Origin: an uncultured Opitutia bacterium
GTDB lineage: Bacteria; Verrucomicrobiota; Verrucomicrobiia; Opitutales; Puniceicoccaceae
Assembly (NCBI GenBank): GCA_913056175.1
Contig: CAJXLM010000004.1
Location: forward strand, 23,189 to 87,188
Reading direction: 5' to 3'
DNA: 64,000 bases
A program made the position numbers and the translations under genes. Shown in pieces: positions 1-64,000 of the stretch (its first letter is position 1; each line of letters opens with the position of its first letter). The notes under the pieces are model-generated. The model was not told the origin of the DNA. It saw only the letters and a list, made by a program, of their open reading frames with translations, and did not search any database.

Positions 1-1
1 C

Positions 2-181
2 TGTCGGCTGGAGCCCGGGACGGAGCCGCGGGGCGGAAGCGGCATGGACCGGAACCAGCTCGGGGTGGAGTGGGTGCCGGTGGCCGAACTCGCCCGCCTC
101 GAATTCTACCCGCGGGCGGCGATCCCCTGCCTCGATGGATCGCAGCGCCCCCGCAACCTCTATCTCGGCGACATCAACTGA
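2..181 (+). CDS. 3' end of a gene entering from the left (partial; possibly NUDIX-type hydrolase C-terminus)
   Basis: Open frame from the window edge to TGA at 179-181. The tail ...GVEWVPVAELARLEFYPRAAIPCLDG... resembles NUDIX C-terminal regions, but the fragment is too short for a firm call. Confidence 0.3.
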   Translation, partial: CRLEPGTEPRGGSGMDRNQLGVEWVPVAELARLEFYPRAAIPCLDGSQRPRNLYLGDIN

Positions 182-199
182 GCGACCCCGGCCCCTTCC

Positions 200-811
200 T
201 CATCCCCCCCAGGAGAGGTGCCCCTGGAGGAGCTTGACGACCCAGACGGAGGCATTGGCGGTGGCGTGGGCGACGAAGCAGGGGAGGAGCGAGTGGCGGG
301 TGTTCCCGAAGGCGAAGCGCACCGCATAGAACCAGAGGCTCCCGAGGAAAAGGAAAGCGGTGGTGAAGACCGTCTTGGTACGGACCTCCCAGGTGAGGGT
401 GCCCTCCTCCCAGCTCCACAGGTAGGGATGGAGGACGGCGAAAAGCGCGGAGAAAAGGACGACGCTCCCGACGAGGGCCGCCCGGCCCCGGCCCGTGACA
501 ACCAGGTACCCCCGGAAGACCACTTCCTCGACGACCGCGGCCCCCAGCAATGGGAGCAAGGAACGCGCGGGCAGGGTGGACTGTTCGGCGGAGATCCCGA
601 GGAGTCCCTCGCCGGCGGTCTCGAGGAGGGTGAGGGCGAGGCCGCCGGCGGCGGCGATCGCCCAGAGCCGTCCGCGGACCCAGGATGCACCCGGGAAGCC
701 CTGCCCCTTCCCCTCGCGGGCGTCGCGGATCCAGAGCACGAGGACGACCAGCCCCGCCCCGAAGTAGAGCAGGTCGCTGGAGAGGGAGGCCGGTACGGGC
801 AGGCGGTCCAC
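200..811 (-). CDS. CPBP family intramembrane glutamic endopeptidase (CAAX-protease-like)
   Basis: 203-aa multi-TM ORF with the EEVVFRGYL motif (EExxxR) and FSALFAVLH (FxxxH), both typical of the CPBP/Abi family. Confidence 0.8.
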   Translation of the reverse strand: MDRLPVPASLSSDLLYFGAGLVVLVLWIRDAREGKGQGFPGASWVRGRLWAIAAAGGLALTLLETAGEGLLGISAEQSTLPARSLLPLLGAAVVEEVVFRGYLVVTGRGRAALVGSVVLFSALFAVLHPYLWSWEEGTLTWEVRTKTVFTTAFLFLGSLWFYAVRFAFGNTRHSLLPCFVAHATANASVWVVKLLQGHLSWGG

Positions 812-950
812 GAGAGTTTCCTTGGCCCGGAACGGGCGGCGGGCAACCCCGGAGGCGGGCGGGGTCGGCCTCCGCGCCGGAACCGCGCCCCGTCTTTCCG
901 TTTGCTTGCCCCCCGGACCGGGCTATCCTCCTCCCCACGGCCCGGTCACC

Positions 951-1301
951 ATGTTCCAAGTCAACTTCAGCGAACAAGCCATCCAGCAACTCGATCGCCT
1001 CGACAAGTTCGTCCAAATGGGACTCGTCGAGCAAATCAGCTCCCTCACCGATGAGCAGCTCCAGCAGCCCTCGGAAAGCCTCGGCCGTTTCCACCGCAAC
1101 GGGAAGACCCTCTACCGCCTGCGGGCGGGGGAATACCGGCTCTACTTCGAGCGCCGGGGGGCCGCCCTCTTCTGCCACTACGTGCTCCACCGGAATACGC
1201 TCAGCGACTTCGTCTACCGCTTCAAGCTGCCCGTCTCCGAGGAGCAGATGCTCGAGGAGAACGACTCGTTCTGGCGCTATCTCGAGACCCTGAAGCGATG
1301 A
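951..1301 (+). CDS. RelE/ParE-superfamily toxin-like protein with a C-terminal extension
   Basis: From ATG at 951: FSEQAIQQLDRLDKFVQMGLVEQISSL...GRFHRNGKTLYRLRAGEYRLYFERRGAALFCHYVLHRN matches the RelE/ParE pattern (..A.kqLkkLdk....ri...i..L...G.lyRlRvGdYRiiYei....i.il.v.hR). The upstream part of ORF 822.. is Pro/Gly/Arg-rich and unlikely to be coding. Confidence 0.6.
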   Translation: MFQVNFSEQAIQQLDRLDKFVQMGLVEQISSLTDEQLQQPSESLGRFHRNGKTLYRLRAGEYRLYFERRGAALFCHYVLHRNTLSDFVYRFKLPVSEEQMLEENDSFWRYLETLKR

Positions 1302-1575
1302 GCGGCGGTGGGGAACAATTCGGGGAATGGCTCGGGGAAGCTTTCGGGAAGAGTGGGCGCGAGCGGCCGTTCTTCCCGTCCCACCCGGCGGTTTCGCCGT
1401 CCTTCCCGCAGGATTGCCCCCAGCACGGGGTTCCACAAAATATTGATCGAAAGAGAGTTAGAGAGTTCTTCGCCCTCTTCACCGACCATAGGAAGAAGAA
1501 GAGGGATTTCTTTATTTTCTTCTCCTCTTTCCACTGCTTGCCTCACAGGACCCGACTCTGGAACCTCCTTGCCCG

Positions 1576-2706
1576 ATGAAATTCCGCGCCAACCGTGATC
1601 ACCTCAGCCAGGGCCTCGGCCAGGTCCTCAACGTGGTCAGCACCAAGCCGACCATGCCCATCCTGCGGAATGTCCTCCTCGAGGCGTCGGACGGGATGCT
1701 CAGCTTCAAGACCACCAACCTCGACCTCGGCATCCGCTGTGCCATCCAGGCGGAAGTCGAGCAGGAAGGCGCGCTCACCCTTCCCGTCCGCAAGCTGGCC
1801 ACCATTGTGCGCGAGCTGCCGAACCTCGAGGTTCAGGTGGAAACGGACGACCGTCCCTCCGCGAAGATTCACTCGGGCGGTTCGCAGTACCAGATCCTCG
1901 GGATCAGCGCGGAGGAGTTCCCCCCGTTGCCCACCTTCGCGGACCAGCACGAGTTCACCCTGCCCCAGGAAAAGCTCCTCGGCATGCTGCGGAGCGTCTC
2001 GTACGCGCAGAGTTCGGACGAGAGCCGCTACATCCTGAACGGCGTCTACTTCGACTTTCGGCCGGAGGAGTTCCAGCTGGTGGCCACGGACGGGCGCCGG
2101 CTGGCCACCGTGGGCCACGAGCTGGAGGGCGGCAGCCCCACCACCGGCCAATTCATCCTCCCCGCGAAAACCGTGGGGGAACTGGAGCGCCTTCTCGGGC
2201 AGGGCGAGGGCGTGCGAATCACCTTCAACGATCGCCAGGTGGCCTTCGAGCTCGATCTGGGCGACTCCCTGCGGGACTCCGGCATGGTGGAGAACCTCTA
2301 CCTCGTCTCCAAGACCGTGGAGGGCCGCTACCCCGATTACCAGCAGGTCATTCCGAAGGAGGCCGGGCACCGCGTGCAGCTCGAGCGCGAACTCCTCCTC
2401 GAGTGCGTCCACCGGGCGGCCCTCGTCATCAGCGAGAAGAGCAACTCGGTGAAGATGCGCCTCTCCGAGAACCTCCTCGAGATCAGTGCCCGCAGCGCGG
2501 AGTTCGGGGACTCGCACGAGTCCATGGCCCTCCAGTACGACGGGCCCGAGGTCCAGATCGCCTTCAACCCGCAATTCCTCATGGATCCGCTCAAGGCGGT
2601 CCCACAGGACGAGATCTACCTCGAGTTCAAGGACGAGCTCAGCCCGGGCGTGTTCAAGACCCTCGAGAACTTCCTCTGCGTGGTCATGCCCCTGCGCCTC
2701 AATTGA
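1576..2706 (+). CDS. dnaN: DNA polymerase III subunit beta (sliding clamp)
   Basis: 376 aa. N-terminus [37 protein letters not shown], with three-domain clamp length and typical conservation throughout. Confidence 0.97.
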
Positions 2707-2752
2707 AGGACGCCCCGGCCAGACACGGACAGCGGGCCGGGCGGTTGCCGCG

Positions 2753-3634
2753 ATGACGGACGGAATCGCCCTCGGCTGGGTCCTTGTCCTCGCGGTGAGC
2801 CTCGGGGTCGGCCTCGGGTGGGCGCGCAGTCGGCCCGGGTTTGGGGTCACCCTGCTCAACCGGTGGTTGCGTTGGCTCCTCTTCGGGCTCGCCCTCGCCC
2901 TCTTCCTGCGGACCATGGACTGGGCGGGTCGGCCCTACTGGGCCCTCGTCCCGGCCTTCGTCCTCGCGGCCATCCTCGTGGAGAGCATCTACGCGTGGCT
3001 GGCGGTGCGCGCCCTCAGCCTCAGCCGGATCCCGGTCTATCCCGAATACCGGCGGACCGGGGAAGACTCGTTCTGGCCGGTGGCCGCCTACTACCTGCGG
3101 CGGAAGCAGGAGATCGAGGCCCTCGGCTTCACCAAGCAGGAGTCGCTGGAGGCGGACCTGCAGGACGAGATCCGGCTCCGCTCCCTCCTCTACACCGACG
3201 CCGGGGGAACGACCCGTTTGCAGCTCCTTTTCGTGCCGCGTGCCGGGGGCCGGCCCGCGCTCTTCGCGATTTTCACCACGCACGGCGAGGAGAAGACCCT
3301 CCTCACCGACAACGTCTGGCTCCCGCTCGGGGGCGCCCTGCCCCCGCGCTGGGTCCTGCGGCGGCGTCCCTTTGTCGGCTCCCTCCGCCGCCTGCACGCC
3401 CTCCACGTGCGGGAAGCGGGCCGCCTCGGCCTCGAGCCCCGGCCTGTCGGGGAGGATCTGGTCGAGCAGGTCAATGACGAGCAGGATTATCTCGACCAGG
3501 TGGGCACCGAGGAGGGGCTCCTCTTCCCCCGGTCGCAACGGGCCGAGCTCGGCAAGTTGACCGGGCCCGGACGCTACCGGATCTGGAAGCAGATGCTCCT
3601 CCTGCAGATCTTCGGGAAGGTCGGCCATGGGTGA
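2753..3634 (+). CDS. hypothetical membrane protein (3-4 N-terminal TM helices plus a soluble C-terminal domain)
   Basis: ATG at 2753 follows the dnaN stop by 46 nt. Hydrophobic N-terminus (GWVLVLAVSLGVGLG, LLFGLALALFL, ALVPAFVLAAILVESIYAWLAV). The 3' end overlaps the hisC start by 8 nt. I recognise no family. Confidence 0.5.
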   Translation: MTDGIALGWVLVLAVSLGVGLGWARSRPGFGVTLLNRWLRWLLFGLALALFLRTMDWAGRPYWALVPAFVLAAILVESIYAWLAVRALSLSRIPVYPEYRRTGEDSFWPVAAYYLRRKQEIEALGFTKQESLEADLQDEIRLRSLLYTDAGGTTRLQLLFVPRAGGRPALFAIFTTHGEEKTLLTDNVWLPLGGALPPRWVLRRRPFVGSLRRLHALHVREAGRLGLEPRPVGEDLVEQVNDEQDYLDQVGTEEGLLFPRSQRAELGKLTGPGRYRIWKQMLLLQIFGKVGHG

Positions 3635-4751
3635 GAGCGATCCCGAGGCGGACTGGCGGGATCCGGCCATCGCGGATTGCCCGATCTACGAGCCCGGCCG
3701 GCCGATCGAGGAAGTCGCCCGGGCGCACGGGCTCGATCCCGCGGACATCGTGAAGCTCGCCTCCAATGAGAATCCCCTCGGGCCGTCCCCACGGGCCGTC
3801 GAGGCGATCCGGGACGGGCTCGAACGGCTCCACGATTATCCGGACGGATCCGCCCGCGAGCTGCGGGCGGCTCTCGCCGGCCACCTCGGCCTCGATCCGG
3901 AGGAGATCGTGGTGGGCAACGGGAGCAACGAGATCCTCGAGATGCTGGCCCTCTCCTACTTGCGCCCCGGCTACAACGCGGTGCTCGGCCAGTACAGTTT
4001 CGTGGTCTACCGCCTGGCCACCCGCCACGCGAAGGCGGAGACCCGCATGGTGCCCATGCCGGACCTGCGGCACGACCTGGCGGCCTACCGGGAGGCGATC
4101 GACGGGGACACCCGGCTCGTTTTCCTGGCCAGCCCGGACAATCCCACCGGGGACCGGGTGGATCCCGCGGAGCTCCTCGCCTTCGTGGAGGATCTTCCCC
4201 CGCACGTGCTTTTCGTGCTCGATGAAGCCTACGCCGAATACCTCGCGGAACCCGTCGACCTGCGCCCGCTCCTGCGCGCCGGGCGGCGGGTGTTCTGCGT
4301 GCGGACCTTCTCCAAGGTCTACGGCCTCGCCGGGATCCGGGTCGGCTACGGCTACGGGCCGGCCTCCGTGGTGGCCAGCCTCGAGCGGGTCCGCCAGCCC
4401 TTCAACCTCGGCATCCCGGCCCAGCGCGGGGCCCGGGCGGCCCTCGGGGATCCGGACCATGTCGAGGCGACCGTGCGGCTGAACCGGGAGGGCCTCGCCT
4501 TCCTCACCCGCGAACTCGGTGCCCTCGGGCTGTCCGTGCGGACCGGAGAGGCCAACTTCGTCCTTGTGGAGGTGCCCTCCGCGCGGGACTGCTTCGAGGA
4601 CCTGCAGCGGCAGGGCGTGATCGTGCGACCCCTCGACGGCTACGGCCTGCCCCACCACCTCCGGGTTTCCACCGGCACTCCGGAGCAGAACCGTCGGCTG
4701 GTGGACGCCTTCCGCACCTGGCTCCAAGATGCGGCCGGGTCGGTCGACTGA
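3627..4751 (+). CDS. hisC: histidinol-phosphate aminotransferase
   Basis: LASNENPLGPSP motif and the PLP-lysine motif RTFSKVYGLAGIRVGYGY. 374 aa. Confidence 0.92.
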   Translation: MGESDPEADWRDPAIADCPIYEPGRPIEEVARAHGLDPADIVKLASNENPLGPSPRAVEAIRDGLERLHDYPDGSARELRAALAGHLGLDPEEIVVGNGSNEILEMLALSYLRPGYNAVLGQYSFVVYRLATRHAKAETRMVPMPDLRHDLAAYREAIDGDTRLVFLASPDNPTGDRVDPAELLAFVEDLPPHVLFVLDEAYAEYLAEPVDLRPLLRAGRRVFCVRTFSKVYGLAGIRVGYGYGPASVVASLERVRQPFNLGIPAQRGARAALGDPDHVEATVRLNREGLAFLTRELGALGLSVRTGEANFVLVEVPSARDCFEDLQRQGVIVRPLDGYGLPHHLRVSTGTPEQNRRLVDAFRTWLQDAAGSVD

Positions 4752-6064
4752 TGATCCTCGCGCTTCTCCTCCTGTTCGTCTTCGCGGCCCTTTCCCACGC
4801 CTCGGTGGTCGCCCTCGAGTACGGCCTCGTGCGCCAGCGCTACGAATTCCTCTCCCACGGGGAGACGGAGGGCTCCGTGGCGTCGGGCCGGCGGGCCTGG
4901 ATTGGCCGGGACACCTTCCGGGTGGCGGCAGGGCTGCGCCTCGCCCGGGTGCTCCTCGTCCTTCTCCTCGGGGTGACCGGCTTCGGGTTGTGGCAGGCAG
5001 TGGTGGCCGCGGTTCCCCTGCCCGCCGGGGTGGCGGTCCCCCTCGGTGTGATGGTCTTCGCCGGGGCGGGCCTGCTCCTCTTCCTGCTCGTGGAGCGTTG
5101 GCCCGCCCGAGCGGCCCGCAACCATCCGGAGAGGGCCCTCGCGTGGGCGGCTCCGCTGGCCGGCCTGCTCCTCCTGCTCCTCCGGCCCGCCGAGCGGATC
5201 TCGGGGGGCCGTCGGCACCGGAGCCTCGCCTCCTGGATGGGGCGGGAGGAAGGCGAGCGGGTCCATCCCCTCGACCTTGAGGTGCAGCTGCGCGCCCTCC
5301 AGGTGGAGCTGCGCCCGCTCCCTCCCGGGCTTCGCCGCATCGTGGACAAGGCCCTGCAACTGCCGGACCTGGAAGTTTCCGACGTGCTCCTGCCGCGTTC
5401 CCAGGTCGTTTGGCTCGACCTCCGGGAGGATCCCGCCGAGGCCCTCGCCCGGGCCCGCCAGGCCGGCCACACCCGCTACCCAATTTGCGAGGAGGACCTC
5501 GACCATTGTGTGGGCATCCTTCACATCAAGGACGTCTTCCGCAGCGGGAGGAACGGGCAAAGCACCGATCTCCGCCGGATGCAGCGACCGATCGCGACGG
5601 TGCGGCTCGAGGACCGGCTCGCTGACACCCTTTCCCTGCTGCTCCGCCGCAAGATGCACATGGCCCTCGTCCTCGACGATTTCGGGGGAGCCGTCGGGGT
5701 GGTCACCCTCGAGCGCATCCTCGAGGAGCTCGTCGGGGAGATCCAGGACGAGTTCGACCGGGAGCCGGAGGAAATCATCGCGCTGGGGGGGGACCGTTTC
5801 TCGGTGGCGGGCCTCACCCCCATCCACGACCTCGAAGAACGCCTCGGGCAGGAGCTGGACTGCGACGAGGTCTCCACGTTCTCCGGGCTGATCACCGCCG
5901 AGCTCGGCCGGATCCCGGAGCGGGGCGAAACTCTCGGCTACGGCCCCCTCCGAATCGCCGTGCGGGAGGTGGACGAGCGGCGGGTCATCCGGGCCGAGAT
6001 CGAACGGATCCCCGGGGACGCGCACGGGGAGGAGGCAGAGGGCGGCGCGGGTCGGGAGGGTTGA
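4751..6064 (+). CDS. hemolysin/CNNM-family protein (DUF21 TM domain, CBS pair, CorC_HlyC domain)
   Basis: 437 aa with an N-terminal 4-TM DUF21-like region, a central CBS-pair-like region (RYPICEEDLDHCVGILHIKD...MALVLDDFGGAVGVVTLERILEELVGEIQDEFD) and a CorC-type C-terminus. The start shares one nt with the hisC stop (TGATG). Confidence 0.85.
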   Translation: MILALLLLFVFAALSHASVVALEYGLVRQRYEFLSHGETEGSVASGRRAWIGRDTFRVAAGLRLARVLLVLLLGVTGFGLWQAVVAAVPLPAGVAVPLGVMVFAGAGLLLFLLVERWPARAARNHPERALAWAAPLAGLLLLLLRPAERISGGRRHRSLASWMGREEGERVHPLDLEVQLRALQVELRPLPPGLRRIVDKALQLPDLEVSDVLLPRSQVVWLDLREDPAEALARARQAGHTRYPICEEDLDHCVGILHIKDVFRSGRNGQSTDLRRMQRPIATVRLEDRLADTLSLLLRRKMHMALVLDDFGGAVGVVTLERILEELVGEIQDEFDREPEEIIALGGDRFSVAGLTPIHDLEERLGQELDCDEVSTFSGLITAELGRIPERGETLGYGPLRIAVREVDERRVIRAEIERIPGDAHGEEAEGGAGREG

Positions 6065-6109
6065 GGCGGGCGGGGGCCGAATCCTTGCGGCCGGGGATCC
6101 GCTCGGCCC

Positions 6110-6139
6110 TTGACAGGTGGGGCGTTAAGGCAGGATGAT
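6110..6139 (+). promoter_or_regulatory. candidate sigma70-type promoter for the polysaccharide-export genes
   Basis: TTGACA (6110-6115), then 18 nt, then GATGAT (6134-6139), inside the only AT-richer intergenic tract upstream of 6298. The -10 element is weak. Confidence 0.3.
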
Positions 6140-6155
6140 GTTCCGAATTGGGTGT

Positions 6156-6208
6156 TTAAGGTGGGCTGTCTGCAGCCGACGGTTTCTCCTTGCCGCAGCC
6201 CACCTTAA
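6156..6208. repeat. perfect 13-bp inverted repeat (TTAAGGTGGGCTG ... CAGCCCACCTTAA) with a 27-nt spacer
   Basis: Arms at 6156-6168 and 6196-6208, read directly from the sequence. It lies in the predicted 5' leader of the beta-barrel/Wza/Wzc genes and could be an RNA stem-loop or a dimeric operator. Confidence 0.6.
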
Positions 6209-6297
6209 AGATTTGATCCTACTGTGTTTCAGGAACTTCCTCTTCCTGACGATTGCGCCTGAGCCGCTTTTTCCTCCCTGCGAATCCTCCGACTTCC

Positions 6298-7428
6298 ATG
6301 AAGAAAACCGTCCTCACCCTTTCTGCCCTCCTGGCGGGCCTTGGTGTCTCGCTGGGCCAGAGTGAATCGAGCTTGCGCTTCGGGGAAGCCGGAGAGCTGG
6401 GTTTCCTTCTCCGGGGGAACTGGACCTACGATTCGAACCTCACGCTCTCCGAGGACAACGAGGAGTCCGGCAACTACTTCACCCTCACCCCGGGGGTGAA
6501 CCTGACCCTCGGGGACAACGTAACGCCCTTCGACCTGAACTTCACGGGCACCTACAGTCTTGTCCGCTACACCGACAAGACCCGCTACAACACCCATCTC
6601 TGGAACCTCAACGGGCGCGGCACCTACTCGCTGGCGCGGACGGATCTCTCCGTGACGGGCAGCTACCGCGAAATCCAGGCGAACCAGGCCGATGTGGAGG
6701 CGATTGATGACATCGTGGTGACGAAGACCACGCGGGGCGGTGTCAACGGCGTCTACCAGCTCTCCCCGAAGTTCAGCTTCGGGGCGGGCGGGTCCGCGGA
6801 GCACAAGACCTACGACGGGGGCAATAACCTGACGCGCAACATCTACACCGTTCCCGTGGACGTGTTCTACGCCCTCACCCCCAAGCTACAGGCGACCGGC
6901 GGCTTCCGCTACCGGGACACCGTTGTGGATGGCGGCGTGGACACCAAGGACTACTTCTTCAACGGCGGGATCACCGGCCAGCTGACGCCAAAGCTGCGTT
7001 CCCGGGCACGCCTCGGTTACCAGCAGCGGGACTTCAACGACAGCCAGTCCAACAAGGGCAGCTTTTCCGTGCTGAGCGACACCACCTACGACGCCACCCG
7101 GAGGGATCAATTCGGGTTCCGCTTCAACCGCGACTTTGCCACTTCCGGACCCGGCCAGTCCATCAACCGCACCTCCGGAGGTCTGACCTACCGCCACGAG
7201 TTCCCGTGGGACCTGACGGTTTCGACCGGGGTGACCGTGCAGTACAACGACTACGTCGACGATCCGCGGGACGACACCAACGTGAGTGGCCGCGTCGGAC
7301 TGGAGTACGCGATCAACCGCTACGCCTCCGCGAACGTCATGTATTCCTACCGCAACAACAACTCGAACCAGGATGGTTCGAGCTACCATGCGAATATGGT
7401 TCGCATCGGGGCTGGACTCCGTTATTAA
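6298..7428 (+). CDS. putative outer-membrane beta-barrel protein of the polysaccharide export module
   Basis: ATG at 6298 gives the signal peptide MKKTVLTLSALLAGLGVSLGQ. Alternating beta-strand-like Y/T/G/N-rich sequence, with a C-terminus ...VRIGAGLRY (terminal aromatic typical of OMPs). Located immediately upstream of the Wza-like gene. Confidence 0.6.
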   Translation: MKKTVLTLSALLAGLGVSLGQSESSLRFGEAGELGFLLRGNWTYDSNLTLSEDNEESGNYFTLTPGVNLTLGDNVTPFDLNFTGTYSLVRYTDKTRYNTHLWNLNGRGTYSLARTDLSVTGSYREIQANQADVEAIDDIVVTKTTRGGVNGVYQLSPKFSFGAGGSAEHKTYDGGNNLTRNIYTVPVDVFYALTPKLQATGGFRYRDTVVDGGVDTKDYFFNGGITGQLTPKLRSRARLGYQQRDFNDSQSNKGSFSVLSDTTYDATRRDQFGFRFNRDFATSGPGQSINRTSGGLTYRHEFPWDLTVSTGVTVQYNDYVDDPRDDTNVSGRVGLEYAINRYASANVMYSYRNNNSNQDGSSYHANMVRIGAGLRY

Positions 7429-7434
7429 CCGGGG

Positions 7435-8112
7435 ATGGGAGGAAGCGCTCATCAAGGCCGGTTAGGAAAGTGGAAAGGCAGACTGGCCGGGACCCTTCTT
7501 CTCCTCGCAGGCCTCCTCCCTGCGGAGGCGCAGGAACCCCGGGATTCGGGCGCGGGTGAACCGCGCGTCGGCGAAGATCGTGGAAGTGCCGATCGTCCGG
7601 TCCTCCCCGCCAACTACCGCGTCCAGCCCTCCGACCAGCTTCTCGTCGAGGTCTACCGCCATCCCGACCTGGAGAAGGTTTCCCGGGTAGAAGCGGATGG
7701 GACCATTACATTACACCTAATCGGGCAGATCGAGGTCGAGGGGATGACCGTGTCCGAGATCCGCGAGAAGGTCGCCGCACTCTACAACCGGGACTACCTC
7801 GTCGATCCCGAGCTCGACGTGTACGTGACCGACTTCAGCCTCGCCGAGGTCCAGGTCATGGGAGAAGTGCGCGAACCGGGGACGGTACAGATCCCGCCCG
7901 ATGACGACCTCACCCTGCTCGAGGCGATTGTCGAGCGCGGCGGGTTCACCCCGCTGGCCCGCCGCAATGCCGTGCAGATCCGTCGCAAGGACGAGGACGA
8001 TCAGACCGAGGTGGTCCGCGTGAACGCGAAGAACCTCCTCGACGATCCGGAGGCGGAGCAGTTCCTCCTGCAGGACGGCGACATCATTTTTGTCCGGGAA
8101 CGAATCCTCTGA
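7435..8112 (+). CDS. polysaccharide biosynthesis/export protein (Wza-like; Poly_export plus SLBB)
   Basis: YRVQPSDQLLVEVYRHPDL...DGTITLHLIGQIEVEGMTVSEIREKVAALY...V.V.GEVREPG..... matches the Poly_export/SLBB pattern. Signal-peptide-like N-terminus. Confidence 0.85.
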   Translation: MGGSAHQGRLGKWKGRLAGTLLLLAGLLPAEAQEPRDSGAGEPRVGEDRGSADRPVLPANYRVQPSDQLLVEVYRHPDLEKVSRVEADGTITLHLIGQIEVEGMTVSEIREKVAALYNRDYLVDPELDVYVTDFSLAEVQVMGEVREPGTVQIPPDDDLTLLEAIVERGGFTPLARRNAVQIRRKDEDDQTEVVRVNAKNLLDDPEAEQFLLQDGDIIFVRERIL

Positions 8113-8155
8113 GAGGGATCGACCGGTTGGCGAGCAGCGCGGCAACGAGACAACC

Positions 8156-10459
8156 ATGGCGAAGAGGGATTCGGACAACGGCGCGTATCCGCCGGGGTAC
8201 AGCAACTACCCGGACTACAGCGGTCCCGGACAGTATCCGGGCTACGGCGCGGAGGAGGGCCACGGCGACGCCCCGCGGGACTGGAGGGAATATCTCGCGA
8301 TCCTCCGGGAAAAGTTCTGGTACATCGTTACGATCTTCCTCGTTCTCCTCACGGGCACGATCCTCTACACCTTTCGGGTCACCCCCGAGTACACTTCCTC
8401 CGCGCTGGTCGAGATTTTCCGGGACGATCCCACCCCCATGGCAACGGGCGACGGGATGGACCTGAACCAGATCGCCTCGACCGAGGACCTGAACACCGAG
8501 CTGAACTTCCTGCAGAGCTCCCGGCTGGTCAACGCGGTGAACGACCGCCTCACCGGTGACTTGCGCGCCCGCTTCCTCGCTCCCTACGAGGAAAAGGCGG
8601 GAGACGAGGACTTCGTCTCCGCGGTGTCCATCCTCGCCAAGAACCGGGAGATCGAGCTGGCCCGCATGTCGCTGAATGTCCTCATGCGCTACACCCATCC
8701 CTCCGCGGAAGTGGCGGCCGCGGTGGCCAACCTCTTTGCCGAGGAGTATGTCGACTTCAGCTTGAACCGGGGCCTCGAACAGTCCCTCGGCGCCCTCGAA
8801 GACCTCCGCCGGCAGGCCGAGGAAAAGAAGCGCCGGGTGGAGCAGCTCGAGCAACGGCTGGCCCAGTACCGCCGGGAGAACGACGCGGTTTCCGTCGAGC
8901 AGAGCGAGAATGTCGTCCAGGCCGAGCACCAGATGATGGCCGCACGCCTCAGCGAGGCCGAGAATCTCGTCTCCACCCTGCGCACCCGGCTGGACCTTGT
9001 CCGGGAGTACCGCGAGCGCGGTCGTCCCCTCTGGGAGCTGGATTTCATCGCCGCCCGTCCCCTCGTGCAGGAACTGGTCAACCGTAGGGCGAACGCCATG
9101 ATCACCATCGAGGGGCTCTCCCAGCGCTACCGGGAGAAGCACCCCGAAATGATCGAGGCCCGCCGGACTTTCCGGCAGGTCGAGGAGGAACTCCGGGAAG
9201 CCGTCGGCACGGCGGTGGCCTCCCTCGAGGCGGACCTCGAGCGATCTGTCAAGGATGTGAGGTCCGCCCGGCAGGCCCTTGCCCGCACGGAGGACCGCAT
9301 GCTCGAGCTGGCGGAGATCCGCACGGGCTACAACACCATCCTCCGCGAGTTCGAGGTGGCGGACATGAGCTACCGGGAGGTGGCCAGCCAGCTGGCCCGC
9401 CGGGAGGCGGAGACCGACTGGAAGAAACCACAGGCCATGATCGTGGACCGGGCCCTGCCCCCGGGCAGCCCGAGCTTCCCGAACATCCCGTTGAACCTCG
9501 CCATCGGTGGCGTGGGCGGCCTCGGGGTGGGCATCGGCTTTGCCCTCCTCCTCGGTTTTCTCGACCAGCGCGTGAAGACGATCCGGGATATCATCGAGAC
9601 GACCGGCGCTCCCCTCCTCACGGTGATTCCTCTGATGCGCCCGGGCTCCCGGAAGGAAGAGGTTCCCACCGTGAATACCCGCGGGGTGGACAGCGCGGTG
9701 ACGGAGGCCTTCCGCAGCCTCTACTCCTCCATCCGCCTGAGTGAGACCGGCCGGGACGCCCAGGTCCTCCTCGTCACCAGCGCGAGCCCCGGCGAGGGCA
9801 AGTCGCTGGTCACCGTCAATCTTGGGCTGACCCTGGCCGGGCTCGGCAAGAAGGTCCTCCTCCTCGACGGGGACTTCCGCCTGCCGACGATTGGCAAGCA
9901 GTTCGGGGTCAAGCCGGAGAGCGGCGTGTACCGCTACTTCTACGGGGACGACCCATGGGAGGACTGCCTCGTCCGCGAAGTCGCCCCGGGAGTCGATCTC
10001 CTCGGCGTGGACCGCCGGATCGAGAACCCCACCCAGGTCTTCAACAGCATGGAGTTCGAGGAGCTGCTCATCGAGCTGCGGCAGCACTACGATGCCATCC
10101 TCCTCGACAGCCCGCCGGTGGGCGCGGTCAGCGATGTCCTCTGCATGCTGCCGGTGGTGGACGGGGTCGTCTTCGTCATCAAGTACAACCAGGTGAAGAA
10201 GAACGCGGTCCGCGTGGCGGCGTCCACCCTCCGCGAGTCGGAGGTTCCCCTGCTCGGGGCCGCGCTCAACGGCGTGACCAAGCGGGCGGCCACCGCTTAC
10301 TACCAGGGTTACTACGGCTACCAGTACAAGAATTACTACAACCGCTCCGGCGGGGGGACCGGTGGAGGCGCCGGCGAGGGCACTGGCCGGTTGCGGGCCC
10401 GCTCGCGGTCGGCCGGGAGCGGGTCCGCGCGGGCGAAGGAGCCGGCCGACCGCTCCTGA
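8156..10459 (+). CDS. polysaccharide co-polymerase / tyrosine autokinase (Wzc/GumC-type BY-kinase)
   Basis: Wzz-like region with two TM segments flanking a long coiled-coil. Walker A SASPGEGKS, Walker A'/B-like LLDGDFR and ILLDSPP. C-terminal tyrosine cluster YYQGYYGYQYKNYY. ATG 8156 is preferred over the ORF start at 8090. Confidence 0.88.
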   Translation: MAKRDSDNGAYPPGYSNYPDYSGPGQYPGYGAEEGHGDAPRDWREYLAILREKFWYIVTIFLVLLTGTILYTFRVTPEYTSSALVEIFRDDPTPMATGDGMDLNQIASTEDLNTELNFLQSSRLVNAVNDRLTGDLRARFLAPYEEKAGDEDFVSAVSILAKNREIELARMSLNVLMRYTHPSAEVAAAVANLFAEEYVDFSLNRGLEQSLGALEDLRRQAEEKKRRVEQLEQRLAQYRRENDAVSVEQSENVVQAEHQMMAARLSEAENLVSTLRTRLDLVREYRERGRPLWELDFIAARPLVQELVNRRANAMITIEGLSQRYREKHPEMIEARRTFRQVEEELREAVGTAVASLEADLERSVKDVRSARQALARTEDRMLELAEIRTGYNTILREFEVADMSYREVASQLARREAETDWKKPQAMIVDRALPPGSPSFPNIPLNLAIGGVGGLGVGIGFALLLGFLDQRVKTIRDIIETTGAPLLTVIPLMRPGSRKEEVPTVNTRGVDSAVTEAFRSLYSSIRLSETGRDAQVLLVTSASPGEGKSLVTVNLGLTLAGLGKKVLLLDGDFRLPTIGKQFGVKPESGVYRYFYGDDPWEDCLVREVAPGVDLLGVDRRIENPTQVFNSMEFEELLIELRQHYDAILLDSPPVGAVSDVLCMLPVVDGVVFVIKYNQVKKNAVRVAASTLRESEVPLLGAALNGVTKRAATAYYQGYYGYQYKNYYNRSGGGTGGGAGEGTGRLRARSRSAGSGSARAKEPADRS

Positions 10460-10558
10460 AGGGTCGATCCGGCCTCCGCCGGGGCGCCGCTCGCCCGGAT
10501 CCGCGGGACGGGGAGGTTTTGATTGTAATGAGGACAGGCGGGATCCATCGTCCAGCTT

Positions 10559-11833
10559 TTGCCCTTTTCTATGTCCGAAGAACTTACTGGAAATTGCCTG
10601 ATCACCCAGATGGGACCGGCCACCGCCGTGACCAATGCGAGCCTCGCCGGTGCCATCGAGGAGGCGCTCAACCATCCCTGCATTGAGGAGATCTACGGGG
10701 CGCGCGACGGGATCAGCGGCCTGCTGCAGGAGGATCTCGTCGACCTCGCCGAGGAATCCCAGCAGGTCATCCGCGGGCTCCGCACGACCCCGGCGGCGGC
10801 CCTCGGCACCTCCAGCCAGCGCTTGAAGCGGCCGGAGGAACTCGAGCGGGCCCTCGAGGTATTCGCCGCCCACGACATCCGCTACCTCGTCCTCATCGGT
10901 TCCGCGGAGGCCCAGGAAACCGCCCAGCAGATCCACGACCTCGCCGTGGAACGCGGGTATCCGCTCCGGGTGATCGGGATTCCCCAGGCCGTCGACAATA
11001 CCCTGCACGGGACCGACCACTGTCCCGGCTTCGGCAGCGCGATGAAACACCTCTGCCTCCTCGCCGAGGAGATGGCCTGTACCGGGCGTTCCGGCGGCCG
11101 GCACGACACGGTGCTCATCCTCGAGGTGGCCGGCCGGGCCGCGGGATGGCTCGCCGCGGGCACCTCCCTCCTCAAGCGGAAGGACCACCCGGACGACCCG
11201 CCCCACCTCATCCTCCTGCCGGAGCAGCCCTTCCAGCCGGAGAAGTTTCTCGCCGACCTGCAGCGCGTCCTCCAGAAGGAGCGTTTCGCGCTCGTGGTGG
11301 TGGCGGAGGGCCTCGCCGACGAGGACGGCAACTACCTGAGCACCTCCGGGAACGCGGTGGACGCCTACGGGCAGGTCCAGCTCGGGGGAGTCGGCGAGTA
11401 CCTCTGTGGCCTCATCGAGGAGCAGTTCGCCCTCCGCACGCAGTCGGTCCGTCCGGGCGGTTTGCAGGCGGCCGCGGCCCACGCGGCGTCCGGCACCGAT
11501 GCCGACGAGGCGTTCCTCGCGGGCCGGGCGGCGATCGGGGCCGTCGTGGACGGGGCCAGCGGGCAGATGGTGACGCTCCTGCGCGCGGAAAAGGAACAAT
11601 ACGAGTGCCTGACCGGGCTGATCGCCCTGCGCGAAGCGGTGGACGGGGTGAAGCGGCTGCCCGCGGAGTGGATCAACGAGAACGGGATCAGCATGAACCA
11701 GCAGTTCCTGAAGTACGCCCAGCCCCTCGTGGAGGGCGAGTCCTTCCCCTCCTTCGCGAATGGTCTGCCCGAGTACGTCCGCCTGCGCGGTCGCCGTGTG
11801 GAACGGAGGCTCGAGCCCTTTGCCACCCTCTGA
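10559..11833 (+). CDS. phosphofructokinase-family protein with degenerate catalytic motifs
   Basis: Overall PFK/PPi-PFK-like layout (IGIPQAVDNTLHGTDHCPGFGSA, EVAGR, LLPEQPF, VVVAEG), but several hallmark motifs are substituted (see findings). The start could instead be ATG 10571. Confidence 0.8.
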   Translation: MPFSMSEELTGNCLITQMGPATAVTNASLAGAIEEALNHPCIEEIYGARDGISGLLQEDLVDLAEESQQVIRGLRTTPAAALGTSSQRLKRPEELERALEVFAAHDIRYLVLIGSAEAQETAQQIHDLAVERGYPLRVIGIPQAVDNTLHGTDHCPGFGSAMKHLCLLAEEMACTGRSGGRHDTVLILEVAGRAAGWLAAGTSLLKRKDHPDDPPHLILLPEQPFQPEKFLADLQRVLQKERFALVVVAEGLADEDGNYLSTSGNAVDAYGQVQLGGVGEYLCGLIEEQFALRTQSVRPGGLQAAAAHAASGTDADEAFLAGRAAIGAVVDGASGQMVTLLRAEKEQYECLTGLIALREAVDGVKRLPAEWINENGISMNQQFLKYAQPLVEGESFPSFANGLPEYVRLRGRRVERRLEPFATL

Positions 11834-13403
11834 CGACGGATCGGTCGGGGCGGCCGGAGCCTCCCCGCGGGGCGGCGCCCTACCCCTCTACCAGTGGCCG
11901 GGGAAGCGCCGGAGCGGCATCCTCCTGCACCCGACGGCCCTCCCCGGTGGCTACGGGATCGGCACCCTCGGGGAGGAGGCCTTCCGCTGGATCGACTTCC
12001 TCGCGGATCATTCCTTCCAGATCTGGCAGATGTGCCCGCTCGGGCCCACCGGATACGGTGACTCCCCCTACCAGGCCCTCTCCAGTTTTGCCGGCAATCC
12101 CTACCTTCTCGATCCCGACGAACTCGTGGCGGCCGAGCTCCTCACGCCCTCCGAGGTGGAGAGGGCCCGGCGGCCGGACGGGGAGCGGGTGGACTATGGC
12201 CGACTCTGGAACGAGCGCGGGGAATTGCTCGCCCGCGCCGCCCGGCGCGGCCTGCGGTCCCCGCCGCGGGCCTGCGGGGAGCGCTACGGCTCGTGGGAGG
12301 AATTCCGGGAGGCGGAGGCGGATTGGCTGGAACCCTACGCCTGGTTCCTCGCCCTGAAGGAGGCCCGCGGCCAGGAGTCGTGGACCCGCTGGCCGGAAGA
12401 GTGGCGCTCCTGGGACCGCGCCCGCGAGGCCGGCCTGCCCCGCGAGCATCGTCCGCGGGCGGAAGAGCACGCCTTTCTCCAGTACCTCTTTGCCGGGCAG
12501 TGGGCGCGGGTGCGGGAGCACGCCCGGGCGAGGGGTCTCCTCCTCGTCGGGGACATCCCGATTTTCGTGGCCCTGGACAGCGCAGACGTCTGGCGGCACC
12601 CCGAGTACTTCCAGCTCGGGCCCGACCTGCAACCGACCGTCGTCGCCGGGGTGCCCCCGGACTACTTCTCGGCGACGGGCCAGCTCTGGGGCAATCCGCT
12701 CTACGACTGGGATCGCTTGGCCGCGGACGACTACGGGTGGTGGATGGACCGGATCCGGCGAACCTTCGCCCTCTTCGACTGGGTCCGGGTTGACCACTTC
12801 CGGGGCTTTGCCGCCAGCTACGCGGTGCCCGCCGGGGAACGGGACGCGCGCCGCGGTTCCTGGCAGCCGGGCCCGGGCATCGCCTTCTTCGAGCGATTGC
12901 ACCGCGAATTCCCGGAACCGCGCCTCATCCTCGAGGATCTCGGCCTGATCACCCCGGAGGTGGAGGAGCTGCGCGAACGGACCGGGCTCCCCGGCATGGC
13001 GATCCTCCAGTTCGCCTTCAGTGGACCGGACAATGCCTACCTGCCCCACCACCTCCGCGAGCGGACGGTCGTCTATCCCGGCACCCACGACAACGACACC
13101 ACCCGCGGCTGGTACGAGGCGGAGGACGAGGGCGTGCGCGACTTTGCCCGGCGCTACCTGAGGGTCTCCGGGGAAACGATTGCCTGGGACTTCATCCGGG
13201 CGGCCTACGCCTCGGTGGCCAGCGTGGCCGTGATTGCCCTGCAGGACTTCCTCCACCTCGGCAGCGAGGCCCGCTTCAACACGCCCTCGGTGGCCGAGGG
13301 GAACTGGAGCTGGCGGGCCAGCCGGGCCCAGCTGGACGGCCTTGCCCGGGAAAGCGGGGACTACCTCCGGGAACTCGCCTACCTCTACGACCGGGAGCCC
13401 TGA
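11760..13403 (+). CDS. malQ: 4-alpha-glucanotransferase (amylomaltase)
   Basis: SGILLHPTALPGGYGIGTLGEEAFRWIDFL...WQMCPLGPTGYGDSPYQALSSFAGNPYLLD, plus ...GTHDNDT... The start is uncertain: there is no ATG/GTG/TTG in frame after the upstream stop, so it must begin at ATG 11760 or GTG 11796, overlapping the previous gene. Confidence 0.9.
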   Translation: MVCPSTSACAVAVWNGGSSPLPPSDDGSVGAAGASPRGGALPLYQWPGKRRSGILLHPTALPGGYGIGTLGEEAFRWIDFLADHSFQIWQMCPLGPTGYGDSPYQALSSFAGNPYLLDPDELVAAELLTPSEVERARRPDGERVDYGRLWNERGELLARAARRGLRSPPRACGERYGSWEEFREAEADWLEPYAWFLALKEARGQESWTRWPEEWRSWDRAREAGLPREHRPRAEEHAFLQYLFAGQWARVREHARARGLLLVGDIPIFVALDSADVWRHPEYFQLGPDLQPTVVAGVPPDYFSATGQLWGNPLYDWDRLAADDYGWWMDRIRRTFALFDWVRVDHFRGFAASYAVPAGERDARRGSWQPGPGIAFFERLHREFPEPRLILEDLGLITPEVEELRERTGLPGMAILQFAFSGPDNAYLPHHLRERTVVYPGTHDNDTTRGWYEAEDEGVRDFARRYLRVSGETIAWDFIRAAYASVASVAVIALQDFLHLGSEARFNTPSVAEGNWSWRASRAQLDGLARESGDYLRELAYLYDREP

Positions 13404-13449
13404 GGGCCGGCGGGGCCGCGCTCTTGCGCGGCGCAACCGCGGACCCATT

Positions 13450-13935
13450 ATGGGAGGGGTGTTCTGGTGGGAAAAGTGGCGCCGCTGGCGCAATCAGTGG
13501 GGCGTGGCGACCCGCTCTTCCGCCCAAGGGGGCGCCGGGGGCCGGGGGGAGGATGCCGCGGCCGACTACCTGGCCGGGACGAGGAACTACCGCCTGATCG
13601 TGCGGAACTGGCGGGAGGCCCCCTACGAGATCGACCTCGTTCTCTGGGACGGTCCTGTCCTCGTGTTCGTGGAGGTGCGGGCCCGGAACGAGCACGCCCT
13701 CGTCGGCGGGTACGACTCCCTCACCCGCCGCAAGCGGGAGGCCCTCCGCCGGGCGGGCCTCGCCTACCTTCGCCAGTGCCGGAGGCGGCCCGCCCATTTT
13801 CGCTTCGACATGGTGGAAGCCTCCCTGCAGGAAGGACGGGTCGGGGGCCTCCGCCACCACGAAAACATCGCCATCTTCCGCAAGGAGGACCGGGTGCGCC
13901 CGACCGGTGCCCCCGCCGGCGGAACCCGTCCCTGA
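13450..13935 (+). CDS. YraN-family (UPF0102) endonuclease-like protein
   Basis: GEDAAADYLAGTRNYRLIVRNWREAPYEIDLVLWDGPVLVFVEVRAR...RKREALRRAGLAYL matches the YraN pattern. An alternative start at GTG 13504 would remove the Trp/Arg-rich N-terminal 18 aa. Confidence 0.8.
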   Translation: MGGVFWWEKWRRWRNQWGVATRSSAQGGAGGRGEDAAADYLAGTRNYRLIVRNWREAPYEIDLVLWDGPVLVFVEVRARNEHALVGGYDSLTRRKREALRRAGLAYLRQCRRRPAHFRFDMVEASLQEGRVGGLRHHENIAIFRKEDRVRPTGAPAGGTRP

Positions 13936-13944
13936 CCCTCACCC

Positions 13945-15492
13945 ATGGACTCGACGGAACGACATCCCTTCCTGCGGGGGCTCAGCAAGCACCGGGGCGC
14001 CCCGCCGACCGTGCTCGTCATCTTCGGCGCGTCCGGGGACCTGACCGCGCGCAAGCTCCTCCCGGCCCTTTACAACCTCGCGGTCGACCACCTCCTGCCG
14101 GCGGACTTCTTCTTTGTCGGCTACGGCCGGCGCGAGGTGGACGAGGAGGAATTCCGCCGGCGGGCGGCCGGGGCCGTCCGCGAGTATTCGCGCCGCTCCC
14201 TGCAGGAAGAGGTCTGGGCCCCGTTGCGGAATCGGACCTTCTACCAGACGGGCTCCTACGAGGACGAAGCCGACTTCCGGGCCCTCGCCGAGCGTCTCGC
14301 CGCGATCGAGCACGAGGTCGGCCGGGAACTGCAGTACCTCTTCTACATCTCCACCCCGCCGGGGGTCTTCGCTCCCATCCTCGACAACCTCGGGCGCTCC
14401 GGTCTCGCCTCCCACCACGAGGGCAGCCGCGAGGCCAGCAAGGTCGTCATCGAGAAACCCTTCGGGCATGACCGGGCCAGCGCGGAGGAACTCAACGGGG
14501 TGATCGCCCGCAACTTCCGGGAGTCCCAGGTCTTCCGGATCGATCACTACCTCGGCAAGGAGACCGTCCAGGACCTGCTCGTGCAGCGTTTCGCCAACAC
14601 CATCTTCGAGCCACTCTGGAACCGCCAGTACGTGGATTCCGTCCAGATTACCGTGGCGGAGGACATCGGGGTGGGCGCGCGGGCCGGCTACTACGACCAG
14701 AGCGGGGCTCTCCGGGACATGATCCAGAACCACGCGATGCAGCTGGTCTCCCTCACGGCCATGGAGCCCCCCGTCTCCCTCGACCCGGAGGCCATCCGCG
14801 ACGAGAAGGTGAAGGTCCTCCAGGCGATCGGGATGCCCGTGGCCGAGCCGGAGGAGGGGGATGTCGTCCGGGCCCAGTACGAGGCCGGCCTCATCGAGGG
14901 GGAAAAGGTGCCGGGCTACCTCGAGGAGTACGGGGTGGCCGCGGACTCTCCCACGGAGACCTTCGCCGCGCTGCGGTTGTGGATCAACAACTGGCGCTGG
15001 AAGGGAGTCCCCTTCTATGTGCGCTCGGGCAAGCGGATGGCCCGCCGGACCAGCGAGATCGCCGTCCAGTTCAAGCGGCCCCCCGGCATCCTCTTCAGCG
15101 GGGACCGCCAGTTCGACCTCGCGGCCAACACCATGGTCATCCAGGTGCAGCCCGACGAGGGGCAGACCCTGTTGCTCAACTCGAAGATTCCCGGCCTGGA
15201 GACCCGCACCCAGCCCGTGAAGATGCATTTTCGCTACGCGGCCACCTACGGCTCGAACACTCCGGAGGCGTACGAGCGCCTCGTCATGGACGCCATGGTC
15301 GGCGACAGCACCCTGTTCATCCGCGGCGACGAGACGGAGGCCTCCTGGCGCCTGATCACCCCGGTCCTCGAGGCGTGGCAGGCCTTTGGCCGGGCCGGCC
15401 TGGCGAGTTATCCGGCCGGTTCCTGGGGGCCGCTCGCCGCGGACCGCCTGCTCTGGGAACACCGGCACGAGTGGCGCCGGCCGGGGGCCTGA
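13945..15492 (+). CDS. zwf: glucose-6-phosphate 1-dehydrogenase
   Basis: FGASGDLTARKLLPALYNL, EKPFGHD and RIDHYLGKE motifs. 515 aa. Confidence 0.96.
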   Translation: MDSTERHPFLRGLSKHRGAPPTVLVIFGASGDLTARKLLPALYNLAVDHLLPADFFFVGYGRREVDEEEFRRRAAGAVREYSRRSLQEEVWAPLRNRTFYQTGSYEDEADFRALAERLAAIEHEVGRELQYLFYISTPPGVFAPILDNLGRSGLASHHEGSREASKVVIEKPFGHDRASAEELNGVIARNFRESQVFRIDHYLGKETVQDLLVQRFANTIFEPLWNRQYVDSVQITVAEDIGVGARAGYYDQSGALRDMIQNHAMQLVSLTAMEPPVSLDPEAIRDEKVKVLQAIGMPVAEPEEGDVVRAQYEAGLIEGEKVPGYLEEYGVAADSPTETFAALRLWINNWRWKGVPFYVRSGKRMARRTSEIAVQFKRPPGILFSGDRQFDLAANTMVIQVQPDEGQTLLLNSKIPGLETRTQPVKMHFRYAATYGSNTPEAYERLVMDAMVGDSTLFIRGDETEASWRLITPVLEAWQAFGRAGLASYPAGSWGPLAADRLLWEHRHEWRRPGA

Positions 15493-15527
15493 GGGTCCCG
15501 GCCGCCCGGAACGCGAGAATCCTCCCG

Positions 15528-16508
15528 ATGTCCGAAGTCCTGCAGGCCCTCCCCGGCGAATGGCTGGCCATTCCCGAGATGAACCGCCAGCTCCGCACGA
15601 TGTGGGAACCGGGCGGGTCCGCGGGGGGAGCCCCCTCCGAGTTCCGGGCCTCCCAGATGAATCTCCTCCTCCATTTTGGTCCGGAAACGGAGCCGCGGGA
15701 CGCCCGGGCCCGCTTTGACGAGGCGATCGTGTTCAGCCAGCGCTACCCCTGCCGGATCATCGTCCTCTGCGCGGATGCGGACGAGCCGGTGCGCGAACGG
15801 GTGGAGGGCAAGCTCTTCGCGCAGTGCTACATCGGGGAGACGCCCCGCACGATGTGCTGCTGCGAGGCCCTCGCGGTGGCCTTCGACCCGGCAGAGGCGG
15901 CCGCGGTCTTCAACCAGGTGTCGACCTGGATCGAGAGCGACCTGCCCTCCCTGCTCTGGCTGCACCGCATCGATCCGAAGTCCCTGGTCCCCTACCTGCC
16001 CGCCCTCGCCGCCCGGATGCGCCGGATCCTCTACGACCGGTCCGTGGAAGGGAAAGCCGTGGAGGAGCTCCCCCGGCCCGGGGACGTCCGCTGGAGCGAC
16101 CTCGCCGAGGCCCGCACCCTTCCCCTGCGCCAATCCCTCGGCCAGTACCTCAGCTGCTTCCCGCCGGGCGAGCTGGCGGGACAGGGCCGGGCGATCGCCG
16201 CGGAGCACGGACCCGGGCTGGCCGGTGAGGCCCACGCCCTCGCCAGCTGGATGGCCGACTGTCTCGAGGAGGCCGCCGGGGGGGACCGTCCGGCCACCGA
16301 GGTGCGCCCGGCGGGCACGGACCGGGTCCTCGCGGTGGAATGGAGGGACGCGGCCGGGGAAAGGACCCTCGCCTTCCGCGCGGATCTCGGGCGGGGCCAG
16401 GGGACGGTCGAGGCGCGGTGGGCCGGGGAACACGGCCCCGCCGGAACCACATTTGTGGTCGACCTCCTCGGGCCCCGTGAGACTCTCGGGGAGGCGATTT
16501 TCTTCTGA
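15528..16508 (+). CDS. opcA: OpcA-like glucose-6-phosphate dehydrogenase assembly protein
   Basis: 326 aa from ATG 15528, lying between zwf and pgl, which is the canonical position of opcA. The call rests mostly on context, with weak sequence resemblance. Confidence 0.55.
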   Translation: MSEVLQALPGEWLAIPEMNRQLRTMWEPGGSAGGAPSEFRASQMNLLLHFGPETEPRDARARFDEAIVFSQRYPCRIIVLCADADEPVRERVEGKLFAQCYIGETPRTMCCCEALAVAFDPAEAAAVFNQVSTWIESDLPSLLWLHRIDPKSLVPYLPALAARMRRILYDRSVEGKAVEELPRPGDVRWSDLAEARTLPLRQSLGQYLSCFPPGELAGQGRAIAAEHGPGLAGEAHALASWMADCLEEAAGGDRPATEVRPAGTDRVLAVEWRDAAGERTLAFRADLGRGQGTVEARWAGEHGPAGTTFVVDLLGPRETLGEAIFF

Positions 16509-16575
16509 ACGGCCGTTGCCGGTCCCGGATTTCGCCCCCACTCTCTCTCCACGCAACCCGAATCCGAAGACAACC

Positions 16576-17316
16576 ATGACATCCGATACTCCCGACCATG
16601 TTTCGGTGGTGAGCACCGAGAATCTTTTTGGCGAGTTGCTCTCGTGCCTCGCGGAAGCCGGTCGCTCGCGGCACACGGTGGCCCTTACCGGCGGCTCCAC
16701 CCCCAAGGCGTTCTACCAGTGGATCCGTGCCAACGGGGGGCTCGACCCGGCCATGCAGGAGGGCATTCGCTGGACGGTCTCCGACGAGCGGCATGTGCCC
16801 CTGGACAGCCCGGACAGCAACTTCGGCAATGCCGACCGGCTCCTTCTCGGCCCGGAGGGCGTCCCGAAGGCGCGCAAGCACGCCTGGGACACCACCCTCC
16901 CCCCCGCGGAGTGTGCCCGGGACTACGCCCGCCGGTGGGCCGAGCAGGTGGGTGCGGACCACACCTACGATCTCTGCTTTCTCGGGCTCGGCGAGGACGG
17001 GCACACCGCCTCCCTCTTCCCGGGGAGCCCCCTGCTCGCCGAGGATCCCCCGGAATTCTTCCGGAGTGTGGACGCCGGGGAGCGCGGCCACCGGCTGACC
17101 ATCACGCCGGCCGGCCTCGCCCGCTGCGGGAAGATCGTGGTCGTGGCGACCGGGGAGCGGAAGCGGGAGGCCGTGGAGCGGGTGTTTCTCGGCGAGGAGG
17201 AGCCCGCCACCTGCCCGTCCCGCTTGCTGCTCGACTTCGGCGACAAGGTGCACTGGTTCCTGGACCGGGCCGCCGCCGCCGGCCTGCGGAAGAGCCGGGA
17301 GAGCGGGGAGGAGTGA
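16576..17316 (+). CDS. pgl: 6-phosphogluconolactonase
   Basis: VALTGGSTPKAFY and LGLGEDGHTASLFPGSP motifs. ATG at 16576. Confidence 0.9.
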   Translation: MTSDTPDHVSVVSTENLFGELLSCLAEAGRSRHTVALTGGSTPKAFYQWIRANGGLDPAMQEGIRWTVSDERHVPLDSPDSNFGNADRLLLGPEGVPKARKHAWDTTLPPAECARDYARRWAEQVGADHTYDLCFLGLGEDGHTASLFPGSPLLAEDPPEFFRSVDAGERGHRLTITPAGLARCGKIVVVATGERKREAVERVFLGEEEPATCPSRLLLDFGDKVHWFLDRAAAAGLRKSRESGEE

Positions 17317-17693
17317 GAAGGGCCGGGAGACTGACCGGGGGCGACCGGGCGGCGGTGGAGAATTTCCTCGGCCTCCCCCCGCCCGCCGTGCGCCGCCACC
17401 GGCTCCCCCGTTCGCTCGGGAGCCTGGTGGAGGCATGGCTGCCGGCGGAAGCCCCCGCGGCGGAAGCCAGCCCCACCCGCACCCTCCTCGACTCCTGGGA
17501 GGACCTCCTCGGGCCGGCGAGGGCCCGCCGCTGCCATCCGGTGCGGCTGCGGCCCGACGGGGTCCTCGTGGTGGCGGTCTCCAATCCGGTGCTCCGCCAG
17601 GAACTCTCGTGGGAGAAGCGCGACCTGCTCGCCGCCATCCGGGCGCTGCCCGGCTGCGGGCAGGTCCGCCGCCTCCTCCTTCGCTCCGCCTAG
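17313..17693 (+). CDS. DUF721 (DciA-like) domain protein
   Basis: The GTG at 17313 overlaps the pgl stop (GTGA). ...LLDSWEDLLGPARARRCHPVRLRPDGVLVVAVSNPVLRQELSWEKRDLLAAIRAL matches the DUF721 pattern (W..ivG..la.ht.p..l..g.L.V.v.s..w.qeL.....eil..l). Confidence 0.6.
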   Translation: MRRAGRLTGGDRAAVENFLGLPPPAVRRHRLPRSLGSLVEAWLPAEAPAAEASPTRTLLDSWEDLLGPARARRCHPVRLRPDGVLVVAVSNPVLRQELSWEKRDLLAAIRALPGCGQVRRLLLRSA

Positions 17694-17700
17694 GGCCACC

Positions 17701-18063
17701 GTGACCTACTGGGGCTACCACCTCGTCTTCACCCTCCCGCTCCTCGGGTGGCTCTGGTACTGGCACCGGCACCGCTTGCGCCCGGGACCGGTGGCCAGCT
17801 GGCTGGCGGTCCTCGCCATCGTGGTCCTCTTCACGACCCCCTGGGACAACTACGCGGCGGCGCTCGGGATCTGGGGCTTCGGGGAAGGGGTCTCCCTTTT
17901 TTACCCCTTTGCCGATCTCGCCGGACAAACCCAGCTGCTCGGGCACATCCCGATCGAGGAGTACAGCTTCTTCGTGATCGAGGCGACCCTCGTCTGCCTG
18001 GTGACCTTCTTCTTCCTGCCGAAGCAGCCGCGCCCTCGGAAGTCCCGCCGCCCGCGGGCCTAG
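17701..18063 (+). CDS. lycopene cyclase domain-containing protein (CrtYc/Yd-type half-size)
   Basis: 120 aa, 3 TM, with the hallmark TTPWDNY and PIEEYSFFVIEA motifs. GTG start. Confidence 0.65.
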   Translation: MTYWGYHLVFTLPLLGWLWYWHRHRLRPGPVASWLAVLAIVVLFTTPWDNYAAALGIWGFGEGVSLFYPFADLAGQTQLLGHIPIEEYSFFVIEATLVCLVTFFFLPKQPRPRKSRRPRA

Positions 18064-18626
18064 CCGGACTGGCGCTGCCGCTCGCGCTCGCGGTACTCGG
18101 CGAGGTTGCGGGTGAAGAGGCGAAGGTCCTCCCCGAGGTGGGCGATGCGCCCGGCGAGGTCCGGCGCGGGGTCCCCCCCTCCCGGGTGCCGGGGCACGTC
18201 CCCGTAGGCGTAGACAAAGCGGGGCAGGAGCACGCAGCGGAAGTCGGTCATCAGGGAATTCGCGAGGGGGAGCCCGGAGAGGTAGCTCCCCGCCCCTCCC
18301 GCGGCGAGCAGGAGGCCGACGACCTTGCCCTGCCACCCCCCGGCCCCGGTCAGCTCGATCCAGTTCTTGGCGGCCGCGTTCACGTCGTAGTTGTAGACCG
18401 GGGAGGCGAGGAGGATGCCGTCGGCCCCGCGGAGGACCTCCGCGGCCGCGGAGACGCGGGGGTCCCCGTAGGCGGCCGCCCCGTCGCAGGGGGGGAGTGC
18501 GGCGTCCCGCAGGTCGTACCAGGCCACGTCCTCGCCGGTCCCGCGCAGGTAGTCATAGGCGTGCGCGGCGAGCCAGCGGCTGCGGCTCGCCGGATGGAGA
18601 CTGCAACTGGCCACGAGGAGACGCAT
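18060..18626 (-). CDS. NADPH-dependent FMN reductase family protein
   Basis: From ATG 18626: MRLLVASCSLHPASRS...ILLASPVYNYDVNAAAKNWIE, a flavodoxin-like fold pattern. The 3' end overlaps the lycopene-cyclase-domain gene stop by 4 nt (convergent). Confidence 0.8.
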   Translation of the reverse strand: MRLLVASCSLHPASRSRWLAAHAYDYLRGTGEDVAWYDLRDAALPPCDGAAAYGDPRVSAAAEVLRGADGILLASPVYNYDVNAAAKNWIELTGAGGWQGKVVGLLLAAGGAGSYLSGLPLANSLMTDFRCVLLPRFVYAYGDVPRHPGGGDPAPDLAGRIAHLGEDLRLFTRNLAEYRERERQRQSG

Positions 18627-18648
18627 CCGGGGGAGGGAGAAACGGGGA

Positions 18649-18680
18649 GGGTTTGCCACTGCCGGAGCAGTGGCAAACCC
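18649..18680 (-). terminator. 14-bp GC-rich hairpin immediately 3' of rnpB
   Basis: GGGTTTGCCACTGC-CGGA-GCAGTGGCAAACCC is a perfect stem. On the minus strand it is followed by CUCCCCGUUUCUCCC, which is only weakly U-rich. It lies 12 nt after the P1 3' strand of RNase P RNA and 22 nt before the FMN-reductase start. Confidence 0.5.
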
Positions 18681-18692
18681 GAAACGGATCCC

Positions 18693-19066
18693 GAAGCGCG
18701 ATAAGCCGGATTCTGTTCCCCGCCGGAGCGGTTCGGCATTCATTCCTCTAGCCCGGCCCGGGCGGGCCAGGCTCCCCGGCCGATGCCGGGGTGCAGCGTA
18801 CCCGGGACCGCGGGCGGGTCACCCGGTCCCTGTTGGCCTTGCACCGGATTGGGTTTGTCGTGCCCCTTCGGTTGCCCTCCGGGCGGTGGGCTCTTACCCC
18901 ACCGTTTCACCCTTACCCCGCGGGGCGGGGCGGTCTGTTTTCTGCGACACTTTCCGTCAGCCAGCCGTCGCCCGCTGGCTGCCCCCCCTTTCGGGAGGAA
19001 TCCTACCCTGTGGTGTCCGGACTTTCCTCTCCCCCGGCGGACCGGGAGAGCGAATGCCTGCGCTTC
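18693..19066 (-). ncRNA. rnpB: RNase P RNA, bacterial type A
   Basis: The minus-strand read gives GAAGCGC...GGGGGAGAGGAAAGUCCGGACACCACAGGG...ACAGAAAACAGACCGCC...GGGUAAGGGUGAAACGGUGGGGUAAGAGCCCACC...GGUGCAAGGCCAA...ACAGAAUCCGGCUUAUCGCGCUUC. Both P4 strands are present, and the P1 ends (GAAGCGC/GCGCUUC) pair. Confidence 0.94.
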
Positions 19067-19292
19067 AAAGATCCACGAACAGCCTATCCGGGGATCCCCC
19101 TCCTGTCCACCGGGGAAGTGCGGGGCGGCGGGTGCCGGCCTCCCCTCTCCGGGAGGGGTGCCGGGCTTTCCAATTGACAGCGGGCGGGCGGAGGCCAAGA
19201 CACAAGGGCACGCGCCCACCATCCTCCCTTGCACTTTTGGCCGCGGGACGCGTCCGCCCGGCCCTCCCCTGTCCTCTTGTTGTCCATCTCCC

Positions 19293-20315
19293 GTGTTCGG
19301 ATTTCTCTCCAATGACATCGGTATCGACCTCGGCACGGCCAACAGTCTCGTCTTCGTCCGCGACAAGGGCATCGTCCTCCGCGAGCCCAGCGTAGTCGCG
19401 ATCTATTCCTCCTCCCGCAAGGTCTGCGCGGTCGGCGAGGAGGCCAAGCAGATGCTCGGGCGCACGCCCGGGACGATCACGGCCCTGCGCCCGATGAAGG
19501 ACGGGGTGATCGCGGACTTCGAGATCACCGAGGCGATGCTCAAGCACTTCATCCGGAAGGTGCACAAGGGCGTCCGCTTCGTCCCGCCCCGGGTGGTGGT
19601 GGCCGTCCCCTCGGGAATCACGGAGGTCGAGCGGCGGGCCGTCAAGGAGTCGGCCATCAACGCGGGCGCGCGGGACGTCGTTCTCATCGAGGAGCCCATG
19701 GCGGCGGCGATCGGGGTGGGCCTGCCCATCCAGGAGCCCACCGCGAACATGATCGTCGACATCGGCGGGGGCACCACGGAGGTGGCCCTCATCTCGCTGG
19801 CGGGGGTGGTCTACACCAAGAGCATCCGGGTGGGCGGGGACGAGTTGGACGCGTCCATCACCAACTACATGAAGCGGGCCTACAACCTGACGATCGGGGA
19901 AAGGACCGCGGAGGAGATCAAGATGAAGATCGGGTCGGCCGCTCCCCTGGAGAACGAGCTGACCATGGAGGTGAAGGGGCGGGACTCGGTGGCCGGCCTC
20001 CCCAAGACCATCCACATTGCCTCCCAGGAGATCCGCGAGGCGATCGCGGACACGCTCGAGGCGATCAACGACCTCGTCCGGAGCGCCCTCGAGCGCTGCC
20101 CCCCGGAGTTGTCGGCTGACCTTGTGGACCGGGGCTTCATCCTCGCCGGCGGGGGTGCCCTCATCCGGGGGCTCGACCGCATGCTCAGCGAGGGCACCGG
20201 GCTGCCCGTCCTCGTGGCCGACGACCCGCTCACCGCGGTGGCCATGGGGACCGGCAAGGTCCTCGAGGAGTTGGAGTGGCTGGTCAAGGAGATCGCCGTA
20301 CACCGCAAGGACTGA
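19293..20315 (+). CDS. mreB: rod shape-determining protein MreB
   Basis: From GTG 19293: (M)[36 protein letters not shown]..., 340 aa, actin-like ATPase motifs. The longer 510-aa ORF would run through rnpB and is rejected. Confidence 0.95.
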
Positions 20316-20415
20316 GGTCGTGGGCGGCAGGGGCAGGCATGGGTCCGCCCGGCCCGCCGTCGTGCCGGGAATCGCCCGGACCCTTCCGGCGGCCCGCGCG
20401 TAGGAGGGCTCGCCG

Positions 20416-21267
20416 ATGGCCGGACGCAACCCCCTCCGCGATCGCCCCTTTGCGGTCCTCGCCGTCCTCATTCTCGCCTGGCTGCTGCTTCCGCCGGCGG
20501 TCCAGCGCTTTGCGGGCACGGCCTTCTCCGAGTTCCAGGCCCCGGCGGAGGAGGCCCTCTCCCGGGTGCGGGATCTCGGCCGCTACTGGTCCCTGCGGAC
20601 CCTCTCCCGGCGCGAGCTCATCGAGACGGGGCGCGAGCTGTCCCGCCTGAACGCCCTCTACCGCCTCCAGGCGGGGGAAACGGAAGCGCTCCGGCAGTAC
20701 AACGCGCGCCTGCGGGGTCTCCTCGACTTGCCGGAGCCGGTGGGCTTCCGCCGGGAAGTGGCCCGGGTGACCGGGCGGGAGCTCACCAACTGGTGGCAGT
20801 CGGTGACCATCCGCAAGGGGCGGGAAGACGGGATCCGGCCGGGCCACGGGGTGGTCTTCGCCGGGGGGGTCGTCGGCCGGGTGCGGGAAGTTTTTGCGGG
20901 GACGGCCCGGGTGGAGCTGGTGACGAGCCCGGGCTTCCGCATGGCGGCCCACTTCGAGGGGGATCGGCGGCCGGTCCGCTACGAGGGCCGCCCGGTCGGC
21001 CTGCTCACCGATCCGGAGGGGCAGGTGCGCGACGTGCCCTCGGACTTCTTTGCCTCCCCGGAGGAGCCCCTCGAGCTGGTTTCCTCGCGCCTCGGCGGGG
21101 TCTTCCCGGACGGCTTGCCCCTCGGCACCGTGGAGCGCCTGCAGACGGGCCCGAGTGGCCTCTTCCAGACGGGGCCGGTCCTCCTCGATCCCGGCCTGCT
21201 CACCCTGGAGGAGGTGGCCGTGCTGGTGCCGGAGACTCGCGGGGGACCGGGGGATGCGGAGCCATGA
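20416..21267 (+). CDS. mreC: rod shape-determining protein MreC
   Basis: N-terminal TM, coiled-coil, then a beta-barrel region with GVVFAGGVVGRVREVFAGTARVELVTS. Located directly after mreB. Confidence 0.85.
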   Translation: MAGRNPLRDRPFAVLAVLILAWLLLPPAVQRFAGTAFSEFQAPAEEALSRVRDLGRYWSLRTLSRRELIETGRELSRLNALYRLQAGETEALRQYNARLRGLLDLPEPVGFRREVARVTGRELTNWWQSVTIRKGREDGIRPGHGVVFAGGVVGRVREVFAGTARVELVTSPGFRMAAHFEGDRRPVRYEGRPVGLLTDPEGQVRDVPSDFFASPEEPLELVSSRLGGVFPDGLPLGTVERLQTGPSGLFQTGPVLLDPGLLTLEEVAVLVPETRGGPGDAEP

Positions 21268-21785
21268 GCGGGCTGCGCCCGTTCGTCGTCGTCCTCGTGG
21301 CCAACGCGGTCCTCCTCCTGCTCGTGCGGGAGGCCAACTTCTACCTGAATCCGCTGGGGCTCACCCTCTTCCCCGCCGGCCTCCTCGTCGTCTTTGCCGC
21401 CTGGCACCTCCCCGTCGGCACCGGGATGGCCGCGGTCCTCCTCACCGGCCTTCTCTGGGGGGCCCGGCTCCCCGTGCCGCTCGGGCTGATGCCCCTCTTC
21501 CTCGGGCTGGCCCACGGCCTGCTCTTCCACCTGCGCCGGCGGGTCCGCAGCCGGGACCCACTCACCGCGGCGTGGGCGGCGGCGGGAGCCAACGCCCTCC
21601 TCCTCCTGGGTTGGACCGTGGTCCTCTGGCCGGGCGAGGGGCTGGCCGCCTACACGCTGCGCTTTCTCGGGGACCTTCTCCTCTCGGAAGCCCTTGTCTT
21701 CCCGGCGGCCTACTGGTTTGTTTCCCTGCAGGAGTCGGTTCTGCACCGGTGGCGCCCCGCCCCACCCGTGGAAGAGGAAGGCTGA
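21264..21785 (+). CDS. mreD: rod shape-determining protein MreD
   Basis: 173-aa polytopic membrane protein. Its ATG overlaps the mreC stop (ATGA). The call rests on position in the mreBCD-mrdA order. Confidence 0.7.
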   Translation: MSGLRPFVVVLVANAVLLLLVREANFYLNPLGLTLFPAGLLVVFAAWHLPVGTGMAAVLLTGLLWGARLPVPLGLMPLFLGLAHGLLFHLRRRVRSRDPLTAAWAAAGANALLLLGWTVVLWPGEGLAAYTLRFLGDLLLSEALVFPAAYWFVSLQESVLHRWRPAPPVEEEG

Positions 21786-21809
21786 GCCGTCTCCTCCCGA
21801 GCAGGACGC

Positions 21810-23822
21810 ATGGCCCGCAAGCGCACGAATCCAACCTCCGGTCCCGGGGAGGCGAATGCCTCCCTCGACGTGGCCAGCCGCCGCCACCGCCGGCTCCTGC
21901 CGCTCTACGCGATCACCGGAATCCTCCTCGCGGTCCTTTTCGGCCAGCTCGGCCGCGAGCAGTTCGTGAACCGGCCGGAGTACCTCGAGCGGGAAAAACA
22001 GCAGACCCTGCGCCGGATCATCCTGCCGGCCCCGCGGGGCACCATCTACGACCGGGACGGCCGCCTGCTCGCCGGCAACCGGGCCACTTTTTCCGCCTCC
22101 GTCTTCCTCGACGAGCTTCGGCCGGCTTTCCGCGAGGAGTACATCCGCCAGGTACGGGCGGTCCGGGAGCGCGAGCGCGCGACCGGGGAGCCGGCGGAGA
22201 CCAGCAATCGCGATCTCGTCTGGCGGGCCCGCATGGCGGTGATCCGCCGGCACCTCGACACCCTCGAGGGACTCATCGGGAGGGAGTTGGATATGAGCCT
22301 GGCCACCCTGCGCGGGCACTTCCACCAGCGCATTCTCCTCCCCCTCCCGCTGGTGGAAAACCTCACCGAGGAGGAGTACGCCACGCTCATCGACCAGCTC
22401 CCGAAGGACTCGCCCATCGTGGTGGCCACGGACAGCGCCCGCTACTACCCCTACGGTCCCCTCGCGGCCCACACGCTGGGCTACGTGGTGAACCAACCGG
22501 AAGAGGTGCCTGAGGACCTGTCCGGCGACGACCTGCTGACCTTCAGCCGCTACGGCAAGCGGGGAAAGGCCGGGGTGGAGCGGGAGTTCGAGGCGGACCT
22601 GCACGGGGACAGCGGAGAGGAGGTCTGGCGGGTGGACCCGCAGGGTTTCCAGTTCGAGCGGGTCGATTTCCGGCAGCCCGTGGTCGGGGGCGATGTCTAC
22701 CTGAGCCTCGATGCGGAGGTCCAGCAGGCCGCGGAAAGGGCCCTGGACGGCTACGTGGGGGCGGCGGTGGCCCTCGATCCCCAAACCGGTGAGGTGCTTG
22801 CCCTCGCCAGCCGGCCGACCTACGACCTGAACGAGCTGACCCCGAGGATTCCCAGCCCGGTCTTTGCCCGGATCAACGAGAAGGGGGCCTGGCTGAACCG
22901 GGCGGTCCAGGGTCTCTACCCGCCGGGTTCCACCTTCAAGCCGGTGACCGCGATGGCCGCCCTGCGGGAGGACCAGGTCGAACCGGAGGAGACCCTCTGG
23001 TGCGGCACCTCCTACCTGGTGGGCAACCGCCGTTTTCCGGAGCACTCCTCCCCGGGCTTCGGGGACATCGCCCTCGAGCGGGCCCTCGCGGTCTCCTCCA
23101 ACGTCTACTTTTACCAGACGGGTCTGGCTGCCGGAGCGGAGGCGATCGCCGATACGGCCCGCGTCCTCGGGCTGGCCACCCCCACCGGGGTGGAGCTACC
23201 CTTCGAGACGGACGACATGCTCGTCCCGGATCCCGCCTGGAAGAGGGAGAATCGCGGGGAGGGCTGGTGGCCCGGGGATACCGCCAACCTCTCCATCGGG
23301 CAGGGATTCCTGCGGGTCACCCCGCTGCAGATGGCGGTCGTGGCGGCTTCCCTCGCGACCGGCGAGACGGGCATCCGGCCCACCCTCCTCCGGCGGGAGG
23401 GAGAGGGCTGGCTCGACCGGGCCACCCGCTTGCCCCTTCCCCTTTCCGAGGAGGACCGCGAGGCCATCGTAGCGGGCATGCGGGCCGCGGTGGCCGAGGG
23501 AACCGCCCGCCGGGCCCAGCTGCCGGACATCGAGGTGGCCGGGAAGACGGGAACCGCCCAGGTCTACCCGGGGGGCAAGGCGCGCACCCTCGCCTGGTTC
23601 ATCGGCTTCGCCCCCGTGCAGAATCCCCGCATCGCCTTTGCGGTGGTCACGGAGAGCCAGGAGGACGGGGTCGAGTTTGCCGGTGGTGCCCAGGCGGCCC
23701 CGATCGCCCGGGCCATGCTGGAAGCCTTCTTCGCCCAGGAGGAGGGGGTGCCGGGGGCCCCGGAGGCTCCGTTCTCGCCGCTGGTCCATCGCCTCGGGGC
23801 GCGGGAAGCCGTCGTGCAGTGA
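21810..23822 (+). CDS. mrdA: penicillin-binding protein 2 (elongasome transpeptidase)
   Basis: 670 aa with SxxK (GSTFKP), SxN (SSN) and KTG (AGKTGTAQV) motifs. PBP dimerisation domain at the N-terminus. Confidence 0.92.
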   Translation: MARKRTNPTSGPGEANASLDVASRRHRRLLPLYAITGILLAVLFGQLGREQFVNRPEYLEREKQQTLRRIILPAPRGTIYDRDGRLLAGNRATFSASVFLDELRPAFREEYIRQVRAVRERERATGEPAETSNRDLVWRARMAVIRRHLDTLEGLIGRELDMSLATLRGHFHQRILLPLPLVENLTEEEYATLIDQLPKDSPIVVATDSARYYPYGPLAAHTLGYVVNQPEEVPEDLSGDDLLTFSRYGKRGKAGVEREFEADLHGDSGEEVWRVDPQGFQFERVDFRQPVVGGDVYLSLDAEVQQAAERALDGYVGAAVALDPQTGEVLALASRPTYDLNELTPRIPSPVFARINEKGAWLNRAVQGLYPPGSTFKPVTAMAALREDQVEPEETLWCGTSYLVGNRRFPEHSSPGFGDIALERALAVSSNVYFYQTGLAAGAEAIADTARVLGLATPTGVELPFETDDMLVPDPAWKRENRGEGWWPGDTANLSIGQGFLRVTPLQMAVVAASLATGETGIRPTLLRREGEGWLDRATRLPLPLSEEDREAIVAGMRAAVAEGTARRAQLPDIEVAGKTGTAQVYPGGKARTLAWFIGFAPVQNPRIAFAVVTESQEDGVEFAGGAQAAPIARAMLEAFFAQEEGVPGAPEAPFSPLVHRLGAREAVVQ

Positions 23823-24396
23823 GTTGGCCGTGGGTTCCGAGGAGGTCCCCGAAGTAGGTCCAGCCTTCGTGGGGCCACTCCTCGTCCGCGAGTTCCCAGC
23901 GGGGATGCTCCCGCAGGCTCGCCTCGCTCCACGCGAGGAAAGCGGGGTCGTCGGTGCGGAAAAAGAGGAGGGCGCCCGGGGCGGCCGCCGCCGCCATCCG
24001 GTCGAGAAAGCCCGGCCCGGTCAGCCGGCGTTCGGCGTGGCGGGCCTTCGGCCAGGGGTCGGGGTGAAGGAGGAAGAACTGCCCCGGGCGGGTGGGAGCG
24101 GGCCAGGCCCGGAGCACTTCGGCGGCGTCCGCCTTGAGGAAGAGGGCGTTGCCGGTGGGCAGGCGGGCCGCCTTCGCCTCCGCCCGGCGGATCCGCCGGC
24201 TGAGGAGGTCGATCCCCACCCAGCGCCCTTCCGGTCGCGCCGCTGCGAGGCCGGCCAGCCAGTGGCCGTGGCCACACCCGATTTCCAGCCCGACCGGTCC
24301 TTCCGCCTCCCCGAGGAAGTCCCCGAGGATCCGGCGCAGTTCCGCCACGCGGGCCTCCGCCTGGGCCTCCGCCCATTCCCTTCCCCGGGTGGCCAT
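23647..24396 (-). CDS. trmB: tRNA (guanine-N7)-methyltransferase
   Basis: LEIGCGHGHWL SAM motif and FLLHPDPWPKARHAERRL (FPDPWxKxRHxKRR signature). The last ~59 codons form a Pro/Gly/Arg-rich tail antisense to the mrdA 3' end. Confidence 0.8.
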   Translation of the reverse strand: MATRGREWAEAQAEARVAELRRILGDFLGEAEGPVGLEIGCGHGHWLAGLAAARPEGRWVGIDLLSRRIRRAEAKAARLPTGNALFLKADAAEVLRAWPAPTRPGQFFLLHPDPWPKARHAERRLTGPGFLDRMAAAAAPGALLFFRTDDPAFLAWSEASLREHPRWELADEEWPHEGWTYFGDLLGTHGQLTARRLPAPRGDGPAARTEPPGPPAPPPPGRRRLPAWPGRSGPPGHHRQTRPRPPGSP

Positions 24397-24398
24397 CC

Positions 24399-25700
24399 TC
24401 AGGCGGCCGGGAGGGCGGCGGCCGGGGCCGCCGGGAAAAGGCACCGGAAGACGGTGCCCCGCGGCGCGCGGGCCTGCACCTCGACGGTGCCCCCGTGGGC
24501 CAGCATGGCGTGGCGGACGATGCTCAGGCCGAGGCCGGTGCCCCCGGTCGCCCGGGAGCGGCCCCGGTCGAGGCGGTAGAAACGCTGGAAAATCCGCTCC
24601 CGCGCCCGCTCGGGAATGCCCCGGCCGTCGTCGGATACGGAGAGGACGACCCGCTCGCCCTGGTCGGAGGCGGCGAGGGCGATCTCCACAAAGGTGTGCG
24701 ACTCGGCGTGCTGCTGGGCGTTTTCCACGAGATTGGTGAGGACCTGCTGGAAGAGGACGGGATCAATCTCGGCGTGGAGGGGCTCCGCCGGCAAGGCCAG
24801 GCGCAGGGGAGCCCTACCGTCCCGGCCCCCGCCCGGCTCGACCTCCGCAAAGTGGCGGATCTCCTCCTGCAGGCAGCGCCGCTCCCGGGCGAGCCCCCCC
24901 TCCTCGTTCTCGAGCCGGGAAAGGGAAAGGAGATCCTCCACGAGGCTGTGCAGGCGTTGCGCGTTCCGGTGGACCTTCTCCGCGAAGGCCTGCCTCTGCT
25001 CGGGGCGGAGGTGCTCGCCATCCTCGTGGAGGGTCTCCGCGAAACCCTGGATGACCGTGACGGGGGTGCGCAGCTCGTGGGATACGTTGGCGACGAATTC
25101 CCGCCGGATCGCCTCCAGCCTCTTCAGGCGGGTGATGTCGTGGAAGAGGAGGAGGGTCCACTCCCGCGGCGCCTCCGCCGTGGCAGGGCCCAGGGGAGCC
25201 CCGGAAATCTCCAGCCAGACCTCGGCCCGGTCCGCGAGGTCGAGCTCGAAGGAGCGGCGCTCGACGCCATGGCCGCGGCGGATGTCCGCAAGGAAACCGA
25301 GAAAGTCCGGGTGGTGGAGGAATCGCTCGATGCGACGGCCCGTCAGCGGTTGCCCCCGCAGGAAGAGGCGGTCGGCCGAACGGTTCGACAGGAGGATCCG
25401 GTTGCTCCGGTCCACCACGAGCACCCCTTCCATCATGTTACGAAAGGTGATTTCAATTTGTTCCATCTGGGAGGCGCTCCGCTCGAGGGCCCGGACGCGC
25501 TCTTCCGCCTGGGAGCGGAGGAGGTCCATCGTCTCGGCAATGCCGAGGGACTGGGCGAGGCGGTCGCGGGAGAGGAGGAGGTCCCGCTGGGCGGAGACCG
25601 CCTCCCGGAGGTCGCGGTGCAGGCGGCGGACCCGCTGCCAGCGCACCTCGTAGAGGACCACGACGAGGACGAGGAGGCTGGCGAGAAGGACGGCGAGCAC
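24399..25700 (-). CDS. sensor histidine kinase, PhoR-like (TM, PAS, HisKA, HATPase_c)
   Basis: H-box FVANVSHELRTPVTVIQGF, N-box LTNLVENAQQHA, G-boxes DDGRGIP and GGTGLGLSIV. The only plausible start is GTG 25700, 4 nt after the regulator stop, giving (M)LAVLLASLLVLVVVLY as the TM helix. Confidence 0.85.
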   Translation of the reverse strand: MLAVLLASLLVLVVVLYEVRWQRVRRLHRDLREAVSAQRDLLLSRDRLAQSLGIAETMDLLRSQAEERVRALERSASQMEQIEITFRNMMEGVLVVDRSNRILLSNRSADRLFLRGQPLTGRRIERFLHHPDFLGFLADIRRGHGVERRSFELDLADRAEVWLEISGAPLGPATAEAPREWTLLLFHDITRLKRLEAIRREFVANVSHELRTPVTVIQGFAETLHEDGEHLRPEQRQAFAEKVHRNAQRLHSLVEDLLSLSRLENEEGGLARERRCLQEEIRHFAEVEPGGGRDGRAPLRLALPAEPLHAEIDPVLFQQVLTNLVENAQQHAESHTFVEIALAASDQGERVVLSVSDDGRGIPERARERIFQRFYRLDRGRSRATGGTGLGLSIVRHAMLAHGGTVEVQARAPRGTVFRCLFPAAPAAALPAA

Positions 25701-25704
25701 GGTT

Positions 25705-26433
25705 CTACCCGTGGGGCACGGAGGCTGCCGTTTCGTCCGCGGGGCTGAGGAAGCGGTAGCCGATTCCCCGGACGGTCTCGAGCTGGTCGGCGTAGGGCCC
25801 GAGTTTCTCCCGGAGCCGCCGCACATGGGTGTCCACGGTGCGGGTCTCGGTGGTGCTGCGGTAGTTCCAGACGCGCGCGAGAAGCTCCTCGCGGGGGATG
25901 ATCTCGTCGCGGCGCCCGAGGAAGACCTGGAGGAGGCGGTACTCGGTGGCGGTGATCTCGACGACGGAGCCCTCGATTTCGAGTCTCTGGAAGTCCTTGT
26001 CCAGCCACAGTTGGCCGACGCGGAGACCGGATTCCTGCTGGCGGGAACTCTCCACGCGCTTGAGGATGGCGCGGATGCGGAGGAGGAGCTCGCGGGCGTG
26101 GAAGGGCTTGGCGATGTAGTCATCGACCCCCGATTCGAGCCCGCGCACCCGGTCTTCCGGCTCGCCCCGGGCGGTGAGGAAGACAACGGGGACAGGCCCT
26201 AGCTCAGGGTCCTCCTTGAGACGCTCGCAGAGCTGGTAACCGCTCATCCCGGGCATCATGATGTCGAGGAGGACGAGGTCCGGGTGGAAGGTGCGCGCCT
26301 GGCCGAGGGCCTCCCGGGGACGGTTGACGGCGAGGACCTCAAAGCCGGCGGTGTCCAGCTGGTAGGTGAGCAGGTCGGTGGCGTCCTTCTCGTCGTCGAC
26401 GACGAAAATCCGCTGGGGGGGAGGCGTGCTCAT
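25705..26433 (-). CDS. response regulator, OmpR/PhoB family
   Basis: IFVVDDEKD...DLVLLDIMMPGMSG...YIAKPF receiver domain plus a winged-helix output (TATEYRLLQVF...TVDTHVRRLREKL). Confidence 0.92.
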   Translation of the reverse strand: MSTPPPQRIFVVDDEKDATDLLTYQLDTAGFEVLAVNRPREALGQARTFHPDLVLLDIMMPGMSGYQLCERLKEDPELGPVPVVFLTARGEPEDRVRGLESGVDDYIAKPFHARELLLRIRAILKRVESSRQQESGLRVGQLWLDKDFQRLEIEGSVVEITATEYRLLQVFLGRRDEIIPREELLARVWNYRSTTETRTVDTHVRRLREKLGPYADQLETVRGIGYRFLSPADETAASVPHG

Positions 26434-26507
26434 GGCAGAAGGAGATCTGCTGGGCAGCCTAGGGACGCCAACGGGAGGCGCAAGGGGAAAGGGAGCGAAG
26501 GGGGCAC

Positions 26508-28409
26508 TCAGCTCGCGGGTGCGGTGGAGCGTGAGACCGCGTGGCGCCGGTGAAGGTGGACCTGGAGGAGGCGGATGTCGGCCGGACTGACCCCACTGAT
26601 CCGCTGGGCTGCCCCGAGGTCGGCGGGTCGGTGGGTGGCCAGTTTGTCGGCCGATTCCCTCTTCAGGCCGGCCACGCTCTGGTAGTCGAGGGAATCGGGA
26701 ATTTTTTGGCGCTCCAGGTGGCGGAATTTCTCGACCTCCCGCTGCTCGCGCTCGAGGTAGCCGCGGTAGCGGACCCGGTAGTCGACCTCGGCCTGCTCGG
26801 CCGGGGTGAGGCCGGCGAGGTCCGGGAGCGCGGCGAGGAGGGAGGCACCCCGCCGGATTTGTTCGCCGGGGCAATGGGCGGTACCGTTCCCCCGCTCGCA
26901 CGCGCGGACGGCGGCCTCGATCCGGTCCCGCTTGGCCCGCATGCGGCGGAGGCGGGCCTCCGGGACGAGGTCGTAGGCGCCGGCGGCCTCGACGAGGCGG
27001 GGTTCGGCGCTGTCCATGTTGAGGAGGAGCCGGAACTCGGCCCGGCTGGTGAACATGCGAAAGGGTTCGCGGGTTCCCTTGGTGACGAGGTCGTCGACGA
27101 GGACGCCGAGGTAGGCGTCGCGGCGGGAGAGGACGAGGGGCGCTTCGCCTCGGCTCTTGGCGACGGCGTTGACTCCGGCGAGGAGGCCCTGGCCGGCAGC
27201 CTCCTCGTAGCCGGAGGTGCCGTTGATTTGGCCGGCGAAGAAGAGATTTTCCACCCGGCGCGACTCGAGGGAGGGCCACAGTTGGGTGGGCGGCGCGAAG
27301 TCGTACTCGACGGCGTAGGCGGGGCGGAGCATCTCGACCTGTTCGAGGCCGGGAATGGTGCGGAGGAAGCGGACCTGGACGTCGAAGGGCAGGCTGGTGG
27401 AACAGCCGTTGATGTACCACTCGTTGGTGTGGCGGCCCTCGGGCTCGAGAAAGAGGCGGTGGCTGGGTTGGTCGGGGAATTTGACGAACTTGTCCTCGAT
27501 GCTCGGGCAGTAGCGGGGCCCGGCGGACTGGATTTCGCCGCTGTACAGGGGGGAGCGGTGGAGGTTTTCCCGGATGAGGGCTTCGGTGGCTTCGGTGGTG
27601 GCGGTCATCCAGCAGGAAACGCGGACGCTCCCGGGGCGCCACCCGGCGCCGGTCTCGCCGGGTTGTTCCACGTGGAACAAGTCCTCCCCCTCCCGGGTGT
27701 CGTAGGAGCCGAAGAGCGTCGGTTCCCCATCCCCCGGCTGTTCCTCCAGCCGGGAGAGGTCGAGAGTGCGGCCCAGCAGCCGGGGCGGAGTCCCCGTTTT
27801 CAGGCGTTCCAGCTCGATGCCCGCCTCGAGGAAGCTCCCGGAGAGGCCCTCGGCGGAAAAGTCACCCAGCCGCCCCCCCTTGTTGCGGTGCTCGCCGATG
27901 TGCATGAGCCCGCGGAGGAAGGTGCCGGTGGTCACGACGACCGTGCGGGCGTAAAAGTCGATGCCGAGGGAGGTGCTCACCCCGATCACCCGGTCACCGC
28001 GGAAGATGAGACCCGTGACCATGGCCTGGAAGAGGTGGAGCCCGGGCTGGTGTTCGAGCACCTGCTTCATCCGGAACTGGTAGGCCTTCTTGTCGCACTG
28101 CGCCCGGGCCGCCCGGACCGCCGGGCCCTTGGAGGCATTCAGGAGGCGGAACTGGATCGCGGTGTGGTCGGCGTTCACCCCCATGGCGCCCCCGAGGGCG
28201 TCGATCTCCCGCACGAGGTGCCCCTTGGCCTGGCCGCCGATGGCCGGGTTGCAGCTCATCTGGGCGACCGTGTCGAGATTGCCCGTGAGCATGAGGGTGG
28301 ACGCCCCGCGCCGCGCCGCGGCGAGGGCCGCCTCGCAGCCGGCGTGGCCGGCCCCGCAGACGAGGACATCGTAGGGCTCGTGGGGCCCGGAGCGGAGGGC
28401 GGTAGTCAT
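26508..28409 (-). CDS. mnmG: tRNA uridine-5-carboxymethylaminomethyl modification enzyme MnmG (GidA)
   Basis: [24 protein letters not shown] motif. 633 aa with GidA-typical conservation throughout. Confidence 0.97.
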
Positions 28410-29767
28410 TTCCCGATGCAGAACTCCCCGAAGAGGACATCGAGCATGTCCTCGTTGTCAACGTGGCCGACGATGGCCCCGAGGTCGTCGAGAGCCGCCC
28501 GCACCTCCGGGACGATCCATTCGGGCGAGAGGGCATCGCCGAGGGCCTCCCGGGCCCGCTCGAGGGAGGCCAGGCTGTGCTGCAAGTGGAGGATGTGCCG
28601 GCGGTTGTAGAGCACGCGGGATTCGGCGTCGGCCAGCAAGCCCCCCCGCAACTGGTCCTCCCAGGTCTGCAGGAAGGCGTCGAAGCCGTCCCCGGTCTCC
28701 GCGGAGAGGGCGACCCGGGGCACCCCCGGCAACTCGTCCTCCCGGTCGGGGCCGAAGGCGGGGAGATCGGCCTTGTTGCGGACGAGGAGGGCGCGCCCGG
28801 GATCCGGGGGCGCCGGCAGGAGGGCCTCCCAGTCGGTGGGCGCCCGCAGGGTGCCGTCGGTGACGAGGAGGAGGAAATCGGCGGTGGCGGCGAGTTCCCG
28901 GGCCCGTTCGCGCCCGGCGGCCTCGAGGGCCCCTCCCTCCTCCCGGAACCCGGCGGTGTCGTAGATCTGCACCGGGTAGGGGCCGAGGGCAAAGGGTTCC
29001 TGCAGGTAGTCGCGGGTGGTGCCGGCCTCGGCGCTGACGAGGGCGCGCTCCGCGCCGAGGATGCGGTTGAGGAGGCGGCTCTTCCCGGCGTTGACCGGCC
29101 CGAGGAGGACGGTGCGGATCCCGCGGTGGAGGAGTTCCCGCTGTTCGCCGGTGCGGATCATCGCGCGGAGGGCGGCGAGGCTGTGTTCGCAGCGGGCGAT
29201 GGTTCGGGCGGCGGCCTCCGGGGGGAGGTCCTCCTCGGGAAAGTCGAGGTAGGCTTCCAGTTCCGCGAGCAGCGCGAGCAGTTCGTCGACGCGCTCCTGC
29301 ACTTCGCGCCCGAGTCCGCCGGCCAGCTGCTGCCGGGACTGGCGGAGGGCGGCCTCGCTGCGCGCGCGAATGAGGTCGGCCACGGCCTCGGCCTGGGAGA
29401 GGTCGAGGCGGCCCTCGAGGTAGGCGGTGCGGGTGAATTCCCCGGGCTCGGCCGGCCGGCAGCCGCGGGCGGCGAGGTCGGCGAGGATGCGGTCGACGAG
29501 GAGGGGGTTCCCGTGCAGGGAGAGCTCGAGCAGTTCGCGCCCGAGGGGGGAGCGGTTCGCCGGATAGTGGAGGGCCACGACCTGGTCGACGATCCCGCCG
29601 GCGAGGTCGCGGTACCAGGCGGTGCGGGCCCGGCGGGCCCGCTCCGGGGTGGGCTCGAGGCCGAGGGCCTCGCGGAGCAGCCGGGGCACGAGGGGCCCGC
29701 AGGCCCGCACCACGGCGAGGGCGGATTCGCCCGGCGGGGTGGCCGGAGCGGCAAAGGTGTCCGTCAT
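28406..29767 (-). CDS. mnmE: tRNA modification GTPase MnmE (TrmE)
   Basis: G-domain [20 protein letters not shown], and the C-terminal FCIGK motif. Its stop overlaps the mnmG start (ATGA). Confidence 0.95.
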
Positions 29768-29806
29768 GGGCCGGGGAGGTGCCGAGCCTTCACCGGGGCC
29801 GCGGTC

Positions 29807-30940
29807 TCAGGCCCTGTCCCCGCCCGCGGGGGCCGCATCGGTTCCGGCGGGGGCCTCCCCGGCCGGGGCCGGCTCCTCTGGTCGGTCCTCGTCGCCCCCG
29901 GCGAGCACGTTGCCGACCTCGACCTTCACCTTCTCGCGGATCTTCCCGGTCAGCTCTTCCATCAGCTCGGGACGCTCCCGCAGGTAGGCCTTGGCGGCTT
30001 CCCGGCCCTGGCCGAGGAGGTCGCCGTTGTAGGAGATCCAGGCCCCGCGCTTCTCGAGGATCTTCTGTTCGATGCCGAGGTCGATGAGGGAGCCGCTCCG
30101 GGAAACCCCCTCGTTGTACACGATGTCGAACTCGCACTCCGTGAAGGGGGCGGCCACCTTGTTCTTCACCACCTTCACCCGGGTGCGGTTGCCGGTGACC
30201 TTGCCGGAGGGATCCTTGATCTGACCGATCCGGCGGATGTCCATGCGGACGGAGGCAAAGAACTTGAGGGCGCGCCCTCCCGGCTGGGTCTCCGGGCTCC
30301 CGAACATCACTCCGATCTTTTCCCGAATCTGGTTGGTAAAGACGCAGACACAATGAGTTCTGTTAATGGCTGCCGTGAGCCGACGCATCGCTTGGCTCAT
30401 AAGACGGGCCTGGACGCCGACCGTTGCGTCCCCCATCTGACCCTCGAGTTCACTCTTGGAAACGAGCGCGGCGACCGAGTCGATCACGATGACATCGATC
30501 GCGCCGGAGCGGATGAGGGTCTCGGTGATGTTGAGGGCGTCCTCCCCGGATTCCGGCTGCGAGACCATGAGCTTCCCGAGGTCGACCCCGACGACCTTCG
30601 CGTAGCGCGGGTCGAGGGCGTGCTCGACATCGATGAAGACGGCGTTCCCCCCCTGGCGTTGGGCTTCGGCGATGAGGTTGAGGCAGAGGGTGGTCTTCCC
30701 CGAGGATTCCGGGCCGTAGATTTCGCAGATCCGCCCCCGCGGCAGCCCCCCGACCCCAAGGGCGAGGTCGATGGAGATGGACCCGGTGGAGATGGTCGGC
30801 ACGTCGAGGTGGCGGTTGTCGCCCAGCCGGATGAGCGAGTTTTCCCCGAACTGCCGGTTGATGCTGGAAACGGCGAGGTCGAGGTCCCGGTTCCCGGTCT
30901 TGAAATCTTCTTTTTCCTTGGTCGCTGCTTGCTTGGCCAT
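29807..30940 (-). CDS. recA: recombinase RecA
   Basis: From ATG 30940: ...[19 protein letters not shown]..., with L1/L2 regions conserved. 377 aa with a Pro/Ala/Asp/Glu-rich C-terminal tail. Confidence 0.97.
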
Positions 30941-31073
30941 GATCGTGAGGGTAGCTGGAGGTGTAAGGCAGACCGGCCCAACCGCCGGCTCATTGCGTAT
31001 GGTGCAAATGTTTACCTCACATGGCAAGACTCCTGTGCGGGATTCCTCCCGCGGGCGGGTGCGCTCCTGAATC

Positions 31074-31718
31074 GTGCGGAGCTGGGACCACATCGTCTGG
31101 GACTGGAACGGAACCCTCCTCGAGGACCGGCACATCTGCGTGGCGGTGCTCAACGAGATGCTGACGGAACGGGAGCTCGAGCCGATCAGCGAGGACCGCT
31201 ACCGGGAGATCTTTGACTTTCCGGTGATCGAGTTCTACCGGCAGCTGGGCTTTCCGACCGATCAGGAAGTCTTCGAGCGGATCTCCCACCGCTTCATCCG
31301 GCGCTATGCGGAGCGGGCGGTCGATTGCCGGTTGCAGCCGGGGGCGCGCAGCCTCCTTTGGCAGCTCCGGGAGGACCAGCTCGGCCAGTCGGTGCTCTCG
31401 GCGGCGCAGCAGGACTCCCTGGAACGGGCGGTGGAGGAGCACGGGCTGGCGGATTGCTTCGAACACGTGGTGGGGGCACCCGACTTCCTCGCGCACGGGA
31501 AGGAGGAGGCCGGCCGTGCCTGGATCGGGGCGCGCACCTTCGACCCGGGCCGGGTGGTCCTGGTGGGCGACACGCTGCACGACCACCGGGTGGCCGAGGC
31601 CATGGGGACGGACTGCGTCCTCCTCGCCCACGGCCACCACTCCCGGGAGCGGCTGGAGCGGACGGGCCGGCCGGTCCTGGAGGGCCTGGGGGCGCTCGCG
31701 GAATTCCTCGAGGGATAG
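31074..31718 (+). CDS. HAD-superfamily hydrolase (phosphoglycolate-phosphatase-like)
   Basis: Motif [12 protein letters not shown] (DxDxT variant) and motif IV-like VGDTLHD. 214 aa. GTG start. Confidence 0.8.
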
Positions 31719-31796
31719 CGGAGCGGGCGCTGCCGGGGCGATCCGCCGGGTGGGAGAGGGGTTGCCGTGGGGGCGCCGGGCTGGCTTGCTTCGGGT

Positions 31797-33995
31797 ATGG
31801 GCGCGAGGTGCGGCATCCCGGTCAGGAAAGGCGTCCCCCGGAAGGCGTTCGTCCTCTGGTGGCTCGCCCTGGCTTGCGGGCTGGTTCCCTCCCCGGCTTC
31901 CGGCCAGGCGGCGGCGGAGGAGTTGCGGAGCGGTTGGTTCATTCGGCCGCCCTACATGATGGAGCGGCAGGAGGGGAACCTCACGGTGTTGACGGGGCTG
32001 GAGATCCAGTTCGCCCGCAAGCTCTTCGAGGGGACGGGCTACCGGGCGAAGTTCGAGCCGCTTTCCTGGGCGGAGTCCCTCCAGGGGCTCCGCCTGGGGA
32101 CCGTCGACTTCGTCACGGGTGCCTACGAGATTGAGAGCCGCAAGGAGTACGCGCACTACTCGATCCCCTACCGCCACGAGGAAATGGTCCTCTACTACCG
32201 GCGGGGGGACCCGGGTTTCGCGGAGGTCCGCACGCTCGCGGAGCTCTTTTCCCTCCTCCGGCAGCGCCCGCTCCGGATGGGATACACGGCCGGTTTCGCG
32301 GTCGGTGCGCAGGACGTGCAGCAATTCTTCGACGACCCACCCCCGACCCTCGAGCGGGTGCCCTCCTCCGGGTACCAGGACAACCTCCGGCTGATGGCCG
32401 ACGGGGCGATTGATTTCTTCATCGCCAATCCGGTGGTCATGGACCGGATGCTCCTCGCGGAGGATCTCCGCGGGGTCATTGCCAAGGGGAAGGTTTCCGT
32501 CGGCCGGATTCCGGTCCACGTCCTCTTCAGCAAGGTCACGGTGGAGCCGGAGGAGGTGGAGTTGTTCAATCGGCGGATCGGGCGCCTCCGCGAGACGGGC
32601 ACGATCCGCCGGCTCTACATCAACACCGTTCTCCCCTTCTACCTGACGGTGACCACGAGCCAGCTGTGGTTTGAGGGGATCACCGCCCTCGGGATCGTCG
32701 CCTTTTCCCTCTCCGGCGTCATCCTCGCCCGCCGGGAACGCTACAACGTGTTCGGGGCCCTCATCCTCGGGACCCTTCCGGCCATCGGGGGCGGGGTGCT
32801 CCGGGATCTCTTCCTCGGCAGCGGGCGGATCTTTGTCCTCGAGACGCCGTTCCACTTCCTCGCGGCCATCGCCGTGGTCCTTCTCTCCTTCCTGCTGCTG
32901 CGGGCGGTCGACTGGATCCGGGCCCGCCGGAAGCCGGGGCGGAGGGTCGCGGGCCTCCGCGGCTCGAGCAGGCTGGGACGCCTGTTCGGCGGACTCTACC
33001 ACTTTTTCGATGCGTGGGCGGTGGCCGCGTTCACGATCATCGGGGTGAGTGCCGCCGTGGAAACGGGGGCCACCCCGCTCTGGCTCTGGGGGCCCGCGAT
33101 GGGCGTGCTGACCGCCTCGGGCGGGGTCGTCCTCCGCGACATGGTGCGGGCGGAGTTCAATATCGAGATGCTCAAGAAGGATTCCTTTGCGGAGGTCTCC
33201 ATCGTCGGGGGTTCCCTCTACACGGCGGCCCTCCTCGCCTACCCGGAGCAGCTCAGCGGAGGCGCCCATCTCCCGGTGACCCTCGGTTTCATTTCGGCCC
33301 TCTTTCTCCTCCGCTTCCTGATTCTCCGGCGGGGGTGGACGAATCCCTTCCAGTTTGGCGATGCCGTCGAGGGACCGGAAGTGCGGCTCACCCTCCTCCG
33401 GGAGCGGGAAGCGGCCCTTTGGCGGTACCTCGTCGCCTTCCACGCCCATTCCCCGGAAGGGGAGTCGGTCGCCGACCTCGAGGAGCTGCACAACCGATTC
33501 TTCTACGAGTGGACGGGCTTGCGCAATGAGCTCGAGGGAATGGCCGAGCAGTCGCGGGAAATCGCCCGCATGCCCTCCTACCGACACGGCGTCCACCGGC
33601 TCCACCTCCTTGCCCACCTCGAGACGGTCCTCTACGAGATGGCCGGGGAGAGTCCCGACCCGGAAACCCGCGTTGGCCGGAGGGACCGGGAGCTGGCCGC
33701 CGAATTCCGCGCCTTGCTGGGGAAGGTCGGGGTGCAGGTGGCCCAGCCGGGAGGGGAGGGCCGCGCCGAGCTGCGGCGAAGACACGCCCACCTGATGGAG
33801 GCCTGCCGGCGGAACCGCGAGGAGCCACCCTCCGCCTCCCGCTCCGACCGACGCTGGATCTACCGGCTGGAGCGGATGACCTATTTGCTGGGCGAGTACC
33901 TGGAGACGGCCAGCGAGCCGGCGGATTCCGCAGGTTGCAAAACATCCGCTGAACGGCCAACGCAGGAATCGCTTGCGGTACTCCTTGGGAGATGA
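31797..33995 (+). CDS. fusion protein: signal peptide, family-3 solute-binding domain, 2x UPF0126/TRIC membrane repeats, cytoplasmic PhoU-like helical domain (paralog 1)
   Basis: SBP-like region WFIRPPYMM...GTVDFVTGAYEI...IDFFIANPVVMDRML. TRIC glycine motifs AIGGGVLRDLFLG and ASGGVVLRDMVRAEF. Helical tail with ...WIYRLERMTYLLGEYLE. ATG 31797 gives a good signal peptide; GTG 31767 is also possible. Confidence 0.8.
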   Translation: MGARCGIPVRKGVPRKAFVLWWLALACGLVPSPASGQAAAEELRSGWFIRPPYMMERQEGNLTVLTGLEIQFARKLFEGTGYRAKFEPLSWAESLQGLRLGTVDFVTGAYEIESRKEYAHYSIPYRHEEMVLYYRRGDPGFAEVRTLAELFSLLRQRPLRMGYTAGFAVGAQDVQQFFDDPPPTLERVPSSGYQDNLRLMADGAIDFFIANPVVMDRMLLAEDLRGVIAKGKVSVGRIPVHVLFSKVTVEPEEVELFNRRIGRLRETGTIRRLYINTVLPFYLTVTTSQLWFEGITALGIVAFSLSGVILARRERYNVFGALILGTLPAIGGGVLRDLFLGSGRIFVLETPFHFLAAIAVVLLSFLLLRAVDWIRARRKPGRRVAGLRGSSRLGRLFGGLYHFFDAWAVAAFTIIGVSAAVETGATPLWLWGPAMGVLTASGGVVLRDMVRAEFNIEMLKKDSFAEVSIVGGSLYTAALLAYPEQLSGGAHLPVTLGFISALFLLRFLILRRGWTNPFQFGDAVEGPEVRLTLLREREAALWRYLVAFHAHSPEGESVADLEELHNRFFYEWTGLRNELEGMAEQSREIARMPSYRHGVHRLHLLAHLETVLYEMAGESPDPETRVGRRDRELAAEFRALLGKVGVQVAQPGGEGRAELRRRHAHLMEACRRNREEPPSASRSDRRWIYRLERMTYLLGEYLETASEPADSAGCKTSAERPTQESLAVLLGR

Positions 33996-34071
33996 AAGGT
34001 TGCCATCTTACCAACCTTGCGAGCGAAGTAAAACCTTGCCGCACGGGTAAGCGAAATCCTCTCTTCAACGA

Positions 34072-36255
34072 ATGTTCGGCGCGGGCGGCCAGATAACTTC
34101 GGGAAGGCAGCGTCGATCGGGTGTGGTGTGGTTGATTTGCCTAATCACCGTTGGATCCCCTCTTGTACCGAAACCTGCAACGGGTCAGGCGGCGGCAGAG
34201 GAACTTACAACAGGCTGGTTCATTCGACCGCCCTACATGATGGAAGTGCAGCGTGGGGAACAGTTGGTGCTAACAGGACTCGCGATTCTCTTGAGCAAGG
34301 AAATGATGAAGGGAACGGAGTTCCGTCCGGAATTCCTCCCCTTGTCTTGGGCGGAATCGTTGCAGGGCCTTCGGGACGGTACTGTCGACTTCGTGATGGG
34401 GGCTTACGAAATCGATGCACGGAAGGAGTTCGCCTATTATTCGATTCCCTACCGAGAGGAGGAGATGGCCCTCTATCACCGGGTGGGGGACAAGGAACTG
34501 CAAAACGTCCGGGATCTTGCCCAGTTTTTCTCCCTACTTCGCGAACGTCCTTTCCGAATGGGTTACACGGATGGTTTTGCGGTGGGAGGTCAGAAGGTGC
34601 AGGCTTTTTTCGACAATCCTCCCCCGACTCTCGAACGAGTGCCCTCTTCGGGATACTCGGATAACCTCCGGTTGCTTCTCAACGGGACGATCGACTTCTT
34701 CATCGCGAACCCGGTCGTCATGGACCGCATGCTATTGGCGGAGGGGATGAGGGGGAAGATTGTAAAGGGAAAGGTCACCATCGCCGAAATCCCGGTCCAC
34801 ATTCTGTTCAGCAAGTCGTCGATCGAACCTTCGGAAGTTTCTATTTTCAACGACAGGCTTCGAGTGATGCTGGAAGACGGAACCTTTCGAAGACTGTTCA
34901 TTAACACGATCCTTCCGTTTTATCTAGCAGCAACCACTAGCCAGCCATGGTTCGAGTGGCTAACGGTCCTTGGGGTAATGGCGTTTGCCCTCTCTGGAGT
35001 GATTCTGGCCCGGAAGGAAAGCTACAACGTCTCCGGTGCCTTGGTCCTCGTAACCCTGTCAGCGATCGGCGGGGGAGTGCTGCGGGATCTCTTTCTTGGA
35101 ACCAGCCAGATCTTTATCCTCGACACACCGTTGTTTTTCCTCGCGGCCGTGTCCGTGGTTATCGTTTCCTTCGTCGGGTTGCGGATCTACGATTATCTCC
35201 GCAACCGGGGATCAGGGATTCAAGCGCGAGGCGATCCCCCTCTTTCCGGTCGGCTCAGTCGGTTTTTTGAAGGATTGTACCACTTTTTCGATGCGTGGGG
35301 TGTTGCTGCGTTAACTATCATCGGAGTCAGTGCAGCGGTTGAGATAGGGGCTACACCGCTCTGGCTGTGGGGTCCGGTCATGGGTGGGCTGACTGCTTCG
35401 GGAGGTGTAGTGCTGCGGGATATGGTGCGGGCCGAGTTCAATATTGAAATGCTTAAAAAGGATCTTTATGCCGAAATTTCGGTGGCAGGCGGGGCTATTT
35501 ATACCTTAGTGCTCCTTCTTTTTCCCGAGCAATTCAGTAGTGGTGCCTACTTGCCGGTGACTATTGGATTTATCTTTGCTCTCTTCTTTCTGCGCTTTGC
35601 GGTGCTTCGCAGGGGCTGGAAAAACCCCCTTCAGTTCGGGGATGTCATGAACCGGCCGGAACGGCGACTCCGGACACTCCGGCAACGGGAGGCGGCTCTC
35701 TGGCGATACCTCAGTGCCTTTTATGGGGAAGCCCCCTATGAGCACACGGAGCGGGAGTTGGAAGAATTGCACAACCAATTTTTCTACGACCTAACAGAGT
35801 TGCGGAAGGATCTCAACGGCCTTGCGGAGGAATGTCTCGATGCGACCCGATCACCGGCGTATCGGCGGGCCCTGATCCGACTGAATTTACTCTCGCTCCT
35901 TGAAGCCGGTCTGTACGAATTCTCTCGCGATCCCGGGGAGGCAGAAACGGTCGAAGGGCAAGAAGAGAAAAAATTGGCGGGCAGCTTTCGTGCCCTGCTT
36001 GGGCAGATGGGACAGCAGGTGGCGGAGCCGAGCGAGGACCAGCGTGAGGAGTTGCGCACCCACCACGCCGCCATTATGGCGGAGTGCCAACGCAGGCGGG
36101 ATCCACCGCCCCAACAGTCGTCGAACCGATGGCGCTGGATCTACCGAATGGAGAGAATGGGCTACTTGCTCGGGGAGTATCTGCAGGCTACAGGAGAGTG
36201 GGAACGGGCTCCGGTGAGCCTCCGGGTCGACCGTCGGGCGCTTCCGCAACAGTAA
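34072..36255 (+). CDS. fusion protein of the same architecture (paralog 2), low-GC copy
   Basis: Collinear with paralog 1 over the full length (70/99 identities in a hand-counted stretch). Same motifs: AIGGGVLRDLFLG, ASGGVVLRDMVRAEFNIEMLKKD, WIYRMERMGYLLGEYLQ. Its nucleotide composition is clearly AT-richer than the surroundings. Confidence 0.8.
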   Translation: MFGAGGQITSGRQRRSGVVWLICLITVGSPLVPKPATGQAAAEELTTGWFIRPPYMMEVQRGEQLVLTGLAILLSKEMMKGTEFRPEFLPLSWAESLQGLRDGTVDFVMGAYEIDARKEFAYYSIPYREEEMALYHRVGDKELQNVRDLAQFFSLLRERPFRMGYTDGFAVGGQKVQAFFDNPPPTLERVPSSGYSDNLRLLLNGTIDFFIANPVVMDRMLLAEGMRGKIVKGKVTIAEIPVHILFSKSSIEPSEVSIFNDRLRVMLEDGTFRRLFINTILPFYLAATTSQPWFEWLTVLGVMAFALSGVILARKESYNVSGALVLVTLSAIGGGVLRDLFLGTSQIFILDTPLFFLAAVSVVIVSFVGLRIYDYLRNRGSGIQARGDPPLSGRLSRFFEGLYHFFDAWGVAALTIIGVSAAVEIGATPLWLWGPVMGGLTASGGVVLRDMVRAEFNIEMLKKDLYAEISVAGGAIYTLVLLLFPEQFSSGAYLPVTIGFIFALFFLRFAVLRRGWKNPLQFGDVMNRPERRLRTLRQREAALWRYLSAFYGEAPYEHTERELEELHNQFFYDLTELRKDLNGLAEECLDATRSPAYRRALIRLNLLSLLEAGLYEFSRDPGEAETVEGQEEKKLAGSFRALLGQMGQQVAEPSEDQREELRTHHAAIMAECQRRRDPPPQQSSNRWRWIYRMERMGYLLGEYLQATGEWERAPVSLRVDRRALPQQ

Positions 36256-36312
36256 ATCGGCTTGGACTGACCGACCTGCGGAGATCGACAGTCCCGCAGC
36301 CGAAGGGCGGCC

Positions 36313-37203
36313 TCACCGCCTCTCCCCCGCCCGCAGCACTGGCTCGGCGTGCAGGCGGTTGGTCAGGGCGACCTCGCGGTTGTACCCTCCCCCGTAGACG
36401 ATGGCGAGGGGCACCTGCCAGGAGCGGACGAGGTCGAGGACGAAGCGGTTGCGGGACTCGATGGCCTCCCGGTCGAGGCAGAGCTGGCCAAAACGGTCGT
36501 CCCGGTGGACATCGGCACCGGCCACCCAGAAGACGAGGTCGGGCTCGAAAGCGAGGAAGGCCGTCTCGAGGGTGCGGCGGAGGGCGTCGAGATAGGTGGG
36601 ACCGTCCGCGTACCGCTCGAGGGGCACGTCGCAATCCCCGGGCACCTTGCGGGCGGGGAAATTGCGGCCCACGTGGATGGAGTAGGTGAAGACGCGGGGA
36701 TCGGTGGAGAAGAGGGCGTGCGTGCCGTCTCCCTGGTGGGCATCCGTGTCCAGCACGAACACGAAGAGGTCCGGATGCTCGACCCGGAGGGCGCGGAGGG
36801 CCACGGCCACGTCGTTGAAGAGGCAGAATCCGGAGGCGCGGTCCGCCGCGGCGTGGTGGGTGCCCCCGCCGAGATTGGCGGCGATGCCCTCGGCGAGGGC
36901 GGCGCGCCCCGCCTGGAGGGTCCCCCCGCACTCGCTCGCGCACCGTGCGAAGAGGCGCGGGTCCGCGGGCAGGCCCATCCGGGTCCGCTCCGAGCCGACC
37001 CACGCGTGGGTGCGCACCTTCTCGAGGTAGGCGGGGGTGTGCACGCGGGCGAGCTGGCCGGGCGTGACCGGCTCCGCTGGCCTCAGGGTGATGCCCCGCC
37101 CCTCCCGGGCCACGATGGCGTGCCCGCCCGGGAACTTCTCCATCTGGAAGGGGTGGCCCTCGGGGAGGGGAAAGTAGTAGTCGCGGTGGTAGAAGGCCTG
37201 CAC
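36313..37203 (-). CDS. histone deacetylase-family (arginase-fold) deacetylase
   Basis: GGGTHHAAADRASGFCLFND and VLDTDAHQGDGT zinc/catalytic motifs. 296 aa. Confidence 0.9.
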   Translation of the reverse strand: MQAFYHRDYYFPLPEGHPFQMEKFPGGHAIVAREGRGITLRPAEPVTPGQLARVHTPAYLEKVRTHAWVGSERTRMGLPADPRLFARCASECGGTLQAGRAALAEGIAANLGGGTHHAAADRASGFCLFNDVAVALRALRVEHPDLFVFVLDTDAHQGDGTHALFSTDPRVFTYSIHVGRNFPARKVPGDCDVPLERYADGPTYLDALRRTLETAFLAFEPDLVFWVAGADVHRDDRFGQLCLDREAIESRNRFVLDLVRSWQVPLAIVYGGGYNREVALTNRLHAEPVLRAGERR

Positions 37204-37302
37204 GGTGCGATCCTACCGGAAGCGGCCCCCGGCAGCCAGCGGTGCCCGGACTTTCCCTTGTTGACCCGCACCGCCCGCGGACCGATCGTTTTTCCTTTTT
37301 CC

Positions 37303-38604
37303 ATGGATGTAGCCATTCTGACGGGAGCGGACAGCCGCATCGGGCAAACCGTGGCCCGCACACTCCTGCGTATGGGCTTCCGGGTGCACGCCGTGGGCGC
37401 GCGTCCCGACCCGACCGGATTCGATGAGCGGTACTACCGGGTGCACGCCTGTGCGCCCGGCAAGCTGGCCGAGTGGAAGAGGACGCTCGAGGCGATCCTC
37501 GAGGAGGAGGACCAGCGGGTCGACCTCCTCCTTACCCTCGGTGGGATCGAGTTGACCTCCGGCTGGGACGAGGAAAGCGCCGAGGGCCTCGTGCGCCGCC
37601 TGCACGGCTGCCTCACCGAGCCTCTCCTCGCCGCCCAGGTCTGCCTGCCGGCCCTGCTTCGCCACAAGGGCTTCCTCCTGCACGGCCACCGCCGCCGCAT
37701 CGACGAGGAGCTCCGGTTCGAGCCCGGATTCTTCGAGGACTCCCTGCGCACCGCCTACGAGGACCTCTTTCGCCGCCGGGCGGCGGAGGGCCTGCGCACG
37801 GCCCGGGTGCTCTTCGCCTTTCCCGCCGAGGGAGGGGTCGCCTCCGTGGAGAGCGATCTCGCCGAAGCGGTCGCGGAAGCCTTCGAGGTCATCCTCCGCC
37901 AGAAGGAGACCTGCGTGGTCCGGGAGCTGGAGCTTTCCCCCCGCGGGGTCCGCCCCGGCCGCCTCTTCCCGGACCTCGTCCCGGGCGTGGACCCCTACGA
38001 GGAGACCGTGCTGCCCCGCCCGGAAAACGCGGCCCCCGGGGAACGCGAGACGATCCTCATCCCGACCGAGAAACCCCGCCACTACGTGCAGATCGCCGAG
38101 GTGGAGGAAGTGCCTGCGGAGGGGAGCGCCGATTCCTCCTCCGGCAGCCGGAACCGCCGGCGGTCCTCCCGCTCCCGGGGTCGCTCCCGCCGGAAGAATC
38201 CGTCGGCGGAGGCCGAGGCGTCCGGCGGGGTCGACTCCCCACCGGAGCCCGGCGAGGCACCGTCGGCGGCGGAGGACTCCGGCGAGGCGCCGCCGGGTCC
38301 CTCCCACGAGGGGCCGGATCCCGCGGCGGAGGCAACTCCTCCGGCGGAGTCCCCGAAACCGGCGGAGTCCCCGACCGACGGTGCGGACCGTGCGGGTTCC
38401 TCCGGGGAAGCGGCCGCCCCCGCCGCGAAGAAGGCGGCGAAAAAGACGGCGAAGAAGGCGGCCCGGAAGACGGCCGCCAAGAAGACGGCGGCGAGGAAAA
38501 CCGCGCGCAAGAGCTCCGCCCGGAAGGCGGCCCCGGAGGCGCCCCCGCCTGCCTCCGGGGCGGAGGAGGCTTCCCCGGGGGAAACGAGCGGAGGCGAATC
38601 GTGA
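37303..38604 (+). CDS. atypical SDR-like Rossmann protein with a long disordered RS-rich / acidic / histone-H1-like Lys-Ala-rich tail
   Basis: N-terminus VAILTGADSRIGQTVARTLLRMGFRVHAV (TGxxxxIG). I could not find a YxxxK catalytic pair. The tail contains SRNRRRSSRSRGRSRRK, then PE/PA-rich acidic repeats, then AAKKAAKKTAKKAARKTAAKKTAARKTARKSSARKAA (nt ~38422-38532). Confidence 0.7.
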   Translation: MDVAILTGADSRIGQTVARTLLRMGFRVHAVGARPDPTGFDERYYRVHACAPGKLAEWKRTLEAILEEEDQRVDLLLTLGGIELTSGWDEESAEGLVRRLHGCLTEPLLAAQVCLPALLRHKGFLLHGHRRRIDEELRFEPGFFEDSLRTAYEDLFRRRAAEGLRTARVLFAFPAEGGVASVESDLAEAVAEAFEVILRQKETCVVRELELSPRGVRPGRLFPDLVPGVDPYEETVLPRPENAAPGERETILIPTEKPRHYVQIAEVEEVPAEGSADSSSGSRNRRRSSRSRGRSRRKNPSAEAEASGGVDSPPEPGEAPSAAEDSGEAPPGPSHEGPDPAAEATPPAESPKPAESPTDGADRAGSSGEAAAPAAKKAAKKTAKKAARKTAAKKTAARKTARKSSARKAAPEAPPPASGAEEASPGETSGGES

Positions 38605-40001
38605 ACCGCGTCTACATCAAGACCTACGGCTGCCAGATGAACGAGCGCGACTCGGAGGCGGTGGCCGAACTCCTCCGCCAACGCGGCTACAGCATCGTTT
38701 CCCACGAGGACGAGGCGGATACCGTGCTCCTGAATACCTGCAGCGTGCGCGACCAGGCCGAGCAAAAGGCCCTCGGCAAGGCCGGCCACCTCCGCCGGAA
38801 GCGGCGGGAGAACCCCAACTTCATTCTCGGGATCATGGGCTGCATGGCCCAGAACCGGGGCCGCGAACTGCTGGACCGCCTGCCCGACCTCGACCTCGTG
38901 GTGGGCACCCAGAAGTTCCACCGGGTCCCCGACCATCTCGACGCGATCGTGGCTTCCCTCGACGGGCAGGGCCCCCGGCCGGCCACGGTCCTCGACCTCG
39001 AGGAGGAGGACGGCTCGCAGAACGAGATCCGCCACCACGCTCCCGGCGAGGCCCCCGTCTCCGCCTTCGTCTCCATCATGCAGGGCTGCAACATGCGCTG
39101 CAGCTTCTGCATCGTCCCGAAGACCCGCGGGGAGGAACGCTGCCGGCCGATGGAGGACATTCTCGCGGAGATCCGCGACCTCGCCGCCCGCGGCACCCGG
39201 GAGGTTACCCTCCTCGGCCAGATCGTGACGAGCTACGGCCAGCGGGAGATCCCCCGCCGGGACGGCAAGGGCGGCTTCGTGCAACTGCTCGAGGCGATCG
39301 AGGACATCGACGGGATTGAGCGCGTCCGCTTCACCTCCCCGCACCCCCGCGGCTTCCGCAGCGACCTCGTGGAGGCCTACGGACGCCTCCCCAAGCTCTG
39401 CGAGTATGTCCACCTCCCCCTGCAGAGCGGTTCCGACCGGATCCTCCGCGCCATGAAGCGCCCCTACACGGTGGACCGCTACCGGCGGATCGTGGACGCG
39501 CTGCGGGACCGGGTGCCGGACATCGCCCTCTCCACGGATGTGATCGTCGGCTTCCCCGGGGAGACGGAGGAGGACTTCGAGGCGACCCGGGCTCTCTTCG
39601 AGGAGCTCCGCTTCGACATGGCCTTCCTCTTCAAGTACAGCCCGCGCTCCGGGACGCCCGCGGCCGCCATGGAGGACCAGGTACCCCGCGAGGAAAAGGA
39701 GCGGCGCAACCAGGTGCTCCTGGAGATCCTCGGGCGGCACTCCCGGGCCCGCAACGAGTCGCTCGTCGGCACGACCCAGGAGGTCCTCGTGGAGGGTCCC
39801 GCCCGCCGCGGGGAGGGCCAGTACATGGGCCGCACCCGCACCCACCGCAAGGTCGTCTTCCCGGGGCGCCCGCGCCTGGTCGGCCAGCTCCTTCCCGTCC
39901 TCGTGGAGAGCGCCAGCGTCAGCACCCTCTCCGGCACGCCGGATCTCACCGCGCTCCGGGAGTCCCCCGGGGCGGGGGCGGGCACCGCCCTCTCCGCATG
40001 A
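38601..40001 (+). CDS. miaB: tRNA-2-methylthio-N6-dimethylallyladenosine synthase
   Basis: The GTG at 38601 overlaps the upstream stop (GTGA). YIKTYGCQMNERDSE...LNTCSVR (UPF0004 cluster) and radical-SAM CNMRCSFC, followed by a TRAM-like C-terminus. Confidence 0.95.
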   Translation: MNRVYIKTYGCQMNERDSEAVAELLRQRGYSIVSHEDEADTVLLNTCSVRDQAEQKALGKAGHLRRKRRENPNFILGIMGCMAQNRGRELLDRLPDLDLVVGTQKFHRVPDHLDAIVASLDGQGPRPATVLDLEEEDGSQNEIRHHAPGEAPVSAFVSIMQGCNMRCSFCIVPKTRGEERCRPMEDILAEIRDLAARGTREVTLLGQIVTSYGQREIPRRDGKGGFVQLLEAIEDIDGIERVRFTSPHPRGFRSDLVEAYGRLPKLCEYVHLPLQSGSDRILRAMKRPYTVDRYRRIVDALRDRVPDIALSTDVIVGFPGETEEDFEATRALFEELRFDMAFLFKYSPRSGTPAAAMEDQVPREEKERRNQVLLEILGRHSRARNESLVGTTQEVLVEGPARRGEGQYMGRTRTHRKVVFPGRPRLVGQLLPVLVESASVSTLSGTPDLTALRESPGAGAGTALSA

Positions 40002-40549
40002 GCCTCGTCGCCGCCTGCCTGCTCACGGGTCTCGCCCTGCTGGGGTTCGGCAGTTTCCTCTCGCTGGGCAGCCCGGGTTTCTTCCGCGCCCTCGAGCGCT
40101 TTCCCCGCTCCCGTACGGCCACCCTCATCCTCTTCGGCCTGGCGACGGTGCTGGTCCTCTACGAGGTCACCCAGCTCGGGGAGGCCGACTTCGGCCGTTA
40201 CCGTTGGTGGCTCTTCGCCTTCTTCGCGGCGCTCGCCGGCGGGGCCTGGTTTCTCGTCCCGGATTTCCTCGGGATCCGCGGCCTCGCCGTGCTCCTCCTG
40301 CTCATCGCCGCCGAGCTGCTCCGCGCCGCCTATCTGGAGCCGCCCACCAGCCGGCTCTTCCTCGTCGGCTTCGTCTATTTCGTGATTCTCGCCGCCCTCT
40401 ACCTCGCGGCGGTGCCCTACCGCTTTCGCGACGGGGTGGAGGGGCTCCGCGCCCGCCCGGTCCTCCGCCGGGTCCTCGGGACCTTCACGGCCCTCTACGG
40501 GGTGGGCCTCTGCGTCCTCCCCCTTTCCTTCGGCGCGACCTCCCCGTGA
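39998..40549 (+). CDS. hypothetical polytopic membrane protein
   Basis: 183 aa with ~5 hydrophobic segments. Translationally coupled on both sides: ATGA with miaB and GTGA with gmk. I recognise no family. Confidence 0.5.
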   Translation: MSLVAACLLTGLALLGFGSFLSLGSPGFFRALERFPRSRTATLILFGLATVLVLYEVTQLGEADFGRYRWWLFAFFAALAGGAWFLVPDFLGIRGLAVLLLLIAAELLRAAYLEPPTSRLFLVGFVYFVILAALYLAAVPYRFRDGVEGLRARPVLRRVLGTFTALYGVGLCVLPLSFGATSP

Positions 40550-41148
40550 CCGCGAAGAACCCCCTCCTCCTCCTCCTCTCCGGTCCGGCGGGCAGCGGGA
40601 AGACCACTCTCGGCGAGAATCTGCTCGCGGCGGAGCCCTCCCTGCAACGGGTGGTCACGGCCACCACCCGGGACCCCCGCCCGGGGGAGCGCGACGGCGA
40701 GGACTACCACTTTCTCTCCCCGGACGAGTTCGCGGCGCTCCGGGCGCGGGGCGGCTTCCTCGAGACCGCCAGCGTGCACGGCCGTTCCTACGGCACCCCG
40801 GAGGCAGGGGTCCGCGCGGCGCTCGCCGCCGGGCGCGACGCCCTCCTCATCATCGACGTGCAGGGGATGCGCCAGGTCCGCGCGGCGGCCGCCGGAAAGG
40901 ACTGGTTGCGCGGCCGGGTGGTCACGGTCTTCCTCGCCCCGCCGGACCCGGAGGAGCTGCGCCGTCGGTTGCAGGAGCGGGGCACCGATGATTCCGCCGA
41001 GGTCGAGCGCCGCCTGGAAACGGCCCGGGCCGAGCGGGCGGCGGCCCCGGAATTCGACTACGTGCGCCGGAGCGGCAGCCGCGAGGAGGACCTCCGGTGG
41101 ATGCGTGCGCTCCTCACCACCCTCCACCGCGAGGTCACCGGCACCTAG
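40546..41148 (+). CDS. gmk: guanylate kinase
   Basis: P-loop SGPAGSGKTTL and TTRDPRPGERDGEDYHF. 200 aa from GTG 40546. Confidence 0.92.
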   Translation: MTAKNPLLLLLSGPAGSGKTTLGENLLAAEPSLQRVVTATTRDPRPGERDGEDYHFLSPDEFAALRARGGFLETASVHGRSYGTPEAGVRAALAAGRDALLIIDVQGMRQVRAAAAGKDWLRGRVVTVFLAPPDPEELRRRLQERGTDDSAEVERRLETARAERAAAPEFDYVRRSGSREEDLRWMRALLTTLHREVTGT

Positions 41149-41164
41149 GCGGGACGGCCCGCCC

Positions 41165-42988
41165 TCAGGCCCGCAGGTCCCACACGAGGGGCACGAGGAG
41201 CACGGTCCCGACCCAGTAGAAGAGGTTCAAGGGCACCCCGATGCGCGCAAAATCGGTGAAGCGGTAGGCCCCGACCCCGTAGACGAGGGTGTTCGTCTGG
41301 TAGCCGATGGGTGTGGAGAAGCTCGCCGAGGCCGCGATGCAGGCGGCCACGGTGTAGGGGCGGGGGTCGAGGCCGAGGCTCACGGTGAGGCTGACCACGA
41401 TGGGCACGATGAGCACGATGGTCGCGTTGTTGGAGAGGAGTTCGGTGAGGAGGGAGGTGGTCAGGTAGAGGAGGGCGAGGAGGAGAAGGGGCTGCCAGGC
41501 AGGCGTGGCCACGCTCTCCACGAGATGGCCGACCCCGGAGGCGATGAGGGCGGTGCCCCCGCTGCTCTGCAGGGCCATGCCCAGGCCGAGCATGCCGTAG
41601 ATGAGCACGAGGATCTTCCACTCGACGGCCCGGTAGCCGTCGGCGGGCTTGAGGACCCGGGTGCCGAAGAGGACGGCCACCCCGAGGAGGGTGGCCACGG
41701 CGATCGGGGTGATCTCGAGCGTGGCGAGGAGGACCACGCCGACAAGGGTCCCGAGGGCGGTCCATGCCTTGCCGCGGGTGGCCTCGGGGGGCGCCGGGGC
41801 CCGGTCGAGGAGGACGAGCTCGCGGCTGGTCCGCAGCGACTCGAGGGCCTCCTCCGGACCGAGGAGGAGGAGGGTGTCCCCGGGCAGGAGGACGGTCTGC
41901 TCGAAGCCGCGCCGCAGGTTCTTGCCCTCCCGGTGGATGGCCAGCACGAGGGTGCGGTAGCGCTGGCGGAGGTTCAGGTCCGCCGGGGTCCTCCCGATGG
42001 CTCCGGAATTGGGGGCCACCATGGCCTCCACGATGGAGGCCTGCCGCTGCGCGATGGGCTCGAGGGCGGTGTCGTCCTCCGAGGAGAAGAGGACGCCGTC
42101 GAGGGGGGCCGCCTTCTCCATGCCGGAGGGACGACAGGCCAGTACGATCCGGTCCCCCTCTTCGAGGACGACCTCGCGGAGCTCCCCGGGCACGGGGAAG
42201 CCCCGCCGGATGATCTCCACGAGCCGCATGCCGGGCTGGCGGAGGATGCGGGTTTCCTTGACGGTCTTTCCGGCGAGGGGAGAGTCCCGCCGGACAAAGG
42301 CTTCCGCGATGTACTCGGTGCGGGCCTCCTCGGGGAGGAGGGAGCCGAGAGTTTCGCGGCGGGGAAGGAGGCGGTCCCCGAAGACGGCGAGGTAGACCCC
42401 GCCCCCGAGGGCAAGGGGCGCCGCCACCAGGGCGAAGGAGAACATCCCGAGGGGGGGGTGGCCCGCCTCGGCCAGAAGGGAGGAGCCGAGGATGTTCGTG
42501 CTGGTCCCCATGAGCGTGCAGGCGCCCCCGAAAATGGAGGCGTAGGAGAGGGGGAGGAGCAGCTTCGAGCCGGGCACGCCGAGATCCTTGCTCAGGCCGA
42601 GAAGGACGGGGATGAGGATGACGACGACCGGGGTGTTGTTGATGAAGGCGGAGACGAGTGCGACGGGCAGGACGAGCAGGAGGAGGAAGCGCCGGTAGCC
42701 GTAGCGGGTGGTCCGGCGCAGGAACCCGGTGAGGAGGGCGATCACCCCGGTGCGCTCCAGGCCCGCGCTGAGGATGAACATGCAGGCCACGGTGAGGGGG
42801 GCCGGGTTCGCAAAGACGGAGAAGAGGTCGCCGAGGGCGGGTAGGCGGGAGTCCGGGAAGAGGGCGGAGCCGGCGGCGAGCAGTCCGAAGACGGTAAGGG
42901 CGGTGAGGTCCGCCGGGACTTTTTCCCGCACGAAACTCACCACCGCTCCCCCGAGCAGGAGGAGGACAAAGAGCAGTTCCCCGTTCAT
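41165..42988 (-). CDS. SLC13/DASS-family permease with two central TrkA_C (RCK_C) domains
   Basis: 607 aa. Polytopic halves flank a soluble insert with ...GKTVKETRILRQPGMRLVEIIRRG...LEEGDRIVL... and ...GRTPADLNLRQRYRTLVLAIHREG...LLPGDTLLLLG, which are RCK_C-like. Confidence 0.85.
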   Translation of the reverse strand: MNGELLFVLLLLGGAVVSFVREKVPADLTALTVFGLLAAGSALFPDSRLPALGDLFSVFANPAPLTVACMFILSAGLERTGVIALLTGFLRRTTRYGYRRFLLLLVLPVALVSAFINNTPVVVILIPVLLGLSKDLGVPGSKLLLPLSYASIFGGACTLMGTSTNILGSSLLAEAGHPPLGMFSFALVAAPLALGGGVYLAVFGDRLLPRRETLGSLLPEEARTEYIAEAFVRRDSPLAGKTVKETRILRQPGMRLVEIIRRGFPVPGELREVVLEEGDRIVLACRPSGMEKAAPLDGVLFSSEDDTALEPIAQRQASIVEAMVAPNSGAIGRTPADLNLRQRYRTLVLAIHREGKNLRRGFEQTVLLPGDTLLLLGPEEALESLRTSRELVLLDRAPAPPEATRGKAWTALGTLVGVVLLATLEITPIAVATLLGVAVLFGTRVLKPADGYRAVEWKILVLIYGMLGLGMALQSSGGTALIASGVGHLVESVATPAWQPLLLLALLYLTTSLLTELLSNNATIVLIVPIVVSLTVSLGLDPRPYTVAACIAASASFSTPIGYQTNTLVYGVGAYRFTDFARIGVPLNLFYWVGTVLLVPLVWDLRA

Positions 42989-43051
42989 GAGACGGGCGCG
43001 AAGGTGGGGACGCCGGCTGCGGGTGGCAATCCCTCCCGGTCGCTGCTCCCC

Positions 43052-44002
43052 TCAGGAGACCCCGTCGGCGGGCTGGGAGGCCGCTTCCTTCTCCGCCTCG
43101 GCGGCGGTCTGGCCCTGGCGGGGCGCCCGGCCGCCGAGCAACTCCACGAAGCGGCGCATCGCCGGGGTGAGCACACGGTCCTTGCGGTAGAGGAGGGCGA
43201 TGGGGCGGCGGTGCTCGATGTCGCGGAAGGGGATCGAGCTGAGCAGGCCGTTCCGCTCCTCGTGCTCGACGGTGGCCTCGGGCAGGACGGCCAGTCCGGC
43301 CCCGATCTCTACGGCGCGCTTCACGGTCTCAATGTTGTCGAAGACCATCTTCGGCTCCACCCGTACCCCGACTTCCGCGAGGATCCTGTCGGTGGCCTGG
43401 CGGGTCGGGATGTCCGGGTCGAAGCCGACGAGGTCGTGGTCGGCCAGCTCCCGGGGGTCGAGGTCCGCACGCGCGGCGAGGGGATGGCCGGCCTGCGCCA
43501 CTACCACGAGACGGTCGTGCTGGAAGGGCACGATCTCCAGCTCGGGACGGGCCTCGGGATAGGCCACGAGGCCAAGGTCGACCGCGTTGTTCTGCAGGTC
43601 CTCGTAGACGTGGTTGGAACGGCGGTACTCGACATGGATGTTCACATCGGGGTACTCCTGCATGAACCGCTTCAGATAGGAGGGGAGTTCGTGCAGACCG
43701 ACACTGTAGATGGTCGCCAGCCGGACGGTGCCGCTGACCACGTTGCGCAACTCCTCGATGTCCGCGCAGAGGGTATTGTACGAGTGGAGAATCTCCCGCG
43801 CGGTGTCGTAGAGGCGCTGCCCTTCCGGCGTGAGCCGGAACTGCTTCTGGCTGCGGTCAATGATGAGCGCCTCGAAACGCCTCTCCATCGATCGCAGTTG
43901 CTGGCTGACCGCGGATTGGGTTATCCCGTTCATACGGGCCGCCTGGGAGAAGCTCTTGCTCTCCACGAGGTCGAGGAAGACTTGTAGATTTTCAATATGC
44001 AT
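43052..44002 (-). CDS. LysR-family transcriptional regulator
   Basis: N-terminal wHTH LQVFLDLVESKSFSQAARMNGITQSAVSQQLRSMERRF plus a LysR substrate-binding domain. 316 aa. Confidence 0.92.
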   Translation of the reverse strand: MHIENLQVFLDLVESKSFSQAARMNGITQSAVSQQLRSMERRFEALIIDRSQKQFRLTPEGQRLYDTAREILHSYNTLCADIEELRNVVSGTVRLATIYSVGLHELPSYLKRFMQEYPDVNIHVEYRRSNHVYEDLQNNAVDLGLVAYPEARPELEIVPFQHDRLVVVAQAGHPLAARADLDPRELADHDLVGFDPDIPTRQATDRILAEVGVRVEPKMVFDNIETVKRAVEIGAGLAVLPEATVEHEERNGLLSSIPFRDIEHRRPIALLYRKDRVLTPAMRRFVELLGGRAPRQGQTAAEAEKEAASQPADGVS

Positions 44003-44031
44003 GGGGCTTTTGGCTTGGGGGCTTTCACGTT

Positions 44032-44047
44032 TAGATAGACTTATCTA
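44032..44047. promoter_or_regulatory. palindrome TAGATA-GACT-TATCTA (candidate LysR-type operator)
   Basis: Read directly from the sequence, in the 53-nt AT-rich divergent intergenic region between the LysR gene (start 44002) and yggS (start 44056). It contains an ATAG-N6-CTAT core. Confidence 0.35.
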
Positions 44048-44055
44048 TTCCACGG

Positions 44056-44760
44056 ATGAATACAGGACGCAAACAATTTTCGGAAAATCTCGCACGGGTT
44101 CGTAAACGGATCGCGGCAGCGGCCCGGGCCGCGGGCCGCGATCCCGCCACGATCCGGCTTCTCCCCGTCACCAAGACCCAACCCCCCGAGGTCCTCGACT
44201 GGATCCGCGCGGAGGGTCTCGGTGCCGTCGGGGAGAACCGGGTGCAGGAAGCCCTCGGGAAACGGGGGGAAGCGGCGGACCGGCACGGCCTGCGCTGGGA
44301 GCTGATCGGCCACCTGCAGTCCAACAAGGCGGCGCTGGCGGTGGCCCACTTCGACCGCATCCAGTCCGTCGACAGCCTACGCCTGGCCCGTCGCCTCGAC
44401 CGCCTCGCCGCGGAGGAGGGCCGCGTGCTTCCGGTCCTGCTCCAGGTGAATACGGGGGGAGATCCCCGGAAGTACGGGTGGAGTCCGGAGGGACTCCGCG
44501 CGGACCTGGAGGAGCTCCTCGCCATGCAGGCCCTGGGCGTGGAGGGGTTCATGACGATCGGTCCCCTCGAGGGGGGGCGGGAGGCCGCCCGCCCCGCGTT
44601 CGCCCGGCTGCGCGCACTGGCCGTGGAGTTGCGCGAGGCAACGGGACTTCCGTTGGCGGAGCTGTCCATGGGCATGAGCGGGGACCTCGAGGAGGCGGTG
44701 GCCGAGGGGTCCACCCTGGTCCGGATCGGATCCGACCTCTTCGGGCCGCGCGATCCCTGA
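44056..44760 (+). CDS. yggS: YggS-family pyridoxal-phosphate homeostasis protein
   Basis: LLPVTKTQP (PLP lysine), GENRVQE, HLIGHLQSNK, and SMGMSGD near the C-terminus. Confidence 0.9.
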   Translation: MNTGRKQFSENLARVRKRIAAAARAAGRDPATIRLLPVTKTQPPEVLDWIRAEGLGAVGENRVQEALGKRGEAADRHGLRWELIGHLQSNKAALAVAHFDRIQSVDSLRLARRLDRLAAEEGRVLPVLLQVNTGGDPRKYGWSPEGLRADLEELLAMQALGVEGFMTIGPLEGGREAARPAFARLRALAVELREATGLPLAELSMGMSGDLEEAVAEGSTLVRIGSDLFGPRDP

Positions 44761-44858
44761 ACCAAAAGTTGCAAAAAAAGGTTGCAAGATGCGGGAAAGA
44801 GGTGATCGTATGGTTGCCTGAAAATCCAAACAGCATTCCCCCAAGGAAAGGATCCATC

Positions 44859-45200
44859 ATGAACCAAACCGTTCTCACCGGTCATCTCACCGCGGACGTG
44901 GAGACCCGCACCGTCGGCCAGCCCGCCAAGCACTTGAGCAAGTTCACCCTGGCCGTCCAGCAGAGGGAACAGGCGCACTTCTTTCCGGTGGTCGTCTGGA
45001 ACATGGAGCACCTCAGCGACCACCTCCGGAAGGGTTCCCGGGTGGCCATTGTCGGCAACCTGCGCCAGGAGAACTGGACGACCAAGGCGGGCGAGAAGCG
45101 CCAGCAGGTGACCGTCGTCGCCTACCAGGTGGAGTTCCTCGACAAGCGCTCCGGGGAATCCGGGGACGGGAAGCCCGGCGGTAGGGTGGTCGCGGCCTGA
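44859..45200 (+). CDS. single-stranded DNA-binding protein-like OB-fold protein (short, no acidic C-terminal tip)
   Basis: MNQTVLTGHLTADVETRTVGQPAKHLSKFTLAV...FFPVVVWNMEHLSDHLRKGSRVAIVGNLRQENWTTKAGEKRQQVTVVAYQVEFL is a classic SSB OB-fold pattern. 113 aa, ending ...GKPGGRVVAA. Confidence 0.8.
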   Translation: MNQTVLTGHLTADVETRTVGQPAKHLSKFTLAVQQREQAHFFPVVVWNMEHLSDHLRKGSRVAIVGNLRQENWTTKAGEKRQQVTVVAYQVEFLDKRSGESGDGKPGGRVVAA

Positions 45201-45204
45201 CGGC

Positions 45205-45248
45205 GGCCGGGGCAGCCGTCCCGCGGGGCGGGGCGGCTCTTCCCGGCC
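45205..45248. terminator. GC-rich compound hairpin between convergent genes
   Basis: GGCCGGG/CCCGGCC outer stem, AGCCG/CGGCT and CCCGC/GCGGG inner stems, 3-nt loop. No U-tract on either strand, so intrinsic-terminator function is uncertain. Confidence 0.3.
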
Positions 45249-45290
45249 GGATTCCCCCGCGGGGGGGCGTTCCCCGGACCCCGCGGCGGG

Positions 45291-46277
45291 TCAGGCTACG
45301 GCTAGGGCCAGCTCCCGCCCCTCGGCATAGGCGTCGAGACTGCCGAGCGTGCAGTCGGCGATCTCCCGGAGGGCCTCCGCGGTGAAGAAGCCCTGGTGGG
45401 AGGTGACGAGGACATTCGGATAGGAGACGAGAATCCGCAGTTCGTCGTTGCTGAGGAGGGACTGGGAGAGGTCCTCGAAAAAGACCCCTTCCTCCTCCTC
45501 GTAGACATCGAGCCCGACGGCCCCGAGCCGGCCTTGCCGGAGGGCCTCGAGGAGGGCGCTCGTCTCGATCAGTCCGCCCCGGCTGGTATTCGCGAGGACC
45601 ACGCCGTCGCGGAGCCGGGCGAAGCTTTCCCGGCGGAGGAGGTGATGGGTTTCCGGGGTGAGGGGGCAGTGCAGGGTGAGCAAGTCGACCGCCCCGAGCA
45701 GGTCCTCCCACGCCCGGTATTCCACGCCGGCCGCCTCGAGGTCGGCGCGCGGGAAGGGGTCGCAGGCGAGGACCCGGCAGCCGAAGGCGAGGAGGATGCG
45801 GGCCACGATCGCCCCGATCTTGCCGGTACCGGCCACTCCGGCGGTCTTGCCGGCGAGGTCGAAGCCCCGCAGCCCGTCCAGCGAGAAATTGAAGTCGCGG
45901 GTGCGCTGGTAGGCCCGGTGGTACTTCCGGTTCAGGGTGAGGAGCATGCCGACGGCGAACTCGGCCACCCCGTGCGGGGAGTACTCCGGTACGCGGACCA
46001 CCCGGATCCCGAGGGTGCGGGCCGTCGGGAGGTCCACGTTGTTGTGGCCGGCGCAGCGGAGGGCGATCAAGCCGACCCCGTGCCGCGCGCAGGCCTCGAG
46101 GACGGTGGCGTCCGCCTCGTCGTGCACGAAGAGGCAGGCGGCTGCAAAGCCCTCCAACAGGCCGACGGTCTCCGCGCGGAGACGGTCCTCGAAGAAGACG
46201 AGTTGATGGCGGCCGCGATTGGCGCTTTCCAGCGCCTCGCGGTCGTAGGGTTTGCTGCTGAAGACGGCGACTTTCAT
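45291..46277 (-). CDS. D-isomer-specific 2-hydroxyacid dehydrogenase (D-lactate dehydrogenase-like)
   Basis: NAD motif GVAGTGKIGAIVARIL, NTSRG, and a catalytic His region (VTSHQGFFT). 328 aa. Confidence 0.88.
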   Translation of the reverse strand: MKVAVFSSKPYDREALESANRGRHQLVFFEDRLRAETVGLLEGFAAACLFVHDEADATVLEACARHGVGLIALRCAGHNNVDLPTARTLGIRVVRVPEYSPHGVAEFAVGMLLTLNRKYHRAYQRTRDFNFSLDGLRGFDLAGKTAGVAGTGKIGAIVARILLAFGCRVLACDPFPRADLEAAGVEYRAWEDLLGAVDLLTLHCPLTPETHHLLRRESFARLRDGVVLANTSRGGLIETSALLEALRQGRLGAVGLDVYEEEEGVFFEDLSQSLLSNDELRILVSYPNVLVTSHQGFFTAEALREIADCTLGSLDAYAEGRELALAVA

Positions 46278-46300
46278 GGCAGGTGCGGAAACCGGAAAGG

Positions 46301-46334
46301 AAAAACCCCGCCAGTGTCGAACCGGCGGGGTTTT
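46301..46334 (-). terminator. rho-independent terminator (bidirectional form) after the solute-binding protein gene
   Basis: AAAAACCCCGCC-agtgtcgaacc-GGCGGGGTTTT: a 7-bp GC stem flanked by an A-tract and a T-tract. It lies 44 nt downstream of the minus-strand stop at 46378. Confidence 0.7.
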
Positions 46335-46377
46335 GTTAGCAGGGAGCGCGCCAGTCGGCGCGCGGGACGGGAATTCC

Positions 46378-47583
46378 TCAGGGGGCCATGACCCGGCGGA
46401 CCACGATCTCGCCGTCCTCGAAGGCCCACTCGGCGAAGGTACCGCCGACGTCCCCGTTCTCGTCGAAGTTCACGGAGCCGGAAGCACCGACGTAGTCGAC
46501 ATCGCCTCCGTCCTGGAGCACCTCCACGGCCTTCGTCCACTGTCCGGGAAAGATCTTCGTGCCGGGGGGATTCGCGACCTCGCGGAGATGGTCCCGCACG
46601 GCCACCGGATCCGTCGAGCCGGCCGCCTCCGCGGCGAGGGCCAGCAGGTAGACGCCGTCGTAGGCGGTGTCGATGTACGGCTTCGGGGGCACCTCCCCGA
46701 ACTCGGCCCGGTAGGCCTCCTGGAACATGGCGGCGGGTTCGCTGTCCTCGAGGGCCTGGGGCGAGGAGCCGAAGGCCCCCTCCACCGCACGGGCCCCGAG
46801 CGCTTCGACGAGCTCGGGAGCCTTCAGGCCGTCGGTGAAGACGAAGTCGCGGAAGAAGCCCTCCTCGATGGCCTGCCGGAGGATGGTCACCCCGTTCTCG
46901 GGGTAGCCAATGAGGAGGAGCGCCTGCGGGTTGCCTCGGGCGGCCCGGGAGAGCTCCCCGCGGTAGGAGGCGTTTCCGGGTTCGTAGGCGAGGGATTCCA
47001 TCACCTCGCCCTGGTAGTTGGAGGTGAAGGCGTTCGCGAGGCCTTCCCCGTAGTCATTGTTCACGTAGAGGATCGAGACGGAATCGATCCCGCCCTCCTC
47101 GACCATGGTGGCGAGGGCGACGCCCTGGTAGGCATCCGAGGGGACCGACCGGAACATGAAGTCCTCGTCCTCGAGGGTGGTGATCACCGGGGAGGTGGAG
47201 GCCGGGGAGACCTGGGGAACCCCGTTCGGCCCGCTCACGCTGAGGGCCACCGGGATGCTCACGCCGCTGGAGAGGGCCCCGACGGTGCCGAAGACCCCCT
47301 GGATGTTCACGAGCCGCTGGGCGGCGTCGATCCCGGCCTGGGGGCGCGTCTGGGTGTCGCCGATGACGACTTCGAGGGGACGGCCGAGCACTCCGCCCTG
47401 TTCGTTGATTTGCAGGGCGGCCAGTTCGGCTCCGTTGAGGGAAGTCTCGCCGTAGGCCTGGAGGTCACCGGTCATCGGCATGAGGGCGCCGATCGGGAGG
47501 GGTTCCCCGTCCTGGGCGGGGAGGGGGGTACCGCCCGCCACGAAGGCGGCCGCGGTCGCGAGGGAGAGGAAGGTTCGCACCAT
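46378..47583 (-). CDS. ABC transporter substrate-binding protein (type I, LivK/branched-chain amino-acid-like)
   Basis: Signal peptide MVRTFLSLATAAAFVAGG. ...IGALMPMTGDLQAYGE...GAELAALQINEQGGVLGRPLEVVIGDTQ... is a typical Peripla_BP_6 pattern. No cognate permease or ATPase genes are adjacent. Confidence 0.88.
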   Translation of the reverse strand: MVRTFLSLATAAAFVAGGTPLPAQDGEPLPIGALMPMTGDLQAYGETSLNGAELAALQINEQGGVLGRPLEVVIGDTQTRPQAGIDAAQRLVNIQGVFGTVGALSSGVSIPVALSVSGPNGVPQVSPASTSPVITTLEDEDFMFRSVPSDAYQGVALATMVEEGGIDSVSILYVNNDYGEGLANAFTSNYQGEVMESLAYEPGNASYRGELSRAARGNPQALLLIGYPENGVTILRQAIEEGFFRDFVFTDGLKAPELVEALGARAVEGAFGSSPQALEDSEPAAMFQEAYRAEFGEVPPKPYIDTAYDGVYLLALAAEAAGSTDPVAVRDHLREVANPPGTKIFPGQWTKAVEVLQDGGDVDYVGASGSVNFDENGDVGGTFAEWAFEDGEIVVRRVMAP

Positions 47584-47757
47584 GAGTTGCTCCTTTTTCG
47601 GGGGTTGTCATAGAAGGGGACGGGAGCTCCGCCCCCACGAGGAAGGCCAGTTAGGAAAAAAGGTTTCAATCCCAATTGGCAATCGTAAGTGGAGGCTTTG
47701 GGCCCCTCCCGAGAATCCGCTGGCCTGCCGGAGGCCCCCGTCCTAGGAAGACTGATT

Positions 47758-49119
47758 ATGAAGTCCGTCATTGTGGGCGCGGGCGAGGTGGGCCGCTCCA
47801 TCAGCAGGAATCTCCGGCAACGAGGCCACAACGTGATCGTGATCGACGAGTCCGGGGAGGTGGCCCGGCAGTTGGACGACGACGAGGACGTGAAGGTGCT
47901 CGTCGGCAACGGGGCCTCCGCCCGCATGCTCGATGAGGCGGGCATTGAGGACGCCCGCTATTTCCTCGCCCTTACCAGCGACGACCGCACCAACCTCGTC
48001 GCCTGCAAGGTGGCCCGCCAGCTCAACAAGCGCGTCTACACGGTGGCCCGTGTCCACGACCGCACCTACCTGGAGCGGGACCGGGTGGCCTACCAGGAGT
48101 TGTTCGACATCAGTTTCCTCCTCAATCCGGAGATGCTCGCGGCGGTGGAGCTGGCCAAGGAGATCCGCCACCCGGGCCGGGTCGCCATCGAGCACTTCGC
48201 CCGCGGCCAGATCGAGGTGCAGAACATGGCGGTGGACCCGAGCAGCCGGCTCATCGGGATGACTCTCCGCGACCTTTCCCTCGACAGTGGCATGCGGGTC
48301 GGCCTGATCACCCGGGACGGGAAGACGAGTGTGGCCCGGGCGAACGCCGAGTTCCGGGCCGGCGACCAGCTCACGGTCTTTGGTGCCTCGGATGTGCTTT
48401 CCGAGTTCCGGGCCGAGGCGGAGCCGGGGGATCGGCCCCAGAAGGTGCGGGTGGTCCTTTACGGGGGCACGGAAATCGCCATCACCCTGGTCCGCCTCCT
48501 CAGCCACCCGCGCTTCCGCATCCGCATCATCGACCCGGACGAGAAGGTCTGTGCCGCCGTGGCCGAGGAGTGCCCCCGGGTGACGGTCATCCACGGCGAC
48601 GCCAGCTCCCGCCGCCTCCTCGAGGAGGAACAGATCGGGGCGGCCGACTACCTCGTGGCCTGTACGAAGGAGGACGAGCACAACATCATGACGAGCCTGC
48701 AGGCCGCCAAGCTCGGTGCGGAGAATGTGCAGTTGGTCGTCAACAAACCCAACTACGAGGAACTGCTCGACGACCTACGCGCGACCATGGGGGTTTCCCG
48801 GATCGTTTCCGCGCGCCGGGCGGCGGTCCAGGAGGTCCTCCGCTACCTCAACCGGGAGGACCTCGTCGTTCTCCCCTCCATGTCCGTGCGGGGCGCAACC
48901 CTCGCGGAGGTCGCGGTGGGCCGGCGCAGCTCCGTGCTGGGGCAAAAGTTGGCCGACCTCGAGTTGCCGGAGGGCTGCCTGCTGGTGGCCCGGGTGAGGA
49001 AGGGCGACGCCCGGGTGCCCGGCGCCGCGGACACCGTGGAGGCCGACGACCGCATCCTCGTCGCGGTGGACGAGGAGCATCGCGACGAGGTGGCGAGACT
49101 CTTCACGGGCAAGAAATGA
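47758..49119 (+). CDS. trkA: Trk system potassium uptake protein TrkA
   Basis: MKSVIVGAGEVGRSISRNL, with duplicated RCK_N/RCK_C units. 453 aa. Confidence 0.93.
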   Translation: MKSVIVGAGEVGRSISRNLRQRGHNVIVIDESGEVARQLDDDEDVKVLVGNGASARMLDEAGIEDARYFLALTSDDRTNLVACKVARQLNKRVYTVARVHDRTYLERDRVAYQELFDISFLLNPEMLAAVELAKEIRHPGRVAIEHFARGQIEVQNMAVDPSSRLIGMTLRDLSLDSGMRVGLITRDGKTSVARANAEFRAGDQLTVFGASDVLSEFRAEAEPGDRPQKVRVVLYGGTEIAITLVRLLSHPRFRIRIIDPDEKVCAAVAEECPRVTVIHGDASSRRLLEEEQIGAADYLVACTKEDEHNIMTSLQAAKLGAENVQLVVNKPNYEELLDDLRATMGVSRIVSARRAAVQEVLRYLNREDLVVLPSMSVRGATLAEVAVGRRSSVLGQKLADLELPEGCLLVARVRKGDARVPGAADTVEADDRILVAVDEEHRDEVARLFTGKK

Positions 49120-50606
49120 ACTACAGGATCGTCCTGCGGCTCCTTGCCCTCATCCAGGGAGCCATGGCGGTGGCCCTGCTCGCCAGCGCGGCCGTCGCCT
49201 TCCTCCCGGGGTACGGGGGCTGGGGGCAGCCGGCGGTGCTCGGGCTGGTCGTCGCCGCCGGGATCGCCCTCCTCCTCGGCCTCGCCCTTTTCCTTTCCGC
49301 GGGGAAAGGACCGCAGCCGGAGATTTACCGGAAGGAAGCCCTCACCGTGATCGGATTGGGCTGGCTGGTCTCCAGCCTCGTTGGGGCGATCCCCTACCTC
49401 TTCGCGGTGCCGGGCCTGCTCCCGGCCTCTGCCTTCTTCGAGAGTGCCTCCGGCCTCACCACGACCGGGGCCACCGTCTTCCTCGACATTGAGTCCCTCC
49501 CCCGCCCGCTCCTCTTCTGGCGCTCCCTCAGCCAATGGATCGGGGGGCTCGGGGTGGTCGTCTTCTTTGTCGCCATCCTCTCCTTCCTCGGTTCCGGGGC
49601 CAAGGTGCTCTTCTCCCGGGAGTACTCGGGCAGCGCCGACGATCTCTTCGACGGGAAGATGAAGGTGGGCGCGGCGAGGATCCTCTGGCTCTACCTCGCC
49701 CTCTCCGCGGTCTGTGTGGGGCTCTACCGGCTGGTCGGGCTCGACTGGTTCGACGCCACCTGCCACATGTTCACCACCATCGCCACGGGCGGCTTCAGCA
49801 CCCGCAACAACTCCTTCGCCGACCTTGCCAACCCGGCCGCGGAGTGGATCGCCATCGTCTTCATGGTGGTCTGCTCGGTGAGCTTCCTGCTCCAGCTGCG
49901 GCTGCTCCGGGGCGATTTCCGCCCCTTCCTCGCCCGGAGCGCCGAGCCCGCCGCCTTCCTCGTCCTCCTCGCCCTCGGTACGGTCCTCGTCCTCCTCGCC
50001 CGGGCGACGGGACCGGGCGTGTCGGGAGAGGCGGAGGCGGGGGGTCTCTTTCGCAGCACCGTGTTCCAGGTGGTGTCCCTCGCCACGACCACGGGCTACT
50101 CCACCCGGGACTTCGCCGCGTGGGCCTTTCCCGCCCAGATCGTCCTCCTCTCTCTCATGCTGGTCGGAGGATGTACGGGTTCCACGGCCGGCGGGATCAA
50201 GGTGATCCGGATGGTGGTCGCCTTCCGCCTGATGCGTTTCCACATCGAGCGCGCCTTCCGGCCCCACCTCGTCCGCCCGATCCGGGTGAACCGGCGGGCC
50301 CTCTCCTCCGACGGCCTCCAGGAGATCACCGTGTTCCTCCTCCTCGCCCTCGCGGGCCTGCTAGGGGGCTGCCTGTTGGTGGCCTTCCTCGAGCCGTCGC
50401 TCGATCCCTACAGCGCGTTTTCGGCGGTTCTGGCCACGCTCTTCAACACGGGCCCGGGATTCGGGGCGGTGGGGCCGGTCGAATCCTTCCAGGCCCTGCA
50501 CGAAACGACCAAACTGGTTCTCGGGCTGGCCATGATCCTCGGACGCCTCGAGTTCTTCGCGATCCTCGTCCTCTTCGCCCCCTCCCTCTGGCGCCGCTTC
50601 AGCTAG
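49116..50606 (+). CDS. trkH: Trk-type potassium transporter membrane subunit TrkH
   Basis: Its ATG overlaps the trkA stop (ATGA). 496 aa, polytopic, with repeated selectivity-filter-like segments (ASGLTTTGATV, TIATGGFST, LATTTGYST, GGCTGSTAGGIKV). Confidence 0.93.
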   Translation: MNYRIVLRLLALIQGAMAVALLASAAVAFLPGYGGWGQPAVLGLVVAAGIALLLGLALFLSAGKGPQPEIYRKEALTVIGLGWLVSSLVGAIPYLFAVPGLLPASAFFESASGLTTTGATVFLDIESLPRPLLFWRSLSQWIGGLGVVVFFVAILSFLGSGAKVLFSREYSGSADDLFDGKMKVGAARILWLYLALSAVCVGLYRLVGLDWFDATCHMFTTIATGGFSTRNNSFADLANPAAEWIAIVFMVVCSVSFLLQLRLLRGDFRPFLARSAEPAAFLVLLALGTVLVLLARATGPGVSGEAEAGGLFRSTVFQVVSLATTTGYSTRDFAAWAFPAQIVLLSLMLVGGCTGSTAGGIKVIRMVVAFRLMRFHIERAFRPHLVRPIRVNRRALSSDGLQEITVFLLLALAGLLGGCLLVAFLEPSLDPYSAFSAVLATLFNTGPGFGAVGPVESFQALHETTKLVLGLAMILGRLEFFAILVLFAPSLWRRFS

Positions 50607-50670
50607 AAATCGCCGGATTTCCCGTTCCCCGTCCTTGCCTTCGCGGGAGTCGGTTCCTCTCCTGCCGGGG

Positions 50671-51282
50671 ATGACACCCATCGAAGCGATCTATCACCGT
50701 CGGGCGATCAAGGGATTCGACCCGGACCACACCCTCCCGGCCGAGGACGAGCGCCGCCTCCTCGAGGCCATGATCCAGGCCCCGACGAGTTTCAACATCC
50801 AGCACTGGCGCCCGGTGATCCTGCGCGACCCGGACCTGCGGGCCCGCTTCCGCAGCGAGATCGGCAACGACCAGCCCCAGATCACCGACGCTTCCCTCCT
50901 CGTGCTCTTCACCGCCGACGTGAAGGCCTGGGAAAAGGAGCCGGAGCGCTACTGGAAGGACGCTCCCACCGAGGTCGCCGAAATGCTGGTGGGCTGGCTC
51001 GGGGACTTCCACCAGGACCGGGAGTGGCTGCAGCGCGACGAGGCCCAGCGCTCCATCGGGATCGCCATGGCCACCCTCATGATCGCGGCCCAGGAGCTCG
51101 GCTACGACTCCTGCCCGATGATCGGCTTCGACCTGGACGCGGCCGCCGACTGGATCCGGCTCCCCGAGGATCACGTGATCGGGCCGCTCGTCGCGATCGG
51201 CAAGCGCACCCAGGAGCCGTGGCCCAAGCCGGGTCAGTTGCCCCTGGAGGAAATCGTGGTGGAGGATCGCTTCCCGGCGTGA
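50671..51282 (+). CDS. nitroreductase-family protein
   Basis: IEAIYHRRAIKGFDP...APTSFNIQHWRPVIL... matches the nitroreductase fold pattern. An alternative start is at 50635. Confidence 0.85.
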   Translation: MTPIEAIYHRRAIKGFDPDHTLPAEDERRLLEAMIQAPTSFNIQHWRPVILRDPDLRARFRSEIGNDQPQITDASLLVLFTADVKAWEKEPERYWKDAPTEVAEMLVGWLGDFHQDREWLQRDEAQRSIGIAMATLMIAAQELGYDSCPMIGFDLDAAADWIRLPEDHVIGPLVAIGKRTQEPWPKPGQLPLEEIVVEDRFPA

Positions 51283-51902
51283 GCGAGGATCCTGGCAGGG
51301 AAAGCCCACGGATCGAGGTCGTCACCGGGGCGGCCACCGCGGATTTCCTCGCGCCCGCCGCGCGGCTGCGCATCCGGGTCTTCCGGGAGTTTCCCTACCT
51401 CTACGACGGCACCCCCGCGTACGAGGAGGAGTACCTGCGGGTCTACCCGCGCGCGGAGGACAGCGTCTTCGTCCTCGCCCGGGCCGGGGAGGACGTTGTC
51501 GGGCTGGCCACGGGCCTGCCTCTCGCGGAGGCGGACGAGGAGTTTCGCGCGCCCTTCCGGGAGGCGGGGTTCCCGGTCGGGGAGGTGTTCTATTTTGGCG
51601 AATCCGTCCTCGAGCCCGCCTGGAGGGGCTATGGGATCGGCCGCCGCTTCATGGAGGAGCGCATCCGCCACGCGGAGGGGCTCGGCCGCTTCCGTACGGC
51701 CGCCTTCTGCGCGGTGGAGCGCCCCGCCGACCATCCCCTGCGGCCCGCGGACTACCGCCCGCTTGACCCCTTCTGGGAGCGCTGCGGGTTCCGCCGGCAT
51801 CCGGAGCTGCGGGCCACCTATGCCTGGAAGGACGTCGGCGAGCCGGCGGAGACGGACAAGCCGATGGCCTTCTGGCTGCGGCCGCTCCGGTCCCCGGCTT
51901 GA
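51279..51902 (+). CDS. GNAT-family N-acetyltransferase
   Basis: The GTG at 51279 overlaps the upstream stop (GTGA). Acetyl-CoA motif A-like VLEPAWRGYGIGRRFMEE. Confidence 0.75.
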   Translation: MSEDPGRESPRIEVVTGAATADFLAPAARLRIRVFREFPYLYDGTPAYEEEYLRVYPRAEDSVFVLARAGEDVVGLATGLPLAEADEEFRAPFREAGFPVGEVFYFGESVLEPAWRGYGIGRRFMEERIRHAEGLGRFRTAAFCAVERPADHPLRPADYRPLDPFWERCGFRRHPELRATYAWKDVGEPAETDKPMAFWLRPLRSPA

Positions 51903-51933
51903 CCCTTCCGGCCCCCGCCCGTAGCACCCTCCC

Positions 51934-52917
51934 ATGCCGCACGCGATTTGCATGCACGAGCACGGGGGACCGGAGGTCCTCCGTTGGGAGGAGATCGACG
52001 CGCGCCCCCTCGAGCGGGGGGAGATCCGGGTCCGCCACGAGGCGGTCGGGCTGAACTACATCGATGTCTACCACCGGACGGGGCTCTACCCCGTCCCCGC
52101 CTTGCCCTGTGTCCCCGGCCTGGAGGGGGCGGGCGAAGTGATCGAGCTGGGACCGGAGGTCAACGGGCTGGAGATCGGTGACCGGGTGGCCTACGCCTCT
52201 CCCCCGCTGGGCGCCTACGCCGAGGAGCGCACCCTGCCGGCGGACCGCGTGGTGCGCCTGCCGGAGGAAATCCCGGCCGAAACCGCTGCCGCCCTCATGC
52301 TCCAGGGCATGACCGCGGAATACCTGATCCGGCGGACCTATCCGTGCCGGGAGGGAGAGACGGTCCTCCTCCACGCCGCCGCCGGCGGGGTCGGCCTGAT
52401 CGCCTCCCAGTGGTTGCACGCGCTCGGGGTCGAGGTGATCGGGACGGTCGGCTCGCCCGCCAAGGCGGAGCTCGCCCGCGCCCATGGCTGCACCCACACC
52501 ATCCTCTACCGCGAGGAGGACGTGGTCGCAAAGGTGCGTGACCTCACCGGGGGCCGCGGGGTGCCGGTCGTCTACGACTCGGTCGGGCGGGCCACCTGGG
52601 AAGCCTCTCTCGACTGCCTGCGGCCGCGCGGGGTCATGGTCTCCTTCGGCAACGCCTCCGGACCGGTCGAGCCGGTGAACCTCGGCGAGCTCTCCCAGAA
52701 GGGCTCCCTCTTCGTCACCCGCCCCACGCTGATGCACTACACGGCGGAGCGCTCCGAACTGGAGGCGAGTGCCGGGGCTCTTTTCGACGTGGTGCGGTCG
52801 GGCAAGGTCCACGCCCACATCGGCCAGCGCTTTCCGCTCCGGGAGGCCGCGGCCGCCCACCGAGCGCTCGAGGCCCGGGAAACGGTGGGCAGTACGGTGC
52901 TCACGGTGGACCGCTGA
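51934..52917 (+). CDS. NADPH:quinone oxidoreductase (zeta-crystallin-type MDR)
   Basis: GLNYIDVYHRTGLYP, and AAAGGVGLIASQW as the nucleotide-binding motif. 327 aa. Confidence 0.9.
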   Translation: MPHAICMHEHGGPEVLRWEEIDARPLERGEIRVRHEAVGLNYIDVYHRTGLYPVPALPCVPGLEGAGEVIELGPEVNGLEIGDRVAYASPPLGAYAEERTLPADRVVRLPEEIPAETAAALMLQGMTAEYLIRRTYPCREGETVLLHAAAGGVGLIASQWLHALGVEVIGTVGSPAKAELARAHGCTHTILYREEDVVAKVRDLTGGRGVPVVYDSVGRATWEASLDCLRPRGVMVSFGNASGPVEPVNLGELSQKGSLFVTRPTLMHYTAERSELEASAGALFDVVRSGKVHAHIGQRFPLREAAAAHRALEARETVGSTVLTVDR

Positions 52918-52967
52918 GGCCGGCGGGAGTTGCCCGGGCGACCCACCGGCTGCAGGGTGGGAGTCGC

Positions 52968-54242
52968 ATGCCGCGCCGCCGCTTTGTCCTCCTCTCCCAC
53001 GGGTCCACCGGGGACCTCATCCCCATGATCGAGTGGGGGGCCCGGGCGGTGGCCGAGGGGCATGAGGTGATCCTCCTCGCCGGGGAATACTGGTGGCCGC
53101 TCGCCGAGTCCCGTGGGCTCCGCGTGCGCCGCATCCCGCCCTACGGGGGCAAGGAGGAGCACGCCGCGTTCATGCGACGCTTCTCCCCGATCGGGAACAA
53201 GCGCCAGCTCCTCGGCAGCATGTACGCGGAGGTCGGTGGCTGGCTCGACCAGATCCTCCCAGTCCTCACCGAGGCGCTCGACGGGGCGGATGCCCTCCTC
53301 TGCTCCTCGCTCTTCCCGTTCTACCGGGCGGTTGCCCGGGAGCGGGGGGTCCCCACCGTGGCGGTCCATTTCTGCCCCCACACCTTCGCCAGCGCCGAGG
53401 TGCCCGCGGCCGAGATCCCCCCCTTGCCGGGATGGATGCCGTCCGCGCTGCGCCGGGTCTACACCCGCTCCCTCATGGCCCTCGCCGACCGCGTGCTGAC
53501 CCCGGACCTCAATCGGCGGCTGGGGCGACCGGAACTGGCGATGGACTCCTGGATCCGCCGGCCGGCTGAATTTTCCCTCTACCTTGCCCCGCGCGCGCTG
53601 TTCGTTCCCCCCGGGGAAAGCCTCCCGCCCCACGTCGCCTTCACCGGTTTTCTCAGCGGCGGGATGGGGGCCGAGGCCGTGGCGGGGGAGAGCCTCTCCC
53701 TGCCGGTGGAGGGCGCTCCCCTCGTGAACTTCGGGAGCGTCCACCACCCGGACCTCCCGGGCCAGTTCGAGGAACTGTACGCGGCCTGGCCCGCGAGCCG
53801 TCCCCTCCTCGTCCAGGCGGGATGGCTGGAACCGCCGCTCCCCGCCCCCGGCAGCGGGATCCACCGGATCGGGCCGGCTTCGCACGGCGATCTGCTTCCC
53901 CGGGTGTCCGCATTGGTCCACCACGGAGGCGCCGGCACCACGGTGTCTGCCCTCCGGGCGGGCATTCCCCAGGTCATCGTGCCCCACTTCGCGGACCAGG
54001 GCTTCTGGGCCCGCACGGTGGAGCGGCTGGGAGTCGGTCGGGCCCTTCCCCGGGCGCGTTGGGGCCGCTCCCTGCCGGGGAGCCTGGAGACTCTCCGGGG
54101 CGAGGAGGACCGGGCGGAGCGGGCCGCCGCCCTCGGTGCCGAGCTGCGCGCGGCACCGGACGGCGCGGCCTGTGCCCTCCGCCAGGTGGAGGAGTGGCTG
54201 TCCGCGGGAATCCCCGCAGGCCCACCGGCGGCGGCGACCTGA
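52968..54242 (+). CDS. GT1-family (MGT/UGT-like) glycosyltransferase
   Basis: N-terminus FVLLSHGSTGDLIPMIEWG. C-terminal donor-binding motif HHGGAGTTVSALRAGIPQVIVPHFADQGFWA. Confidence 0.85.
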   Translation: MPRRRFVLLSHGSTGDLIPMIEWGARAVAEGHEVILLAGEYWWPLAESRGLRVRRIPPYGGKEEHAAFMRRFSPIGNKRQLLGSMYAEVGGWLDQILPVLTEALDGADALLCSSLFPFYRAVARERGVPTVAVHFCPHTFASAEVPAAEIPPLPGWMPSALRRVYTRSLMALADRVLTPDLNRRLGRPELAMDSWIRRPAEFSLYLAPRALFVPPGESLPPHVAFTGFLSGGMGAEAVAGESLSLPVEGAPLVNFGSVHHPDLPGQFEELYAAWPASRPLLVQAGWLEPPLPAPGSGIHRIGPASHGDLLPRVSALVHHGGAGTTVSALRAGIPQVIVPHFADQGFWARTVERLGVGRALPRARWGRSLPGSLETLRGEEDRAERAAALGAELRAAPDGAACALRQVEEWLSAGIPAGPPAAAT

Positions 54243-54301
54243 AGGGGGACCAAGGGAGCCCGGGGCTTGCGACTCGCCCCCCGCCCCTGTTCGCTGGCCC
54301 C

Positions 54302-54883
54302 ATGACACTGAGGGTCACCCAGTACGGGGAGGAAGTCCTGCGCCAGCCGGGCCGACGGGTCGAGGTCTTCAACGGCGCGCTCCGCGAGCTCGCCCAGTCC
54401 ATGCGGGCCACCATGAGGGTCGAGGAGGGGATCGGCCTGGCCGCCCAGCAGGTCGGTGAGGCCCTCCACTTCTGCGTGGTCGACCTCGGACCGGCCGCCC
54501 GCGAGGAGGGGGAGGTGGAGATGGATGGGCGGCCGGTGCCCGCTTCCCTGCTCCAGCCGCTCTACCTCGCCAACGCCACCGTCGAGCCGGAGCCGGCCGG
54601 GGAGATCGCCGCCGAGGAAGGTTGCCTCTCCTTCCCGGGTGTCCGCGGGGAGGTACCCCGCCCGCCGCGCATTCGCGTTTCCTACCAGGACCTCGACGGC
54701 GCCCCCCATACCCTTCGCTGCGCCGGCCTCCTCGCCCGCTGCATCCAGCACGAGGTCGATCACTGCAATGGGGTCCTCTTCATCGATCGGATGGATCCCG
54801 CCGAACGCACGGCCCTGCGGCCCGCCCTGCGCAAGCTCGAAAAGAAGGCCCGCCGCTCCGCGCTGCGCGAGCCTTCCGCCTGA
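54302..54883 (+). CDS. def: peptide deformylase
   Basis: The three signature motifs are present: GIGLAAQQVG, EGCLSFPG and HEVDH. Confidence 0.94.
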   Translation: MTLRVTQYGEEVLRQPGRRVEVFNGALRELAQSMRATMRVEEGIGLAAQQVGEALHFCVVDLGPAAREEGEVEMDGRPVPASLLQPLYLANATVEPEPAGEIAAEEGCLSFPGVRGEVPRPPRIRVSYQDLDGAPHTLRCAGLLARCIQHEVDHCNGVLFIDRMDPAERTALRPALRKLEKKARRSALREPSA

Positions 54884-55031
54884 GACGGTCGCCGGGGACC
54901 TTCTCCCGGGGAGGCCTCCGCGGGAACGACCGGGGAGGGGAGGGGCGTGGACGGTGGGCGGGCGCCCGCGGCGCGCCCGGCGCCGGACGGGAGTGAGCGC
55001 TTCCGCGCCCGGCGGCGCGCCGCCGCGCCCC

Positions 55032-58000
55032 CTATTCCGGCGGGGTGAAGTTCTCGATGTTGCGCTTCACCTCGGTGAGGAAGGAGGCGGAGCCTGCGCC
55101 GTTGATCCAGCGATGGTCGAAGGTGAGGACGAGGCGGACGACTTCCCGGGGTTCGCGGCCTTCCTTGTCGGGGTCGGGTTCGTAGTGGGCGGAACCGACG
55201 AAGAGGGTCGCGATGGAGGGGGGGACGACGATGGGGGTGGCGGACTGGACGTCGTACCGACCCATCGTGGAAAGGGAGACGGGTACCCGGGTCTTCGGTT
55301 GGAAGCGCCCGTTGCGGGTATCGCTGACCGCCTTGCGGAAGGCCTCGTTGAACTCGTACCAGTCCTTGCGGTTGGCGTCGGGCAGAATGGCGGTGGCGAG
55401 CCGGTCGCCGGAGAGGGAGACGGCGATGCCGAGGTCGAAGTCGCCGATCGCCCGGGGCTGCTTGCCCATGAGAAGGGTGTGGGTGAACCCGCGGTGCTTC
55501 TTCATGGCCTGCACGAGGCACCAGGAGAGGATCGCCGACGGGCTGGGGGACTTCATGGTGCCGGCCGCGCGGATGGTGTCGCGGGCCTGGCGGAGCTGGG
55601 CCCACTTCGCCTTCACCATGATGGTCGCGGGGACGAGTCCCTGCATCTGCTGGATGACTTCCGCGGAGAGGCCGGAGGTGTTGGCGATCTCGCCGTTGTC
55701 GGACTCGTACTGGCGGAAGCTGGCGAGGGCCGGGCCGGCAGGGTGGCCGGTCTCGGCGGCATCCGCGCTCGCCTCGGCGGCGGCCGTGTCGAAGGAGCAT
55801 TCGGCGAGGACTTCGCCCACGGCGACTTCGTCCCCGCTCTCGAACTTCCACCCCTCGAGCCGCCCGCTCTCCGGGGCCTCGATGGGGAAGACGGCCTTGT
55901 CGGTCTCCACCTCGCAGAGGGCCTCGTCCGGCTCGAAGCGGTCGCCGGGTTGCTTGAGCAGCTGGAGGAGCCGGGCCCGGGTGATGCCCTCGCCGAGGAC
56001 GGGCACGGTGATGGTCCCCCGGCTGGGGGCCGCGCTGGCGGGCTCGGCCGGACGGAGTATCGGGCCGGACGCGGTGGCTGAGGGGAAGGGTTCGCTGGCC
56101 ATGCCCACCGGGCGGACCGCCTGGATCTGTTGGCGCAGGGCGGTGAGGATCTCCTCGGTGGAGGGGAGGGCGGTGTACTCGTAGGTGGGATGATACCCGA
56201 TGGGGGCGTTGGCCCGGGAAAGGGTCCGGGGGGGAGCCTGCAGGCGCTGCCAGATGTCGGGGGTGCCGATCGTGCGGGCCACGATTTCCTCGCCGATCGA
56301 GCCCGGGGCGGTGTCTTCCTGGACGACGAGGAGCCGGCCGGTCTTGCGGACGGAGTCGAGCACGGTGGTCTCGTCCCACGGCACCACGGTGCGCAGGTCG
56401 ATCAATTCCACGGGACGGTCGTCGCCGAGTTGTTCGATCGCTTCCTCCACGAGCTCGACGCAGTTCCCCCAGGTAACGACGGTGAGCATGTATCCGGTGC
56501 GGCGCACCCGGGCCCGGCCGAGGGGAACGGGGGGCAGTTCGGGGGGGATTTTCCGCTCCTCCCAGAGGAGGTGCTTGGGCAGGAGGAGGAGGACGGGATC
56601 CGTGGCCTGCTGGGCGCTCCAGAGGAGGCCGGCGGCATCCTCGGGGTTGCTGGGGACGGCCACGGTGAGGCCGGGGAGATTGGCGAAGAGGCCGTCGCTG
56701 GAGGAGCTGTGCCAGATGGCGCCGCCCGGAAGGTACGCTCCGTAGGGGGCGTAGATGACCGCGGGACAGGACCAGTCCCCGAAGCTCCGCCAGCGGAGGT
56801 TGGCGAGGTTGTTGGCCAGCTGGTTCCAGCCGGGTCCGATGAAGTCGATGAACTGGATCTCGAAGAAGGGTTTCTTCCCGTAGGAGGCGAGGCCGCAGGC
56901 GAGGCCGAGAATGGTGGATTCGGCGACGGGGGCGTTCATGGCCCGCTCGGGGTCGAGGGTGGACAGCTCGGCGGTCAGGCGGAAGACCCCGCCCTTCGGG
57001 TCGGCGATGTCCTGCCCGTAGAAGAGGCTGTCGCGGTTGCGGCCGAGGACCTCGCGAAAGCTGAGATTGACCGCGTCGAGGAGGCGGGCCTTCTCCCCGA
57101 GCTGCACGGGGGGCGGCTCCGCGACGGGGGGGGCCGGGTCGGTCCGGTGGAGGGTGACCTCGGAGGCTTCCGGGTCATCCTCGCGGCGGGCGTCCGCGTA
57201 GACCTGGCGCACCCTTTCCCGGGTTTCCTGTTCCCGCGCGGCGTAGGCTTCCTCGTCGAGGAGCCCCTCCGCGAGGAGGCGATCCTTCCAGAGGAGGAGG
57301 GGATCCTTGGCCTCCGTCTGGGCGAGGGCTTCCGGGGTGCGGTAGAGACGGTGGTCGTCGGCGCTGGAGTGGCTGGTGGCGCGCTCCACATCGAACCAGA
57401 GAAAGGCGGGGCCCTCACCGGAGCGGGCGTGGGCGATGGCCCGCTCTCCCGCGGCGTGGACTTCTTCCACGGAACTGCCGTCGGCACGCACCCACCGGCT
57501 CTCGTCGAGGAAGCCGAGGGCAAGGGCGTTCGAGTCCCGGTTCAGGGTGCTGATGGCGATCCCGTTGTCCTCCACGACGAAGACCACCGGGAGTTTCTTC
57601 TCGAGCGCGACGAGGGCGGCCTCGAAGAAATCGCCCTGGCGGGAGGAGGCCTCGCCGGTGCTCGCAACCACCACCTGGGGCCGGCTATCGAGCTGGAGGC
57701 CCCAGGCGATCCCGCAGGCGGGAAGGAGGTGCGAGCCGATCGGGGACGGGTGCGACCAGATCCCGAGGCGGCGGGAGCTGAAGTGGCCGGGGAGCTGGCG
57801 GCCCCCGCTGGAGGAGGAGCGCTTCGCGAAGAAGGAGAGGGCCACCTCCCGGGTGCTCAGGCCCCGGGCGAGAACGAGGGCGCGGTCGCGGTAGTAGGGC
57901 GCGAGATAATCCCCCTCCTCGAGGTGGAGGGCGAGGGCGGCCATCGCCTCATGCCCGATCCCCCCGACGTGGAACCAGCCGTGGCCCTGGCGGAGCAGGT

Positions 58001-58106
58001 TTTGCTCGCGGAGGTCGCCCATGCGACTCTCCAGCATCCAGTCGAGAAGTTGCAGGCGGGTGTTCGCATCGAGACCGCCGGGAGCGGTTGTTGCCGGGGT
58101 TGCCAT
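55032..58106 (-). CDS. single-chain 2-oxoacid dehydrogenase: E1-alpha, E1-beta, lipoyl domain and E2 acyltransferase core fused
   Basis: aa ~20-320: E1-alpha with ThDP motif TGEASSRQGDF...VVEDNGIAIS. aa ~340-665: E1-beta (transketolase Pyr plus C-terminal domains: QDIADPKGGVFR, FEIQFIDF, LIDLRTVVPWD). aa ~697-772: lipoyl domain with CEVETDKAVFPIEAP. aa ~812-1024: E2 core ending TFDHRWINGAGSASFL. Confidence 0.85.
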   Translation of the reverse strand: MATPATTAPGGLDANTRLQLLDWMLESRMGDLREQNLLRQGHGWFHVGGIGHEAMAALALHLEEGDYLAPYYRDRALVLARGLSTREVALSFFAKRSSSSGGRQLPGHFSSRRLGIWSHPSPIGSHLLPACGIAWGLQLDSRPQVVVASTGEASSRQGDFFEAALVALEKKLPVVFVVEDNGIAISTLNRDSNALALGFLDESRWVRADGSSVEEVHAAGERAIAHARSGEGPAFLWFDVERATSHSSADDHRLYRTPEALAQTEAKDPLLLWKDRLLAEGLLDEEAYAAREQETRERVRQVYADARREDDPEASEVTLHRTDPAPPVAEPPPVQLGEKARLLDAVNLSFREVLGRNRDSLFYGQDIADPKGGVFRLTAELSTLDPERAMNAPVAESTILGLACGLASYGKKPFFEIQFIDFIGPGWNQLANNLANLRWRSFGDWSCPAVIYAPYGAYLPGGAIWHSSSSDGLFANLPGLTVAVPSNPEDAAGLLWSAQQATDPVLLLLPKHLLWEERKIPPELPPVPLGRARVRRTGYMLTVVTWGNCVELVEEAIEQLGDDRPVELIDLRTVVPWDETTVLDSVRKTGRLLVVQEDTAPGSIGEEIVARTIGTPDIWQRLQAPPRTLSRANAPIGYHPTYEYTALPSTEEILTALRQQIQAVRPVGMASEPFPSATASGPILRPAEPASAAPSRGTITVPVLGEGITRARLLQLLKQPGDRFEPDEALCEVETDKAVFPIEAPESGRLEGWKFESGDEVAVGEVLAECSFDTAAAEASADAAETGHPAGPALASFRQYESDNGEIANTSGLSAEVIQQMQGLVPATIMVKAKWAQLRQARDTIRAAGTMKSPSPSAILSWCLVQAMKKHRGFTHTLLMGKQPRAIGDFDLGIAVSLSGDRLATAILPDANRKDWYEFNEAFRKAVSDTRNGRFQPKTRVPVSLSTMGRYDVQSATPIVVPPSIATLFVGSAHYEPDPDKEGREPREVVRLVLTFDHRWINGAGSASFLTEVKRNIENFTPPE

Positions 58107-58187
58107 GGTCGGGTGGGAGTCTCGACCCGCGCGGGGGGCGGTTCAAGCGGTTTTGGGAGGGGGCCCGGGGCCGCGGGCGGGGTGGGC

Positions 58188-59663
58188 TCAGGAATCCTCG
58201 GTCGGCGCTCGAAAGCGGGAGGCGATGCGCGCGCGGGATTCCTCGTCGGCCACCGGCTCGAACCAGCCGATGGCGCGCTGGAAGCGGAGGAGGTCCTGGA
58301 GAAAGCGGTAGAGCTCGATGGAGGCGGTCTGCCGCTGGACGAGGGCGTTGTTCTGGGCATCGAGCAGGTCGACAATGCTGACGGTGCCCTGCTCGTACTT
58401 GTCCTGTACGATGGTGAGATTGGCCTCGGCTCGTTCCGCCGCGATCCGGGAAAGTTCGATGGACCGGCGCGAGCTCTGCAGGGCGGCAAGGGAATCGCTG
58501 ACTTCGATGGCCTTCTCCTGGCGCAGGCGGGCCTCCTCCCAGGAGATCCGGCGAAGGCCGGCGAGTGCCCCGCGCACCTCGCCCACCCGGCTGAGTCCCT
58601 CGAAGAGGGGAAGGCTGGCGGTGAGGCGGACGGTCCAGCTCTCCTTGTCCCGCTCCCGCCCGATGGTGGTGTAGTCGGCGTCGAGGTTGTACCCGTAGTC
58701 GGCGCTGGCAGTGAGGTCGGGCACGAAGAAGCTCCGCCTCCGCTCGTTGAGGAGGATCCTTTGGCCCTCCGCGGAGGAGCGCAGCGAGGCCAGCTCCGGG
58801 GAGCGGGCCAGCGAAGTGTCAATGCTGGCCCGGCGCAGGGAACGCCAGGACGGTTCGCCCGCCGTGTCCTCTCCCTTCGGGGGGAGGAGGGTGCCGAGAC
58901 TGGTCCGGAAGACCTCGCTCCCCAGGTCGAGGTCGGTGAGCTCCCATTCGGTGTCCGGGGCGAGCCCGAGGGCCCGGTTCAGCCGGTTGGCGGCGGAGTG
59001 GAGGAGGGAGCGCACCCGGAAGAGTTCACTCTCCTGCTGGGCCTCCTCGGACTCGAAACGGAGAACCTCTTCCGGGCCGACGGTGCCCACCTCGTTGCGA
59101 ATCCGGGCGATCTCGAGGTTTTCCTGGGTAATGCGGAGGTTGTCCTCGGCGATCCGCAGGCTGGAGCGGACGGACAAGTACTCGACGTAGGCGAGCCCGG
59201 CGGATGCGAGGACGTCCAACCGGACGGCGTCGTCGGAGGCCCGGGCGGCGGCCTGTTCTTCCCGGCTGGAGCGGAAGGAGGCGAGCTGGCGGTCGTTGAA
59301 GAGGATCTGGCTGGCACGGAGGGCGAGATCCGCGGATTCCTTGGGTGCGGAGCCCGCCTGGACGGCCGGGGCTTCCTCGCGGTTGCGGAGATAGGTGACA
59401 TCGGCCTCCACCTGGGGCAGGAGAGCCCCGCGGGTCTCGGTCACCCGGGCCTCCGCCGCGCGGACGACCTCGCGGCTGATCCGCCGGTCGAAATTGTTTT
59501 CCAGCGCGATCTCCATCGCCCGGGTGAGGTCGAGGGAGCCCGGGGAGGATTCCTCCCCGATCCCGGTGGGCCCGGGAGCCGCCCGGGCGGTCAGCGCGAG
59601 GAGCAGCAGGCCGAGGCCGAGAAGGTTCCGGGTCGACGGAAGGGAGGAGGCGAGAGCCAGCAT
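58188..59663 (-). CDS. TolC-family outer-membrane efflux protein
   Basis: ATG 59663 gives the signal peptide MLALASSLPSTRNLLGLGLLLLALTARA. Two OEP repeats with typical ...L.LE.A...AL.NN.D.....E.V.AAEA.V...RGALLPQV.... An upstream TTG at 59702 is also in frame. Confidence 0.85.
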   Translation of the reverse strand: MLALASSLPSTRNLLGLGLLLLALTARAAPGPTGIGEESSPGSLDLTRAMEIALENNFDRRISREVVRAAEARVTETRGALLPQVEADVTYLRNREEAPAVQAGSAPKESADLALRASQILFNDRQLASFRSSREEQAAARASDDAVRLDVLASAGLAYVEYLSVRSSLRIAEDNLRITQENLEIARIRNEVGTVGPEEVLRFESEEAQQESELFRVRSLLHSAANRLNRALGLAPDTEWELTDLDLGSEVFRTSLGTLLPPKGEDTAGEPSWRSLRRASIDTSLARSPELASLRSSAEGQRILLNERRRSFFVPDLTASADYGYNLDADYTTIGRERDKESWTVRLTASLPLFEGLSRVGEVRGALAGLRRISWEEARLRQEKAIEVSDSLAALQSSRRSIELSRIAAERAEANLTIVQDKYEQGTVSIVDLLDAQNNALVQRQTASIELYRFLQDLLRFQRAIGWFEPVADEESRARIASRFRAPTEDS

Positions 59664-59698
59664 AGGATGCGTAGAGACTAGGACCGGGCGGGAACGGG

Positions 59699-60937
59699 TC
59701 AAGGGGCGGCGGCGAACGCTTCCTCCTCGGTGGCGATGGCCTCGTCGAGGAGGGGTTCAATGGATTGGCGAAAGCGAAAGAATCCGGCGCGGGCGTGCGG
59801 CCAGAGGAGGCGGTCCCACTGGCGACAGAAGGGAACGACCCGATAGCCGGCCTCCCGGAGCGCCTCCCGGATGCCCGCGACTCCGGGAGCGGTCGGCCCG
59901 ACGGGTGCATAGGGCAGCCAGATTTCCTCGAGACGAGCGCGTTGGGCCCAGGCGACCGCGTCCTCCGGCCGGGCTGGCCCGAGGTGGTCCGTGGCGGGCC
60001 CGGAGGCCGGGAGGGCGTCCGCCAGTGCCTGCCGCCGGTACTCGCGCACCGCGGCCACCTCCGGGACCCGGCTCCCTTCTTCCCGTTCCTCAGGGCGGGC
60101 ACCGGCGACCGCGGTCCAGGGCGCCTCGGCAGCCCCGTGGGCGAGGAGCCGACCGAGGCCGAGGTCGTCCGTGGTCAGGAGGAGGCCCCGCCGCGGATTT
60201 CCGGCGAGGGGCGGTGGTGCGGGCGGGAGGGGGAGGTCCGTGCGGGCGGGCCGCTCCACGCCGGAGGGGGTCGGCGCGTCCTCCACGAGTTGATCGGCGG
60301 GATGGAATCTCCCGCGGGTGTAGCGCCGGATGTTCTCGGCGCGGGCGAGGTAGTGCTTGCCGGGCGTTTGCAGCCCGGCCACCCAGCGCCAGCCGAGGGT
60401 GTTCGACGCGGCGTCCCCGTCGTAGAGCTCCCGCAGGAAGAGGTCCGCCCCGAGGGTCCACGGCAACCGGAGGGTGAAGATCCAGATGCTCGCGAACCAC
60501 ATGCGGGCGTGGTTGTGCAGGTAGTGGTGCCGCCGCAGCTCCGCGACCCAGGCGTCGAAGCAACCGATCCCGGTCTCCCCGTCGAGGGCCCGGCGGTAGG
60601 AGTCATGGTCCTCCCAGTCCCGCGCGTCGCGGTCCCGCGCGTCGAGGTAGTCGGCCCAGACTTGCGGGCGCATCTCCAGCCACCCTTTCCAGTAGGTCCG
60701 CCAGACTACCTCCTGCACGAATTTCTCGACGCGGGCATGGGGAAACCGCGCGAGGACGGCGGCGCAAACCTCCGCCTCACTGAGGAGGCGGTGGCGGAGG
60801 TAGGGCGAGAGGAGGGAGACGTTCGACCGGTCCTCCGGGCCGCGGTCCTCGTTGCGGGTGCGGGCGTAGGCGGCCGCGTGGGGCAGGAATTCCTGCAGGC
60901 GGGCGAGGCCGGCGGATCGTTGGGGAGGGAGGTCCAT
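59699..60937 (-). CDS. photolyase/cryptochrome-related FAD-binding-domain protein (domain order atypical)
   Basis: The N-terminal half carries photolyase C-terminal-domain motifs (SLLSPYLRHRLLS, ETGIGCFDAWVAELRRHHYLHNHARMWFASIW, LYDGDAASNTLGWRWVAG). The C-terminal ~160 aa resembles the alpha/beta N-terminal photolyase domain. Confidence 0.75.
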   Translation of the reverse strand: MDLPPQRSAGLARLQEFLPHAAAYARTRNEDRGPEDRSNVSLLSPYLRHRLLSEAEVCAAVLARFPHARVEKFVQEVVWRTYWKGWLEMRPQVWADYLDARDRDARDWEDHDSYRRALDGETGIGCFDAWVAELRRHHYLHNHARMWFASIWIFTLRLPWTLGADLFLRELYDGDAASNTLGWRWVAGLQTPGKHYLARAENIRRYTRGRFHPADQLVEDAPTPSGVERPARTDLPLPPAPPPLAGNPRRGLLLTTDDLGLGRLLAHGAAEAPWTAVAGARPEEREEGSRVPEVAAVREYRRQALADALPASGPATDHLGPARPEDAVAWAQRARLEEIWLPYAPVGPTAPGVAGIREALREAGYRVVPFCRQWDRLLWPHARAGFFRFRQSIEPLLDEAIATEEEAFAAAP

Positions 60938-61051
60938 CCCCGCAGGAGGAAGGCGACGGTGGATCCGGGCAAACGGTCGGGCCGGATTCCGGGAACGGAG
61001 AAGCGGTGGCGCGGTCTTGCCGCGGCCGCCCTCCGCTGGCAGTCAGTCCTC

Positions 61052-61309
61052 ATGCGCGCACCTCTCCTCGCCGCACTCCTCCTGCGGGTGGCGGGTCTTC
61101 TTCTGGTCGTCTTCGGGCTGGTCCGGCTCGTGGCCGGGGTCGTGGGCTCGTGGGGGCGGATCGACCTGATCTACTGGGAAACCTTCCTCCGCACGGTGGT
61201 CCTTCCCCCGGCTCTCTGGGTTTTCGCGGGGCTCCTTCTCGGGCTCCTCGCGAGGCGCGTGGGACGGTGGATCGGCCGTGGCCTGGAGGGGAATTCACCG
61301 GAAGCATGA
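61052..61309 (+). CDS. small hypothetical membrane protein (2 TM)
   Basis: 85 aa: MRAPLLAALLLRVAGLLLVVFGLVRLV...VVLPPALWVFAGLLLGLLA. Its stop overlaps the next gene's ATG (ATGA). Confidence 0.4.
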   Translation: MRAPLLAALLLRVAGLLLVVFGLVRLVAGVVGSWGRIDLIYWETFLRTVVLPPALWVFAGLLLGLLARRVGRWIGRGLEGNSPEA

Positions 61310-63387
61310 AGCGGCGGCTCGCGGCCGCCTGTCTGGGGCTCCTGCTGGCCGTGCTGGCTGGCTGTGGGCGGGAGCCCACCCGCCCGGACGCGCCCCGCGA
61401 GGCCCTGCTGGCCGAACTGGCGGCGGAGCTGGATCCCACGGTCCCGGGGCTGGGGGAATTTTTCCGGCTCTGGGGGGAGGGACGGGCCGAGGCGGCCGAG
61501 AGGTCCCTGCTCGCCTACTTCCGGCGGCAACCCGTGCCGGAGGAGCTCCTCTCGCCGCTGCCGCCGCCGGATGCTTACGCGCTCCAGCGGGCGGAGGAGG
61601 CGCTGGCCGGGGTGTTCCGCTTCCAGGGGGTCCGTGGGGAGGCGCGGGAGGAGGATGGGACGATCGACTGGTCGGCACGCGGGCCCCGCAACGACCGGGA
61701 ATGGACTTGGTTCCTCCATCGCCACGGGTACTTCCGGCACCTCCTCAGCCAGCACGAGGCCTACGGGCGCCCGGCGATGGTCGAGGGCATCGGGACGATC
61801 CTCCTCGACTGGTTCTGGCAGCATCCCCCGCCGGAGGGCATGAGTTTTTCCGGGGCGTGGCGGGCTCTCGAGGTGGCCCGACGCTCGGTGGAGGCGTGGT
61901 TGCCGGTCTACGCCTATCTCCGCGAGGATCCTGCGCTGGGGAACGAGGCTCTCCTCGCGCTGCTGGTGGGAGTGGCCCGGCACGCCGAGTATTTGCGCGA
62001 GCACCACCACTTTGGGGGGAACCATCTCGTGACGGAAATGGCGGCCCTCGCCACGCTCGGGGCGGTCTGGCCGGAGTTTCGCGAGGCGGCCGCATGGAGG
62101 GCCTACGCGGCCGCCCGGGGAGAGGAAGCGCTCGCCGAACAGGTCTACCCGGACGGGGCCTACGCGGAGCTGGCCAACCACTACCAGTGGATCGCCGGCC
62201 AGTCCTTTCAGCGATTGGAGAACGCGCTGGCGGTGGGCGCTCCGGGGGAAGCCGGGAAGGGGCTCCGCGAGGGGCTCGAGGCGGTCTGGGACTACTACGC
62301 CGGCGTGGTGCGTCCCTCGGGCACGGGCCCGCTCAACAATGACTCCGACCTCGAACCCAACGCCCGGCAGCTCCGTCCGCTGGCCGACCGCTATGAGCGG
62401 CCGGACTGGGCCTACATCGCCTCGGGGGGCGAGGAGGGCCGGCGTCCCGCGGGACCTCCCGGCCGCCGCTACCCGTGGGCGGGGCAGGCGGTCCTCCGCT
62501 CGGGGTGGCAGCCCGGGGCCGACTGGCTCTTCTTCGATGCGGGACCCTTCGGCAGCGCCCACCAGCACGCCGACCGCCTGCACCTCTCGGCGGCCCTCGG
62601 GGGGCGCGACTACCTGGTCGATTCGGGCCGGTACGTGTACCGGGACGACTCCTGGTCCCGTTTCTTCCGGAGCCCGGCGGCCCACAACGTGCCCCTTTTC
62701 GATCGGCACGAGCGGGTCCTTCCCGACCGGCGCGCGGCGCGCCCGAACGAGGACTTCGCGGTGGTCGAGGGTCCTTACCCGCGCGCCTGGGGCCGGACCC
62801 CGCTGCGGGATCCGGACACCGGGGCGTGGACGGGCGAACACCGGCGGGCGGTGGTCCTCGGCAACGGCTGGGTCTGGGTGGTCGACGAGGTGCATCTCGC
62901 CCGGCCGGATCGGGTCCGCTTCCGCTGGGGCTGGCACCCGGCTTGGGCGCTGCGGGCGGTCGACGGGGGGGAGGAGCCGCTCTGGCGGGTGATGCCGGCG
63001 GGCGGCGAAGGGGATGAGCCGGCCGCCTTCTGGCAGGGGGCCGCCCCGTTCCCGCCTGCGGGGGGAGTCCGGCGAATCCGCGGCGAGGAACTCCCCCGGA
63101 TGCAGGGATGGTACAGCGCCCAGTACAACCAGCGGCGGGCCAATGCCGTCCTGCTCTTTCCCTACGATCTGCCGGCGGGCGTCCACCGCTTTTCCTGGTT
63201 GCTTGTCGAGGGGTCCACCTCCCGGCCTGCCATGGAGCGGGGCCCGGGGGGCGCTTTCCACCTGCGTACCGCTTCGCGCGCCGGGCCAGGGGAAGAACTG
63301 GTGCTGGAGTGGAGGGACGATGCGCGGGTGCCTCGCTGGTCGGTGCGCCCGGCGCGCGCCCCCGCAGGCCGCGCGGGGGGAGACTGA
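61306..63387 (+). CDS. heparinase II/III-family (alginate-lyase-like) lipoprotein
   Basis: Lipobox LLAVLAGC. (alpha/alpha) toroid region with WRALEVARR, GGNHLVTEMAAL and YPDGAYAELANHYQ. C-terminal beta-sandwich with GSAHQHADRLHLS. Confidence 0.8.
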   Translation: MKRRLAAACLGLLLAVLAGCGREPTRPDAPREALLAELAAELDPTVPGLGEFFRLWGEGRAEAAERSLLAYFRRQPVPEELLSPLPPPDAYALQRAEEALAGVFRFQGVRGEAREEDGTIDWSARGPRNDREWTWFLHRHGYFRHLLSQHEAYGRPAMVEGIGTILLDWFWQHPPPEGMSFSGAWRALEVARRSVEAWLPVYAYLREDPALGNEALLALLVGVARHAEYLREHHHFGGNHLVTEMAALATLGAVWPEFREAAAWRAYAAARGEEALAEQVYPDGAYAELANHYQWIAGQSFQRLENALAVGAPGEAGKGLREGLEAVWDYYAGVVRPSGTGPLNNDSDLEPNARQLRPLADRYERPDWAYIASGGEEGRRPAGPPGRRYPWAGQAVLRSGWQPGADWLFFDAGPFGSAHQHADRLHLSAALGGRDYLVDSGRYVYRDDSWSRFFRSPAAHNVPLFDRHERVLPDRRAARPNEDFAVVEGPYPRAWGRTPLRDPDTGAWTGEHRRAVVLGNGWVWVVDEVHLARPDRVRFRWGWHPAWALRAVDGGEEPLWRVMPAGGEGDEPAAFWQGAAPFPPAGGVRRIRGEELPRMQGWYSAQYNQRRANAVLLFPYDLPAGVHRFSWLLVEGSTSRPAMERGPGGAFHLRTASRAGPGEELVLEWRDDARVPRWSVRPARAPAGRAGGD

Positions 63388-63438
63388 AGGTGGGAAGGGA
63401 TTTGCAGAGAGGGGCGGAGGGGATTTGGATGGAAGGGC

Positions 63439-63960
63439 GTGGCGCGCGCTAGGGCACATCTTCTGATCGACGGGTACAACCTGATCCACCAGCTTCCGGA
63501 ATTGGCGAGTCTGTTCGCCGAGAGCCGGGAATCGGCGGTGGACGCGTTGGTGCGGATGGCCCGGACGATCCACGATGGGGAGAACATCCGGGTAACGGTG
63601 GTCTTCGACGGCAGCTCACGCCACTTGCAGGTGGAGACTCCTTGTGGGCGGGACACTTTTTCCGTGGTGTATGCTCCCGCCCACCTGACCGCCGACGGGG
63701 TGCTGGAGCAAATGCTGGCCCGGAGCAGCCATCCGGAGCGCTTCACGGTGGCCAGTCGTGACAACATGATCCGGGAGGTGGCGGCCTCGCGCGGGGCCTT
63801 TCTGCTCAGCGGCGAGCAATTGTCCGCCTGGGTCGACCGCTGCGAGCGGGGCGTCCGGGACAAGCTCGGCAGCCGCCCGCAGGCGAGCTGGGGCAATCGA
63901 CTCGGCGCCGCTCTCGATGCGGCAGTCGTCCCGCCCGGGCCAACCGCACGGAAACGGTGA
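63439..63960 (+). CDS. NYN/YacP-like (PIN-related) predicted ribonuclease
   Basis: HLLIDGYNLIHQLPEL...VTVVFDG... matches the YacP/Rae1-type NYN domain pattern. GTG start. Confidence 0.7.
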   Translation: MARARAHLLIDGYNLIHQLPELASLFAESRESAVDALVRMARTIHDGENIRVTVVFDGSSRHLQVETPCGRDTFSVVYAPAHLTADGVLEQMLARSSHPERFTVASRDNMIREVAASRGAFLLSGEQLSAWVDRCERGVRDKLGSRPQASWGNRLGAALDAAVVPPGPTARKR

Positions 63961-64000
63961 GGGAACCGCCGCCGCGGGTGGAGGAATGGACCGGCCTCTA

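Follow-up and report, generated by a model that had tools for sequence, protein, structure and literature searches.

A single-chain E1alpha-E1beta-lipoyl-E2 protein of the 2-oxoacid dehydrogenase type in Verrucomicrobiota

2-Oxoacid dehydrogenase complexes are the textbook case of non-covalent assembly round E2, with E1 and E3 competing for its peripheral-subunit-binding domain (PSBD). Work on Actinobacteria, where E2p is said to be trimeric and OdhA hexameric, reportedly breaks this 'universal' architecture. Mammalian E2o is not known to carry a PSBD, and in the mammalian OGDH complex E3 is reportedly held by the adaptor MRPS36/KGD4. Partial fusions are already known: actinobacterial OdhA combines a trimerising E2 domain with a dimerising E1 domain and forms a closed hexamer (PMC10415282), and QncL is a single chain that unites the E1beta domains with a lipoyl and an acyltransferase domain (PMC6335953). 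No description of the complete E1alpha-E1beta-lipoyl-E2 fusion was found in the literature.

The window, i.e. the whole 64,000-nt stretch of DNA analysed, from an uncultured Opitutia bacterium, encodes such a single-chain E1-lipoyl-E2 protein. The observation, put forward in a sequence-only reading of the same DNA, is confirmed by the ORF call together with five Pfam domains. The features are as follows.

55032..58106, minus strand: whole gene, 1024 aa, ~111 kDa, single-chain E1alpha-E1beta-lipoyl-E2 (ORF, translation, Pfam, homologues)
57168..58037, minus strand: E1alpha module, residues 24-313 (Pfam E1_dh; G151-E152...D180-N181, Y72-R73, His246 in SHSSADD)
57081..57167, minus strand: Pro-rich alpha-beta junction, residues 314-342 (linker statistics, pLDDT)
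56151..57080, minus strand: E1beta module, residues 343-652 (Transket_pyr and Transketolase_C; ThDP-activating Glu396 in AESTI)
56016..56129, minus strand: linker 1, Pro/Ala/Ser-rich, E1beta to lipoyl domain, residues 660-697 (pLDDT, alignment)
55800..56015, minus strand: lipoyl domain, residues 698-769 (Biotin_lipoyl; predicted lipoyl-lysine K737 in ETDKAV, nt 55896-55898)
55674..55793, minus strand: linker 2, at the usual PSBD position, residues 772-811 (E3_binding not matched)
55035..55673, minus strand: E2 acyltransferase core, residues 812-1024 (Ser946 in SLSTMG, His998 and Asn1002 in DHRWING)

Domain layout and catalytic residues

The 1024-aa frame is uninterrupted and starts with ATG. 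Its GC3 and GC2 values (0.91 and 0.49, respectively) represent a coding-type bias in a window of approximately 70% GC, and the protein shares 46-93% identity with full-length homologues. A plus-strand ORF of 1183 aa overlaps the gene and yields low-complexity junk on translation; long spurious ORFs are a product of high-GC genomes.

According to the Pfam profile search, the protein consists of E1_dh (residues 24-313, E=7e-46), Transket_pyr (343-514, E=2e-19), Transketolase_C (530-652, E=3e-21), Biotin_lipoyl (698-769, E=8e-15), and 2-oxoacid_dh (818-1020, E=1e-25). All four modules named by the sequence-only reading are thus found, and E3_binding is missing even at E<=1. The absence of a PSBD, also claimed there, extends beyond the window protein to the family: E3_binding is matched at E<=1 in 0/41 and 0/38 rows of two alignments, A1 (Opitutia, 41 rows) and A2 (Chthoniobacterales added, 38 rows), which together hold 78 distinct sequences.

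Regarding the AlphaFold model, Foldseek aligns the E1beta part to solved E1beta chains with TM 0.82-0.87 (the best PDB sequence matches being 1ik6 and 1um9_B), the combined E1alpha-E1beta part to transketolase with TM 0.66-0.67, and the E2 part to solved E2 cores with TM 0.74-0.76. The alpha-beta junction has a constant length of 27-29 residues from invariant P312 to R341, and its block mean pLDDT of 61-66 is below that of the flanking domains. The two linkers round the lipoyl domain are variable in sequence, with 48-57 residues from anchor P648 to I699 for linker 1 and 32-68 residues from anchor V763 to L813 for linker 2. The pLDDT falls below 50 over residues 666-695 of linker 1 and likewise in linker 2.

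The four modules are supported as present and are predicted from their sequence to be catalytically intact. The ThDP motif attributed to E1alpha is indeed there and reads G151-E152...D180-N181-G182, with G151 invariant and position 152 being E or D across both orders. E1beta is complete, as had been stated, since it holds both Transket_pyr and Transketolase_C as well as E396. Residues Y72-R73, D180-N181, H246, E396, K737, and D997-H998-R999-x-x-N1002-G1003 are invariant in both orders (A1 and A2). In the lipoyl turn the same is true of E734, T735, K737, and A738, and D736 is invariant in A1 only. K737 and H998, the latter within DHRWINGAG, had been placed correctly from the start.

As for the E2 core, the description 'short' does not hold: profile positions 21-227 of 232 are covered, and the TM values given above are those of a core that is not truncated. 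The Asn in its motif is real, but it is not unusual, since Azotobacter vinelandii E2p has it naturally. The wild-type enzyme (1eaa), which is the best PDB match for the E2-motif segment, reads DHRVING, and S946, H998, and N1002 align to its Ser558, His610, and natural Asn614 in an alignment that also took in the S558A and N614D mutants. Asn1002 is therefore no defect. At the C-terminus (...IENFTPPE) Phe1020 is invariant in A1 and at least 90% conserved in A2. Canonical E2 cores end ...LLL, and in comparison with them the E2 'knob' ends of this family (...IENFTPPE / ...IERFDLV) are 1-2 residues shorter, so the higher-order assembly is not predictable from them.

Distribution and gene neighbourhood

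Homologous architectures are readily found, with relatives in at least 596 species-representative genomes of Verrucomicrobiota. The best 80 loci, from Opitutales/Puniceicoccaceae/Coraliomargaritaceae and Chthoniobacterales (including Ca. Udaeobacter), are all full-length fusions: 79 consist of one complete ORF each (1008-1071 aa), and the remaining one runs off the contig end. Among the 120 best database homologues, every one has the five-domain set. The sequence-only reading had called the fusion uncommon, which is right for biology as a whole; in its own lineage, however, it is the rule: in Opitutales/Puniceicoccales and Chthoniobacterales the enzyme normally takes this form.

The possibility that separate E1alpha, E1beta, and E2 genes had been joined by an overlooked stop or frameshift or by chimeric assembly is effectively refuted, with a negligible chance left to it. 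A related contig (L089, from a 5x-coverage long-read assembly) does have the gene broken into three ORFs, and high-GC genomes do give rise to spurious long ORFs. Nevertheless, the coding bias of the ORF is strong, the complete ORFs come from independent loci of many projects, the architecture is common to the database homologues, and the alpha-beta junction is held at a nearly fixed length. An assembly error fails as an explanation because relatives occur in so many species genomes, and the stops or frameshifts between modules that had been considered earlier do not account for the gene.

The fusion gene is a stand-alone one with housekeeping neighbours in the window, in Puniceicoccus, and in Coraliomargarita, and in one lineage it is divergent from sdhCAB. 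Genes within 10 kb of it in Chthoniobacterales include an enoyl-CoA hydratase (22 loci), a carboxyltransferase (14 loci), which in the PDB is best matched by methylcrotonyl-CoA carboxylase beta subunits, and an HMG-CoA-lyase-like gene (13 loci), all three being present together in 7 loci. The orientations of these leucine-gene neighbours are mixed and not operonic, and the linkage is missing from the window and from the inspected Opitutia loci (L001-L004). Only threonine synthase and aspartokinase are widely conserved neighbours in Chthoniobacterales. Neither ACP nor PKS nor NRPS genes lie near the gene in the window and in the verrucomicrobial loci inspected for content.

No lpd gene had been noticed in the window, and this holds: Pfam reports no Pyr_redox-type E3 among its ~40 ORFs, tblastn with E. 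coli Lpd finds nothing there, and a dedicated lpdV-type E3 in an operon is not found in it. Over 89 loci, linkage to an E3 gene within 10 kb is not conserved, and an E3-like flavoprotein, which may be of mercuric-reductase type, is that close in only 3. Among the neighbours, no candidate for an E3 adaptor was identified. The earlier structural reading thus stands, given that there is no PSBD and that an E3 gene is not close by. In Puniceicoccus, gcvP is close to the fusion gene; glycine cleavage needs L-protein, which is E3, and an E3 is therefore expected in that genome.

Candidate reaction, rival functions and assembly

The protein is probably a genuine functional single-chain 2-oxoacid dehydrogenase, likeliest a branched-chain one (BCKDH), with CoA as acceptor and E3 in trans. 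We infer the substrate, the acceptor, the action of E3 in trans, and the oligomeric state; branched-chain 2-oxoacids are the most likely substrates, and the BCKDH role is favoured because the orthologues in Chthoniobacterales lie beside genes of leucine catabolism. Judging from the families, two chains would pair via their E1 halves into the usual (alpha-beta)2 ThDP enzyme, and three would pair via their E2 cores into the usual acyltransferase trimer. E1 would decarboxylate the 2-oxoacid and then reductively acylate lipoyl-Lys737, on a domain tethered at both ends by presumably flexible linkers of ~50 residues each. The acyl group would be passed to CoA by Ser946/His998/Asn1002 of the E2 core. 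The dihydrolipoyl group would then be reoxidised in trans by an unlinked E3 without a PSBD dock, which may be likened to the action of L-protein on H-protein in glycine cleavage.

Some observations count against BCKDH. The NCBIfam best matches are PDH-type, with PDB similarity split between PDH and BCKDH E1s, the leucine-gene linkage is confined to Chthoniobacterales, and PKS loading modules are among the nearest relatives outside Verrucomicrobiota. Going by the NCBIfam matches, the same single chain could be the pyruvate dehydrogenase of the organism, with acetyl-CoA as product, which we consider unlikely although worth keeping in mind. The matches in question are PDH E1alpha (TIGR03181), PDH E1beta (PRK11892), and aceF-type E2p (PRK11854), yet every NCBIfam score is far under its family cut-off. 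Among solved structures, E2p of A. vinelandii and that of E. coli come closest to the E2 core; on the E1 side, however, the BCKDH chains of T. thermophilus score higher than PDH chains from bacteria and humans, with the E1alpha half and the E1beta half alike. A near-universal, single-copy gene, as this one looks to be, would suit a central enzyme, and so would the position next to sdhCAB in one lineage, whereas the Chthoniobacterales neighbourhood and the JGI name, 2-oxoisovalerate dehydrogenase E1 component (presumably the name that KEGG assigns to a fused alpha-beta E1), point to branched-chain substrates.

The PKS-type relatives raise the very unlikely case of a QncN/QncL-type loader in biosynthesis, by which an acyl or glycolyl group would go not to CoA but to an ACP phosphopantetheine or to the primer site of a fatty-acid synthase. 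In the relatives P0127, P0249, and L090 (31-44% identity), ACP and KS domains either belong to the fusion or come next, and a crude NJ tree puts relatives of this type close to the verrucomicrobial clade. A large sister family has a FabH-like KASIII in place of E2, and QncL itself is an E1beta-lipoyl-E2 fusion working with an ACP (PMC6335953). Against this, the window protein lacks an ACP domain, genes for ACP, PKS or NRPS are absent from the surroundings at the inspected loci, the gene is a lone housekeeping one conserved over two orders, and its Chthoniobacterales neighbours metabolise acyl-CoA. We see a slim chance that loss of the PSBD, common to every member scanned (78 sequences), means lost E3 coupling, i.e. 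an enzyme with another reoxidant or a non-oxidative or partial reaction. The lack of conserved E3 linkage described above would fit; however, E3 genes are commonly unlinked and common to several complexes, and E3 works on free lipoyl proteins in glycine cleavage. Mammalian E2o, without a PSBD, reportedly still uses E3 via an adaptor, and gcvP in Puniceicoccus implies a genomic E3.

Regarding the assembly expected for a single-chain dehydrogenase, the smallest closed form would be a hexamer of ~0.67 MDa, because the chain holds both a dimerising and a trimerising module. A 24-mer with 12 E1 dimers and a 60-mer with 30 E1 dimers would also be geometrically possible. For the stoichiometry question raised earlier, on the 1:1 ratio of E1 to E2, OdhA provides a precedent: it closes into a hexamer (PMC10415282), and a 24- or 60-mer is therefore not the sole option. 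A broader proposal, which we put forward only tentatively, is that the protein is the sole BCKDH (or PDH) of two verrucomicrobial orders, forming a hexamer or an E1-strutted cage of a new kind, with dock-free E3. If so, E1 dimers would covalently cross-link E2 trimers, in Ca. Udaeobacter, very abundant in soil, as well. Stable PSBD docking of E3, held to be defining for alpha-beta-E1 complexes, would then be dispensable in nature.

Comparison with known systems

The window protein would be a second, independent exception to the usual architecture, with E1 wired 1:1 to E2, the PSBD gone, and the swinging arm tied at both ends. It could serve as a natural test of the contribution of E3 docking to flux, of active-site coupling with a doubly tethered lipoyl domain, and of the assemblies formed when a dimer-former and a trimer-former occupy one chain. 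It could also serve engineering, since one compact gene together with a generic E3 would turn a 2-oxoacid into an acyl-CoA. Its current names are 'thiamine pyrophosphate-dependent enzyme' and '2-oxoisovalerate dehydrogenase E1 component'. Both hide the E2 function, and pathway reconstructions of Verrucomicrobiota may therefore score the complex as incomplete.

With BCKDH and the Gram-positive and mitochondrial PDH it shares the five modules, the ThDP/Mg motif, the activating Glu, the lipoyl-Lys, and the E2 Ser/His/Asn, and the chemistry is presumably that of heterotetrameric-E1 complexes. Those complexes, however, have three chains and an E2 whose PSBD docks E1 or E3, whereas here there is one chain, which has no PSBD and in which both sides of the lipoyl domain are tethered. 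Half of the closest cluster representatives (75/150) have the E1alpha-beta part only. These fused E1alpha-beta proteins, which we take to be KEGG K11381 'bkdA', have the alpha-beta fusion in common with the window protein but end after Transketolase_C and have a separate E2. Mammalian E2o is similar in lacking a PSBD and yet working with E3; it differs in its separate E1o and dedicated adaptor.

The Qnc system (and likewise SclQ1-4) has a separate E1alpha (QncN), a dedicated ACP (QncM), a ketose phosphate donor, and a biosynthetic cluster, while in the window protein E1alpha is fused too, ACP is absent, and the setting is housekeeping. Membership of the QncN/QncL/QncM-type loaders was rejected, given that Pfam finds no PP-binding domain in the 1024-aa protein and the neighbours are housekeeping genes. 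As for OdhA/KGD, the likeness lies in E1 and E2 on one polypeptide, a dimeriser combined with a trimeriser, and the missing PSBD (PMC10415282). OdhA, however, runs E2o then E1o, has a homodimeric E1o and no lipoyl domain, and borrows those of E2p (PMC10415282), whereas the window protein has the order E1alpha-E1beta-lipoyl-E2, an alpha-beta-type E1, and its own lipoyl domain. The similarity between its E2 part and OdhA is weak (E about 1e-4). Assignment to the OdhA/KGD E2o-E1o fusions was likewise rejected on the reversed order, the alpha-beta E1, the lipoyl domain, and an NF008907 score of 32.8 bits against a cut-off of 878.

Reality and distribution of the single-chain fusion

The fusion gene is a single ORF of 1024 codons with an ATG start, and Pfam assigns five ordered domains to its product, beyond which nothing noteworthy was found in the protein.

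Window 55032-58106, minus strand: fusion gene (E1alpha-E1beta-lipoyl-E2 2-oxoacid dehydrogenase chain, 1024 aa)
Residues 24-313: E1_dh
Residues 343-514: Transket_pyr
Residues 530-652: Transketolase_C
Residues 698-769: Biotin_lipoyl
Residues 818-1020: 2-oxoacid_dh

This order agrees with the sequence-only reading, which had described E1alpha, E1beta, lipoyl domain, and E2 in one uninterrupted chain and whose residue numbers and nucleotide positions are correct. NCBIfam confirms the same parts with all equivalog scores far under their cut-offs, and thus the protein lies outside every curated subfamily. GC content at codon positions 1, 2, and 3 (0.70, 0.49, and 0.91, respectively, in window DNA of ~70% GC) is typical of coding DNA, which indicates a real gene. 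A long ORF on the opposite strand was discarded, as its translation is low-complexity sequence.

The best 120 matches in a 5.8-billion-protein collection all have 997-1072 aa and an identical five-Pfam-domain set. They include the isolates Puniceicoccus vermicola (68% identity) and several Coraliomargarita (~50%), and NCBI labels these homologues merely as "thiamine pyrophosphate-dependent enzyme." Counting one genome per GTDB species, at least 596 genomes carry a relative. Among the best 80 of these loci, matches extend from query residues ~1-30 to 1020-1024, except for L084, whose contig ends at query residue 976; 79 loci contain one complete ORF of 1008-1071 aa, and the 80th reaches the contig end. 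These 80 loci fall into 2 groups, one comprising Opitutales, Puniceicoccaceae, Coraliomargaritaceae, Lentimonas, and Thalassobacterium, and the other Chthoniobacterales/Spartobacteria, including Ca. Udaeobacter (45-49% identity). Coding bias, the architecture shared by 120 of 120 matches, the 79 of 80 complete ORFs, and the constant length of the alpha-beta junction (27-29 residues in the family's linker statistics) rule out an artefact, such as the missed stop or frameshift at a domain junction for which a check had been proposed.

As for the earlier remark that a complete E1alpha-beta-E2 fusion is at least uncommon, it holds across biology at large, but in the above groups of Verrucomicrobiota the fusion is lineage-wide. 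Full-text searches on E1-E2 fusions, PSBD-less complexes (PSBD, the peripheral-subunit-binding domain), and verrucomicrobial pyruvate dehydrogenase (PDH) found no description of this architecture, yielding OdhA and an endosymbiont genome with a mere mention of PDH.

Two loci deserve separate mention. In a 5x-coverage long-read contig (L089:8001-11210), three consecutive ORFs encode E1alpha-beta (673 aa), lipoyl (212 aa), and E2 (165 aa) parts; the split is probably due to indel errors and exemplifies how gene calling can wrongly divide the fusion. A verrucomicrobial-type fusion gene (51% identity) also occurs on CAXQRK010000098.1, a contig assigned to a Polaribacter (Bacteroidota) MAG and probably mis-binned.

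Catalytic residues, linkers, and assembly

Conservation was assessed in 2 alignments of fusion proteins, A1 (41 Opitutia sequences) and A2 (38 sequences from both orders). Invariant in both are the E1alpha pair Y72-R73, His246 within the (S)HSS(A)DD loop, the ThDP-activating Glu396 of E1beta, lipoyl-Lys737 with E734, T735, and A738 (D736 in A1 only), and D997-H998-R999-x-x-N1002-G1003 of E2. The Mg/ThDP motif G151-[E/D]152...D180-N181 is kept throughout, with an E/D exchange at position 152. For the C-terminal half of the E2 core, the closest match is A. vinelandii E2p, the mutant entries of which (S558A and N614D) identify Ser946 and Asn1002 as counterparts of Ser558 and Asn614. Asn1002, previously noted as replacing the usual Asp of DHRxxDG, is indeed present but not unusual: wild-type E2p (1eaa) reads ISSLG...DHRVING, and Asn is thus a known natural state and no lesion. 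What the protein catalyses is almost certainly classical 2-oxoacid dehydrogenase chemistry.

The AlphaFold model of the full chain, in which the linkers at 666-695 and 776-825 are of low confidence, has a mean pLDDT of 74 and matches E1beta structures with TM 0.82-0.87. Its E1alpha and E1beta part matches single-chain transketolase with TM 0.66-0.67, which means that the fused halves are modelled in the arrangement of a ThDP enzyme protomer. The E2 core had been called short; it is complete, as a focused model of residues 696-1024 (pLDDT 79) matches E2 cores with TM 0.74-0.76 over about 205-210 residues.

No E3_binding (PSBD) match was reported by Pfam even at E<=1, either in the window protein or in the 41+38 alignment rows (78 distinct sequences), which bears out the absence proposed earlier. 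The lipoyl domain and the first conserved core residues are no more than 32-68 residues apart (49 in the window protein), and the stretch between them is variable in sequence and modelled as disordered. Immediately N-terminal to the core lies a conserved stretch, ...SGLSAEVIQQMQGLVPAT..., which we infer to be the positional equivalent of the N-terminal arm in canonical cores. With linkers of about 50 residues on both sides, the lipoyl domain is doubly tethered; together with covalent E1-E2 wiring and the missing PSBD, this sets the protein apart from canonical complexes.

The active form of such an E1 is (alpha-beta)2, a dimer of protomers, and that of E2 a trimer; with both kinds of module in one chain, the minimum closed assembly is therefore six copies. 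Dimer- and trimer-forming modules also share one chain in actinobacterial OdhA, as predicted for the fusion protein, and OdhA is a 0.8-MDa hexamer in which E2o forms two trimers and E1o three dimers (PMC10415282). By analogy, the 111-kDa fusion chain could form a hexamer of about 0.67 MDa; further options are a cube of about 2.7 MDa, whose 12 two-fold edges would each carry an E1 dimer, and a dodecahedron of about 6.7 MDa with 30 such dimers. Of the stoichiometry envisaged earlier, the covalent 1:1 ratio of E1 to E2 stands, but a 24- or 60-mer is not the sole option, since an OdhA-like hexamer also fits. In canonical cores a C-terminal segment forms the inter-trimer knob; the fusion protein keeps this segment, 1-2 residues shorter and ending around Phe1020, a residue that does not vary within Opitutia and is conserved at >=90% with Chthoniobacterales included.

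Genomic context, E3 coupling, and substrate

The fusion gene is flanked by an outer-membrane efflux (OEP) gene on one side and a convergent peptide deformylase gene on the other.

Window 58188-59702, minus strand: OEP gene, upstream of the fusion gene on the same strand
Window 59699-60937, minus strand: gene for a photolyase-related FAD_binding_7 protein
Window 34072-36255 and 31767-33995, plus strand: tandem paralogues of 727 and 742 aa, respectively
Window 18686-19069, minus strand: RNase P RNA, bacterial class A (199.6 bits)

The FAD_binding_7 and OEP genes overlap by 4 nt and the OEP gene ends 81 nt upstream of the fusion gene; the three may be transcribed together. A scan of the locus gave 0 promoter-like sites and 1 terminator-like site, within chance expectation, and Rfam reported no riboswitch there. 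The remaining window genes are those of an ordinary chromosome (dnaN, recA, mnmE/G, mreBC, PBP2, G6PD, PFK, and malQ). Regarding the tandem paralogues, a Pfam scan of the first copy finds a solute-binding domain and a Gly_transporter membrane domain. The second copy lies in a block with GC of about 0.55 (about 0.69 in neighbours), which suggests recent acquisition or unusual constraint. The RNase P RNA overlaps mechanical ORFs, including a long N-terminal extension of the mreB ORF (18783-20315), which is thus spurious.

The statement that the window has no gene for E3 (dihydrolipoamide dehydrogenase, lpd) holds, and the window contains no lipoate gene either. According to tblastn across 89 loci with E. 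coli Lpd as the query, no E3 gene is conserved nearby, and E3-like flavoproteins appear at 3 loci, all in Chthoniobacterales.

L052:1536-2936: E3-like pyridine-nucleotide-disulfide oxidoreductase gene
L057:857-2260: the same type
L076:2696-4114: the same type

These genes lie 6-9 kb from the fusion gene, show 31% identity to E. coli Lpd, and carry GGDCLNFGCVPSK and HAYPTFAE motifs. They could encode a true Lpd or a mercuric-reductase-like enzyme; as their CLNFGC...HAYPTF motifs are possibly of the latter type, they were set aside as evidence on E3. In Puniceicoccus, where OEP synteny is shared with the window, a glycine-cleavage P-protein gene is close to the fusion gene. Glycine cleavage needs L-protein, which is E3, and an lpd gene is therefore expected elsewhere in the genome. 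Free lipoyl proteins, H-protein for one, are substrates of E3 although no docking domain is involved, and mammalian E2o is not known to have a PSBD; the default by analogy is therefore that E3 would act in trans. Alternatively, E3 may be recruited by an adaptor protein or bind at a cryptic site; neighbour clustering revealed no small conserved unknown gene.

This clustering covered genes within 10 kb at 80 genome loci. On the upstream side, about 40 Chthoniobacterales loci share genes for threonine synthase and aspartokinase, both housekeeping. Downstream occur enoyl-CoA hydratase (22 loci), an HMG-CoA-lyase-like gene (13), and a 540-aa carboxyltransferase (14), all three together at 7 loci. 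The top PDB matches of the carboxyltransferase are mostly methylcrotonyl-CoA carboxylase beta subunits (398-453 bits); among propionyl-CoA carboxylase beta entries most score about 250 bits or less, though one so labelled reaches 452. These three enzymes process isovaleryl-CoA, the product of branched-chain 2-oxoacid dehydrogenase (BCKDH) from the leucine keto acid. Such leucine-type (liu-like) neighbours are the only functional linkage found and point to a BCKDH that would transfer the acyl group to CoA. The window's own clade lacks this linkage, and neither NCBIfam nor PDB similarities tell PDH from BCKDH, so PDH stays a serious rival, with BCKDH the likelier of the two. Among other neighbours, a thiamine-biosynthesis operon lies 4 kb upstream in Coraliomargarita algicola, and in one further lineage the fusion gene is divergent from sdhCAB.

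Relation to other fused E1 proteins

When 1.84 billion cluster representatives were searched exhaustively with HMMER and the matches classified by domain, the protein fell into a superfamily built upon fused E1alpha-beta. Of the 150 closest representatives, 75 consist of E1alpha-beta alone, about 40 are E1alpha-beta-lipoyl-KASIII (FabH-like), about 13 E1alpha-beta-lipoyl-E2, and a few PKS/NRPS loading modules (E1-lipoyl-E2-ACP-KS...). In a crude NJ tree the verrucomicrobial fusions form one clade, among whose neighbours are E1alpha-beta-only proteins, at least one of them PKS-associated (P0133), and the E2-ACP form.

In the KASIII forms (among them the related proteins P0144, P0152, and P0161, and locus L008:10001-13429) a FabH-like KASIII replaces the E2 core of a single E1alpha-beta-lipoyl chain. 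P0152, encoded by a solitary gene in an apparently cyanobacterial context, retains both the lipoyl-Lys and the Cys/His/Asn motifs of KASIII. Such forms, for which no published description was found in the full-text literature, would imply fatty-acid or polyketide priming directly from the acyl-lipoyl arm, without CoA. Loading versions include P0127 (E1alpha-beta-lipoyl-E2-ACP), with a PSBD-like stretch PPVTRVYCGKKGLRPDQV... uncalled by Pfam, P0249 (...E1beta-lipoyl-E2-ACP-KS-MT-ACP-C-A), P0186 (E1alpha-beta-lipoyl-KASIII-KR-ACP), and L090:6953-11604, where an E1alpha-beta gene precedes a lipoyl-E2-ACP-KS gene.

Regarding known systems, the characterised protein QncL of quinocarcin biosynthesis is an E1beta-lipoyl-E2 fusion (PMC6335953). 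Secondary metabolism thus offers a precedent for the idea of joining E1 to lipoyl-E2 and omitting the PSBD. QncL, however, is a partial fusion, whereas the verrucomicrobial protein is complete, and the complete fusion as a lineage-wide housekeeping enzyme is what is new.
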